A program made the position numbers and the translations under genes. The notes below the pieces were generated by a model that was not told the origin of the DNA, did no database searches, and saw only the letters and a program-made list of their open reading frames with translations. This document shows positions 1-64,000 of a stretch of DNA of 64,000 nucleotides, piece after piece; position 1 is the first letter of the stretch, and the number at the start of each line of letters is the position of its first letter. The stretch is from positions 34,162,001-34,226,000 of the forward strand of contig OZ024757.1 in assembly GCA_964016885.1 (NCBI GenBank), written 5' to 3'. This stretch comes from Eledone cirrhosa. Lineage: Eukaryota.

Positions 1-199
1 CACAGGTAATCTATAGATTACCTGTTGTTTACCTCCAGCAATATTCTTGTTGCTGCTGCTTCTATAAAGAAGCAAAGTTCAAACTATTTTATATTGATTC
101 ATGTGAGGTACTTCACTATAATCTCCATATTGATACCTTCTTATTGATCTCTCAAATAAATTACTTTATCTTGGATCAGGCTGCCCCACCACCTTCCCC

Positions 200-1520
200 C
201 ATACACTCACACTCACTTTCTCTCTCATCTCTTCTCTCTCCCATTTTTTCTCACACACACACTCTCTTTTTCACACACACTCTCTCTCTCTCACACATAC
301 ACTCTCTCACTCTCTCTCTTTCACATACACTCTCTCTCTCACACACACTCTCTCTCCCTCCCCACTGTCTTTCTCTCACTCACACATACACTTGCAAACA
401 TACAGCCCCCCCTTCTCTCACACACATACACACATTGTTTCCCTCTCACCTCCTCTCTCCTATTTGTTTCTCACATACACACTCTCTCTTCCTCTTCTCT
501 CTCTTTTTCTCTCAGTCACACACTCACAAATATACAGCCCCTTTCCCTCCCTCTCTCTCTCTCACACACACTCTCTCTCATTCACCCTCTCACACATACA
601 CATACATACACACACACTTGCTCTCACACATACCCTCTCTCTGTCACATGCATACACACTATCTCTCTCACACACATACACACACACTCTCTCTCTCACA
701 CATACATACACACACACACTTGCTCTCATACATACCCTCTCTCTGTCACATGCATACACACTATCTCTCTCACACACATCACATACACACACACTCTCTC
801 TCTCTCACACATACATACACACACACTTGCTCTCACACATACCCTCTCTCTGTCACATGCATACACACTATCTCTCTCACACACATCACATACACACACA
901 CTCTCTCTCTCTCACACATACATACACACACACTTGCTCTCACACATACCCTCTCTCTGTCACATGCATACACACTATCTCTCTCACACACATACACATA
1001 CACACACACTCTCTCTCTCACACATACATACACACACACTTGCTCTCACACACCCTCTCTCTGTCACATGCATACACACTATCTCTCTCACACACATACA
1101 CATACACTCTCTCTCTCACACATACATACACACACACTTGCTCTCACACATACCCTCTCTCTGTCACATGCATACACACTAACTCTCTCACACACATACA
1201 CACACACTCTCTCTCTCACACATACATACACACACACTTGCTCTTACACATACCCTCTCTCACATGCATACACAGTAACTCTCTCACACACATACACACA
1301 CACACTCTCTCTCACATACACATACACTTGCTCTCACACATACCCTCTCTCTCTCACATGCATACACACTATCTCTTACATACACTCTCTCTCACACACA
1401 TACATACACATACACAAACTCTCTCTCTCTCACACACACATACACATACACACACACTCTCACATACACGCATGCACTCTCTCTTACATGCATACAGTCA
1501 CCCCCTCTCTCTCTCACTCA
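200..1520. repeat. Compound (CA)n/(CT)n satellite with a ~80-bp higher-order unit
   Basis: Recurrent cttgctctcacacataccctctctctgtcacatgcatacacactat unit. Confidence 0.9.
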
Positions 1521-1834
1521 CTTTCTCCTCCATTCAGTATTTCAGAAATACAACACATTGTGGTTCTTACTGTCATAAATTGCTGGCCTTGTGCCTAAAT
1601 TAGAAGCCATTATTATTGTTTGTTTGTTTTTCTTATGTCATTCATTTTTCTGTGTCTGATGTCATGGAAAGAGTGTCATTGAAATCTTAATGGACAAACA
1701 ATGTTACAATAGTTAGTGACAAACCACTTAAGAGATCTGTAAAAGCTTCACATGATATTTATTTGCTAACTCATTCTTAATTTTATATATAAGGGTGAAC
1801 CTATCGTAACTCCACGTTTCACTCCCTAGATATA

Positions 1835-2110
1835 GGGTGATGTGTTGTTTCCTTGAGCAAGACACTTTATTTCACATTGCTCCATTTACTCAGCTGTAGA
1901 AATGAGATGATAGGGACTGGGGTCCCTATTATTCCACTGCAAAGTGGTCGTGTAGGCGCCATGGAAAAAAAAGCACCCAGCACTCACTGTAAATGAGGTT
2001 GGTGTTAGGAAGGGCATCCAGCTGTAGAAATCAAGCCAGAATCAGTTCCCGTCCCACCCTTGCAAGCAGGGAAAAGCGGAGGCAAAATGATGATGATGAT
2101 GATGATGATG
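1835..2110 (+). mobile_element. CORE-type SINE (5'-truncated) with (GAT)n tail
   Basis: MIR/CORE-like ccttgagcaagacactttatttcacattgctcc..tttactcagctgtagaaatg. Near-identical to 23720-24030 and 56570-56890. Confidence 0.8.
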
Positions 2111-2291
2111 ATATATATATATATATATAAAATAGAAGTAATATATCTTAAATTCATAGGAGAAGATATTATGATATATTGTGTTAGATACCTTAATCAA
2201 AGCGAAGCGTGTCCAATGTTTTACATTACAATATTAAATATTAAAGTGGCGTTAGTACTTAAGAAGAATTAATATCCAGAGTGAATATAAA

Positions 2292-2515
2292 CAGAAATTC
2301 CTGATGGAGAATCAAAGCACTTGTCAACATTTTTTATTCCTCATAAATTGTTTCATCCGATTAAAGCAATGCCATGTGTGCTCACAGAATAGAATTAAAT
2401 TCGATCTGTATATATCCATAGATATGCCCCAATTTAGAATCCTCAGAGGATGAAACAATTTGTAAGGCATTAAAAATGTTGATAAGTGCTTTTGATTCTC
2501 CATCATAAATTTCTG
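2292..2515. mobile_element. Inverted-repeat element with degenerate hammerhead-like motifs (family G), inside a (TA)n-flanked insert
   Basis: Arms 2292-2358 and 2448-2515. The right arm has GAAA-caatttg-TA; the minus strand has CTGAGGA at 2440-2446. Confidence 0.55.
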
Positions 2516-2684
2516 AGAAGTGCGCTGGCGCACAGAAGTGACTGGAAGAAGGAAATAAAGAAAGGCGATGTACAAGACAAGTTTACACACACACACATCT
2601 TCTGCCTCATCAGCTCTCAAACCAGAAAAATGGTTTCGCATGATTTAATTGAAAGTATATATATATATATGTATATGTGTGTGT

Positions 2685-2850
2685 GAAACCCGTGTTCAAT
2701 CGGGGGTAACCACAGTTAGTAAAGTACTCAATACTTTAGTAGAGTGTAAACATCAAATTTGATATAGAAATGGCTTCTACAAGCCCTGATGATTTCTTTT
2801 AAATGAAGCAGTTCTAGTCCTGAAGAAGCTATTAATATATTAAACATGAT
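2685..2850. mobile_element. Family F palindromic element (putative PLE pLTR derivative)
   Basis: gcttctaca..CTGATGA(2786)..GAAG cagttctagtcctgaagaagc. Tail homologous to 54537-54605. Lies between (TG)n and (TA)n. Confidence 0.65.
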
Positions 2851-2877
2851 ATATATACATACATATATATATATATA

Positions 2878-3015
2878 TAACGAAGTGTGGTAAGGAACCA
2901 GATGGACCATAACGCACCAGAGTACTCAATACTTAGGGTAATAGAGTGGGTAATAGGAAAATGTTTAACCCCGACGGCAGAGCTCAACCCGTTTCGACGG
3001 CTATTTCTGAACTAA
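2878..3015 (-). mobile_element. Family J element (GC-rich hairpin plus GAGTAC tail)
   Basis: Near-identical reverse complement of parts of 5682-5846 and 10209-10364. Abuts (TA)n. Confidence 0.75.
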
Positions 3016-4879
3016 ATTAGAATTTTTAGTGTGGTAATAAATAACCGAACTTTTCAAGCGATAATTCCTTATATGGGAAGATTGTAGTTGTCAAATCCAG
3101 GAATAAGTGTGTGAAGTTTGGTGCAGATGTTAAAGAGCCCCTTTTTTAACAAAGCTGTGATACATATTTCAATGGCAAGTGTTGCTATGTGATTGTTCAA
3201 TCATATGACCAGTCATGCAATATCATTGGACAGTATCCTATGTAATAAAGTTACATTTCCATGGCAATCGAATCTAAAGAAAAGCGAATGGACAAAATTA
3301 TGTTTTCATAGACAAAGATTTCACAAGGGAATGGACTTCTGCTAATGAAACATCATTTCTGTTGATACAACAAAAGATTTTGAAATATTTTTCAAAAAGA
3401 ATTTTCTTTTCAAAAATTCTACAATATATTAACAAAAAGAACTTTTGAATCTGAAATATATTTTGTTCTCTATTTAAGAAGAACTTAAAATAAAAGCCAA
3501 CTCTATGAAATAGCCATTTTTGATTAAAGAAAGAAAAACCCTTTATTGTTTTGTTTTGTTTTGTTATTGTTGTTATTGTTGTTGTTGTTGTTGTTGTTGT
3601 GGTGGTGGAGGTGGTGGTGGTGGTGGTGGTGGTAGTGGTTGATATTGTAATGGGGGTGGGGTGTTGGTGGTGTTGTTATTTGTGGTGGTGGTGATCGTGG
3701 TGTGTGTGTTGATGGTAGTTGTGGTAGTGGTGGTGCGTGTTGACGATGGTGATTTTGGTGGTGTTGGTGGGTGGGGTTTTTTTGTGGCCCCAAAACTAAC
3801 ACTTTACAGAATGTACAGGGTGTATTTTTTCATGACACTAACAATAACACTTTATAGAGTGTGCTGGGTGTAATTTTTCATGACACCAACACTAAAACTT
3901 TACAGAGTGTTCTGGGTACATTTTATTGTTGCACCAACACTAGACAATTTGTTACATACTCATGCAGACCAAAGTCCTCTCAAACCATATGCTGTCTCTA
4001 TTTAATTGTTAACCCCGTAGCAACTAGCCTCTCACTACATTTACTTATAGTGTCACTGTGCTTGTAGAGGAAAGTGGTTCTTTTGTATTATAACAGCACA
4101 AATATATTTACTAATCAAACAAGATTGATAAGAGTGGTAAAGTATGAACCCTTATCCAGGGTAAACACGATAAAAATCCTTGAGAAGATCAAAACAAATA
4201 TGAATCATAATGATTGTCTTGTCTAATAAATGGGCCTGTCACCAGGTTTTGTTCCTCAGGGGCAGGCGAGTGAGATGAGGTGGTGTTGGTGGGGGGGACA
4301 TGCAGAATATTCTAAGACTCTTTCGCAAGTAAATCTTTTATGAACTCCATTTTTGAAATTATTCAAAATTATGGCTGCCGTGCCATCCAGTGGGTCCCCC
4401 TCACCTTACTCATTTGGCACTGGGCCTGCTTATAAATATGCCATGGTATGATCTACTGAATCACACACACACACAAACATTCTTCACTCTGATTGAGCAA
4501 CAAGATTCCAGACTTCATTCGCTTGCCGAGTGGAGTTGACCTCATCAAATACGACCAAGGAAACAATGTTTCTATTGGTCTTTCCATTGCTGATACTATC
4601 ACCATCAATCTGTTGCTGATAGGAAGGGCACCAAGCTGCACTTCATATCTGTTGGGGTCGGAGGGGATCGAGTGGGGTTGGATGGGGTCGGGTAGAGTTG
4701 TGTGGGGTCGGGTGGGTTCGGGTGGGATCGAGTGGAGTTGGGTGGGATCGGTTAGAGTTGTGTGCAGTCGGGTGGGATTAAGTGGGGTCGGGTGGGGTCA
4801 GTGGGGTGGTGCAGAAGGTCAATGGTAATGCTGGTGGTTGCAGTCATGGTAGTAAGAGTTAGAGCATTGTGCAGATGTT

Positions 4880-5300
<421 letters not shown>

Positions 5301-5618
5301 GATATTCCCACAGGTAGTGTTGCTATTACCAATGTGTATCTGTGGCTGCTGATATCAATAATGGTGATTAATGATGAGCAGCATGTATGTGTGAGTGTGT
5401 GTGTAAGTGTGTAAGTGTGTGTGTTTGTGTAAGTGTGTGTGTGTGTGCATGTGTGTGTTATCAGCGTGTTCCCGAAAACAGTATACACACTTCAATAGCA
5501 TTCTAATAAAAGTCTGTACACATTTTTTTTTTGGGGGGGGGGGGACACTCTGTACATGTATGTGTGTGTGTTTGTGTATATTGTTTATGTGTGCATGTCT
5601 CAGTGTGTGTGTGTGTAT

Positions 5619-5681
<63 letters not shown>

Positions 5682-5686
<5 letters not shown>

Positions 5687-5846
5687 ATGTTTAACCCCGA
5701 CGGCAGAGCTCAAGCCGTTTCGACGGCTATTTCTGAGCTCTGCCGTCGGGGTCATACCTTTTCCTATTACCCACTCTACTACCCTAAGTATTGAGTACTC
5801 TGGTGCATTATGGTCCATCTGGTTCCTTACCACACCTCCTTCGTTA
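5682..5846 (+). mobile_element. Family J palindromic element
   Basis: accccgacggcagagctca...tgagctctgccgtcggggt hairpin plus a ~90-bp tail, flanked on both sides by (TA)n. Confidence 0.8.
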
Positions 5847-6658
5847 TATATATATAGTAGTGCGGACAATATCGGCCTTCCACATGCTGATGATCCACCG
5901 GGCCATATTGGAACCCACTAAAATAGCGAAACATTCTCCTGGTGAGTGTGTACGTGTGTGATTTAGGTGAGGTTGGTTTCTCATTTCAATTTATACTTTT
6001 AATTTTAATCTTTTTCCTATGCTTCTTGTAGTTTATATTCTCTTCACGCTGGTGGTTTGAAATTCCTGTAATGAAAAACACACTCTTCTGTGTCTTTCCC
6101 CTCTATATATTGTATATATATATATATATATGTATACATACTTGTGTGTGTATGTCTGTATATATACATATGTCTGTGTGTGTGTGTGTTGTCTATGAGT
6201 GTGTGTTTCAGTGTCTGTGTATGTGTGTGTGTGTTCGTCTGAATTAAAGATGCGACTTGAATAAATTTATGAACAAGGAAACAAATACACACATATACAT
6301 ACATACACACACACACGTACACACACACATACATACACACCCAACACACAGACACACATATATATATATATATACACACACACATATACATACACACACA
6401 ACATACATACACATACACACCACACACATGCACACATATACACACAATAAACATACACACGTACACAAAACAACACACACACCACATATATATACATACA
6501 CACTATACAACACACAATACACACATACACAAACACACAAAAACGCACACAGGCAGACACCTACACATAGAGTGCATACACACACACACACACAAACAAA
6601 ATTCTATGATAGATTGCATTCACACCACATGGAGACTGTTTCTGTATTCTAATAATGG

Positions 6659-6768
<110 letters not shown>

Positions 6769-7025
6769 TGAGTGAGAGAGATAGATAGAGAGAGGAATAG
6801 AAACTGTGATTGAGAAAGAGAGATAAATATCTACAGGAGGTAGAAGAGGTGTGAAGGTAAATTTAATGTTGTGAATCTCTAGTAAACACCTTAAAGCAAT
6901 TTGTGATTTGGAAATAACATTTATCATTAATCAATGAAGTATATTTCATTTAAATATGGTAATGAATGGGTTAATAGCTATCCTAAGCAGTGAAGAATCC
7001 CTGAATCTTAGACTGTTATGGGGAC

Positions 7026-7293
7026 CAGAGACTTAACTAGGGAGAGTAGCATCTATGGCAAGCAATGAAATTGTGCCCCTGCCCAGCACTGTATTTCTGT
7101 ATTTTTACTTATGGAGGCCTAAAGATGTATATAAATGGTTTAATGATCCAGCCAATATAGTGTTTCTCAGCCATGATAATCAAAGACAAATCATAATCTA
7201 AATGATGGCTTATCTGACTTTAATATAAATTACTCTTTATCCAAGTGGCGGCATGGCACATGCCATACTTGCCACACGCTAGTTACGCCTCTG
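7026..7293. mobile_element. hAT-like MITE
   Basis: TIR CAGAGaCtTAACTAG / CTAGTTACGCCTCTG (13/15). 8-bp TSD atggggac / atggagac. Confidence 0.7.
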
Positions 7294-8524
7294 ATGGAGA
7301 CTTCTACACATCCAGCAACATTAGGGCAACAGTTTGTTCTGGGCAGGATTGTATTAACCCATGGTTGGCTTCCTAGGCTCTTGAGTATTTTTGGCCCCTT
7401 TCTGGTGCTTCAGTTTTCCCCTGGCCCCTATGCTTTCAAATATCCCCCCCCCCCCTCCCACCCTACCTGGCATTTTAATATTTCACCCCATTACAGCTGA
7501 CTGTCTGGGCCACATTTACCCATGGCTGGGCCTTAAGGCTCTTGTGTATTCAAGGTCCTTTCTGAAAACTTAAATATTTCATCCTATTACAGTTGACAAT
7601 ATTAACCCATAGTCAGGGCCCTAGACTTTCAGGTATTTTAACTCCTACACCACACCACACCATATTCCTACCTATAAGTACTTCAATTTTCACCCCACTA
7701 CAGTTGACAGCCAGGGCCATATTAACCCATGCCCTGGCCCCTAGGATCTCAAGTATTTCATTACCCTCACCAACACTGGCACTTCAATATTTCACCCTTC
7801 TGCAACCAGGGTTGTAGTAACCCATGGCAAGGCCACTAGGATCTCTGGGGAATCAAGTGGGGGTCCGGAATATCTAAAAATTTAGGGGCCAGACTTCTGG
7901 TTAATACAACCCCAGCTGTAGAAGGATGAAAGATTGAAGTACGAGTGTTGATGGGACTAAGCAAAAAATATTGATGGGTCCCTAATCTTTGCAGGACTCT
8001 TAGCTTTCAATCAAATGAGTCTTTAGAACAATTCAACCAATTTTCTGGGCTCCCTCCAAAATTAGGGGCTGTGAATTTTCATTGATTTTATTGTAGATCC
8101 CTCACTGATCATAATTCAATCACAATTCTTTCTGCTTACCCTGATTGATTTCCTATTGATCTACCACTTGGGAAAGATGAGGTATCAATGATTGTGATCG
8201 ATTTCCAATAACCCCCCCCCCCCCATACACCTCATCTCTGCAGACTATTATGGGGATTTGTATCATTATTGAATATAGAAGAACAAATGGCCAAGTTGAC
8301 CTTGGAGTAATTTGAACTTTGAATAAGGAGAGACGATGGTCTGTATGTACAAATATATATAGCTTGGCATTCCACCAGCTTGGACATAACCAGCAGTTAA
8401 ACACATGCATATATATATATACACATATAAATATATACATATATATGCATATATATATATACATACATAAATATATACATTCATGAAGCATGCATACAAA
8501 CATACAATATATATATATATATCA

Positions 8525-8810
8525 TCATCATCATCATCATCGGGTTTAGCGTCCGTGTTCCACGCTTGCATGGGTTTGGACGGGGGTTTTCCCACTTGAG
8601 GCAAGAGTGGTTGTCTTGCTCGCATAGGACTGTCTGGCGGGTTTTCTACAGTTGGATGCCCTTCCTAACACCAACCACATTTACAGTGTGGGGCTGGGAG
8701 GTTTTTACCGTGTTGCCTACACGGTCACATTACAGCGTGGACTGTGTGTTTTTTGTCGTGACACCTACACGATCTCATTTGTTTCGGCCTGGATGTTGTG
8801 GGACCAACAT
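8525..8810 (-). mobile_element. (GAT)n-tailed SINE-like element
   Basis: ggatgcccttcctaacaccaacc module. Near-identical to 30675-31290; related copies at ~19620-19990, 20605-20750, 47035-47330, 51500-51700 and 61910-62150. Confidence 0.75.
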
Positions 8811-8951
8811 AACTTTACATTGAAAGGGGCGGTGTGGATGGGGTGGAGGTGGTGGGACGGGGGTGTGTTTTGATAGAGATGCCTACTGACTGTAGTAGGT
8901 TTTTACTTTGTATTTAGGTAAGGCGGGTCTTCTCTATTACTGAGTACCGCC

Positions 8952-8982
<31 letters not shown>

Positions 8983-8983
8983 C

Positions 8984-9028
<45 letters not shown>

Positions 9029-9040
9029 TATACATATATA

Positions 9041-9437
9041 TGTAGAAGTTCTATTTAAATTGTTGGTATATAACAAGCAAATATTTTTATAACTGATATA
9101 AAGCACTCAACAAATTATTGGAGTAAAAATACGATATATTAACAAATGGAAACTATATTTATAAAACCATATTTCAAGGACACCAAGTTAAATTATGGTG
9201 TGCTTTCATCAGATAAAATATAATATAGATCAGTTTTATAAATAAATATTGACATACCCGGGAGCTTCCAACAGAAATGGTCGCATTCTTTAAGGGTGTG
9301 TCAATATTTATTTATAAAACTGATCTATATTATATTTTATCTGATGAAAGCACACCATAATTTAACTTGGTGTCCTTGAAATATGTATAATGAAATAAAT
9401 ATGGTTTTATAAATATAGTTTCCATTTGTTAATATAT

Positions 9438-9440
<3 letters not shown>
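9041..9440. mobile_element. Family A palindromic hammerhead element
   Basis: ~90-bp unique tail, then ~125-145-bp inverted arms around a ~35-nt loop. (TA)n on both sides. Confidence 0.85.
9333..9397 (+). ncRNA. Type I hammerhead ribozyme, family A
   Basis: tattttat-CTGATGA-aagcacacca[taatttaact]tggtgtcctt-GAAA-tatgta-TA-atgaaata. 8-bp stem I, 9/10-bp stem II, near-palindromic stem III, AUA site. Confidence 0.85.
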
Positions 9441-9515
<75 letters not shown>

Positions 9516-9647
9516 CATATATACACATGCATACATATGTAAAGCATGAAATTAATATAGATTTTCATTTTACTTCATCGTCTGTTGTGTGTATTTTCCT
9601 ATATATATATATATATATATATATATTTAAAATACACACACACATAC

Positions 9648-9678
<31 letters not shown>

Positions 9679-10208
9679 CATATATATACACACACATATA
9701 TATATATGTGTGTGTGTATATATATGTATATATATACATATACATATATGTATATGTGTGTATTATAAATATATATATATAGGAAAATACACACACAACA
9801 TATGTATATATATATACGTATGTACATATATATATACATATATATGCACACACATATGGGTGTGTATGTATGCATATGAATATATGCATGCATAATTTTT
9901 AGTTAAACACCCAGCATAATTGGTGTGTAGCCAATCATAAATTCCTTAATTTCCTGCAAGGCTCTGCCGCCCCCTCTTCTTCTTCTTCTATTACCCTGTT
10001 ATTCTTGTAATATTTTATTGCCAATTCAGCCACCCCACACGTGCACATACATACATATATGCCCTCACACACATATGCAGTTATATATATATATATATGC
10101 ACACATACAGAGATTCTTATGCGCACACACACACATGCATATATATATGTCCATTTTCCACACTAGCATGAGTATATATATTATATATATATATATATGT
10201 ATATATAT

Positions 10209-10364
10209 ATAGGAACAAGTAAGACCCCGACGGCTGAGCTCAAGCCGTTTCGACGGTCAGCCGTCGGGGTCTTACTTGTTCCTATTACCCACTCTACTAC
10301 CCTAAGTATTGAGTACTTTGGTGCGTTATGGTCCACCTGGTTCCTTACCACTTTTCCTTCGTTA
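10209..10364 (+). mobile_element. Family J palindromic element
   Basis: aggaacaagtaagaccccgacggctga...tcagccgtcggggtcttacttgttcct plus tail. (TA)n on both sides. Confidence 0.8.
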
Positions 10365-10657
10365 TATATATATATATACTCATGCTAGTGTGGAAAATGG
10401 ACCTTAAATGATGATGTTGATGATGATGATCATCATATATATTTATTTGTACACACATACACCATGTGTATATGCATCACTTAATATATATTGAAGCATG
10501 GCAGTAGACGGTAAATTGCAGAAGTAGTAGAGCACCCGTGTCCGTGCTAGAAAAAACGGCCTTGAACTATTTTATTATCTCTGTTTTAGAAAAAAAAAAA
10601 AAAGAATTCCTATGACACAGTGACAGTGAATTTCATTGGTTGAGCAGGAGGGACAAT

Positions 10658-10900
10658 ATGAGGGTCGGCTGGAAAGTTCATAGGTTGACCAAGATACTCT
10701 CGTGGAATGACCAAATGTAGTTTATTTTTCAACATAGTCCCTGGAAAGAAACAATGTGGTTATTAATAAGAAGAGTTGAAATTAATGCATGTAAGATTTC
10801 ACAGCTCTAGCATCACTCCTTCATAGTCTGAAAGGTTCATAAGCTGACCAAGATACCCTCATGGAATGACCAAATGGGGTTGATTTTTCAACATGGTTCT
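10658..10900 (+). mobile_element. Tc1/mariner-like terminal fragments (duplicated)
   Basis: tatgagggtcggctggaaagttcat...tttatttttcaacatagtccc, partly repeated at 10830-10900. Confidence 0.45.
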
Positions 10901-10959
10901 TCTCTACTGCCTTCATGTCCACTCTGTCACTCTAACAATCACTCTAACAATCAACCTGT

Positions 10960-11350
10960 TGTCTCTGAAACAAGAGACATGGCCAGCCAATTTATGTTGA
11001 CCCTTCTTAAAGGTCTAGATTATGTCCTTCATTCCAGCCTTCTGTTGAATCCATGTATTGCTCTTCCTGTCATGTAAGGTGATGCAGAGCATGATTCGCT
11101 CCATTTTACGTTGGGCAACTGCAAGGGTCTCTGCAGTGGTGGTGTTGAGTGTCCATGTCTCACTTCCATTAGTTATCACTGACAGAACATATTCTTTAAA
11201 CATAGATGGTGGACTCCTATGCTACCTAGACTTCACAGATGACATCATCTTGAAGGTCTTGATTACGTCCTTCACACCAGTCTTCTGTCAAATCCAGGTG
11301 TTGTTCTTCTGGTCACATAAGGTGATGATGAGCATGACTGTCTCTAACTG
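10960..11350 (-). pseudogene. RTE-clade LINE ORF2 C-terminal remnant (partly duplicated)
   Basis: YVLSVITNGSETWTL...QRKMERIMLCITLHDRKSNTWIQQKAGMKDII. A second decayed copy lies at 11250-11345. Confidence 0.8.
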
Positions 11351-11397
11351 TTATTAAAAAATTATTTGGTGTTGCTGCTACCATCACTGCCACCAGT

Positions 11398-11542
11398 CAG
11401 TGCCAGATTTACCACTGGACTTAGGTCTGCTTAAGCACAGGGCACCATTGGCCAAAATAATTTTTTATGATGAATTTTTCAAATGTTTGGGGACTCTTAA
11501 CTTAACTAGCATAGGGTCCCATTTGTCCTAAATCCGATACTG
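11398..11542. mobile_element. hAT-like MITE
   Basis: TIR CAGTGCCAGATTTA / TAAATCCGATACTG. Flanking actgccac / actaccac, with an extra cagt on the left. Confidence 0.55.
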
Positions 11543-11689
11543 ACTACCACAACCACCTTTTTTCATGCACTCGCTCTCTTACTTTCTCCTACACACACAC
11601 ACACACACTCTTGTACCATCCCACCTTCCTGTATGACCGGTATTTTACACAAAATATACAACAACTTTTAATATAATTTTTAATCTCTT

Positions 11690-12200
11690 TAATTCCTAAC
11701 GGATTCGTAGAAGCGCTGTATTGACATAGTGTTTCTAGGGTCTTTTTAGACCTGGCGGAGCACATTCCTCTTCAGGTCTGAATACAACAGATTTCTTCCA
11801 GAGAAGGAAAGATAGTGCAGAGAGGAAGTGAGAAAGATGTAGAGGAAAAATTGACCCCAGTACTACACAGGTACTTTTTTTTCATTAACCTCGAAAGGAT
11901 GAAAGGCAAAGTTGACCTCAGCGGGTTTTGAACTTGGAGAGCAGATAGTCGAAACAAATACCACAAAGCATTCTATCCGACGTTCTAACGACTCTGCCAA
12001 TTCACTGCCTTTAATATAATTGTTTCTACTTTAGGCACAAGGCCAGCAATTACCCAGTGCATTACTGGTACTTTATTTTATCGACCCCGTAAGGATGAAA
12101 GGTAAAGTCAACCTCGGCGGGATTTGAACTCAGATCGTAAAGGGACGTAACTATGCTGGAAAGCATGGCGTCCGACCCTCTACCGATATTGCCAATCCAA
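11690..12200 (-). mobile_element. Two tandem tRNA-derived SINEs with a Meta/Sauria-like central domain
   Basis: aaggatgaaaggcaaagttgacctc.gcgggatttgaact (B box plus central domain). One long-tail and one short-tail variant. Confidence 0.8.
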
Positions 12201-12369
12201 TATAATAGATTGTAATCAATCCCTCCAAATTATTAATTTATTCAAATATAGTTCACTTCATTAGAAAAAGGTTGGTCCTCCATTTGTAGCATTCTGATGA
12301 CTGACGATGTGGTGACATTGATGGCGCAGGGGGTGGCGAGGGAAGTTTTTTTTTGTGATGCGGTGAAGA

Positions 12370-12670
12370 GTGGTATTCTTTTCAGCTCTCTGCACTACGA
12401 GTTCAAATCCTACTGAGGTCATGTTTGCCTTGCATCCTTTTAAGGTTGATAAAAAAAGTACCAGTCAAGTACTGGTGGTGATGGTGGTGGAGGTGGGGTG
12501 GCCGATTCTTCTTCTATATCTCTTTCTCACTTCCTCTCTATCATTCTCTGGAAAAAATCAGATTTGTTCAGATCTGGAGAGGAAATGGGCTCCACCAGGT
12601 TTTAAAATAACACCCAAGAAATGCTGTATGTCACCGTGACACCCTTATGACTCCACCTGGCGTTACAGGT
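12370..12670 (+). mobile_element. Long-tail variant of the tRNA SINE
   Basis: gagttcaaatcc...gtaccag...ctggagagg..atgggctccaccagg. Related copies at 18640-18950(-), 34680-34885(-), 40207-40520(+) and 58897-59220(+). Confidence 0.75.
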
Positions 12671-13037
12671 CCATACATACACACATACATACATACAAAC
12701 ATACAAACATACATACATACATACATACATACGACATACATACATACATACGACATACATACATACATACGACATACATACATACATTGGTTTGTGATGA
12801 TGGTGGCCTGGGAGTGCTGGCTTAATAACTTTTTCTGATCGATAATTGTGAGGTTGAGGGGTGGTGGGTACTGTATAGTGGGTTCTGAGTATAGGTGGGT
12901 AAACGGGTGGATAGGGTGCCTTGCTAAACAAATTACCTCCACTTCCCCCTTTTTCTTTCTCTCACCATGTCTTCATCAGTACCTCTTCCCAAATATCACC
13001 ACCTTAGCTCAACCACCTTATAACTCATTACTACAAC

Positions 13038-13077
<40 letters not shown>

Positions 13078-13928
13078 CTTTTTTGTGAGCTTCTACGTGG
13101 TCGCACAACTTGCTAGAAATAGCAGCCAAATTTCTCTTAAATCACACCTTACCGTCTTATATAAGAGTAAGATTCATTACATACAAATACTACCACTACA
13201 ACAACAACTCCTACTGCTACCACCACCACCACCACCACTACTACTCTAGCTGATATCACAGTTTAAACTAACGTTTCCACCAAATCTATAACATCTACTA
13301 TTGTTGCTACTGTTATTACAATTATTATTATTACTATTTGTGCTATCATTACAACTACTACTACTACTACTAACAACACCACCACCATCACCACTATCAT
13401 TATTATTATTAACCACACCACCAACAACAACACTATCACTATTATTATTAACTTCACCACCGCTACCTCTGCTCCTATTATTATTATTATTAACTTCACC
13501 ACCGCCACCACCACTATCACTAATAACTACATCAACACCACCACCACCACCACCACCACTTTTATTAAAGACATCGCCTCCACCACCGTTATTACTATTA
13601 TCAACTTCATCACCACCGCCACTGCTATTATTATTAGCTCTATCACCACGATCACTATTAATTCAACTGCCACTACCATTTTAAGGATACACCACCACCA
13701 CGAACGTCACTATCACTATTGTTGTTACACCACCACCACTATCGCTATTATTATTAGCTGCACCACACCAACACCGCCTCTCTTATCCTCACTGAGTGTA
13801 GATTCAGCAGGCACACCAATCAAGTACTTCGGTTAACCAACAACACTAAGTTCCACAGTCTATGATCATGTATGTGTGAACAACAGTAAACCCTTCGTTT
13901 GCTCAAACAGTTTCCTTCTTACCTGATT

Positions 13929-14001
13929 ATGGAGCACAACGAAAATACAGAATTATTTGATGTCTTACCGACAATACCTGATGCATATCTCGATGATACC
14001 G
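13929..14001 (+). CDS. PLD1: Probable first coding exon of phospholipase D1/2 homolog (MEHNENTELFDVLPTIPDAYLDDT+G)
   Basis: ATG in attATGG context, non-repetitive acidic 24-codon frame, donor G|gtaagg in phase 1. This matches the phase-1 start of exon 60071 (G+AT=Asp). Possible acceptor ...ctcaaacag at 13910. The link to the downstream exons is inferred. Confidence 0.6.
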
Positions 14002-14072
14002 GTAAGGGAGTACTTTATTATCTGTATGATACTCACACACAGACACACACATATATATATATATATGTATAT

Positions 14073-14360
14073 ACAATATATTAACAAATTTATATTTATA
14101 AAACCATATTTATTTCATTATACATATTTCAAGGACACCAAAGCAAATTATGGTGCGCTTTCATCAGATAAAATATAATATAGATCAGTTTTATAAACAA
14201 ATATTGACATACCCTTATAAAACTGATCTATATTATATTTTATCTGATGAAAGCGCACCAATAATATATGGTTTTATAAATTTTGTTGAGTGCTTTATAT
14301 CAGTTATAAAAATATTTGCTTGTTGTATCCCAACAAATTAAGTATAACTTCTACATATAT
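14073..14360. mobile_element. Family A palindromic hammerhead element (opposite orientation to 9041-9440)
   Basis: Same arms. Tail on the right (ttgagtgctttatatcagttataaaaatatttgcttg). (TA)-rich flanks. Confidence 0.85.
14111..14175 (-). ncRNA. Type I hammerhead ribozyme, family A
   Basis: Minus strand tattttat-CTGATGA-aagcgcacca...tggtgtcctt-GAAA-tatgta-TA-atgaaata. Confidence 0.85.
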
Positions 14361-14399
14361 ATGTGAACAATTTGTCAGCATTTTCTTTTCCGTTTACCA

Positions 14400-14431
<32 letters not shown>

Positions 14432-14639
14432 GTACACAGTGTGTCGGAAACTAATGATTGCTGCTGTTGTTGTTATATTTTTTTACACAAGGATTGGTGT
14501 TACCGTTTTTCCATGTTTATATTTTGACACTGCATATTTTGGGTGTAACCAATATATATAGATGTTCGTATGTGAGGTGAATAGATATTCAAACTTATAA
14601 TTAAAAGTATTTCCTCGTACAAGTAGGGAGTTGACTGCA

Positions 14640-14681
<42 letters not shown>

Positions 14682-14767
14682 GGTGTGGATACAAATGAAA
14701 GAAAAGAGCAAGCAACACATAATGTGGAAGTTAAGAGTATTTATATGAACAGTTTGACTTAATTCCG

Positions 14768-14799
<32 letters not shown>

Positions 14800-15526
14800 T
14801 ACATGTAAATGTACAAGACATAGTACGTATGTGTATATATATATTCACACACTGCAACTTAGTACACACTGTGTAACTCGGTATGTCTTTCTCCGGGGAA
14901 ACGTTGCCAAATTCAACAACAATGGTCCGAATATGAGGGATCTGTACTTTATTCTCTTCAAAAATAAATAAGGTTGATGCTAAGCAGGTGGTTTGTTGAC
15001 ATTAATTTAGTTTAGAACAATAGAAACGAAATTTAAACTTTCTTACCGAAGTACATCATACACGTATATACTAACACAAACTAAAACTAAGTAATGTGTG
15101 TCTGCATATTATGTGTGTAATGCATATCGTTTCCCCTTAAATTACTTACACGTTTTCATTGTAAATATATATTTGCTTGCAAAGGCATCTCAGTAGACTT
15201 TGTTATAAACAGAACTGATTTTCTTTAAAATTCTTTGTTTAAATCCCGCCAAATTAGACCGTCGTTCGTCCTTCTAGGCCATGATTCAATAAACACCTGC
15301 TATGTTTTGAGGGGTGGTTATTAACTCGACGATTACTCCACCCTTAAAAACAACAACAATAATTATGGCTTTGTATCTCCGTTAGAAATACTTGGTTAGT
15401 TTAGAAGACAAATAAATATTTGTAGCATTTGACAAAACGCATGACAGTTATATGTTATTCCTCTACCTTATAAATGTATAGTCCCTGTGCCTTAATAAGA
15501 AATCAACAGATAAAAATATAAATAAT

Positions 15527-16047
15527 AATTGTTTCTACTTTTGGCACAAGGCTAGCAAATATCTAGTACATTACTGGTACTTTATTTTATCGACCCCGTA
15601 AGGATGAAAGGCAAAGTTAACCTCGGCGGGATTTGAACTCAGACTATAAAGCGCCGTAACCCTTTGCTGCAAAGCATGGCGTCCGACCCTCTACCGATAC
15701 TGCCAATCCACCGCTATAAATAATAATACTAACAATAATTCTTTCTAATATTGGTACAAGGCCAGAAAATTGTATTATATCCACCTCCGTATTTAACTGA
15801 TATTTTATTTTATCGACATTTAAAGCAAAGTTGACCCCAGTGAATAATAATAAGGCCAGCAATTTGAAAGGGAGGGGAAAGTCGATTAAATCGACATTAG
15901 TGCATTACTGGTACTTTATTTTATCGACCCCGTAAGGATGAAAGGCAAAGTTAACCTCGGCGGGATTTGAACTCAGACCATAAAGGACCGTAACTCTTTG
16001 CTGCAAAGCATGGCGACCGACTCTCTACCGATACTGCCAATCCACCG
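15527..16047 (-). mobile_element. Cluster of tRNA-derived SINEs (two full, one partial)
   Basis: Repeated tcgaccccgtaaggatgaaaggcaaagttaacctcggcgggatttgaactcag...gccaatccaccg. Confidence 0.85.
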
Positions 16048-16049
16048 AA

Positions 16050-16560
16050 TGGTTTCTTTTATTAGCCGCAAGGGCCCAAGACATTGGGGACAATGCAAGG
16101 ACAAAAACAACACAGGGAGGAGTTTATGTAGAGTAAAATAATGGGGACATCACTGAAGATTGTTTAGGGAAGGGAAAAAAAACAGAATGTGCAACAGTCA
16201 TGCATTTCTTGGTAACATTTAACAGCGTGGAATGTCAACATTTTATTTAAATACCATATAAATAAAATATATACATACACACAACCAGACAAGTAACCGG
16301 TTGACTTAAGAAGCGCTGTGAAATTTTCATATCCATGTACAATCAACAAAGCAAAGGAACCATAGAAATTAGTCAGAAAGAGAAAAGAAAAGACAGACAC
16401 ACTCCCTCAATTTCACATTGTAGCGGGAAATTTTCAGCAAAGGTGACTCAAAACAGCATTTTAGTGGGTGATAGCGCAGCTGAGGCAGTGGAATAGCCAA
16501 GCACCCTCACAAACATCATCACCTGATATTTCAGTAAGACGAACCAGCCATCAGTGGAAT
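16050..16560 (-). pseudogene. Possible decayed LINE (L1/Tx1-like) 3' end
   Basis: Non-microsatellite block ending in aataaaagaa next to a SINE head. Protein similarity is weak. Confidence 0.3.
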
Positions 16561-17200
16561 CGAATTAGATTTACGTAACCAAGAATAAAAATGTCAGTTT
16601 GAGAGAAGTTATGGCTAGAATATTGTGCCAGCCTCTTTTATACTAACAATTTATAAGTAAGAAAGGTATCGTATCTGTAATGTTCAAGTATATCTCAAGT
16701 GTTTTAGCGCTGTAAATATATTTGCTTTCTCAGGCAATTTCAATGGACTTGTGGTTTTCTTTAAAATTCTGTGTTCAAATCCTGTCGAATCAGACTTGTT
16801 CAACCTTCTGGGTCTTGATACAAACACAGAAAATAACAGTAACCATTTGATGATTGCCACACAGCTTAGAAAATCAGTAACATCAGTACCAGATTTACCA
16901 TTGTGCTTTTAGCATTTACATTATATTATATTTACTATTATATTTTCACAGTAAAGGCTTTATTTCACATAAAAATCTTACGAGATTTTGATATTATTTA
17001 TTTTGAGAACAATACGTTAACATAAGTATGAACAGCTGGTTATGGCCAGTTTAAACAGAAAAAGATGAGAATTCTTGCCAGATATGGTCGGTTTAAATAC
17101 TAAAGGGTTAATGGGCCCCATTGGCCTCCTCTTCCTGTAAAAAATTTCACGTTGCTCAAGTTCACTCAGCTGGAAAATTTATGTTGTGTCTGTAATTTAA

Positions 17201-17407
17201 CCCTTTAGCATTTACATTACTCTATATTTATTACTCTATATTCATGGTAAAGGCTTTACCTCACATAATTATCTCACATAATATTAAATCTAAGAAGTTT
17301 ACCTTAACAATACCTTAACATCAGTCTGAGTGGCTGGTTACAGCCAATTTGAACAGAAAGAGTTAAGAGAATTCTGGCTGGGTATGGCCTGTTTAAATGT
17401 TAAAGGG
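17201..17407. mobile_element. piggyBac-like MITE
   Basis: TTAA|CCCTTTAGCATTTA...TAAATGTTAAAGGG|TTAA. Copies at 16908-17107, 49608-49775 and 61199-61419. Confidence 0.75.
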
Positions 17408-17939
17408 TTAAATTGCTAGCTTTGTGTCACATGGTGTGACATGCCGAATCTTCCTGAGAAATACGTTAAAAGTACACGTGTATGTGGTATGCTCAGCCAC
17501 TTGCATGTTAATTTCATGAGCAGGCTGTTCCGTTGTTTGAACAAATGGTACACTCATTGTGAGAACTGTTGGAGGTCCAACACACAGACACAGGACAATT
17601 TAATCAAATAAGCCCATCCTTAAACTGTTGCTTTGTGTCTTTATTATGATGTCAATACAATTTCTTTTGCTGACATCAAAGTTAGTGTATGAGTACTTGT
17701 CTGTGTGTGTATGTATGTGTGTCTGTGTGTGTATGTATGTGTGTGTGTGTGTGTGTGTGGGGGGGTTATGCTGGATAGGCAAGGCTGGAAACTTAAGTCA
17801 CACTAACACAGTGTGGATCATAATAGAGGTGTATATGGTGGCATATAACATGTTTATGTAAAAGAAACATATAAGATTCTGGATATGAATGTTTTAAGCT
17901 GTGATCATATCACAGCTATCTCAGAAGCAGTGTGACAAT

Positions 17940-17980
17940 GTCAGACATGTGTTTCTGGATTATTATTCATCTTCAGTGAC
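17940..17980 (-). ncRNA. Minimal type I hammerhead ribozyme, family D
   Basis: Minus strand gtca-CTGAAGA-tgaat[aata]atcca-GAAA-cacatg-TC-tgac. 4-bp stem I, GUC site, stem III containing the palindrome ACATGT. Confidence 0.75.
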
Positions 17981-18981
17981 CTTTACTTACTCTGCACCAA
18001 AACAGGTGTGTGCTATAGCTGATATGTTTTACTTGCATAAATCATTATTTGCATATAGCGTGAACTTGATCGACTAGGTAAAATCTTTTCTACATAAACA
18101 TATCATATATGCCTTAATATACACCTCTGTGATGACTTACGCTATGTTAGTGCTCCTGCTAATTAATCCTAACCTGAGAGGTTTACATACAGATACTAAG
18201 ATAGCTGTGACATGATCAGTTTAAAATATTCATAGTGAGACTCTTGTATGTTTATTATACACTAACACTAAGGGCAGTGAATCGGCAGAATCATTAGTGT
18301 TTGAATAAATGTTTTGCAGCATTTATTCTGGATCTTTATGTCCTGGGTTCAAATCCCTCCAAGGTGTACTTTACCTTTCATCCTTACAGATGACGCACTG
18401 GGGTCGATTTAATGGACTTTTCCCTCCCCCAAAATTGCTGGCCTTGTGCTTAAATAAGAAACCATTATACACTAACATATCTTATGACTTCATATACACC
18501 TCTGTTAAGGCTGAAAAGTCTCCAATTTCTTAAAAGTGTTAGTGAATGTTGTTTGTATTTAAAAAGTAAAACACCTATTTAGGTAGACATTTGATACATC
18601 TGACAACTGACAGCTAATTCTCTTTTTCTTTCTTTACCTTAACTCCTGAGAGAGTCATAGGCGTGCCATATTGACATACAGCATTTCTAGGGCATTTTCA
18701 AACCTGGCAGAGCCCATCTCCTCTCCAGGTTGAATACAGCCAATTTCATCCAGATAAGGATAGAGAGTGAGGGAATGGAAGTGATAAAGAGATACAGAGG
18801 GATAATCGACCCCAGTATTAGACTGCTACTTTATTTTTATTCTCCTTGAATGGATGAAAGGCAAAGTTGACCCCAGAGAGCAGAGAGCCATAGCGAATAC
18901 CATAAAGCATTTTATCCAACGTTCTAATGACTCTGCCAATTTGTCGCCATGACCGCTAAATAAATATTTCAATTGAATAAA

Positions 18982-19206
18982 AGACCTGTCAACTCTCCCC
19001 GTCTGACGGGAAGATCTCCCACCCACTTTAGGGTGGGTGAGAGATGTCTTCTCTTCTGAAAATGGGTATAGCTTTCATTATATAAAATCTCCCCATTTTG
19101 CCTTATTTCTCCCCGTTTTGGAGAACTTTTTTTCATGATACTCCCCGTTTTGGAGAACTTTTTTTCATGATACTCCCCGTTTGGGTTTTTAGAAGTTGGC
19201 AGGTCT
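18982..19206. mobile_element. hAT-like MITE
   Basis: TIR AGACCTGtCAACT / AGTTGGCAGGTCT. TSD tgaataaa / ggaataaa. Internal ctccccgttttgg repeats. Confidence 0.7.
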
Positions 19207-20186
19207 GGAATAAATACATTTTTCATTTAATTGATATCTGATTTAATTTTCATTGTTGTTTAACCCCAGGCCAGCCTTGATAGAGCAGACCTATGATGAA
19301 AGACATTCTAGCTGAGATCATCCCAAACTTAGTGTTGCTCTTCATTTTAAAATTTATGAAATTGTAATTTGATGGAGATTTAAATGTCAGTCAGATCAAA
19401 CATGTAGAGACTCGTTGGTTTGTAAAGTTGTTGACTTTTTATATATATTCGTCATTGTTGATAGATAAGTGAATAAATAAGACATGAGCAAACATTAAAT
19501 AAACTGGGTGTACTGCTTTTGTGTTTGTAAACAATTATGTCCAATATGGACGCTTGTGTATGTATATGTGTGTGTGTGTATATATATATATACACACACA
19601 CATTTACATGACCACTTTGCAGTTGTCATGTTGGTGACACTACAAAGAGTACCCAGTCCACGTTGTAAGGTAGTTGTGCTGGTGACACAACAAAGAGCAC
19701 CCAGTCAATGTTGTCAGTTGGTCATGTTTGATGACACAATAAAAAGCACCTAGTCCCTACTGTGAGTTGGTCAAGTTGTTGACAACAAAAAGCATCAAGC
19801 TCACCCTGTAAAGAGGGTGACCACGATGTAAATGTGGTTGACATCCAGCTGTAGAACCCAAGCTAGAATCAGTTCAGTATGAGCGCGGCATGGTCAGTTG
19901 ATTTGACCTGTCTCACAACAGGACAACTTGTCTAACCCATACTAGCATGGAAAATGGACGTTAAATGGTGGTGGTGATAATGATGATGATAATATACATT
20001 TATACACACACACACACACACACACACATTTACCATATATAAGCATATATGGACGAGGTGTTAGATCTTCGTTACATTTATTGAGATGTGACCAATATAG
20101 AAGTCTGACAAGCTTTTGATTCCAGAGTCGGGGCAGATCAATACAGATCAAATCTTCTGTTGATCAATCACGAAATGTACGTCACA

Positions 20187-20298
20187 CTTCCATAAACATA
20201 ATGAAGATCTTCCATAAACATAATGAAGATCTTCCATAAACATAATGAAGATCTTCCATAAACATAATGAAGATCTTCCATAAACATAATGAAGATCT
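20187..20298. repeat. 22-bp minisatellite x5
   Basis: cttccataaacataatgaagat. Confidence 0.95.
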
Positions 20299-20337
20299 AA
20301 CACTTCGTTATTTTTATTATTATTAGTATATTACTAG

Positions 20338-20530
20338 GCAGGTGGATTGGCAATATCGGTAGGTCGAACGGCATGCTTTGCAGCATCGAGTTATGGCCCT
20401 TTACGGTCTGAGTTCATATCCTGCCGAGGTTAACTTTACCTTTCATCTTTACGGGGTCGATAAAATAAAGTACCAGTAATTACCACTGGGATAATTGCTG
20501 GCCTTGTGCCAAAAGAAGAAAATTATTATT
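20338..20530 (+). mobile_element. Full-length tRNA-derived SINE
   Basis: A-box tggcaatatcggtag, B-box gagttcatatcc, central ctttacctttcatc..tacggggtcgataaaataaagtaccag, tail ggccttgtgccaaaag+(ATT)n. Similar copies at 29060-29250, 33150-33338, 44310-44495 and 62770-62990. Confidence 0.85.
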
Positions 20531-20550
20531 AGTATATATATATATATATG

Positions 20551-20608
<58 letters not shown>

Positions 20609-20820
20609 CATCATCATCGTTTAACATCTATCTTCCATGCTAGCATGGGTTTAGATGGGAATTGTCCCATTTGAGGCGGCAAAATTGGTTGTCTCGCTCG
20701 TATAGGGCTGTCTGGCAGGTTTTCTACGGCTGGATGCCAACCACGTTTACAGTAGTGTTGTTTTTGTTGTTAGTGGTAATGGTAGCAGTAATGTTGTTGT
20801 TGGTGGTAGTGATGGTTGTT

Positions 20821-20852
<32 letters not shown>

Positions 20853-21304
20853 GTAACTGTAGTATTGTTGTTAGTGATGGTGGTTCTAGAAATAGTAGTA
20901 GTGGTAGTAGTGTTGTTTTTGTTGTTAGTGGCACTGTTTGTAGTAGTAGTAGTTGAAGTGGTTGTAGGTGTAGTGTTGTTTTTGCTGTTGAAATAATTTA
21001 AACAATTGTCCATTGTTTTATGAAATACTTTTTATAAAACTTCACTGAGTCTTCAGAAATATCTAAACCTCTCACAGGCCTTTTCTTTTCTTTCTCACCA
21101 AATATTCCAGGATATCTTGAGACATTGACCTCATAACCTCTTTAGTATCCTTATTTCACCAGCTATTCCAGGATATGTTAATAGATATTGACCTCATAAC
21201 CTGGTTTGGGTCTAATCACTTTATTTAACATTGTACATATATTTCTCGAGGGATTATTCATTCATTTATGTCTGTGTATACACACACACACACACACACG
21301 TGTA

Positions 21305-21380
<76 letters not shown>

Positions 21381-21864
21381 TTTGTATGCCTGTTCGTTTG
21401 TGTGTGTGTGTGTGTGTGTTTGTGTGTGCAACTCTGGCCAATAACAATGAGTAGGGAAGTGGTGTGTGGACACCCAGAACACCAGAAGTCCCCACTACTT
21501 ATAGGTCCCTTAAACGTTTAAGTGACCTTAACCCCAATGAGAGAAGCCCAGGCGGGATGGGGAAACATTCTCTGGTGTGCAGAACCGCAGGTGCAAAACC
21601 TGTTTGTGTGTGTTTGTGTAACTTGAACCATTGCTACCCTAATGATAGAAGCCTGACCAAGATGGGGAAACATTCTCTGGTATATAGAACCCCAGGTGGA
21701 AGACTGTATCAGTATGTGGACAGATGTTGTTGATATCAGCCACATATGCCATCACTACCCCAATGATAGAAGTCTGGAGAATGTTCCATGGTGTGTATAA
21801 CCCTGGGCACAAGATGCCTCATGGACCCAGCGAAGGACAGAATGGAAAAAGTGTTAAATTAAAG

Positions 21865-22033
21865 CAGGGTTTCCCAAACTTTTTTAAACCCGGAACCCTT
21901 TTGGGATGCAGAAAACTTTTTGGGGTACCTAAACATCTAATACTGTTATATGGTTGTAATATAAATATACTCCTCTACCTTTTTTCATGGAACCCCAGAC
22001 ACTCCTTTGCGAAATCTACTTTGGGAACCACTG
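21865..22033. mobile_element. hAT/Charlie-like MITE
   Basis: CAGGGTTTCCCAAA...TTTGGGAACCACTG termini. Confidence 0.7.
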
Positions 22034-22647
22034 CCTTAGAGGATAGCAAAGGGGACACGTTGAAATAGCTATATTCCAATAGCAGGGCTCACTCCTGTGG
22101 GTTGGCAACCTTGGCCCAGTAGCAGTGAGTAGGGAAGTGGTATGAAGACCCAGAAAACCAGAAGTCCCCATCACTTATAGGTTTATTTCCCTTAAACTGT
22201 TAAGTGACTTTAACCCCTTTGTTACCAGTTTCTGATTTTTATAAGTTGTACTTCAGAATATCCAGTATCAACAACTACTAATAGTTTAGTTGTTGAAGTG
22301 GTTGTAGTAAAGGTAGCAGTGGTTGTAGTTGTAGTTGTAGTTGTTGTTGTTGTGGTAGTGGTTATAGTAATGGTAGCAGTAGTTGCAGTAGTGATTGATA
22401 TAGTTGTGGTAGTTGTAGTAGTGATTGTGGTAGTAATAGTAGTTGTTGTGGTGGTTGCAGTTGTAGTAGTGGCAGTAGTAGTGGTGGTGGTGATTGTTGA
22501 AGTAGTAGTAGTAGTGGTGGTGGTGGTTGCAGTAGTAGTTGTAGTGGTGGTGGTGGTTGCGGTAGTAGTTGTGATAATTATAGCAATTGCAACATTTTTC
22601 TTTAATCAGAAGCTGATCTGTGTGTGTTTCTGTTATTAAAACTGAGA

Positions 22648-23160
22648 GAAGAGGAAGGAGACGAGGAAGGGGAAGAAGAGGCAGGAGAAGCTGAAGGGGA
22701 GGAAGGGGAAGAAGAGGCAGGAGAAGCTGAAGGGGAGGATGGGGAAGAAGAGCCAGGAGAAGCTGAAGGGGAGGAAGAGGCAGGAGAAGCTGAAGGGGAA
22801 GAAGAGGCAGGAGAAGCTGAAGGGGAAGAAGAGGCAGGAGAAGCTGAAGGGGAGGAAGGGGAAGAAGAGCCAGGAGAAGCTGAAGGGGAGGAAGGGGAAG
22901 AAGAGCCAGGAGAAGCTGAAGGGGAGGAAGGGGAAGAAGAGGCAGGAGAAGCTGAAGGGGAAGAAGAGCCAGGAAAAGCTGAAGGGGAGGAAGGGGAAGA
23001 AGAGGCAGGAGAAGCTGAAGGGGAAGAAGAGGAAGAAGAGGCAGGAGAAGCTGAAGGGGAGGAAGGGGAAGAAGAGGCAGGAGAAGCTGAAGGGGAAGAA
23101 GAGGTAAGAGATTTGAAGGGGAGGAAGGGGAGAAGAGGCAGGAGAAGCTGAAGGGGGAGG
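22648..23160. repeat. Purine-rich 27/36-bp minisatellite
   Basis: gaagaggcaggagaagctgaagggga(ggaagggga) units. Confidence 0.9.
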
Positions 23161-23719
23161 ATAAGGAACATGGATGAACTTGACCGACTGCCCTCCTTTT
23201 GTGTCTGTCGTAAGAAACAAAGGGACCCACCTTTGCATCTCCACTCATGTCGGGCCTGTATTTTTCATTAACATGAATGTGACTTGATACAGCCTGCACT
23301 TCTTGTGTGATATTACTGCCCCCTCGCTTCCAGCAAGACTACCCCTGGACTTCTGGTTCCCTAGCCCCACAGTGCCAGTCACCGTCCAGACCTCAAGTGT
23401 CCTTCTCACTGTCCCCAAACTGCCGTTTTCCTCCGTAAAATCGGGAGGAGTGCATCCCTCCGGAGGAAGGAATCCCCGTGAAGTAGTGCAGATGTTGTAG
23501 TGTGTGTAGCTGTCAGTTCACTATGGCAGTGCTTTCACCATTTTGTCTGCAAGGCAAGGCTGAGCTATACTGCCAGAATGGGGTATATGGTCTGCCATTC
23601 GCTCCCCGCTTTCCCTTAGTTTCACTATTTAATGTTTTCTTTTTCTTTATTGTTTTGGTTTCTTAATATGCATTACTATTCTTTTTAAATAAAGAACTAC
23701 ATATATGTTCATGTATTTG

Positions 23720-24030
23720 GCACATGGCTTAGTGGTTAGAGCATTGGGCTTGCAATCGAAAGGTTGTGAGTTCAATTCTCAGACCGGGTGATGTGTTGTT
23801 TCCTTGAGCAAGACACTTTATTTCACATTGCTCCAGTTTACTCAGCTGTAGAAATGAGATGATAGGGACTGAGTTCCCTATCATTCCACTGCAAAGTGGT
23901 CGTGGAGGTGCCACGGCAAAAAAGCACCCAGCACTCACTGTAAATGAGGTTGGTGTTAGGAAGGGCATCCAGCTGTAGAAATCAAGCCAGAATCAGTTCC
24001 CGTCCCACCCTTGCAAGCAGGGAAAAGATG
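23720..24030 (+). mobile_element. Full-length tRNA-headed CORE-type SINE
   Basis: tggcttagtggttagagc A box, gagttcaattc B box, CORE-like domain. Related copies at 25160-25490(-), 28405-28525, 32385-32672, 42560-42690(-), 56570-56890 and 62580-62675(-). Confidence 0.85.
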
Positions 24031-24821
24031 ATTTGTTTTGCAAGATTCTTGATGTGAAATCATATGTTGAAACTGATATTGTTATAACAATGCTGTCTCT
24101 GATCGAGATGAAGTGACAGTGTATTTGATTGAATCTAATATATAATGATTGGAGGACTATGGGACTGTGTCAGGGATATTTTTTCTGAACATGTTATTAA
24201 AATAAGTTGGATTACTTTGAATAAATCATGAATGAATATTATGTAATTTATCTACTAAATTTCATAGTTCTTGATTAAACATACATATTTTTATATATAA
24301 TTCTAGGATTCAATTTTTTCTGGTTAGCGGCTGTTATATCATAACACATATAGCCATACACTATATCACATATCTTATATAAATGTTCATATGCTTGCAT
24401 CATAACATTTATATTTCCGTTGCTAATTTTCTCCCTTTTCGTTTTCATAACATTTCACCGTAATGCAGTTTATATATAATATCGTCTTTTTTAAATGTAT
24501 CATGGATTACTTTACTGACTACAGAAGAGAGTGTAACACAGTCTCTCTTCAATTTCTGTGCATATTCTCAATTACGATTTTCTTTGATGTATCTACATGC
24601 ATATATATTTGTGTATAATATCAACATGCACACAACACATGCTAGCAGAAAACCACCCGAAAGCTGGTTTTTCTGTTAGTACGTATAAAAATGATGAGTT
24701 TTCTCATTTTTATATGTACCCAATATTGTTATATTTGGGGATGATCATGTTGACAATATTGCCAATAAAAGAAACACACACCATAAGATTTTCTCTTTAT
24801 TTTTATTACTAGTTATTCATT

Positions 24822-25152
24822 GAATATATAACTACATACATATACTACTTTAAATATATAACTACATATATATACTACTTTAAATATATAACTACATATA
24901 TATACTACTTTAAATATATAACTACATATATATACTACTTTAAATATATAACTACATATATATACTACTTTAAATATATAACTACATATATACTACTTTA
25001 AATATATAACTACATATATATACTACTTTAAATATATAACTACATATATATACTACTTTAAATATATAACTACATATATATACTACTTTAAATATATAAC
25101 TACATACATATACTACTTTAAATATATAACTACATACATATACTACTTTAAA
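24822..25152. repeat. ~30-bp AT-rich minisatellite, ~11 copies
   Basis: aatatataactacatatatatactacttta. Confidence 0.95.
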
Positions 25153-25574
25153 TAAAAAGTAAAGACCTTCCCTTCTGTCAAAAATGACCATGGTATTTGC
25201 ATCTAGAAAGTTTCCCTCCGAGGCACAAGTCCGAGCAAGATTGTTTGTGGAAAACCAACAGTTGCCCATACATACCAGTCCCCCTTCTCCACACCACTGA
25301 TGTTGTCCAAGGGAAAGACAATGGCTGATACAACTTGGCACCAGAACTGACACAATTCATTTCTACAGTTGAGTAAACTGAAGCAACATGAAATAAAGTG
25401 TCTTGTTCAAGAACACTACACACATTCTGAGAATTGAATTCACAACCTCACGATTGTAAGCCTGGTGCTCTAACCACTAAGCCATGCACCCACACATACC
25501 ACTACTTAATATATAAAAAAACAAAACAAGAAACAAATTCAGTTTGTTTTTAATATTCCTTTGTTATATTTCGA

Positions 25575-25632
25575 ATACCTGATGAAATCACCGGATTCAT
25601 ATGGAATCCGGTGATTGAAATGATCATAGTAT
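25575..25632 (+). ncRNA. Type I hammerhead ribozyme with perfect 13-bp stem II, family B
   Basis: atac-CTGATGA-aatcaccggattc[atatg]gaatccggtgatt-GAAA-tgatca-TA-gtat. Palindromic stem III ATGATCAT, AUA site. AATAAA and (TA)n follow. Confidence 0.85.
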
Positions 25633-25681
25633 AATAAACCTTTCAAGGATTTACACCAGTCCAGCCTCCTGTTATTTTTAT

Positions 25682-25727
<46 letters not shown>

Positions 25728-26799
25728 ATGCATACACCCACGCATACATGCACACACACACCTAAACTAATATAGATCTTCACTCTACTGTATCAAACCA
25801 CAGGAGGTCTAAAAGCTGATGAGTGTATTTAAATGTTTGTGTGATCTCCTCTCATCCATTTTATTCTTTTTATCCTTTCTTCCTATCACTTCTGTGAACC
25901 AGCACACTTCTAGCTGCCTACTTCTATCCTTTGAGGTAAATTTTACCTGACAATGTCATTAACAGCATTTTGTTGTTTTAACAGCTTCCATGCATTGAGC
26001 TTTTCCCATTATCCTACAAATTCAGTTTGTCAAACCAATTACAATAAATTTGTCCACTTGAAAATTTGATAACTTGAAGCATTAACTGTTTTGATGCCAA
26101 ACTGTCTGAAACTGCTGCTGGTTTTATGGTACAAAGCTGTTTACTTTAATCAATCAATCAATCAAGTTACTGCAACAGATACAGCTAATTGCTGGAGTGC
26201 CACTCTAGATGTTTGACTGTGTATCCATTATGGCATTTCAATGGACCTTAGAAATGATAGGGCGTTAGAAATACTTGGTGGTGCCCATCTCCTCTTCAAG
26301 TTTGTGTGTGTTTATATTTATCTGGATGATGCTTGTTGCATGAAGAAGGACTAGGAGTTACCAGTGGAAGGGAGCTGCAGCAGAGGAAGGCCAAGGAAGA
26401 CATGGGCAGAGGTGGTGTGAGCAAATCTCCAAATGCTGAACCTAACAAAGGAGATGACAAAAGAACACAATAGGTGAAGGGATCTGTGCTGGGAAAGACC
26501 TGTCCAATCCATGCAAGCATAGAAAAGCAGATGTAAAAAGGATGATGACGACGATGAACCTTCGTTAAGTTATGTTCCAAACACCATCTGAAATAATGAG
26601 CGTGTTAGTTATTACTAAACCCTTACAAATTTTTGATTAATTTCAAAATTAATTGAAAATTATAGGCAGTAAATTTCATTAGAAAATACGGTATTAAAAT
26701 AGTTGAAATGTTTATATTTTTCAAAAAACCTTGCATCATAATTTTATATAAAAACCTTCGTTAAGTTTTGCTCCAAACACCAGATAAATTTTGAGAAAG

Positions 26800-27011
26800 T
26801 TATCGTATATGATATAAGCGGAGGAATATGTTACCAAAAAATCAAATGGTAGGAGTGGGGTGTCAGCTTATATTTGGAGGTCAATATTTTAACGATTTTC
26901 ACCAACTTCAAATTTTACATAAATAAGGTTTGGACTTTTGCCCATTTCTCAGACATAGAATAGTGTGGTTGGATTATATTTGTATCAGCTTACATTCGAG
27001 TGTATATGGTA
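26800..27011. mobile_element. Possible pogo/Tigger-like MITE
   Basis: Degenerate termini tatcgtatat..tataag / cttacattcgagtgtatatggta. Confidence 0.4.
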
Positions 27012-27521
27012 TTTATATTATAATCATAAATGTTGTAAGGAAAGGGTTGATGTGTTTATCTATCTATATACTACTAAAACTCTGTGATTGCTTGCTTGCC
27101 TCTAGTGTAATACAGTTAAAAGGGCGCATAATGATAAAATAGTTTGAAAGGAAGTTGCCTCTGAAATTGGAATATAAATGGAATAAAACAAGTTTCGTGT
27201 GAATCAGAGCACTGGTTCCTGAGATATGGGGTTTTTCTGGATACCTTAATAAACAAAGAGAAAGATAGAGGAAGAGATAGTGGTTGTGACAAAGTAGATT
27301 GAGAGAGAGAGAGAAGGAGAGGAGACAGAGAAGGAGAAGGGAAGAGAGCTGGTGGTGTGGTTGTGTATATATATATATATATGTGAGTGAGTGTGTGTGT
27401 GTGTGTGTCTATGACCAGTGCATATGATCACACACCCACATATATATATATATATACACACATACATATATATATATATGTATACACACACGCACACATT
27501 TATATATATACACACACACAC

Positions 27522-27934
<413 letters not shown>

Positions 27935-28369
27935 CATATATACATACACACATATAGGCCTTCCAGTTTCATTTCACATTACATATATACAAGTCTGTGT
28001 ATATTTTAATTATTTAAAAATTATTTTTAAGTGAATATGATTTTAAAAAAAAACATTTTGAAATGAACATGACCCAGCGGTGGGTGGTCTAGAATACTTC
28101 TAAAACTCTGTGATGGTGAGCTTGTCTGTAATGTAATACAGCCAAAACGGTGCATAATGGGAAAATACTTTGAAAGGAAGTTGCCCCTAAAATGGGAATA
28201 CAAATGGAATAAAACAAGTTTTGCGTAAATCGGAGCACAGGTTCACAAGATACAGAATTTTTCTGGGTACCTTCATAAATAGAGAGAAAGAGATAGTGGT
28301 TGTGTGAGAGTAGATTGAGTAACATCAAGAGAGAATATATATATACACACACACACACATATATATACA

Positions 28370-28400
<31 letters not shown>

Positions 28401-29489
28401 GTTGTGAAGGCGTGTGGCTGAGTGGTTAGAGAATTGGATTCACAATCGTAAGGTTGTGAGTTCGATTCCTGGACCAGGCGATGCGTTATGTCCTTGAGCA
28501 AGACACTTTATTTCACGTTGCTCCTTCTACCTGGAGTTGCGACCGATAGATAGTATTAGCAATTGGAAAGACCAACGGAAACATTGTTCCCTCGGTCCGA
28601 TTTGACGAAAGTCGATCGTTCCTATATATATATATGGTCCTTCGAATTTCATTTTACATTATTTTACATGTTTGTGTATATTTTATTTATTTAAGAATTA
28701 TTTTTAAGTGAACATGATTTTAAAAAAAATTCTTGTAAGTGAACGTGACCCAATGGGTCATGGGTTGTTTAGTATTTATCTAAAAACCTTCAATAAGTTT
28801 TATGTAAGAAATTTTGATCATTTTCAAAAATTAACTGAAAATTATAGGCAGAAGAGTTAAAGAAAATTCCTAGGTCGTATTTATTGTGATTTTATATCAG
28901 AGACAAAAACAGATTTTTGGTAAAATACCAAATTTATTTCCACTCACTGTTTTCGTTAGGAACTGTATTATTAAAGAGATTTCCGTGCCAATGTTTGCTA
29001 CACAATGAAATACTTCCTCATATTTTCACCATATATAATTTATCTGTATTATTATGAATCAGTGATTTGGCAGTATTGGTAGAGGGTTGGCCGCCATGCT
29101 TTCTAGCATAGTTACGTCCCTTTACAGTCTGAGTTCAAATCCCGCCGAGGTTAACTTTGCCTTTCATCCTTACGGGGGTGTCGATAAAATAAAGTACCAG
29201 TAATGTACTGGGTAATTTCTGGCCTTGTGCCAAAAGTAGAAACAATTATTATGAATACTAGTAATAACAATAACAACAACAGTAATAATGATAATAATTT
29301 CTAATATTGGCACAAGGCCAGCAATTGGCAGGGGAGAGGAGAAAGTTGATTAAATCGACCCCCAGTACTTAACTGGTATTTTGTTTTATCAACTCTGTAA
29401 GGGTGAAGATAAAGCTAACCTCAGTGGGGTTTGAGCTCAGAATGGAAAGGGCTGTAACTGTATGCCTTAAAGCATGTCTTAGGAATTAT

Positions 29490-30350
29490 CATTGTCATCA
29501 TCATCATATTCATATGACCACCACCATCATCATCATCATTATCATATTCATATTACCATCATCATTATCATCATCTTTATCATCATCATCATCATCAGTT
29601 TATCAGGGTCATTATCATCATCTTTATCATCATCATCATCATCAGTTTATCAGTGTCATTATCATCATCTTTATCATCATCATCATCATCATTGACAGGC
29701 CAGTCAATAACATTTGCAATATCAAATCCCACTCCACCACATCAAACCCATCATCATCATCATCAATTAATAAAAGAATTACAATATCAAATCCCATCCC
29801 ATCACGACCACCACCAACACATCAAAGTTATAATCATCATCATCATCATCATCAGTTAATAACAATTAGAGTATCAGATCTCACCATTGTATCAAAAGCC
29901 ATTATCATCATCAGTCAATAATAGAATCCCACCGCCACCACCATCACCAAATCAATCATGAGCATCATCATCAGCATCAGTCAATAACAGAATCCCTCGT
30001 TTACCACCACCATCTTCACCACCACCACCACCACCTTCACCACTACCACCACCGCCACCACCTTCACCACTACCACCACCTTCACTACCACCACCACCAC
30101 CGGCACCACCATCTTCACCACCACCACTACCACCAACACCACCACCTTCACCACTACCACCACCACCACCTTCACCACCACCACCGGCACCACCATCTTC
30201 ACCGCCACCACCTTCACCACTACCACCACCACTACCTTCAACCCCAACACCGGCACCACCATCTTCACCACCACCACCTTCACCACTACCACCACCACCA
30301 CCTTCAACCCCCAACACCGGCACCACCATCTTCACCCCCCCCCCCCCCCC
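29490..30350. repeat. (CAT)n/(CAC)n low-complexity tract
   Basis: Direct observation. Similar tracts at 33800-34680, 36730-37120 and 51840-53260. Confidence 0.95.
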
Positions 30351-30674
30351 ACCACATCAAAATGTTCATATTTAAATTCAAATCTTGGGATTGAAATCTC
30401 ATTAGAATGAAGATATTACATTTTCATCGTTAGATGTTTGTTTTATAAGATATTAAGTTGGAAGTTAATTATTTCAGTAAATCCCATATATTTCAGATGG
30501 ATGTTAGCAGAGCTGTGTGGTTCAGGAGTTCGTTTCACAACCATATGGTGTCGGGTTCAATTTCACTGTGTGGCTCCTTGGACAACTATTTACTACTATG
30601 TATGTTATTGGGTTGACCAATGCCTTCGGTAGAGAGAAACTGTAGAAGCCTGTTGTATATGTGTATGTGTACAT

Positions 30675-31290
30675 CATCATCATCATCATCGTTTAACGTC
30701 CGTGTTCCATGCTTGCATGGGTTTGGACGGGAGTTTTCCCACTTGAGGCAAGAGTGGTTGTCTTGCTCGCATAGGACTGTCTGGCGGGTTTTCTACAGTT
30801 GGATGCCCTTCCTAACACCAACCACATTTACAGTGTGGGGTTGGGAGGTTTTTACTGTGTTGCCTACACGGCCACATTACAGCGTGGACTGTCTGGCAGG
30901 TTTTCTACAGCTGGATGCCCTTCCTAACACCAACCACATTTACAGTGTGGGACTGGGACGTTTTTACCGTGTTGCCTACACGGCCACATTACAGCGTGGA
31001 CTGTCTGGCAGGTTTTCTACAGCTGGATGCCCTTCCTAACACCAACCACATTTACAGTGTGGGACTGGGACGTTTTTACCGTGTTGCCTACACGGCCACA
31101 TTACAGCGTGGACTGTCTGGCAGGTTTTCTACAGCTGGATGCCCTTCCTAACACCAACCACATTTACAGTGTGGGACTGGGACGTTTTTACCGTGTTGCC
31201 TACACGGTCACATTACAGCGTGGACTGTGTGTTTTTTTTTCGTGACACCTACACAATCTCATTTGTTTCGGCCTGGATTTTGTGGCACCA
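30675..31290 (-). repeat. SINE-like element with an internal 112-bp tandem expansion x4
   Basis: Unit ggactgtctggc...ccacattacagcgt repeats every 112 bp. The unexpanded version is at 8525-8810. Confidence 0.9.
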
Positions 31291-31321
31291 ATATATATAT
31301 ACTCATATATACACACATATA

Positions 31322-31421
31322 CAGGGTGTCCCCAAAACATTGTATACACACTTTGATTACCTGTATGGCAATATTTATTAGAATGTTGTTCAAGTGTGTA
31401 TACATTTTTTGGGACACCCTG
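31322..31421. mobile_element. Tc1/mariner MITE
   Basis: ta|CAGGGTGTCCCCAAAACATTGTATACAC...GTGTGTATACATTTTTTGGGACACCCTG. Confidence 0.8.
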
Positions 31422-31487
31422 TGTATATATACACATGTATCTATATACACACATACATATATATAGACACATAGACATATATATATG

Positions 31488-31520
<33 letters not shown>

Positions 31521-34500
31521 CTATATAATATATATATACATATAGGTGTGTGTGTGTGTGTGTATGTATACGTGTGCGAATAGATACGTATGTGTGTACA
31601 TGTGTGTGTGTGTGTGTATGTGTATAAACATATAATTGTTTATGTCTGCACCCCATAACCTAGTAGTCTTCTTCTTTGCCCACTTATTCCTCAGAGGGTT
31701 GTGGGAGCAGTCTTCAAACACCCCTATTAGTAGTTCAATAAAAAAAAACAAAAACAATCCTGGTGTCGATATGATGGACTAAATCCCTTCAGAGCAGTGA
31801 CCTAGCATGGCCACAGTCTAATTAAATACTGAAACAAGTAAAAAGAATGAAAGAACAAAAAAATAAAAATGGTGGCACATGGGAATTCTGCCTGCTGTTT
31901 GTTCTGATATCTTGTTTGCAACACCAAGCAGCTCTGAAGTCGAACATAATACTTATATTGTAGATACTAAGTCTTGTATTGGTTTTAAATAACCAGCATT
32001 ACTTTGCAGTTTTTATAGAAGGATTTCAACACAGCTAACACTCTCTGTCTGTTTGAAACTATGAGCTTGTTCATGTTGGTGTTTTGAACACAGAGAAATA
32101 ATAAGGTTCTTGTTTAGTTTGATGGTTAACAACAAGAAACTTGCAGACAACTTAAAGAGATGTCACAAGAATCCTAGTTTCTCTGTTTCTGGCTCCGTGG
32201 TAGTGTGATAGTGTGGTTGTGTGGCATTGTGGTAGTGTGGTATTGTGGTAGTCTGGTACTGTGGTACTTTTACTGTGGTAGTGTGGTATTGTGGCTTTGT
32301 GGTAGTGTGGCATTGTGGTAGTATGGTACAGTAGTACAACTTGTGGTAGTCTGGTACTGTGGTACTTTTACTGTGCTAGTGTGGCTTTGTGGTTAGGGTG
32401 TTCAGCTCACAATCGTAAGGTCGTGAGTTCGATTCCTGGTGGCATGTTGTGTCCTTGATCAAGGCACTTTATTTCATGCTGCTCCAGTCCACTCAGCTGT
32501 AATTCAAAGGGCCAGCCTTGTCACACTCTGTGTCACACTGAATCTCCCTGAGAATTACATTAAGGGTATGCGTGTCTGTGGGAATGCTCAGCCACTTACA
32601 CATTAATTTCACGAGCAGGCTGTTCTGTTGATCACATCGACTGGAACACTCGCCGTAACTGACGGAGTGCCACTATAGTGTGGTACTGTGCTAGTATGGT
32701 ACTGTGCTAGTATGGTACTGTGCTAGTATGGTACTGTGCTAGTATGGTACTGTGTTGTACCACAGTATTATGGTAGTGTGTTGTACCACAGTATTATGGT
32801 AGTGTGTTGTACCAGAGTACTATGGTAGTGTGTTGTACATGTGTGTAGTAGTGGCGCCCACACACATCATTAGCTATTTGAAAAGATGATGGATTTCGCA
32901 ACTGACTGCACCAGGGTTCCTGTTCCTCAGGGAACCACACTATATGGTATACCTGTTGATATAGGTCCAGCCCCTGCTTTCCTGGGTCCTGTTTCTGATC
33001 ATAATCATCTCTAGGGATACGGGAATCAGTAGACGGGACCTGGGGGCAGCGATGGGGGACAGGGAATTCTAGGGCATGAGAGTGAGATCCATCATCTCGA
33101 CAGTAGGCGAAGAATGATGATGATGATGGTACAGAAGTACAACTAATATTATTTGGCAGTATCGGTAGAGGGTCGGACGCCATGCTTTTCAGCATAGAGT
33201 TACGGCCCTTTATGATCTGAGTTCAAAAGCCGCCGAGGTTAACTTTGCCTTTCATCCTTATGGGATCGATAAAATAAAGTACCAGTAATACACTGGGATA
33301 ATTGCTGGCCTTGTGCCAAAAGTAGAAACAATTATTATGATAGTGTGTTGTACCACAGTACTATGGTAGTGTGTTGTACCACAGTACTATGGTACTGTGA
33401 TACAACACACTACCACAGTACTATAGTACAAAAGTACAACTTGTGGTACTGTGTACATTTTCTGAGACAATGACACAATGTTATTGATATGGTCGTTAAA
33501 AATCTCAATTTATGCTACTCCCTGTAGTAATAACAACACACAAAACTCCTTATCAAAGATTAGAAACTGAAACTAATCCTGGTAAAATCAACGACTGTTT
33601 TGTCTTTTTTATCAAAATATTTTCTTTAGGGGTTATGTTTCAATTGTGTTTTTTTTCATTGGACATTTAAACAAAAAATTTCATTTTTTTTTTTTTGTGT
33701 GTTTGTAATTTGTTGTTATTCTAAGAAAGTAACATTTAATCTGATTTTTTTTTTTTATGGGGGTTCTTTTATGTTCTCAGATGTCTTGTGGATCACCACC
33801 GCCGTCTTGTTAATCATCATCATCATCGTCATCATCATCAATGTCATCATCATCATCATCATCCTTATGGTCACCATCATCATCATTATCATCATAATCA
33901 TTGTCATCATCATCATCGTCACTGCCACCACCATACCATCATCATCATCACCACCACCATCATCACCACCACCACCGCCGCCATCATCATCATCGTCACC
34001 ACCACCATCATCATCATCGTCACAGCCACCACCAAACCATTATCATCATCGACACCACCACCACCACCACCATCATGATCGTCACCACCACCAACACGAC
34101 CATACCATCATCGCCATCACCACCACACCACCACCATCACCACACCACCGCCACCACCACCATCATCACCACCATCACTACCATCACCTCCACCACCATC
34201 ATCATCACCGCCACCACCAAACCATCATCATCGTCGCCAGCACCATCACCACCATCACCATCATGATCATCACCATCACCACCATACCATCATGATCGTC
34301 ACCACCACCACCACCACCACCACCATCACCACCATCACCACACCACCATCATCACCACCATCACCACCATCACCACACCACCACCACCATCACCACCACC
34401 ACCATCACCACACCACCATCATCACCATCATCACCACCATCACCACACCACCATCACCACCACCATCACCACACCACCATCATCACCACCATCACCACCA

Positions 34501-36215
34501 TCACCACACCACCATCACCACCACCATCACCACCACCACCATCACCACCACCACCATCACCACACCACCATCACCACCACCATCACCACCACCACCATCA
34601 CCACACCACCATCATCACCATCATCACCACCATCACCACACCACCATCACCACACCACCATCACCACCACCACCACCATCCTTCTCCAGGCCTGAGTACA
34701 CCAGATTTTTTCCAGAGAGAGGAAGAATCGACCTTAGTTCTAGACTGGTACTTTTTTTTTTTTTTATTGACCTTGAAAGGATGACAGGCAGAGTTGACCT
34801 CGGCAGGATTTGAACTCAAAGAGCCAGAACCAATACCATAAAGCATTCTATCTGATGTTCTAATGACTCTGCCAATTTGCTGCTTACCAAAGTACTACAG
34901 TGTCATAATTTCACATCAAGAATCTTGCAAAATAAATACGACAAAGTAACTTATAAATTAGACACAGAGCTGTTACAGTTTATTTTTTATATTTGGCAAG
35001 ACGAGGTGGGGATGGGGTGAGGTGCAGAGTTGGATGAGGGCATGTGGAAGAGGAGTAGGTGGAGGGTGTGAGGTGGTGGCAGAGGAGAAGTGAAGAAAAG
35101 GCAGAGGAGATGATGAAAAGGAGGAGGAGAGGATAGAGGGAGAAGGGGGAGAGAATGAGGAAGGGATGGAGGGGATGAGAAAAAAGAGATGAGAAGGTGG
35201 AGGAGGAGGAGGCAGAGAGAATAAGGAACAGGAGGGAGAGAAGGATGATGTATGATGATGGTGAAGAGTTCATTTAAAAAAAAAAATGATATCTTCCCCA
35301 CCCCCCCCGCCTCTTTCTACCTCCCTTTCTAATATTGATGTGTGGGAGGAGAAAAAACTCCAAAGCCTATATATATTTGTTTCTACTTTAGGCACAAGGC
35401 CAGCAATAACCCAGTTCATTACTGGTACTTTATGAACTATTGTAATCAAGTAAACAGACTGGGACAATAAACTTTTAGTTTCCCTTTGATCTGCATTTTT
35501 TTTTTATTTACTCCATTAGAGTTTAGAAAACAAAACGCATACCTCTGGTAAAATAGAATTATTTTATCATCTATTATCTTCATTTGAAAAGTACTGGATT
35601 GGCAGAATTGGTAGAGTGTCAGACAAAATACTGTGCAGCATTTAGTTATGAATTTTCTGTCTTTAGTTGACCATACTTTGCAGCACAGATTTACAGCACT
35701 TTACGTTCTGAGTTCCAATCCCACCAAGGTTAGCTTTGCCCTTCCTCCTCACAGGGTTGATAAAATAAAGCACCAGTAATGCACTGGGGTCGATTTAATC
35801 ATCCCCCACCACTACCAACAAAAAAAAATTGGTAGAGTATTGGATGAAATGCTTTGTGGTATTTGTTTCAACATTTCACTTTCTGAGTTTAAGTCCTGCC
35901 AAGGTAAGCTTTGCCTTTCATCAGTATGAGGTTGTTAAAATAAAGCACCAGTAATGCACTGGGTCGATTTAATCACACACACCCATCACCATCACCACCA
36001 CCAAAAAAAAAAAAAAAAAAAAATGTTGGCCTTGTGCCTAAATCACAAAGCATTCTATTTGACAAGGGAATGGCTTTGCCAATTCACCATCTGGATAAAA
36101 TAAATATAAACACTTCAAAATAAACAGTTTCGTATTTTAAAAATAAGGGCAGTTTCAGGCAATTTCGTATAAAAAACTTTTTTATTCATATTTTCCTATG
36201 GATTCCTTTTAGTTT

Positions 36216-36448
36216 GTTTGGAACAGTAAAGTTTTCAAATCCATCAATACTGTTTCTAGGCCTGTGGGGGTCTTCTCTTCAGTATGAAGTACTGTTGGTG
36301 TGTATTGCTGCCACTTCATACTAGGCAAGGGTCAGTGTAATTGGTAAAGAAGTACCAACATAAACAAATATCCCTTCTTCATGAAGATGAGACTGTGAAG
36401 GCCTAGAAACATTGTCTGGGGGGATTTAGGAACTTTACTGTTCCAAAC
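36216..36448. repeat. Degenerate inverted-repeat element with hammerhead-like remnants (family H)
   Basis: Arms gtttggaacagtaaag...tgtttctaggcct and aggcctagaaaca...ctttactgttccaaac. The minus strand has CTGAAGA...ggccta-GAAA. Confidence 0.45.
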
Positions 36449-37438
36449 GGAATGCAAGACACTCGTGTGCAAATATGAAAATACCTCGATAAGAAAAGAC
36501 AAAACCAGAACGCAATCATGTTTTCAATACAATGCATGCACTCACTCATGCACCCTCACATATGCTCATACACACACACATATGCTCATAAACACACACA
36601 CATGCTCATATACACGCACATACACACATCATAATCTTGGCCTGAATGTTTTCTAAGTGCTTCTTACTGAATCTCCAACTGTGTCTACCTCTCACCATCA
36701 CCTTTCTTATCACCTCTGTGTACCTTCCCTCCACCACCACCACCACCATTACCACCACCACCACCATTAACACAACCACCATTAACACCACCACCACCAC
36801 CACCATTAACACAACACCACTATCACCAACAACACCACTATCACCAACAACACCACTATCACCAACAACACCACTATCACCAACAACATCACCACCACCA
36901 CCACCATCACCATCCCCATCATTATCATTACCACCACCACAATCCTATCATCACCACCACCACTATCACCACCACCACTATCACCACCACCAATATCACC
37001 ACCACCACCACCACCAATATCACCACCACCATCACCACCACCACCACCACCACCATCACCACCACCACCACCACCACCAATATCACCACCACCACCAACA
37101 CCACCACCACCACCACCACCATTATGTATTATCCACTCCTTCCCAATGACATCCAAACTACTCAAGATGTCACTCCTGTACCTGTGTATGTGGAGCCATG
37201 TAGAATTACCCACTTTCCTTTAAATCAATATTCTACATTCACAAGTCACTGCGACTCTCTCATATACATATGTATATGTACACACACACATACATACATA
37301 CATACATACATACATGAATACATATATATACACACATACATGCATACACATTTATATATATAATAAGCATTTTATATCTGCTTTCTACGCTCACATGGGT
37401 TGGACTGGCTGTCAAAAGCTGTCGTAAGATGCTTATAT

Positions 37439-37487
<49 letters not shown>

Positions 37488-37519
37488 GAGAAAGATATCA
37501 GGATTTTACCAATTTTAAA

Positions 37520-37670
37520 CTAGTAACAGAGTACTCAATACTTGGGTTAGTTGAGTGCAAACATATTAGAGAGTCATGACCCGACAGCTGAGCTCATGCC
37601 ATTTCGAGAGCAAATTCCAGTCTAGATTTTGCTGTTGAAATGGAAAGAGCTCAGCCATCTGGCCCCTACT
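37520..37670 (-). mobile_element. Divergent family J element
   Basis: cagagtactcaatacttggg...gacccgacagctgagctc...gagctcagcc. Confidence 0.6.
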
Positions 37671-37723
37671 CTAATATATATCATCATATATTTGTATGTA
37701 TGTATATATATATATATATATAT

Positions 37724-37791
37724 TGAAGAAAAAATAGGCAAATCTTTGTCTATTCTTTCCTCACTTTTATAATTTGATATATATATATATA

Positions 37792-37825
<34 letters not shown>

Positions 37826-37895
37826 TGAAGAAAAAATAGGCAAATCTCTGTCTATTCTTTCCTCACTTTTATAATTTGATATATATATATACATA

Positions 37896-37929
<34 letters not shown>

Positions 37930-37999
37930 TGAAGAAAAAATAGGCAAATCTCTGTCTATTCTTTCCTCACTTTTATAATTTGATATATATATATACATA

Positions 38000-38033
<34 letters not shown>

Positions 38034-38105
38034 TGAAGAAAAAATAGGCAAATCTCTGTCTATTCTTTCCTCACTTTTATAATTTGATATATATATATAC
38101 ATAGT
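37724..38105. repeat. ~104-bp tandem repeat x4 containing (TA)n spacers
   Basis: tgaagaaaaaataggcaaatctctgtctattctttcctcacttttataatttg. Confidence 0.9.
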
Positions 38106-38579
38106 GTGTGTGTGTATATATATAGTGTGCATGTATATACAAACACACCATTCACCTTCAATTACTGTTGTTGTTTATTAAGCAGCATTGAAAACTCATC
38201 TCTACTACAATACAACATAGGTCTTCAATGTTACCTCAAGCCTACTTCAAGAGATACAGAGAAAATCTTCTTATTGTCAACAGACACATCGGTTCTCTGA
38301 CCTTCTTAACATGACAGCTAACAGCCTTTGTGTAGTGGTTTGACATGCTAGAAATGGTAGCCAAATTTCCTCAAATCGCACCCTATTAAATATGGAACAT
38401 TGAACAATGTAGGTTTTGATATACAAAAAAAAAAAAGATGGGTTGCACAGGGCTTGAATGATTTTTATCATAGCTCTGCATAATTGGGGTTGGCTTGGAG
38501 CTAAACAAAAGCAAAACACGCACACCACACACCAACACACACACACACACACACACCATTATCATCGTTTAGCATCCGT

Positions 38580-39420
38580 TTTCCGTTAGCTTTGCCTTTC
38601 ATCCTTTCAGGGTCAATAGAATAAAATACCAGTAATGCACTGGGGTTGATTTAATCGACTTTCCTTTCTCCAAAAATTGTTGGCCTTGTGCCTATAATAG
38701 AAACCATTATTGGTGATTTGGCAGAGATCTGAGTTCAAATCCCGCCGAGGTTAACTTTGCCTTTCATCCTTACGGGGTCAATAAAATAAAGTACCAGTAA
38801 TGTACTGGGATAATTGCTGGCCTTGTGCCAGAGGTAGAAATATTATTATTATTGTTGTTGTTGTCGTTGTCATTGGGTAGTGGATTGGCAGTATCGGTAG
38901 AGCATCGGACACCATGCTTCGTGGCATAGAGTTACAGCCTTTTACGAGTCGAAATCCTACTGAGGTTAGCTTTGCCTTTCTTCATTAAGGGGTCAATAAA
39001 ATAAAGCACCAGTAATGCACTGGGGGCGATTTAATTGACTTTGTCCTCTCCCAAAATTATTGGCTTTGTATCTAAATCAGAAACCATCATTATTTTTGTT
39101 GTGAGTTCAAATCCCGCCGAGGTTGACTTTGCCTTTCATCCTTACGGGGTCGATAAAATAAAGTACCAGTAATGCACTGGGTAATTGCTGGCCTTGTGCC
39201 TAAAGTAGAAACAATTATTTTTGTTGTTGTTTAATATGCTTTGCGGCATATTGTTACGGCCCTTTATGTTCTGAATTCAAATCCCGCTAAGGTTAGCTTT
39301 GCCTTTCCTCCTTACAGGGTCGATAAAATAAAGCACCAGTAATACACTGGGGTCGATTTAATTGACTTTCCCCTCTCCTCCAAATTGCTGACCTTGTGCC
39401 TACAGTAGATATAATTATTG
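38580..39420 (+). mobile_element. Same-orientation array of about five tRNA-SINE copies or fragments
   Basis: Repeated ctttgcctttcatcc...accagtaatgcactggg...ggccttgtgcc. Confidence 0.85.
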
Positions 39421-41934
39421 CTGTTGTTTTTGTTGTTGCTGTTTGAATGATTCCTGTGGTTTGGCAATTACAACTACGGCTTCTTTTGCTTCAGATAAGC
39501 TCTTCAGTTCTATTCTAATTTTCCACCATTACCACCACCACCACCACCACCGCTACCACCACTGCCACAAACAACACTACCACCATCACCACTACCACTA
39601 TCACCACTACAACCACCACCACCATCATCACCATCATCACCACTATCACTTCAACTACCTGACAGTTCACTCCACTACACTACACACCTCTCTACTACAA
39701 CTATGTCACACATCACTTCACTACATTACTACACCACACTCCACTACAACCACACTACACTCAACTACCACACTACATTCAACTAACACACCACACTCCA
39801 CTCCACACCCACCACACTTTTCTCCACTCTACAACCACTACACTCAACTACCACACTACACTACACTCAACTTCTACACTACACTCAACTACCACACTAC
39901 ACTATACTCAGCTACCATACTATACTACACTCAGCTGCCACACACACACGTCTCTCATTTGATGCAGTTAATCTTTTTCATACCAAGCCAACTGAATCCC
40001 TGGTTCTGTGATAAAAACTGTTTACTTTATTTTAAAATCTTCTTTCATAATTTAAAAAAAAAACCAACATTAAGTTATGTTCCAAACACCAGCTTAATAA
40101 TGAGAAAGTTAGTTATATTACTGAATCTTTCCAAATTCTTGATTATTTAAAAAATTATTTGAAAACCATAGGCTGTGTCTTTCATTAGACTCTTCTATAC
40201 CAGTACAGGCGGTGAATTGGCAGAGTATTGCTATTCATTCTGACTCTCTGTCTCTGAGTTCAAATCCTGCCAAGGTCAACTTTGCCTTTCATCATTTCAA
40301 GGTCGATAAAAAAAAAAAAAAAGTACCAGTCTAGTATTGGTGTTGATTCTTCTTCTATATCTTTTTTCTTATTTTTCCTCTTTCTCATTTTCTATCTTTC
40401 TCTGGAAGAAATCTGCTGTACTCAAGCCTGGAGAGGAATGGGTTCCACCAGGTTTAAAAGGCTCAAGAAACGCTGTATGTCAATACAGTGACCCTACAAC
40501 TCTATCGGGAGTTATGGGACCATATATACGAGAATACATAAATATCAGTACAATTCATCATTAACGATGGCAATAGTGTTGAATATATTTAATTTTTGGA
40601 GTCCAAGATTGGTATGTCATATATACCAGAATTACAGTATATTAACAACCCACTAGGAAATTTGTGGTTTAATAAATTTGTGATTTGCTTAAAAGAAACT
40701 TTATAGTTTATGTTGATTACTGACAAATGATTAAAGATAAAATAATACTTTAATTGTTTATTTTAGGATATAGGTCAATAAATGTTTAGTAAGTATGTGT
40801 ACAAATGACATACACAGTGAAATACATAAGTAACTTTGAAGAAGAAATAACTATTTATAGAGACAAATGTAGGTTTGGAACCCAAGACCTTGTGATCAGA
40901 AAGAGAACTTCTTGTAGCAACAAGGCTGAGATAGGAAATGAGCTGTGGGTATGTTTCTGTGTGTGTAAATTTTAAAGTTAGAGTTGGATATATTTAGAAA
41001 TATACAAACACACGTGGTTTATTATTATAGTTGGGGATTGTAGTAACATGATTGAGATAGGAAATATATTGTGTGTATGTAAATTTTAAAGAATTATACA
41101 CGCACACACGCACACACACACACACACTCACACACATATGTGTGTGTGTGTATGTATGTATATACATATAAGCACTTGAAGAGAGGTCACTATTTTGATG
41201 CCTCTTGTTTTCTGAAGGTATGGTCAAATTTGGACCTTGAAATCTTGGGTAACGCCATTGTTCCATGTATGAACATATTATATATATATATAATTATCAT
41301 CATCACTGTTTAGTGTCTATTTTCCTACATTACAGTACAGACTGAGTGCTTTTTTATCATGTCACACATACATACAAATACACATGGCCTCTTATTGTTG
41401 AGGATTGTAGCAACATGACCGAAATGGGGAATGCACTGTGTGAATGTTTGTATGTGCTGGTGTGTGTAAATAATAAAGAGTTACAGATGGATATATATAT
41501 ATATTTATATATAAATACAAACACCAAACTCACTTGGTGTATTATTATGAAAGGGTTAATATAGAGTAATGAAAGGGTTAATATAAAGTTTCTAAGCTGA
41601 CTGTTGTGTTTCCAGTATGCTATGTCAAAGTTATTATTATCTCAGTAGTTATTGAAGCAGGTATATTATAGGTTATCATGAACATTGTTTTGGAACTTAT
41701 TGACCGACTGTGGTACAATGGCTGACAGAAAACTGAAACAAATACATTATAATCCACCCCGTCATATATATTATCTTCCTCACCTTTTTATGTTTACACT
41801 AAGAATGTTTAGTCAGACAGGACTATTTTTTTTTATTTTATTTTACTTTATTTTGCTAATTAGTTAAATTTCGGAAAGTTGCTCCAGGTAGAGCTGCTAC
41901 CTCTCTGAATTGAGAGATCACAACTCTGCTAATC

Positions 41935-42172
41935 CGGCCATTGTGTTTAGAATGTCTCAAGGAAGAATCACTTGATAGATTTTACAGGCAAAACCAACCT
42001 GCAGGAGACCTAGGGGTAGACCTCGAGCAAGATGGTTGGATATCATCCATGAGCTCGGCTTACCTTGCCTGGGATCCTGCCAGATTAATTGGAGACGGTT
42101 GCTTCTGACAGGACCTGCTTGATGACTCTGCCTCCACTATACTCCCAGGAATAAGTGGGCGAGGAAGAAGTT
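41935..42172 (+). pseudogene. RTE-clade LINE 3' end
   Basis: ILQAKPTCRRPRGRPRARWLDIIHELG...ETVASDR, ending in a gaagaag tail. The same 3' end occurs at 31665-31720(-). Confidence 0.75.
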
Positions 42173-43009
42173 GAGATTGGTGGATTGGCAGATTCATTAG
42201 AGCATTGGACAAATGCTTAGCGGTATTTGTTTCTGCTCTTTATGTTCTGAGTTCAAATCCATCTGAGGCCAACTTTGCCTTTTATCTTTCTGAGGTAAAA
42301 AAAATAAAGTTGCAGTAAAGTATTGGGGTTGATACAATCGACTTTCCCCTACCCACCAAAATTGTTAGCCATGTGCCTAGTTTTGAAATCATTATTTAAA
42401 AAAAATGGCTGTGGATTGGCAGAATTGTTAGGTCTAAAGTCTGTCCCAAGCCAGAAGGCTGGTGCTTATCTCGGTTTCATGGTGTGAAGCGACTGAGAGT
42501 ACAGGACACCAGTCCATCGTAGGGTTAAACCTCCAGCTATTGCTGGTATTCATTTACAGCTGAGTATACTGGAACAACATGAAATGAAGTGTTTTGCTCA
42601 AGAACACAATGTGCAACCCAGCCCATGAATCCAACCCACAACATTATGATAGTAAGTCCAACACCCTTACCACTAGGCAATGTGCCTCCACAGAATTGTT
42701 AGAGCTATGGACAAAATGCTTTGTGTCATTTAGTTACAGCTCTTTACTTTCTGAGTTCAAATCTCACCAAGGTCATCTTTGTCTTTCATCCTTCCAGTAC
42801 CTGTCATGTACTAGGGTCAATGTAAGTGACTTTCTTCTTTCCCACAAATTGTTGGCCTCATGTCTAAATTAGATATCATCTTATTAATTAGTTAGTGGGA
42901 TGAGTTGAGGGTGAATGTCCACAACCTCAGTTCAAATCTCGCTGAGGTCAGCTCACCCTTTTATCCTTTTAGGGAGCATCAAGAAAATAAAATGTTTATC
43001 TAGGGTGGT

Positions 43010-43400
43010 AGATTGGGAACATAGACTTAATCTGTCACTTTGTTTAACACCACTTGGTCTTTGGGGCAATATTTTAATCTGTCACTTTGTTTAACGCCAC
43101 CACCTGGTCCTTGGGGGTGGTAGATTTAAGCTGTCACTTTGTTTAACACTACTTGGTCCTTAGGGCAATATTTTAATCTGTCACCCAGTTTAACACCTCC
43201 ACCTGATCCTTGGGGTGGTAGACTTAATTTGTACCTGATTTAATACAACCACTTGGGTGGTAGACTTACTGTCACCTGATTTAAATCCACCACCTAGTCC
43301 TTGGGTGGTAGACTTAATCTGTCACCTAGTTTACACCACCACCTAGTCCATGGGTGGTAGACTTGATTTGTCACCTGGTTTACACCACCACCTGGTCCTT
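43010..43400. repeat. Degenerate ~48-bp minisatellite
   Basis: gggtggtagacttaatctgtcacc...ccaccacctggtcctt. Confidence 0.8.
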
Positions 43401-43654
43401 CAGTGTCCTTCGTGGGGTTTTTCAACCTAAGGCTACAGCAAAATCACTTGTCCAAAATACTACTCAATGGGATCAAACCCAGACCTATACAGTTACAAAG
43501 CAAACGTTTTTAACCACATGGCTAAGCCTGCATTATGAAGGAAACTAGGTTTTTTTATAGTTTATGTGTTTTTTTTTCATGTCTAATCTGGAACTGAAGA
43601 ATGTATAAATGTTTATATTTCTTAAACAATGTGTAGCTGTGACTTTAGACATTT

Positions 43655-43965
43655 CTTCATCTTCTTTTTCTTCTTCTTCTTTGCTTTCTTCTTCTTATTC
43701 TTCTTCTTCTTCTTTGCCTTCTTCTTCTTCTTCCTGAGAGGGTCATGGGGGAAGAGTCCTCAAACACTCCCTCCGGTGGGTCCTGTCAGAAGCAACCAGT
43801 TCCAACTGATCTGGCTGGAATCCCCGAAGTGTGACCAGTCAATCTCATGGATGTTATCCAACCATCTTGCTTGGGATCTACCCTGGGTCTCCTACCTGTT
43901 GTTTCGCCCATAATATCTGTCCAGCGATTCTTTCCTGAGATACTTTACCCACATGTCTCAGGAAA
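43655..43965 (-). pseudogene. RTE-clade LINE 3' end with (GAA)n tail
   Basis: Minus strand GRSQARWLDNIHE, same family as 41935-42172. (TTC)n on the + strand. Confidence 0.75.
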
Positions 43966-44558
43966 TAATTACTGATCCATACAGTTACAAAGCAAAACAG
44001 TTTTAACCATATGGCTAAGCCTGCAACATGTAGGAAATTAGGGTGGATATTTTAATGACTAATCTGGAACTAAAGAATGTATAAAGGATTATATTTCTTA
44101 AGCAATGAGAAGCTGTGACTTTATACATAACTGACATATATATATATATATACATATACACATTACACTCATATACTATTGGCAATACTAGCAACATGAC
44201 CATCGTCAAATATAACAATGTGTGTGAGTGTGAGTGTGTGTGTGAGTGTGTGCGTGAGTGTGTGCGTGAGTGTGTGAGTATAACAATTCTCATTTATTAA
44301 TCTCTGAAATGGTGGATTGGCAGTATCGGTAGAGTGTCGGACGCCATGCTTTCCAGCATAGTTACGTCCCTTTACGATCTGAGTTCAAATCCCGCCAAGG
44401 TTAACTTTGCCTTTCATCCTGAAGGGGTCGATAAAATAAAGTACCAGTAATGCACTGGGTAATTGCTGGCCTTGTGCCTAAAGTAGAAACAATTAATCTC
44501 TGAAACAAAAGATGTAAATATTTATGTTGTAGATGATATATATATATATATACATATG

Positions 44559-44601
<43 letters not shown>

Positions 44602-44836
44602 TCACATACATACACTCACCCATGTATATATATATATATATGTGTGTGCGTATATATATGTGTGTTTGTGTGTATATATATGTGTGTGTGTATATATGTG
44701 TGTGTATATATATATATATATATATAATGTGTGTGTATGTATGTATCATCATCATCATCACTGTTTATTTGTCATGTTTGCATGGGTTAGACAGCTGTAA
44801 GCATGGAAATTAGATGTTCAATGGTGATGATAATGA

Positions 44837-44870
<34 letters not shown>

Positions 44871-45056
44871 GTTTCTCCAACTATAATTAAATTAGAAAGA
44901 CTGACATGATCCTGATATCATAGATTTATTTTTGTGCAAATATTTTAAACAAAAGCCATTTATATTATATCACACACACACTACTGTGTGGTACCGTGTG
45001 CCATACCACACTACACCATTCCACTCCATTCCATATCACACCGTACCACCAGTACT

Positions 45057-45612
45057 TGGGTATTTAGCACCCTAGGCTAGCCTTACAATGTCTATCTGGG
45101 TATTTAGCACCCTAGGCTAGCCCTACAATGTGTATCTGGTTATTTAGCACCCTAGGCTAGCCTTACAATGTGTATCTGGGTATTTAGCACCCTAGGCTAG
45201 CCCTACAATGTGTATCTGGGTATTTAGCACCCTAGGCTAGCCCTACAATGTGTATCTGGGTATTTAGCACCCTAGGCTAGCCCTACAATGTGTATCTGGG
45301 TATTTAGCACCCTAGGCTAGCCCTACAATGTGTATCTGGGTATTTAGCACCCTAGGCTAGCCTTACAATGTGTATCTGGGTATTTAGCACCCTAGGCTAA
45401 CTCTACAATGTGTATCTGGGTATTTAGCACCCTGGGGTAGCCCTAGGATGTATGTCTAGGTATCTAGCTCCCTAGGTTAACCCTACAATGTATATCTGGG
45501 TATTTAGTTCCTTAGGCTAATCCTACAAAGTGTGCCTGGTTATTTATTGGCCTATGTTAACCCTACAATGTGTGTATGGTCATTTAGGGCCCTTGGCTAG
45601 CCATACAATGTG
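45057..45612. repeat. 40-bp minisatellite, ~14 copies, decaying to the right
   Basis: tgggtatttagcaccctaggctagccctacaatgtgtatc. Confidence 0.95.
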
Positions 45613-45665
45613 TCCCTTTCTAGTTACACACCCCATTCTGCAGCCCCTCTCCCCCAATATATATA

Positions 45666-46380
45666 TATGTATGTAAAAGGTAAACAGAAATAACAACACA
45701 ATCGGTACAATATATGGAAGGTATATATTAGGTTAATGCTTGATATAGCAGGAAGAGGGTCTTAACGTTTCGAACGCTAGTCCTTCATCAGAAGAAAGAA
45801 TGAGAAATAAAATAGATTGAGGGGACGGGCGGGATGGAATCGGAAAAAATGTCTTTAGATAAAAATAACAGGTCCATTTATGTTGACATCTCTTGCAAAA
45901 CTGTTGGTACTGGCGTTTTGTGTCTGATTTATTCTTTAGAAAAGTGGATGATGGAGCGTGTCTACCTGAAATGGAAAAAAAAAACGTTTTGTAAAAAGAG
46001 CTATACTTGTTCATGTGCGTAAGCGTGTGTGTGTTATTATACGTCCGTATGAAGCTAAGAAGAAATGTGTGTGTATATGTAAGTAAAGAGTGTGTGTGCA
46101 TGTAAGTATGAAGCTATGAGCAAAAGTATGTTAATATAAGGGTGCGTATGTGTGTATACAGAGCTGCGAAGGGAAAAGTGGAGTGAGTATATTTAATCGG
46201 TCTGTATTAGTTGTAAGAGATGTTAATGATCATGAGAGAGTGATAGGAATCTAGGGGTGAATGTACAAGTGCATGTGATAATGGACAGAGTATTAAAGAA
46301 ATTGGGGAGGTGAGTTGAGTTCAAGAGGGGAATAGGACCTAAGGCAGTGAATTAGACTCTGTTAGTTTTTCACGCTGACA
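45666..46380 (-). mobile_element. 3' remnant of a Penelope-like retroelement (GIY-YIG C-terminus plus pLTR with hammerhead)
   Basis: Minus strand 46379-46311 translates VSVKN*QSLIHCLRSYSPLELNS, resembling the PLE endonuclease end (EQxLIxxLxTxxPxGLN). The hammerhead lies ~520 nt downstream and the element ends at (TA)n. Confidence 0.65.
45760..45795 (-). ncRNA. Minimal Penelope-type hammerhead ribozyme, family C
   Basis: Minus strand tctt-CTGATGA-aggactagcgttc-GAAACGTT-aaga. Classic PLE-type loopless palindromic stem III (ACGT). Confidence 0.8.
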
Positions 46381-47224
46381 AGCCTAGTTTTTGACACTTC
46401 TTGCTTTGACCATACAGAAAATTTACCAAGCCTGTATTTTTCACTACACAATCTACACACACCCATTCTAAATTATGTAATGATCATATGATCATCTCCA
46501 CCACTTTGGTTATTTCCACAACTCTGCTTTATGGCAAAGATATTAAGGGATGCTTATATTAATTTCTGATTTTGGCACGCATAAGGCCAACAATTTTGGG
46601 GAACGGAAAAGTCAGTCTGAGTTCCAAGCCCGCCAAAGTTAGCTTTGCCTTTCATCCTTACAGGGTCGATAAAATAAAGTACCTAAAGATGAAAGGCAAA
46701 GATAACCTCAACAGGATTTGAATTCAGAACATAAAGGGCCATAATACTATGCAGCGAAGTATGTTGTCTGGTGCTCCACCGATACTGCCAATCCCCCACT
46801 CTAAATGGTTTCTGATTTAGGCACAAGGCCAGAAATTTTGGAGGAGAGGAAAGTTGATTAAATCAACCCCAGTGTGTGACTGGTACTTTATTTTATTGAG
46901 CTCATAAGGATGAAAGGCAAATCTAACCTCGGCGGGATTTGAACTCAGATCACAAAGGGGCATAACTCTAAGCCATAAAGCATGTTGTCGACGCTCTACC
47001 AACTCTGCCAAATTGCAAGAAGATATTCTTCATCAGTGTTTAACATCTGTCTTCCATTCTTGCATGGGTCAGACTGTCTGTCACATTATGAAGCAAGACA
47101 GGTCATGTGACCATGTCTTGCTCATGCAATCCATTTTCGGTTTGGTTTTCTACAGCTAGATGCCCTTTCTAACACCAACCATTTTTCAGAGTGAACCGGA
47201 AGCCTTTTTTTCCATGGCACTAGC

Positions 47225-47880
47225 ACAACCACCTTACATTGTGGATTGGATGCTTTTTTTTTTTTTGTCGTGGCACCTACATAATCACTTTACAGTGTGG
47301 ACTGGGTACTTTTTATTGTGGCACCAAAACAACCACTTTACAGTGTGGACTTGCTACTTTTTAGTGTAACACCAAAACAACCACTTTACAATGAGGGTTG
47401 GGCGCTTTTTGGTGTGGCACCTACATGACCACATTACAGTATGGACTGGGTACTTTTTGTTCTGGAGCCAAAACAGCCACATTACACTGTGGACTGGGTG
47501 TTTTTTGTTGTGGCACCAAAACAACTGCATTACACTGTGGACTGGGTGTTTTTTGTTGTGGCACCAAAACAGCCACATTACACTGTGGACTGGGTGTTTT
47601 TTGTTGTGGCACCAAAACAACCACTTTACAGTGTGGTTTGGGTACTTTTTGTTGTGGTACCAAAACAACCACTTTACACTGTGGCTTGGGTACCTTTTGT
47701 TGTGGCACCAAAACAACCACTTTACAGTGTGGTTTGGGTACTTTTTGTTGTGGCACCAAAACAACTGCATTACACTGTGGACTGGGTGCTTTTTGTTGTG
47801 GCACCAAAACAACCACTTTACAGTGTGGCTTGGGTACTTTTTATTGTGGCACCAAAACAACCATTTTACAGTGGGGACTG
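47225..47880. repeat. 48-bp minisatellite derived from a SINE internal segment, ~13 copies
   Basis: actgggtgttttttgttgtggcaccaaaacagccacattacactgtgg. Continuous with the SINE-like element at 47035. Confidence 0.9.
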
Positions 47881-48629
47881 GGGGCTGGGGAGGGGGATCT
47901 CATGTTACCAAACCTTTCTTAACTACTGTTTCTTAGTTAAGTTCAATGACATTTCCAAAAGCAATTTAATCCAGTTATTTCACACCAGTGGGTGATTTAA
48001 CTAGCAACTTCTCAGTAAATATGGAAGATTATATTTCCAGGCCATTGCTTACTTGAAAACCAATGTTAAATTATTCTGAAATGAGATTGAACTTCAGGAG
48101 AGCTGGCATTTGTTGCTGTATTTTATTTTATTCTATTGATTAGTTACTAATTTTACAAAATAAAATAAATATATTATTATCATTTTTTTTTCATTTAGAT
48201 TCAATAATCTATTTTGCTCTTGCATTTTTTTTTTATTCTAAGTTTATTGAAATCTAAAATGAAATTAATGGTTTGTTATGAATTCTAACTAAATCATGTC
48301 TGTTTGTTTGTAATGTTTATATTCTGTGCAACAAAATAGAAAATAATCTAAAAGCAATATTTCTTTGTTTAGAAACTGCTATGTTGTTGTGGATTGGGAA
48401 GGATTACTTAGATATCTAGCAAATAAACATTGTTATAGCTGCTGCTATTCAATATTAACTCTTTTGATACAAAACTGCCTTGTAACCACCTCTGATTCTA
48501 CAATACAAAAATGTTTATTTTAAAGTATTTTTATTTACTCTTTCACTCGTTTACCTGTTCCCGCCATCTGGCTGAGGCCATGTTGGAGCACCGCCCTTGT
48601 TGCTACACATTCTATCTTCAGCCTGTGTT

Positions 48630-48820
48630 GGCTAGCCATTGGTGTAAGAGGGAGTCCATTGCTGCTGCCCCGTACTGTGCTGTGGGGTCATACGGGATCC
48701 TGGACAGCAGGGTGTCAAGATGTTTCTTGAAAACATCCACTTCCACACCATGCAGATCTCTCAAATTTCTTGGCAGCTTGTTGAAGAGTTGAGGGCCTTT
48801 GAACCCCAGGCTATTGCAAT
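48630..48820 (-). pseudogene. CR1-like LINE ORF2 C-terminal remnant
   Basis: NSLGFKGPQLFNKLPRNLRDLHGVEVDVFKKHLDTLLSRIPYDP...AAAMDSLLHQ. Confidence 0.8.
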
Positions 48821-51800
48821 ATCTGCTCCTTATTTTAGATGTGAAAGACAGGACCTATCTAAAAAAAAAAAATGTAACAGCATTTCTTGTTCCAAACTCC
48901 AGCTTAATCATTCTCTCTATTAATTAGCACAAGGCCAGCAATTTAGTGGAAAAGAAACGTTGATTACATCAACCCCAATATTTAACTGGTACTTTATTTT
49001 ACTGACCCTGAAAGGATGAAAGATAAACTTGACCTTTTTTCACCAAACTACCAAAATACACATCTATTTGTATATGCGCTACAATTTATGTACATGTTGT
49101 GTTTATTGCATATTGAAATTTTTTATATCTTGGTTGATATGTGATAATAACAGTGTAATATATTATGTTAACTGTTATAGTAAATTTTTGTCATGTCATA
49201 ACCTTTTATCCACATATCACTATTTGCCAATTGCTAGTGTATATATTCAGAGACAGATTTCATAGGTCATTTTGCTATAATCACTTTATAATTATTGAAA
49301 CCTATAAATGTAATATGACCTGCTTGGACACACATTGCATTTTCTGACTATTTTAGAATGCAAAGAGCTAAACTAAATTGACCAAATTTGGCTCCCCACA
49401 ATTCAAAAATGCTTCCATCTCCCCTGCTTGCAGAATTTGAACTCAGAACATATAAATTCATAACTAAAAAGCAATACTGCTAATCCATCACCCTTACACA
49501 CCAGCTTAATAACGATAGTTTATGTTACTAAATCCCTCCTAATATTTGACTATTTACAAAATTATTTGAAAATCCTAGACTGTTTTCATTAATAATGTGG
49601 TAATGAAAGGATTTAGCATTTAAACCAGCCATAACTTGCTGCTCATAATGATTTTAAGGTATTGTTCTCAAAATAAATAACATCAAAATCTCAAAGATTC
49701 GATATTATGTGGGATAAAGCCTTTACTGTGAAAATATAATAGTATATATAGAGTAATGTAAATGCTAAAATGTTAAAGTGTTTATAATTATTTAAAACCT
49801 TCCATCATAATTTTATGCAAGATCTTTCTTTAAGTTATTTTCCAAACACCACTGTAAAAATGAGAAAGCTTGTTATACTACTAAAGTCCTCTAAATACTT
49901 GATTATTTTCAAAATTATTTGAAAATCCTATGTAGACACTATTATTAAAAATAAGGTCATGACAGTGTAAAATACATACTTTCTCACAATTTTATTTTCG
50001 TCAGTGAATAGGCGTCATCGTTGGAGTATCACATTAAATGTTTTATAGTGTTTGTTCTGATTCTTTGTAACACAAATCTCACAGAAGTCAACTTTGCTTT
50101 TCATCCATTGGATATATGTACAGAGCATCCATTACAGTTTTGGCATTGGGTGCACTTAAGTATATAGACTGTACATGTGTATTATTATTATTATCATCTC
50201 ATAAAATAAAGTACCAGTAATGCACTGGGTATTTGCTGGCCTTGTGCCTAAAGTAGAAACAATTATTATTATCATCTCATGCCTGTGGAGTATTGGCAGT
50301 ATCAGTAGTATCAGACAATATGCTTCGCAGCATAGAGTTACAGCCCTTTATGTTCTGAGTTCAAATCCTGCTGAAGTTAGCTTTGCCTTTCATCCTTAAG
50401 TCAATAAAATAAAGTACCAGTCACACACTCGGGTTGATTTAATCGACTCTCCTTTCCCCCGAAATTGCTGGCTTGTGCCTAAATCAGAGTGGGAGGTTGG
50501 CAGTATCGGTAGAGCGTCAGACACCATGCTTCGTGGGGCAAAGAATTCGTCCTTTACATTCTGATGTGAAATGTGTGTGTGTATGTATGCATGTGAGATG
50601 CGTGAGTGTGAGTGTGAGTGTGCATGTGAGATGTGAGTGTATATGTGTGTGTGTATGCATGTGATATGTGTATGTGTGAGATGTCTGTGTGTATATGCAT
50701 GTCAGATGTGTGTGAGATGTGTGTGTGGATGTGTGTGTATGCATGTGTGTATGTGTGTATGCATATGAGATGTGTGTGTGTGTGGATGGATGTGTATGTG
50801 TGTGAGTTGTGTGTGTGTGTTTATGCAAGTGAGATGTCTGTATGTGAATGCAAGTGAGATGTCTGTATGTGTATGCATGTGAGATATGTATGTGTGTGAA
50901 GTGTGTGTATATGTGTGTGTGTGTGAGAGATGTCTGTATGTGTGTGTGTGTGTATGTGTAATACTTAGCAACCCAATAATTTTAAACAGTTAACACCTGT
51001 TTCGAGACATGACAAGATGACCACAATAGAGACACTATTGTCATGGCAACAGATATGTCTATGAAATAATTGGGCCAATGAGAAAGCCTGTGAATGCTCA
51101 CCTCAACCTCAAATCACACCTTACTGTCTTTAAAAAATAACAGAATTAAAAAAATATAGTATGTCTTGGTTAATATAGTCTTAGATACATCATAATTGAA
51201 TTAAAAAAAACATAGTATGTCTTGGTTAATATAGTCTTAGATACATCATAACTGAATTAAAAACAAAACATAGGATACCTTGGTTAATATAGTCTTAGCT
51301 ACATCATAACTAAATTAAAAACGTGTGTTTGAAGAGAGACAGAGATGCCTAGATGGTGTGTGTTTTGAGTGTATAAATGCATTTAAGATGTGTACGCATG
51401 TGAGATGTGTATGTGTGCATGTGTCTGTGTGTAAGTTTGTAGTTCTACTTAGTAACCCAATAGGATGTATTGGATAATGAGGTCTTAGATACATCACCAT
51501 CATCGTCTAACATCCATTTTCTACGCTAGCATGTGTTAGACAGGTTGTCCCATTAGAGGCAAGTTGGGTCAGATGACCGTGTCCTGCTCATATAGAACTG
51601 TTTCTAGCTAGGTTCCTACAGCTGGATGCCCTTCCTAATGCCAACCACAATTACAGTGTGTGCTGGGTGCTTTTTTGGCAGGACTCCTACATGACCACTT
51701 AAAAGAACATAGGATGTCTTAGATACATCATAGCTAAATAAAAGATGAGATTGTCATGGTTGGATGGCCTTTCACCTAAGTTCTGCTTAACCAAGCTTGA

Positions 51801-54455
51801 CCTGTGGCTAATCAACAACAACTACAATATCCTCATCAATCAAGTATTATCAGCACTATCATTATCATCCTCATCATCATCATCATCATCATCATAAATA
51901 TGACCACTATCATCACCATTATCACTACCCCATCACCACTACCACTATCATCCCTATCATCACCACCACCACCACCATCATAACCACTACGACTATCATC
52001 ATCATTATCATCATCACCATCACCATCATAACCACTACGACTATCATCATCATTATCATCATCACCATCACCATCATAACCACTACGACTATCATCATCA
52101 TTATCAACATCATCACCATCACAACCACTACCACTATCATCACCAGTACCACTATCATCACCATTATCAACATCACCATCACCATGGCCATCATCACTAC
52201 CGCTAACATCATCACTCTCATCACCACTACAATCATCACCACCATCATCACTACCCCCATCACCACCATCACCACTACCACTATCACCATCATTATCACC
52301 AACATCACCATTACCACTATTATCTCCGTCATCACCACCACTGCCACCACCACTACCACAAGCAACATCATCCCCATCACCACGGCCATCATCACCATCA
52401 TCCCCGTCATCACCACCACTATCATCATCATCACCCTCATCACCACTACAACCAACACTATCCACCGCTGCCATCACCACCATCACCACCACTATGACTA
52501 TCACCACCATCATCACCATCATCACCACTATGACTATCACCACCATCATCACCATCATCACCATCATCACCACTACCACTATCATCACCATCATCACCAC
52601 TACCACTATCATCACCATCATCACCACTATCATCATCACCACCACCACCATCATCACCACTACCACTATCATCACCATCATCACCATCATCATCACCACT
52701 ATCATCATCACCACCACTATCATCATCATCACCACCACCACCATCATCACCACTACCACTATCATCACCATCATCACCATCATCATCACCACTATCATCA
52801 TCACCACCACTATCATCATCACCACCACCACCATCATCACCACTGCCACTATCATCACCATCATCACCATCATCACCACTATCATCATCACCACCACCAC
52901 CACCATCATCACCACTGCCACTATCATCACCATCATCACCATCACCACCACTATCATCATCACCACCACCACCATCATCACCACTGCCACTATCATCACC
53001 ATCATCACCATCATCACCACTATCATCATCACCACCACCACCATCATCACTATCATCACCATCATCACCACTATCATCATCACCACCACTATCATCATCA
53101 CCACCACTATCATCATCACCACCACTATCATCATCACCACCACCACCATCATCACCACTACCACCATCATCACCATCATCACCATCATCACCACCACCAC
53201 CACCACCATCATCACCACTACCACCATCATCACCATCATCACCACCACCACCATCATCATAAATACACTCAGCCCCATCATCACTACAATCATAATTAAG
53301 AATTTGAAGACATTTATTTATATAACTAGCTTTCTAATGATTTGTCTGGTGTTAGGTCAATAAACTGGCAGAATTGGTAGAGCTTCGGATAAAATACTAT
53401 TGTGGTATTTGTCCTGACTCTTTATGTTCTGAGTACAAATCTTACCAATGTCAACTTTACATTTTATTCTTCCAGGGTTTATAAAATAAAGAACCAGTAA
53501 TAAATTGGGGTTGATAAAATTGCTGGCCTTGTGCCTAAATTAGAAATCATTATTAATCTGTTGTCTGGAATATAGTTTAATAAAAGTTCTCACATAGAAT
53601 TATGATGGAAGGTCAGCTCTATATCACAGAACCAAAGGCAGTTTCAGGTAATTTGGTATCAAAAGGGTTTGGTTGGTGTTTGGAACATAACTTAACAAAG
53701 GTTCTTACATAAAATTATGATGGAAGGTCAGCTCTATATCATAAAACCAAGAACAGTTTCAGGCAGTTTGGTATCAAAAGGGTTAGATTGATGTTTGGAA
53801 CATACCTTACAGGTTCTTACATAAAATCATGATAGAATGTTCTTTTTGTTAACTATAAACGTTTTAAAATGAATACATTTGTATCATAGAACTAGGGATA
53901 GTTTGGTATCAAAAGGCTTAAGGAATTTAACAATTTTGAATTTCAAAAAGAGAGACAATAACAACATCAGCAAAATAAAATTATTTCCACATTAGCCAAT
54001 CCCTAATGAATATTCATGTAAATTATCGTTAAACTTTAGCATCTTAAAAGAGCAAATTTTGTAACATCTGTTGTCCTGTAACATTATATTAACATTTTAC
54101 TTGATCGAACTCTAGATTGTACAGGGTGGGGAATGGAATTTTTTAAATCCTTTTATTCTTTTACTGATTTCAATCTCTAGATTGTGGCCATGCTGGAGCA
54201 CCACTTTGATTTAATCAAACATATCAAATTCAGTACTTATTTGTTTTCAAGTATGTTGCACAAATGCAAACATAGATGTGGGCATACAAACACACACACA
54301 CACATGTATATGTACCTATATATATATAGATAGATACAAACACATACATATATATATATGTTTATATATGTATATATATATATATATATATCGTCATCAT
54401 CATTTAACGTCCTCTTTTCCTGCTAGCAAGGGTTATATATATCTATATAAAAATG

Positions 54456-54605
54456 AATATAGAAATGCTTCTACAGGACTAGAACTGTTTCCTTCAAATG
54501 AAACAGTTCTAGTCCTGTAGAAGCCATTTCTATATTAAATTTTGTATATACTTTACTAATGTATTGAGTACCTTACTTACTATGGTTACCCCAATTGAAC
54601 CTGAG
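54456..54605 (+). mobile_element. Family F palindromic element
   Basis: Near-perfect hairpin 54456-54536 (ttctacaggactagaactgtttc / gaaacagttctagtcctgtagaa) plus a tail with TGAGTAC that ends at (CA)n. Confidence 0.75.
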
Positions 54606-54664
<59 letters not shown>

Positions 54665-54799
54665 CAAAAGGGATATTTAATTTGTTGTTAATTCAACAAA
54701 TATATATGTTTATAACTGATTCGAAGCACTCGACGGGTTTTCTGGAGTATAATATCAATGATATTAAATAAATGGAAACTATATTTATAAAACCATATT

Positions 54800-54860
54800 T
54801 ATTCTATTATATATATTTCAAGGATACCAAAACTTTGGTACGCTTTCATCAGATAAAATA
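54800..54860 (-). ncRNA. Type I hammerhead ribozyme, family A (left arm)
   Basis: Minus strand tattttat-CTGATGA-aagcgtaccaaagttttggtatcctt-GAAA-tatata-TA-atagaata. Confidence 0.85.
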
Positions 54861-54983
54861 CAAAGTTTGTTTTATAAATATTGACATATCCAGGAACGAG
54901 ATCTTAACGGTTCAAGTTTTTCCTGGATATGAACCGTTAAGATCTTCTTCCTGGATATGTCAATATTTATAAAACAAACTTTG

Positions 54984-55044
54984 TATTTTATCTGATGAGA
55001 GCATACCAAAGTTTTGGTACCCTTGAAATATATATAATAGAATA
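54984..55044 (+). ncRNA. Type I hammerhead ribozyme, family A (right arm)
   Basis: tattttat-CTGATGA-gagcataccaaagttttggtaccctt-GAAA-tatata-TA-atagaata. Confidence 0.8.
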
Positions 55045-55086
55045 AATATGGTTTTATAAATATAGTTTCCATTTATTTAATATCAT

Positions 55087-55126
<40 letters not shown>

Positions 55127-55128
<2 letters not shown>

Positions 55129-55590
55129 TGGCTGCAAACTCTCATAAAAGTATTGCAATCGCTTGTCAGATTCAGATGTGTGATGCTCGGATATGGCTTT
55201 CCAGGCCTGCTAGAGACTTGCACTTCTTCTCACATTGACGACAACTATGAATCTCCCTGGCCTCAGGTCTTGCATCAGGTTGCCTGTGAACCTTCACAAA
55301 GCTGTGGAGATCATAGTTCACTGGTTCTCTTTGAACATGGCTGCGACTGTGGCTCCTGAGACCAGATTTGCTCAAGCAAATTTTTCCACACTCAAAGCAC
55401 TTCAATTCAATGGAGACACCGATTATTTTGAGAGATACACCAGGGCATTGCTTTTGCACATCCCGTTTGATCTTCTTAGGCTCTATGCGTCTGTCCTCAA
55501 AATTATGGACCCCATCATTCACCATTCCATGCCAAGTTTCTCTTTCAAGAGCCCTCTATCTCCCAGTCAGCCACCATCAAACCAGTTTGA
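55127..55590 (-). pseudogene. RTE/BovB-like LINE C-terminal remnant with two C2H2 zinc fingers
   Basis: MVNDGVHNFEDRR...CFECGKICLSKSGLRSHSRSH...CRQCEKKCKSLAGLESHIRASH. Confidence 0.75.
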
Positions 55591-55626
<36 letters not shown>

Positions 55627-56294
55627 CACATACGATAGGCTTATCCAGTTTCCATTTATCAAATTTCACTCGCAAGACATTAACCAACCTGAGGTTATAG
55701 TAGAAGACACTTGCTCGAGGTGTCACACAGTCGTACTGAACCTAGAACCATTAGATTGTAACCACACAGCCATGTCAACACCTAATACTCGACATTTATT
55801 TATTTAAAAAAAATATATTATCATATTATCAGCCCTATCTCCTCTTCCTTTGACATTTGTTCCACCCATCCTCACCCCCACATCTTTCATCCTACTCAGT
55901 TCTAATTGATTTCTCTACATAAGACCCCCCACTGGCTGTCTAATGTTGTATTGATTTTTTTTGGGGGGGTCATTAATTTTGTTAAATTCAATCAGCTTTA
56001 TCATCATCATAATCACCATCATCATCATTTGACATCTGTTCTCCCTACTAGCAAGATTTGAACAGAATTTATCATCATCATCATTGTTTTTACATTGTTT
56101 TTTTTTTTTTTCTGTGGTAGCATGGGTTGGAATTGACCTTTTTGAGGCAATGTTTTACAGTTAGATTCCCTTCCTGAAACCAAGCCTTTCGGTTGCTTCT
56201 TATGAGATGTAGGAATATGTTGTATCTATTCGAAACTGGATGCAAATGCATACACACACAGACACACTTGTGTATGTATATATATATGTATATA

Positions 56295-56340
<46 letters not shown>

Positions 56341-56343
<3 letters not shown>

Positions 56344-56535
56344 GTTCCAGAACAGTTAATTCACCATTTCCAAGAACAATATGTTTCACCTAGGACGGAT
56401 CATCAGCTCGGTATAAAAATGGTGAAACATATTGATCTCGGAAATGGTGAATTAATTGTTGTGGAACCACTTCTACCAAACTCGTCCCATGGACTGAGTG
56501 CTCTACCACTACGGATATAGCCCACCAGTGTTCTA

Positions 56536-56540
<5 letters not shown>
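56341..56540. mobile_element. Family E palindromic hammerhead element
   Basis: Arms 56341-56390 and 56421-56470, tail with TGAGTGCT, (TA)n on both sides. Confidence 0.75.
56370..56411 (-). ncRNA. Minimal type I hammerhead ribozyme, family E
   Basis: Minus strand ccgag-CTGATGA-tccgtcctaggt-GAAA-catattg-TT-cttgg. 5-bp stem I, stem III ACA/TGT. Confidence 0.7.
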
Positions 56541-56575
<35 letters not shown>

Positions 56576-56899
56576 TGATGCGTTGTTTCCTTGAGCAAGG
56601 CACTTTATTTCACATTGCTCCAGTTTACTCAGCTGTAGAAATGAGATGATAGGGACTGGGGTCCATATCATTCCGCTGCAAAGCGGTCGTGGAGGTGGCA
56701 CGGCAAAAAATCACCCAGCCCACACTGTAAAGTGGACGTGTAGGCGCCACGGTAAAAAAAGCACCCAGCACTCACTGTAAATGAGGTTGGTGTTAGGAAG
56801 GGCATCCAGCTGTAGAAATCAAGCCAGAATCAGTTCCCATCCCACCCTTGCAAGCAGGGAAAAGTGGACGTAAAATGATGATGATGATGTGTGTGTGTT

Positions 56900-57069
56900 A
56901 GGTAATTCCGAAGAAAAAGCAAAGGAAAAAAGAGTGCTCTATGTATAGAACAGAGCTATTTAATTAGAAAGTGAACAACACAATATATAACTACTCCATT
57001 ACCAAAGGTTTCAGGATCCCAGACAATATTAATATACGCCTGGAGTTATATATTGTGTTGTTCACTTTC

Positions 57070-57075
<6 letters not shown>
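56900..57075. mobile_element. Palindromic element with decayed hammerhead-like loop (family I)
   Basis: Arms taattagaaagtgaacaacacaatatataact / agttatatattgtgttgttcactttctaatta. The loop on the minus strand reads CTGGGA-tcct-GAAA-cctttgg-TA. Confidence 0.5.
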
Positions 57076-57114
<39 letters not shown>

Positions 57115-57115
<1 letters not shown>

Positions 57116-57181
57116 AAAGTTGGGACCTGACGGCTGAGCTCTGGAACTAGCTGTTGAAACAGCAAGAACTCAGCCGTCAGG
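57115..57181 (+). mobile_element. Truncated family J hairpin
   Basis: ctgacggctgag...ctcagccgtcag, immediately after (TA)n. Confidence 0.55.
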
Positions 57182-57610
57182 GAGATTCAGTTAGGCAGAG
57201 TATGTGAGGCTGGCTCTTTGAATTACAAGTACAGTTCATTGTATATTATAGTATAAGTGGCTGAGCATTTGACTGATATGTGTAGTGTACTCTTATAGTA
57301 GTTCTCAGGGAGATTCAGTGTGACACAGTATGTGAAAAGTCTGGCACTTTGAATTATAGGTACAGTCTATCTTGTATTACAGTGTAAGTGGTTGAGTATT
57401 ACACAGACAGATGTACTCTTAATGGAATTCTCAGGGAGATTCAGCCACACATTGTGTAAAAAAGCTGGCTCTTTGAATTACAGGTATAGTTCATTGTGTA
57501 TTGTAGTGTAAGTAGTTGAGCATTCCACAGACATATGTACCCATAATGGAATTCTCAGGGAGATTCAGCAAAACATGGTGTCTGACAATACAGGACCTTT
57601 GAATTACTGG
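57178..57610 (-). repeat. ~126-bp tandem repeat x3.5 derived from a CORE-SINE tail
   Basis: cagggagattcag...ctttgaatta...gtaagtggctgagcatt. Reverse complement of 32500-32600. Confidence 0.8.
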
Positions 57611-58517
57611 TACTGTATTCCATCTGACGGGCTTCAAAACAGCTTCCATCTACTCAATTTCACTCACAAAACAAGGGTCGACCTGAGGTTTTGATAAATA
57701 TTACTGACTCTAGATAGCACACAGTGGGATCAAACCTGGGATGTAATGATAGCAGACTGAGTATCTTAACCAGTTGGTTATGTTGTGTCCACATTTCTAA
57801 GTGAACTGAAATGGTGGACAGATAATTTTTATAAGAAACATTTCCTGAAATATCATTTTGTAAGATATCTCCAAGTACTTATGGCAAACATGGTAATAAT
57901 TGGAAATAAGAATACGTAGATTTATCAGTAATCCTCAATGCTGCTATATAACAGTGTGGATATAATTACTTTAAACTTATTGGTAAATTCTATATATGAA
58001 TTATATATATACATAGATATTTGCATATGTGTGTATATATGCATACATATGCATACATATGTGTGTGTGTTTGTGTGCATGTATATATGTATATGCACAC
58101 ACATATATATACATATATATTTATATATATACAGTATGTATATATGTATAAGGCTATATATATATATGTGTGTGTGTGTGTATGTATAAATACATACATC
58201 CACACATTCACATATATTATAAAGAGTAAGATACTACATATAATGTAAAATCCTTTCTTGCATGCACAGGCACACACACGCGATACTTATCAAAATGTGA
58301 AGAACATAGAGAGATATTTTCAACTGCTTTGTTACATTAAGAGCTCTTTGAATCTTTTACAGAAATTTAATGAGTTTCATAAATAAAACCTGATTCTTGA
58401 GACAGGCATCTTTTATTATATATAAATTACCTTCATTTTATTTAGAAATATATTTATCGAGAAAATATACAACGAAGAATATTGTAGCCTTTACAATTAT
58501 TAATGATGTTCTGTTAT

Positions 58518-61500
58518 TAACCCTTTTGATATAATAATAATAATAATGAAATTATTATGTACAGTGCTCAGGTGCACTACAACTATATCAAACTGCCTGG
58601 AGCTGCCCTGGTTCTATGATATAAAGCTGTTTGTTTTATACTATTTATATTTATCTAAAAACTTTCTATCATAATTTTATGTAAGAACCTTTGTAAGGTT
58701 ATGTTCCAAACACCAACCTAACCCTTTTGATTCTAAACTGCCTGAAACACTCCTAGTTCTATGATATAAAGCTGTTTATATTTATCTAAAAACCTTCCAT
58801 CATAATTTTATGTAAGAACCTTTGTTAATCATTCTGAAACTAAACCACCTAAAGAGCCCATAGCAGTTTGTTTTAAAGTGTTTACAGTTATCTGAAGGCG
58901 GCAAATTGGCATAGTCGTTAGAACGTTGGAGAGATTGCTTTGTGGGAAGCGTTCTGGCTTTCTACTCTCTGAGTTCAAATCCCGCCGAAGTCAACTTTGC
59001 CTTTCATCTATTCAAGGTCAATAAAAAAGTACCAGTCTAGTACTGGGCTTGATTCTTCCTTTATATCTCATTCTCACTCACTCTATATCCTTCTCTGGAA
59101 GAAATCTGCTGTATTCAGACCTGGATAGGTGATGGGCTTCACCAGGTTTTAAAAGAAAAAGCCCTAGAAACGCCATATGTCAATATGACACCCCTACGAC
59201 TCCCTCAGGAGTTACGGGTCCATACATACACACCGTTATCTGAAAACCTTCCATCATAATTATATGTATGAACCTTTTCACTGTTATATTCCTAACAGCT
59301 GCATGAAAATGAAAAAATGAGTTATATTACTAAATTTCTACATTATTGATTATTTTCCAAATTATTGAAAATTCACAGGAGGTTCCTTTCGTTAGAAATA
59401 TAGTAACGAAAGGGATAAAAAAAGAAAAAAATTCATATTTTTTCTTTATTGTTTATGAAATAAATGTCTGTTGCTAAGCTGAATGTATCTTAGCCTTCAT
59501 TATCGCAGCCAAATCTGTGAATCTTAAAAAAAATATTGGGCACTGAATAAGGTTATTAAACAAGAAGTATGTTGGCTTTGAACAGGCCATATACTCTGAA
59601 ACCATATTTTGTCATGAACAGGTCATATAGAATCACCTCTATGTTCCTGTTGATATTATCCAGAACCTCTTCAACACTATTTGTTCCAATATAAAAACTA
59701 CCAGTCTAAGAGAAAAGATATCTTAACGCTTTAGCATTTACATTACTCAGTACATGGAGACTATGAAAAGATACAACAACAGAAACATTACCAATCTAAC
59801 AGAGGAGAGGGGACACCTTGAAGCTGGTCTTTAAAAAACTACTGAGATTGGAGGTGCCATATATTATCATCATCACCATATTATAAAGTTCATTTTGCAT
59901 ACTTGCATGTGTTAGACAGATTGTCATGTTATGTGACTAGTCAGGTCAGGTGACCATGTCTTGCCCATACAGATCTGTATATTGGTTTGATTTCTATGGC
60001 TGGATTTATTATACTGTCACAATGCTTTCAAAAACTAAAACTCAATTCCTATATTTTTCTGATGCTTTAGATTATGGACCGAAAGTCCCTTATAGACGTA
60101 TTCATGAAAAAGCGACCAGCTTTTCTGAGAAAAGTCATTTCAATGTATGGATTACCGGTGGGGCAATAAATGTAAAAGTTTCTCTTGATAAACGACCCAG
60201 TCACAGGATTAACTCCAACTTGTAAGTATTAAAATCTTTATAAAAACTATTACTAATGTCTAAAATAGCACCAAATACTCACAACCCTTTTGTGAGAATA
60301 TTTTTCACGAATAAACTGTCATCGTAAGCATCATTGTCATCTTGATTATTTAAAAAGGGATTTGAACATTATAGGCAGTCATTTATTAGAAAATATGGTA
60401 ATGAAAGGGTTAAAGCATTTATATTTATTTAAAATATTCCATCATAATTTCATGTAAGAATCTTTGTTTTAAGCAATAATTTAATAATAAGAAAGTTATC
60501 TATGTTGCTACATCCCTCCAAATTCTTGATTATTTACAAAATTATTTGAAAATTATAAGCAGTCTTTCATTAGATATATAGTAATGAAAGGGTTAAAGTG
60601 TTTATATTTATCTAAAAACCTTCTATCATAGTTTTATGTAAGAACTTTTGTTATGCTCCAGACACCAGAGAAATAATGAGAAAGTTACTAAATAACTTCA
60701 AATTCTTTTTTAGATGATCTGAAAATCATAGGCAGTGTTAAATTAAGATTTTAAGTTAATTATAAGCACCTTAATACAGCCTGCTTCTTTTCATTCAATT
60801 GTAATGTTTTATTTTCCCATTTAACCTTTTCATAACCATAATTCTAACGAAAGACAATGCCTATGATTGGTATGTCATATATACCAGTAATTCTGATGTA
60901 TATGACATACCAATCCTAGATTTCGAAAATTAAATATATTCAACACTATTGCTATCATTATATCCCACCGAGGTTAACTTTGCCGTTCATCTTATAAAAT
61001 AAAGTACCAGTAATACACTGGGATAATTGCTGGCCTTGTGCCAAAAGTAGAAACAATTATTAATGGACTGTACTGATATACTAGTTTCTAATGAAAGACA
61101 CTGCCTATGCTTTTCAAATAATTTTGAAAATAATCAAGAATTTGGAAAGATTTAATGGTATAACTAACTTTCATGCTGGTATTTGAAACATAACTTAACC
61201 TTTTAGCATTTACATTACTCTATATATACTATTGTATTTTTGTGGTAAACGTTTTATCTTACATAATTATCTCACATAATATCAAGTCTATGAGATTTTT
61301 ACATTATTTATTTTGAGAACAACACTTTAACATCAGTATGAGTAGCCAGTGACAGCTGGTTTGAACAGAAAGAGGTGAGAGAATTCTGGCCAGATATGGC
61401 CAGTTTAAATGCTAAAGGGTTAACAAAGGTTTTTACATGAAATTATGTTAGAAAGGTTTTAGATAAATCTAAGCACTTTGAAATACTGCTTTTCTTCATA

Positions 61501-61535
61501 GAACCAGACACAGCTTGGTATTCAATGGGCTAAAT
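58518..61535. mobile_element. Multiple fragments of a TTAA-type MITE family on both sides of the PLD exon
   Basis: ttaacccttttgatac...aaaaccttccatcataattttatgtaagaac...gtaatgaaagggttaa. Other copies at ~26560-26800, 39975-40190, 49500-49950 and 53570-53920. Confidence 0.6.
60071..60221 (+). CDS. PLD1: Phospholipase D1/2 homolog exon, N-terminal region into the PX domain (DYGPKVPYRRIHEKATSFSEKSHFNVWITGGAINVKVSLDKRPSHRINSNL)
   Basis: Acceptor tttttctgatgctttag|, donor TT|gtaagt, 151 nt, phase 1 to phase 2. Aligns by eye with human PLD1 VYIPFSAIY...YLSGCPIKAQV...PSINL. Confidence 0.85.
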
Positions 61536-61865
61536 TTAAAATTTGATCAAATTTTACGGTTTCTTTTTTTTTTTAAAATATAATCTTACTTGATAAATTT
61601 GTACAATTGATATTTGACTGTGCTATCAAATTGGCAGCCAGAGCTGATTGAACAGATCAGCACCAGCAATGTATAAAGTGATCTATTGTTTTATTATGGC
61701 CAACACATTTTCAATTAAAATGAATGTAGTTTTTCGACATTTCTAATTTTAGTTCTTTGTCTATTTTTGGTTGGAAATTTTGTCTGAAATCATTTATTGA
61801 AATAGAAATTGTATTTTGAGTGTCAAATAGCCATCAACTAAATAGACATTATCGGTTTCATTTAG

Positions 61866-61907
<42 letters not shown>

Positions 61908-63009
61908 ATCATCATCATCATTTAACATCTGCTTTCCCTGTTAGCGAGGGTTGGATGGAAGTGGGGCTACTGACCTCCCAGACGGGCTGAGGGATCTGTA
62001 TCCCGCTTATGTATGGTTATATCAAGAGCAGAGGAAAAGTTGTCAAGTCTTTTAATACACTGATGGGTCCTTCTAACCCCTAGTTTGACAAGCTTTCTAT
62101 GGTTGGATGTCCTTTCTAACACCAACCATTTTACAGCATGTACTAGGTGCTTTCATTGACATAACTAAAAATGTCATTGCCTCAAAAAACCCTGTTTAAC
62201 TTATGCCAGTATGGAAAAGTCAATATAAAACTAGGATGATGATATACATACATATATACATACATACATCCTTCCATCCATCTATCTATCCCTCTTATAT
62301 ACCAGATATACCATATCTCTATCTAAGGACCGCTGTCCACTCTACCATACACTATGAGGTGTCAGGTGACAATCTGCTGGACATGTACTCGCTGTCTCTC
62401 CCACTGTTTTTATCTCCCCCCCTCTTTCTCCCCACTCTCTATGGTCCTGTATGCTTTTGGTGGTGGTGGGGAGATTAATCGACAAAATCCGGGACCAAGG
62501 AAACAATGTTTCCATTTGTCTTTCCATTGTTGATACTATCTACCAGAAGGAAGATAGTATCACAACTCCTAGCAGAAGGAGCAATGTGAAATAAAGTGTC
62601 TTTCTTACCCAAGGGTGAATTGAACTCACAACTTCATGATTGCTAATCCACTTCTCTAACCACTAAGCTACATGCTTTATATCTACTGTTCTATTATTGT
62701 TATTCCTACTGTTGTCCTTTGCTGATGTCTCCTTTCCTTTACTTGATGTAAACCTCACTCTATTATTAAGGGCGGTGGGTTGGCAGTATTGGTAGAGGGT
62801 CAGACGCTATGCTTTGTAGTGTAGAGTTATGGCCCTTTATCTTCTGAGTTCAAATCCTGCCGAGTTAAATTTGCTTTTTATCCTTATGGGGTTGATAAAA
62901 TAAAGTACCAGTCACACACTGGGGTCGATTTAATCGACTTTCCCTTCCCCAAATATTGCTGGCCTTGTGCCTATAATAGAAATCATTATTATTCTTATTA
63001 TTTCCTCAG

Positions 63010-63138
63010 ATATAAAGTTGATTTGGGACATGAAGGTCAATGCTGGACCATTTATCGACGTTACAAACATTTCCGCAGTCTTCATGAGCAGCTCATGTTG
63101 TTCTTGGCTGGCATTCGACTTCCCGTTCCAACAAGACA
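63010..63138 (+). CDS. PLD1: Phospholipase D1/2 homolog exon, PX domain (LYKVDLGHEGQCWTIYRRYKHFRSLHEQLMLFLAGIRLPVPTR)
   Basis: Acceptor tttcctcag|, donor CA|gtgagt, 129 nt. The phase-2 start completes TT+A=Leu from the previous exon. Matches PLD1 [43 protein letters not shown]. The gene continues beyond the window. Confidence 0.92.
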
Positions 63139-64000
63139 GTGAGTATGTTTTCTATATATAATCAATATCCTTCATTAGCTGTTTGCCAGAGAAAAAACTG
63201 GCCATTTAAAAATTTGGGTGGAAAATGGAAAGAAAATTCCACTTTGGTACGGCCAAAACGCCTGTCCCATGAGGGTTACTAAAAAGATATTTTTTGAGCA
63301 GATAGAACAGCCTAAATAATTGGTTGTGTCAAAATTTTGTTACGATTGTTGCTAAAGTAGAAACAAAATTTAAAAGACTTACCAGTGGCAAAGATAGCCT
63401 GGCATTGTTTTGTTTTTTGTTACATTTAATTTCCTGTTTCAATAACTGACTAATCCTGGAATATTATCATGTCATTACCTGGTGGGTCCAGATAGAATGA
63501 CAGATGAGAAGATGCAAAAAAGACATCTGTACATTATGAACTTGGAACAGATTTTAACACTTTCTAAAAAGTTATTTTCCCATATTTATCAGTTACACAA
63601 GATAACTGTCTCGGGATATGCAATCTTTGTACATCCATCCCATACCTCCCAGGACAGGTAGCTGACCCATCACCAGTTTTTATGGCATGAAATGGAGATT
63701 GCAGTATATCTTTTGAACAGGCCAGTAATGCGCTGGAGTAATTGCTGGCCTTGTGCCAAAAGTAGAAACAATTATTTTTTTAAAAGTGGTGTGGCAAAGA
63801 GCAAAACAAAGTTCAGTAGAGTAAGTTTGATGGGAAACTAGAGATTGCCAACAATTTTGGGTGATTGTTTGGTGGGGCTGAACAGTTGACCTTTTTTCAA
63901 TATAACTTAATGTTAGATTACTGTAAAGGCAGATGTGGCATTTCAAATATCAGCCCATAATACTCAGCAGCCTGGTAGAAACTCCAGTTTGCCTTTTGTC

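Follow-up and report, generated by a model that had tools for sequence, protein, structure and literature searches.

Family J very probably represents the terminal repeat (pLTR) and tail belonging to a Penelope-like retroelement (PLE) that carries a type I hammerhead ribozyme with a U3-A8 core. Its five loci lie at 2879, 5682, 10209, 37520 and 57115 of the window, i.e., the whole 64-kb stretch of DNA analysed; all five were confirmed in the sequence and are mutually related. The core had looked strange because most copies lost the first half of the hammerhead: four of the five are folded back, and their first half-core is missing because 5' truncation falls inside stem II. The apparent new catalytic core disappears, and a testable hammerhead takes its place. 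Among the possibilities raised by the initial annotation, a variant hammerhead core does exist (U3-A8), but its location and nature were misjudged; a different small structured RNA finds no support for the master element, and a ribozyme-less lineage is likewise unsupported for the master but describes the truncated copies, which are ribozyme-incomplete.

Hammerhead anatomy and the choice of register

As read from its letters, the longest copy (2879..3094, minus strand) is the only one in the window that holds a complete type I hammerhead, in U3-A8 form and decayed. On the minus strand, the 5' strand of stem I (3058..3062) pairs with 2972-2968, giving 5 Watson-Crick pairs in majority letters, of which this copy has one as a mismatch and another as G-U. 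The first half-core follows (UUGAAAA, 3051..3057), read as U3 U4 G5 A6 N7 A8 A9, in which a U3-A8 covariant replaces C3-G8. Stem II spans 55 nt (2996..3050), is closed by G10.1 (3050) and C11.1 (2996), and contains a 9-bp helix (3047-3039 with 3006-2998) that encloses a hairpin (3030-3025 with 3016-3011). The second half (2973..2995) comprises G12 A13 A14 A15.1 (2995-2992), stem III, U16.1 (2974) and the GUC triplet (2975-2973); stem III pairs 2992-2987 with 2974-2979 over 5-6 bp, and its loop is the palindromic GAGCUC. The predicted cut lies between 2973 and 2972, ahead of the stem I 3' strand (2972-2968), and the tail motif GTATTGAGTAC (2922..2932) is found 40 nt past it. By majority letters, stems I, II (with G10.1-C11.1) and III thus have 5, 1+9 and 5-6 bp, the complete set being present in one of five copies.

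The initial annotation had CUGANGA replaced by C(U/A)G(G/A)AAY, with CAGAAAT at the CUGANGA position. In the longest copy this 7-mer (3009-3003) is instead part of the stem II 3' strand, and the first half-core, UUGANAA at 3057-3051, lies ~48 nt upstream of the assumed core position and was lost from the other four copies by truncation. The canonical CUGANGA with C3-G8 is absent here, the window copy reading UUGAAAA; a Watson-Crick 3-8 pair with U4 G5 A6 and A9 is present at 3057-3051. The gagctc helix described as stem-I-like is the palindromic stem III loop plus the fold-back junction. The claim that GAAA is kept at a hammerhead position was correct, and GAAA (G12-A15.1), A15.1-U16.1 and C17 are conserved in all six arms that cover them, with a GUC triplet in five and AUC in one.

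A second family in the window fixes the register of J without J's own core, through its layout and spacing. In this sister family (2684-2845, 27575-27750 and 54440-54600), the type I hammerhead has a canonical CUGAUGA (at 27676 and 27719), a 12-nt stem II, GAAA, a stem III of 4 bp whose loop centre is palindromic, and GUA as its triplet; the tail motif is that of J. The predicted cut and the tail motif are separated by 40 and 41 nt in J copies and by 41 and 43 nt in sister ones, the cut in sister copy 2686 being placed by homology because the GAAA matched there sits on the inverted arm. In sister copy 54500, CUGAUGA is absent from both arms and the junction falls within stem II, as in four J copies. 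Thus, the sister family shares with J the palindromic stem III loop centre, the tail motif, fold-back insertions and one stem II-truncated copy, and differs from it in its C3-G8 core, short stem II and GUA triplet. Sister copy 2684 faces J copy 2879 across one shared (TA)n tract.

Across both strands of the window, a descriptor for type I hammerheads whose stem III is large matched a single site, copy 2879-3094, where the stem II run is 9 bp. None of 40 local dinucleotide shuffles matched when a 9-bp stem II run was required, and the mean was 0.15 matches per shuffle at the looser 5-bp cut-off; the descriptor and pair tests are not blind, since both were composed with the sequence and the read table already seen. 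Folding of this decayed copy gives z = -0.20, and the hammerhead fold reaches -13.0 versus -19.3 for the MFE structure, which retains stem II and loses stems I and III. Rfam matched no hammerhead model on 2860-3140, where its three matches are all chance, and gave no hammerhead or other credible family in the whole window among the 150 of 197 matches listed; the canonical hammerhead neighbours are likewise unmatched among those listed.

Other readings of the same letters were rejected by eye. A type III reading with GAAA at 3055 has no core after the long helix, and the register of the initial annotation lacks U16.1. The AGAAAUA string resembles the loop B motif of the hairpin ribozyme, and no partner strand was seen for it. 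A second half-core, UUGACAA, lies 37 nt upstream of the real one (3065-3094 region); as a core, the string at 3094-3088 has no G10.1 and a poor stem I.

It is very improbable that C(U/A)G(G/A)AAY forms a non-canonical half-core, or that J encodes a different RNA built on the GCCGU-CGAA-ACGGC hairpin, and this model is already largely refuted. The hairpin can indeed form, as had been proposed: it pairs 86.7% of cells versus 77.8% for stem III, and in the 5682 arm its stability is comparable (-8.0 vs -7.2 kcal/mol). Against it, the 7-mer differs without constraint from arm to arm, its partner in the single long copy is 3047-3039, and the base following the supposed stem is U, U, A, A and A in five arms, so U16.1 is not kept in that register. 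No Rfam family fits. Covariation favours neither helix with 8 arms only: of 500 shuffles, 265 equal the score of stem III, 436 its pairing and 258 the covariation of the hairpin. Each helix shows a single two-sided change, and both of its sides are CpG-type, as are 11 of the 32 differences among arms; the apparent compensatory changes, those of the hairpin included, were dismissed as CpG decay.

The two helices could also be alternative states of one RNA. The 8-mer AGCCGUCG is present twice at a distance of 23 nt, once where stem II ends and once from the last part of stem III across the cut site, and CGGCU likewise has two occurrences; therefore, numbering these segments along the RNA, it can pair 1:2 plus 3:4, or 2:3. 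A switchable hammerhead, active with 1:2 plus 3:4 and inactive with 2:3, where GAAA is buried in the hairpin, perhaps combined with completion in trans, is an unlikely proposal. If true, the switch could leave the template uncut during reverse transcription. The lengths of stem II (9 bp) and stem I (5 bp) suffice to make trans completion conceivable, and the many intronic half-ribozyme copies might then be completed by the first half of an intact transcript, which would amount to a natural split hammerhead acting on host pre-mRNA.

Sequencing reads and the state of the master element

Family J is a very high-copy family and not a chance similarity. When four of nine listed public runs (X1, X5, X6 and X7) were compared with window positions 2870-3130 at 80% likeness, matches came from 18,561 contigs in X1, 21,851 reads in X7, 45 contigs in X5 and 21 in X6. 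In each of the four runs depth continues as far as 3094, and three organisms have single contigs that cover ~2961-2970 through 3094, joining both hammerhead halves (X1 record 8, X5 record 15 and X6 record 23). The part upstream of the core position assumed earlier is therefore native element. Relatives extend beyond 3094, as seen in X5 and X6, so copy 2879-3094 is itself 5'-truncated. Two X7 reads join 3094 back to 3065 and depth is higher at 3068-3094, which suggests a ~38-nt unit in tandem upstream of the J half-core.

The majority letters repair the window copy. At 3059, 3061, 3044 and 2988 they make up 0.97-0.99 of X1 depth and 0.80-0.98 of X7 reads, and they turn two mismatches and two G-U pairs in stems I, II and III into Watson-Crick pairs; the flaws at these positions are private to copy 2879-3094. 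Other majority or frequent letters weaken the fold: at 3004, 39% of X1 depth carries a variant that disrupts a stem II pair; at 3030, the majority letter reduces an inner stem II pair to G-U; and most X1 depth has U-U as the last pair of stem III. This evidence covers the variants listed, 31 further ones standing outside that list.

The majority core is U3-A8 and not CUGANGA, since G8 stays below 4% in X1 by the tally of changes by kind. The initial annotation had considered that a consensus might restore CUGANGA; the reads restore it in neither register. Just one T>C place (3030) and one A>T place (2979) reach 4% in X1, and both fall outside the sites that the earlier register or a C3-G8 core would need. 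N7 (3053) alone among the listed core positions shows two other letters, each at ~4% of X1 depth and in 57 and 95 of 286 X7 reads with few start points, one of them being dominant in X5. C at position 3 accounts for 3% of X1 depth and 62 of 287 X7 reads, with no sign of an accompanying G8; its frequencies match the change at 3053. C3 seems to be accompanied by A8 and by G at 3053, giving a C3-A8 mismatch in the standard register or a C-G pair in a register without N7. The other N7 variant is compatible with the standard register only.

From this anatomy, an intact master RNA would most likely self-cleave at GUC, slowly, and we regard such activity as somewhat more probable than its absence; because stem III is stable, cleavage may possibly proceed as a monomer. 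A dead relic is the less probable reading: the amplified lineage would spread without cleavage, and U3-A8 would merely be inherited from a once-active master. It shares its anatomy with the preferred reading, and only activity differs. The scarcity of complete copies fits a relic, as the first half-core is reached by ~1.5% of X1 core depth (40,486 vs 2,680,920) and 2.6% of X7 reads (293 vs 11,198), both lower bounds and X7 being a reduced-representation library. Copies also pass uncut through the GUC site, a C3-A8 variant and a rival hairpin covering GAAA exist, and the available text on the PLE PAc reports that insertion in vitro dispenses with cleavage (PMC11167929). Against a relic, the majority letters keep all core positions and the three stems intact, N7 being the variable core position, and the joined halves are present in three organisms. 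Family J provides a natural test of whether Penelope-type hammerheads need cleavage in vivo.

Truncated fold-back copies and a proposed route of insertion

Copies differ mainly in where they end. Fold-back hairpins of -33 to -71 kcal/mol make up four of the five, with junctions and arm lengths that vary from copy to copy; the hairpin family of the initial annotation thus stands with all five loci, except that 2879-3094 has no inverted arm and runs as native element ~85 nt upstream of the supposed core. The apical strings quoted there were all found in the sequence, and the tail motif is present in four copies, as had been claimed, and missing from 57115. Copies 2879, 5682 and 10209 share 84-96% identity across aligned parts, which loosely supports the suggestion of recent activity; 37520 and 57115 match at 72-89% and 77-89%, both across short stretches.

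Copy 5682..5846 (plus strand) is a fold-back insertion amid (TA)n tracts in which a short inverted arm is joined to a long arm with tail, both 5'-truncated. The short arm (5679..5735, minus strand; offsets set by hand from the 2879 copy) lacks the first half-core and carries part of the stem II 3' strand (5735-5729, the CAGAAAT discussed above), G12-A15.1 (5721-5718) followed by stem III, and GUC (5701-5699) followed by the stem I 3' strand. The long arm (5735..5841, plus strand) begins inside the stem III loop palindrome, carries GUC at 5745-5747 and the tail motif at 5788-5798, and has its 3' end at (TA)n. The target tract, (TA)n adjoining (CA)n, lies at 5653..5682. Copy 10209..10364 (plus strand), also folded back amid (TA)n tracts, has a short arm in which stem III pairs 6/6 and the first half-core is absent. 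Copy 37520..37680 (minus strand) is more diverged, with stem II truncating both arms and 41 nt from predicted cut to tail motif, and 57115..57182 (plus strand) is short, diverged and without tail, adjoining (TA)n and a SINE-like repeat.

The reads agree with this layout. X1 depth falls from 2.68 million (2987-2995) to 1.12 million (3005-3013), 0.33 million (3014-3022) and 0.02-0.04 million at 3032-3058 (0.04 million at 3050-3058), although depth does not equal copy number and upstream parts that have diverged may go undetected. Of 28 joints, 15 are listed; most of these link opposite strands and have one end at 3000-3013. The 5' ends and inversion joints cluster in the stem II 3' strand. Loose ends running into (TA)n gather at 2882-2885 and at 2953, which gives two preferred 3' ends.

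Penelope-type architecture, as first proposed, is borne out by the 5'-truncated copies with an adjacent inverted truncated copy at four of the five loci, with which the opposite-strand joints in the reads agree, and by a hammerhead that sits in the terminal repeat segment. In the insertion route that we propose, a Penelope-type RT/GIY-YIG protein, supplied in trans by an unseen partner, would nick (TA)n, and reverse transcription would be primed at either of two internal sites ~70-75 nt apart. Uncleaved RNA would be copied through the GUC site, and copying would usually stop or switch template within the long stem II. The outcome would be short inverted-plus-direct pairs that hold only the 3' half of the ribozyme, 5682-5846 among them. 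PLE insertions are described as truncated at the 5' end and biased towards microsatellites/(TA)n, with an inverted copy alongside and sometimes a tail (PMC8557442), and PAc is described as using two internal RT start sites and an uncleaved template, with a hammerhead that requires the 3-8 pair (PMC11167929), in the parts of these sources available. The two (TA)n-joined 3' ends of J, at ~2882 and ~2953, are ~70-75 nt apart versus a reported tail of 30-40 bp. Family J could also serve to test whether long RNA helices determine the truncation and inversion points of such elements.

It is improbable that J is a non-LTR retrozyme, with tandem units and an intermediate of circular RNA, or else a fold-back DNA element of MITE type. 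In favour of this reading stand the short units and the lack of a linked ORF in the window, and the available text of bioRxiv 10.64898/2026.07.22.740005 proposes that retrozymes originate in PLE pLTRs and are often monomers. Yet no head-to-tail array was found at any of the five loci among the 150 of 161 tandem-repeat matches listed for the window. Each copy has its own arm lengths and junctions; its inverted repeat is therefore made at insertion, unlike a fixed terminal repeat, and relatives extend upstream of 3094.

No RT or GIY-YIG match was found in the 6 ORFs scanned of 132 in the window. Two weak C2H2 zinc-finger matches at 55172-55555 (minus strand), below Pfam cut-offs, probably mark a decayed LINE 3' end. 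Pattern scans found nothing in viral or genome contigs (0 each); the two loci in metagenome contigs, in GC-rich fungal-like coding sequence with no further similarity to the window, were rejected as chance. The window looks like intronic animal DNA because of its 37% GC, its many microsatellites and a PX-domain exon near 63,000, and its repeat features appear cephalopod-like. The reading frame at 62825-63142 contains a PX domain start (Pfam E 2.4e-05) and is probably a host-gene exon, which may be phospholipase D-like.

Comparison with known systems and neighbouring elements

Each individual feature of family J is already known. U3-A8 is found in ~1,300 PLE-related hammerhead motifs of S. mansoni (PMC4209133), and the covariant is described as active in vitro (PMC3088659), according to the available parts of both sources. 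The Cercyon PLE hammerheads of S. mansoni resemble J in being type I, with U3-A8, a short stem I and a longer-than-usual stem II, and their copies, too, are mostly solo and truncated, some closely spaced on opposite strands. In contrast, Cercyon motifs are minimal in the text available (PMC4209133), with helix III absent, a helix II of 7-8 bp and an extra base between A9 and 10.1, whereas stem II of J spans 55 nt, its stem III counts 5-6 bp, and the extra base is missing in the standard register. The PLE hammerheads of fungi and protists with a large helix III share with J a stable helix III that should permit monomeric folding, and the Serpula motif cleaves as a monomer; the large-helix-III forms are reported there from telomere-associated, endonuclease-lacking PLEs (PMC4209133), whereas J is animal, interstitial, (TA)n-targeted and U3-A8.

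The endonuclease-containing (EN+) PLEs Poseidon PAc (PMC11167929) and Hydra/Naiad (PMC8557442) show, in the sections available, the same 5' truncation with an adjacent inverted truncated copy, an AT-rich or microsatellite target, and copying of uncleaved RNA. Their optional tail from two RT starts measures 30-40 nt, against a putative tail of ~70-75 nt in J, for which no ORF was seen. Naiads are described in the same part of that source as lacking canonical hammerheads (PMC8557442). Animal non-LTR retrozymes are likewise non-coding, with a type I hammerhead and probable PLE dependence (PMC7229834; bioRxiv 10.64898/2026.07.22.740005, available portions), but form head-to-tail arrays with a complete hammerhead per unit, whereas J copies are inverted, truncated half-ribozymes. 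PMC6155905, available in part, is a further source for comparison.

In the literature searched, no animal was found to combine a majority U3-A8 core with a 55-nt stem II and a 5-6 bp stem III, and no publication on cephalopod PLE hammerheads was found in a search that left most subscription journals, Repbase and Dfam outside; supplementary alignments of PMC4209133, PMC3088659 and PMC8557442 may contain similar motifs. J differs from known U3-A8 PLEs in its very long stem II, its stable stem III and a repeated segment that permits the rival fold. Usually a minority form, U3-A8 predominates here in an animal family of very high abundance. Stem II of J is far longer than published descriptors would be expected to allow. 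Standard searches would miss J twice, through the CUGANGA string and through the absence of the first half from most copies. Dimeric PLE hammerhead variants have reportedly been the subject of an RNA Biology paper.

Several other short elements of the window carry CUGAUGA cores in fold-back insertions adjoining (TA)n. An AT-rich family (9168-9385, 14070-14290 and 54752-55092) has CUGAUGA hammerheads on both arms, with inverted repeats of 92 and 163 bp, a stem II of 26-30 nt and a short palindromic stem III. Solo CUGAUGA...GAAA motifs lie near (TA)n at 25579, 45791 (minus), 56406 (minus) and 5887; those at 25579 and 45791 satisfy a minimal-hammerhead descriptor. A second U3-A8 match to that descriptor, in AT-rich sequence at 3413 (minus), is probably chance, as the descriptor yields 0.33 matches per shuffled window. 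The fold-back element at 56961-57075 adjoins (TA)n and has no recognisable hammerhead core. A SINE-like repeat (57177-57568), with a ~126-bp unit in tandem, directly follows the 57115 copy and has dispersed relatives at 32420-32680 and 17330-17560. A tRNA-like Rfam match at 23725-23782 (31.2 bits against a gathering score of 29) is probably the head of a tRNA-derived SINE.

Follow-up and report, generated by a model that had tools for sequence, protein, structure and literature searches.

A hammerhead-bearing palindrome in Eledone cirrhosa as two head-to-head truncated ends of a Penelope-like retrotransposon, likely twin-primed at two fixed RNA sites

Background

Why would a short piece of chromosomal DNA carry a hammerhead motif on each of its strands, within a long and nearly perfect inverted repeat? 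The question is raised by a locus of Eledone cirrhosa in the window studied here, i.e. the whole 64-kb stretch of DNA analysed, for which a sequence-only reading had proposed a likeness to viroid-like RNAs, a product of fold-back, self-primed reverse transcription, or a built-in conformational switch. Hammerhead viroids and viroid-like RNAs have motifs in both polarities, each polarity with its own ribozyme, on the imperfect rod of a circular replicon. At the present locus, in contrast, a single motif occurs twice in chromosomal DNA, the second time as a near-exact antisense copy of the first.

Retrotransposons offer another setting for such motifs. According to PMC4209133 (Cervera and de la Pena 2014), dimer-type minimal hammerheads occur in Penelope pseudo-LTRs, dual motifs lie on opposite strands about 100-700 bp apart in Schistosoma, and scattered motifs are related to truncated elements. 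PMC8557442 (Craig et al. 2021) describes the Hydra clade of Penelope-like elements, including Penelope-13_HM and Hydra-1_Obim, and reports for Penelope-13_HM a 5'-truncated inverted copy with the same hammerhead on both strands. The origin of the inverted ends and one-sided tails of Penelope elements is stated as unresolved there as well as in PMC11167929 (Frangieh et al. 2024). On octopus Penelope hammerheads, our search of titles and abstract openings found nothing further.

Results

Geometry of the palindrome and its flanks

The inverted-repeat arms lie at 54752-54914 and 54930-55092, each 163 nt long, with 5 mismatches (97%) and 15 nt between them, in good agreement with the near-perfect arms of about 160 bp described before. 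Spacer included, the palindrome is 341 bp long (54752-55092). The earlier span of 54662..55092 is right as far as this palindrome is concerned, and too long by the positions 54662-54751, which are the tail of the element and belong to the left arm only. On the left side, a (TA)n target microsatellite with (CA)n before it (54634..54662) borders the tail of about 90 nt (54662..54751, minus strand), which forms the 5' end of the unit in full-length copies of the element. Then follows the left arm, a 5'-truncated pseudo-LTR with the element sense on the minus strand (54752..54929), to which the 15-nt "spacer" (54915-54929, minus strand) also belongs, being ordinary element sequence. The natural leader hairpin of the element, with an outer stem of 10 bp, is located at 54887..54929 on the same strand (z = -4.3 against 200 shuffles). 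At 54929..54930 the two truncated copies are joined head to head in a blunt junction, with neither overlap nor filler, and the right arm on the plus strand (54930..55092), a 5'-truncated pseudo-LTR without tail, ends at 55089-55092 in the right (TA)n target microsatellite (55089..55126). The locus is the shortest form of the standard insertion of its family, namely a tailed copy (54929 to 54662, minus strand) and a tail-less copy (54930-55092, plus strand) between (TA)n runs; the outer ends lie in TA-type repeats on both sides in 34 of 41 complete pairs of the family.

Hammerhead motifs of the two arms

The claim of one hammerhead per strand is confirmed, with cores CUGAUGA...GAAA at 54992-55028 on the plus strand and at 54852-54816 on the minus strand, one in each arm and 140 bp apart. 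Both motifs (54986..55042, plus; 54802..54858, minus) are of type I and dimer-type, having a helix I of 6 bp, a helix II of 11 positions, a palindromic helix III AUAUAUAU and the cleavage triplet AUA, and from this assignment of helices and triplet we predict cuts at 55036/55037 and 54808/54807, the same places as in the earlier prediction. When the arm is shuffled 20,000 times with dinucleotides preserved, none of the resulting sequences fits the hammerhead descriptor. The minus-strand motif passed it, and the plus-strand motif failed because of two adjacent mismatches (C-C and A-C) that weaken its helix II; to judge from these letters, the plus-strand motif is decaying in helix II. The pairing was compared in 22 hand-picked copies, mutually related, from the Penelope-like family of the locus and its sister families: the motif structure pairs in 94.2% of cells against 90.3% in shuffled and 38-59% in slid controls, and 6 of 10 helix II pairs are changed on both sides. 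Since the copies are related, this result is to be taken as support and not as a probability, and the helix III columns, invariant among the compared copies, are uninformative on covariation. A core CUGANGA / GAAA / NUH with helices I-III is present, supported by covariation. Rfam gives no hammerhead match in the 64-kb window at the gathering score, and in 54500-55300, with E up to 10, it lists no hammerhead and only hairpin-driven microRNA models below threshold.

In folding predictions, either hammerhead, with its short helix III of the dimer type, has a monomer fold probability of about 1e-5. The two had been called intact, which holds for the presence of a motif in each arm and fails in that both are short-helix-III dimer-type motifs and the plus-strand one is mismatched in helix II. 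The expectation that the long hairpin would compete with ribozyme folding fares better, as folding of both strands is predicted to bury the ribozyme, with a helix I probability of 0.0000 on both strands in the full palindrome versus about 0.2 for a lone arm. Like the hammerheads described in PMC4209133, those found here are of type I with a long helix II and a weak palindromic helix III, and would depend on dimers; compared with the strictly minimal type of that description, the 6-bp helix I and the 8-nt palindrome of helix III are nearer to the canonical metazoan type.

The arm is the end of a Penelope-like element

A similarity search of the genome with the arm gives 1751 first-look candidates, and among the 40 scored the best copies are 98-100% alike. 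[quoted passage not shown] In the Atlas these frames group with RT/HTH_animal clusters (0.96-0.97) and with a GIY-YIG cluster (0.95); Pfam on three frames gives nothing meaningful, a PDB sequence search with the frames gives no match, and in all 11 near-full-length loci that were fetched the frame is broken. The element unit is about 3.6 kb, and the hammerhead sits in the pseudo-LTR on its sense strand. Partial tandems that form pseudo-LTRs, together with an inverted 5'-truncated copy, are found in L123, L127, L129 and L131, and among them L123 has the layout published in PMC8557442, namely an inverted truncated copy with tail, a pseudo-LTR, the frame and a second pseudo-LTR. In six full-length loci (L060/L122, L066/L123, L070/L124, L072/L125, L074/L126 and L077/L127) the upstream pseudo-LTR continues through the tail of about 90 nt into the 5' UTR and the start codon, by which positions 54662-54751 of the window are identified as tail. 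The arm corresponds to the 3' end (pseudo-LTR) of a Penelope-like retrotransposon with a high copy number.

Examined by eye, the long copies carry DKT, a CxCX5C linker, and CxxC plus CxH near the end of the endonuclease. These motifs and the (TA)n flanks match, at the level of sequence, the Hydra clade as described in PMC8557442, which likewise has a C-terminal GIY-YIG, DKT, the CxCX5C linker, CxxC and CxH around the endonuclease end, a sense-strand hammerhead near the 3' end with a short palindromic helix III, and (TA)n targets. The present family differs from that description in having RWR in place of RWK, a unit of about 3.6 kb where the clade is "generally" below 3 kb, and a tail of about 90 nt against 30-40. 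Its hammerhead is unlike that of Hydra-1_Obim, so that, as far as the hammerhead sequences tell, it is a separate family. On the whole, the family is new, and the opposite-strand hammerhead layout arising from truncated Penelope elements is already in print. We also considered a non-LTR retrozyme and rejected it: what is copied here is the truncated end of a coding unit of 3.6 kb, and in the fetched loci short non-coding hammerhead units are not arrayed head to tail.

Truncation near the leader hairpin

The 5' ends of 35 of the 41 best copies fall in one 35-nt window, and 61 of 115 copies, in a sample deliberately enriched for long ones, end from -15 to +20 of one position just before the leader hairpin, most short copies of the family ending in or beside the 5' strand of this hairpin. 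A reverse transcriptase stalled by the hairpin is expected to stop at its 3' foot and not past it, so the RNA may begin there. It is tentatively suggested, at rather less than even odds, that the RNA begins near the leader hairpin and that most cDNAs end there for this reason, the palindromes then being two copies of the 5' leader of the transcript; against this, the upstream pseudo-LTRs of several full-length copies extend 75-620 nt beyond. The short copies were also considered as a separate young subfamily, an idea rejected because long copies are equally alike over the hammerhead part.

Three further features of this region are recorded here. A long pyrimidine tract with CAG/G just before and in the leader hairpin resembles a 3' splice site; no spliced copy is seen among the family copies examined, and a spliced intron was rejected as an explanation of the tract and CAG, since three copies that start exactly there share no upstream exon. 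In L021, 75 nt upstream of the leader hairpin, there is an octamer, ATTTGCAT. The hairpin itself has a double change, AAG/CTT for AGG/CCT, in 2 of 31 scored copies, too few for covariation (L126 1480-1780 compared with 54887-54929 of the window).

Head-to-head junctions of the family

All fetched loci together, sampled by best similarity to the queries and not at random, contain 72 distinct head-to-head junctions after de-duplication by genome place, and 31 of these are excluded from the tail count as an outer end is broken or unseen. The 41 junctions with both outer ends at defined sites all consist of one tailed and one tail-less arm, with no tail/tail and no none/none pair; four of them were classed by following the tail on through a whole tandem unit. 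Leaving out two segmental duplicates, the 39 pairs correspond to p ~2e-12 for independent 50:50 ends. Queries other than the tail yielded 28 of the 41 complete pairs. Moreover, the 41 best copies of the arm, picked blind to the tail, include 20 tail-less, 19 tailed and 2 that end elsewhere; an inverted partner is present in 27 of them, three of which belong to one duplicated junction, and missing in 14.

The reach of the two arms varies among the complete pairs. In 18 of 41 (17 independent) the tail-less arm extends at least 30 nt further 5' and has no internal tail. The tailed arm is tail only in 7, where the arms hardly overlap, and the partner lacks an internal tail in 6 of these 7. The 5' ends are at most 30 nt apart in 15 pairs and the tailed arm is longer in 4, giving 19 undiscriminating pairs; at the locus itself the tailed arm reaches 15 nt further 5'. 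Concerning the junctions, 56 were scored, with overlaps of 0-1 nt in 15, of at least 2 nt in 14, and extra letters in 27, the latter being partly locally templated and partly due to a poor reference match. This spectrum suits end-joining of two cDNA ends. Both outer ends match the (TA)n target over about 4 nt (ATAT, TATA).

Other palindromes and fragments in the window and in fetched loci

Directly left of the palindrome, 54434-54607 is an unrelated palindrome-plus-extension with arms at about 54444-54488 and 54497-54548 (89% alike), which seems to hold the back half of a hammerhead only. Related sequences occur at 2694-2855 and 27629-27751; in the second of these, complete CUGAUGA cores are present on either strand. 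The sequencing depth of this palindrome is very high, including in organism B, which almost lacks the Penelope-like family of the locus. An older sister family (70-82% alike) has two head-to-head insertions, at 9052-9449 and 14091-14345, each with a tailed arm, and the former with hammerheads on both strands. CUGANGA...GAAA cores of other families are located at 25579-25620, 35880-35924, 45768-45791 and 56384-56406, the last within an inverted repeat at 56340-56471. In addition, a weak tRNA match (31.2 bits) at 23725-23782 is possibly the head of a SINE. Outside the window, head-to-head pairs of kilobase scale are present at L046 2179-6396 and L057 2777-4623; one (1336 nt, 95% alike) belongs to the locus's own family and lacks outer ends, and the other is of another Hydra-like family with a self-match of 1853 nt. 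Fragments of other Penelope-like families, with other GIY-YIG/RT types by eye, occur near family copies, on the minus strand at L048 4625, L048 6407 and L055 2859, and also at L057 3797 and 4989.

Discussion

Taking these results together, we read the locus as two 5'-truncated hammerhead-bearing ends placed head to head in (TA)n and likely twin-primed at two fixed RNA sites, with a probability of about 0.7. In LINE-1 twin priming, internal priming on the RNA by the second target strand results in an inverted segment; there the second site is variable and the segments barely overlap, while in the present family neither site varies and the overlap of the arms, which is frequent, creates the palindrome. 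In such an insertion the element protein, predicted to be a dimer in a relative, would nick both strands of (TA)n. One 3' end would prime at the boundary of pseudo-LTR and tail and the other at the tail's far end, the two sites being about 90 nt apart on the element RNA and each offering about 4 nt of AU that match the target, and the two cDNAs would grow toward each other until their 3' ends are end-joined. Priming by both nicked strands at two fixed positions of the RNA, followed by end-joining of the cDNAs, is, as a mechanism, somewhat more probable than its negation in our judgement. The pairs with a short tailed arm (18 of 41) call for a second priming on a sense-strand template. The hammerheads would be passengers in this process and, if acting at all, would probably act as dimers within the tandem transcript of the element; in a transcript across the palindrome they are predicted to be buried.

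Reverse transcription as the origin of the palindrome is a point on which the sequence-only reading stands; the fold-back form that it gave to this origin does not fit 18 pairs with a short tailed arm, nor the blunt junction at the locus. In a fold-back scheme, the first cDNA, or else an antisense template, would snap back and copy itself, and resolution by the endonuclease would trim the tail from one end. Self-priming has been proposed in PMC3846280 (Arkhipova et al. 2013), and PMC8557442 ascribes the tail to endonuclease-mediated resolution. A few junctions fit this proposal, among them that of L008, which has an overlap of 10 nt exactly at the leader hairpin and identical arms and looks like a true snap-back; overlaps of at least 2 nt are found at 14 of 56 junctions, and the tailed arm is the longer one at the locus, a geometry compatible with fold-back and to that extent against twin priming. 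A fold-back cDNA, however, copies only what it holds, so those 18 of 41 pairs, in which the tail is on the short arm (a tail-only arm in 6) and absent from the long one, lie beyond simple fold-back. Besides, the junction 54929..54930 has no overlap and the right arm starts 28 nt earlier than a hairpin snap-back predicts, although a 2-nt snap-back at the leader hairpin could be read into it, and precise trimming at the identical site in every pair is an extra assumption. The kinship of the arms might be expected to help, and the partner is indeed often close kin, being in the closest tenth of copies in 8 of 16 pairs, with a mean divergence of 3.5% between arms versus 4.3% to other copies. Such kinship suits either fold-back or twin priming with one template, and the locus is uninformative in this respect, its partner being mid-ranked with 55 of 114 other copies closer. 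Two arms from different sub-lineages were considered as well and rejected, as the rare letters of the left arm recur in one of two segmental duplicates in L031. On balance we regard fold-back as unlikely.

The remaining explanations have even less in their favour. The short palindromes could form a non-autonomous unit of their own, similar to a retrozyme or SINE, whose transcript would be copied in the form of a hairpin RNA, and both the common end of 35 of the 41 best copies within one 35-nt window and the report of non-autonomous hammerhead elements derived from Penelope ends in bioRxiv 10.64898/2026.07.22.740005 speak for it. It is nevertheless very improbable, as the junctions vary by locus (segmental duplicates aside), so that the palindrome is rebuilt at each insertion; long copies are among those 97-100% alike over the hammerhead part, and no tandem array of short units is seen in the fetched loci. 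Hardly any weight is left for a selected conformational switch, or for a viroid-like RNA, with a ribozyme in either polarity, that was copied into DNA, although both strands carry a motif and a rod of about -250 kcal/mol is predicted. The likeness to viroids has to be given up, for the arms are antisense copies of one and the same retrotransposon end and not two ribozymes on a rod-like replicon, and each strand has a single dimer-type motif whose same-sense partner is missing. A built-in switch is unlikely too: among loci the partner arm is of freely varying length and frequently without the hammerhead, and it is itself missing in 14 of 41 best copies, the plus-strand helix II is decayed, and the perfect duplex is predicted to leave no alternative fold. 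No function of the palindrome is indicated. An assembly artefact would be in accordance with the warning of PMC8557442 that such structures trouble assemblies, and in four sequencing runs no read or contig spans the stretch. We find this reading scarcely believable, since there are 5 differences between the arms, whose ends lie at two distinct sites typical of the family, and 72 distinct junctions of like architecture are spread over many contigs with a strict tail rule that is beyond a mirrored read.

Published systems bear on two-site twin priming from both sides. The Adineta vaga elements Pen2 and Pen3, for which self-priming, possibly on an antisense template, is proposed in PMC3846280, are described with head-to-head inverted pseudo-LTRs, an optional one-sided tail and short junction palindromes as found here; in contrast to that proposal, the present counts favour two separately primed cDNAs, target duplications being unreadable in (TA)n. 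For PAc, a Poseidon element of Anolis, PMC11167929 reports in vitro that both target strands are nicked and extended, that reverse transcription starts at two internal RNA sites bracketing the tail, and that hammerhead cleavage is dispensable. The two start sites around the tail and the AT-rich target are shared with the present family. However, in the assays described there no difference in start site was seen between the two strands, nor any coupling of strand to site, so that the strict rule of one of each arm seen here draws no biochemical support from them as yet. Our search of titles and abstract openings, which covered papers other than subscription ones (the older Penelope papers being among the latter), found no twin-priming account of Penelope ends.

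Conclusions

The locus is ordinary transposon debris and is not to be read as a viroid-like or regulatory RNA. With a chance that we put just short of even, twin priming at two sites is the obligate route of integration of Hydra-clade Penelope elements, a route in which one protein-RNA complex would nick both (TA)n strands and make one cDNA from each end of the tail, without exception one of each, and the palindromes would be paired "strong-stop" copies of the 5' leader. If this is true, the inverted pseudo-LTR and the one-sided tail would come from a single mechanism. The tail rule in 41 of 41 complete pairs and the 18 pairs beyond fold-back give sharp predictions for the in vitro assay that already exists and for a genome-wide count, and the family is a natural test set for the insertion mechanism of Penelope elements.
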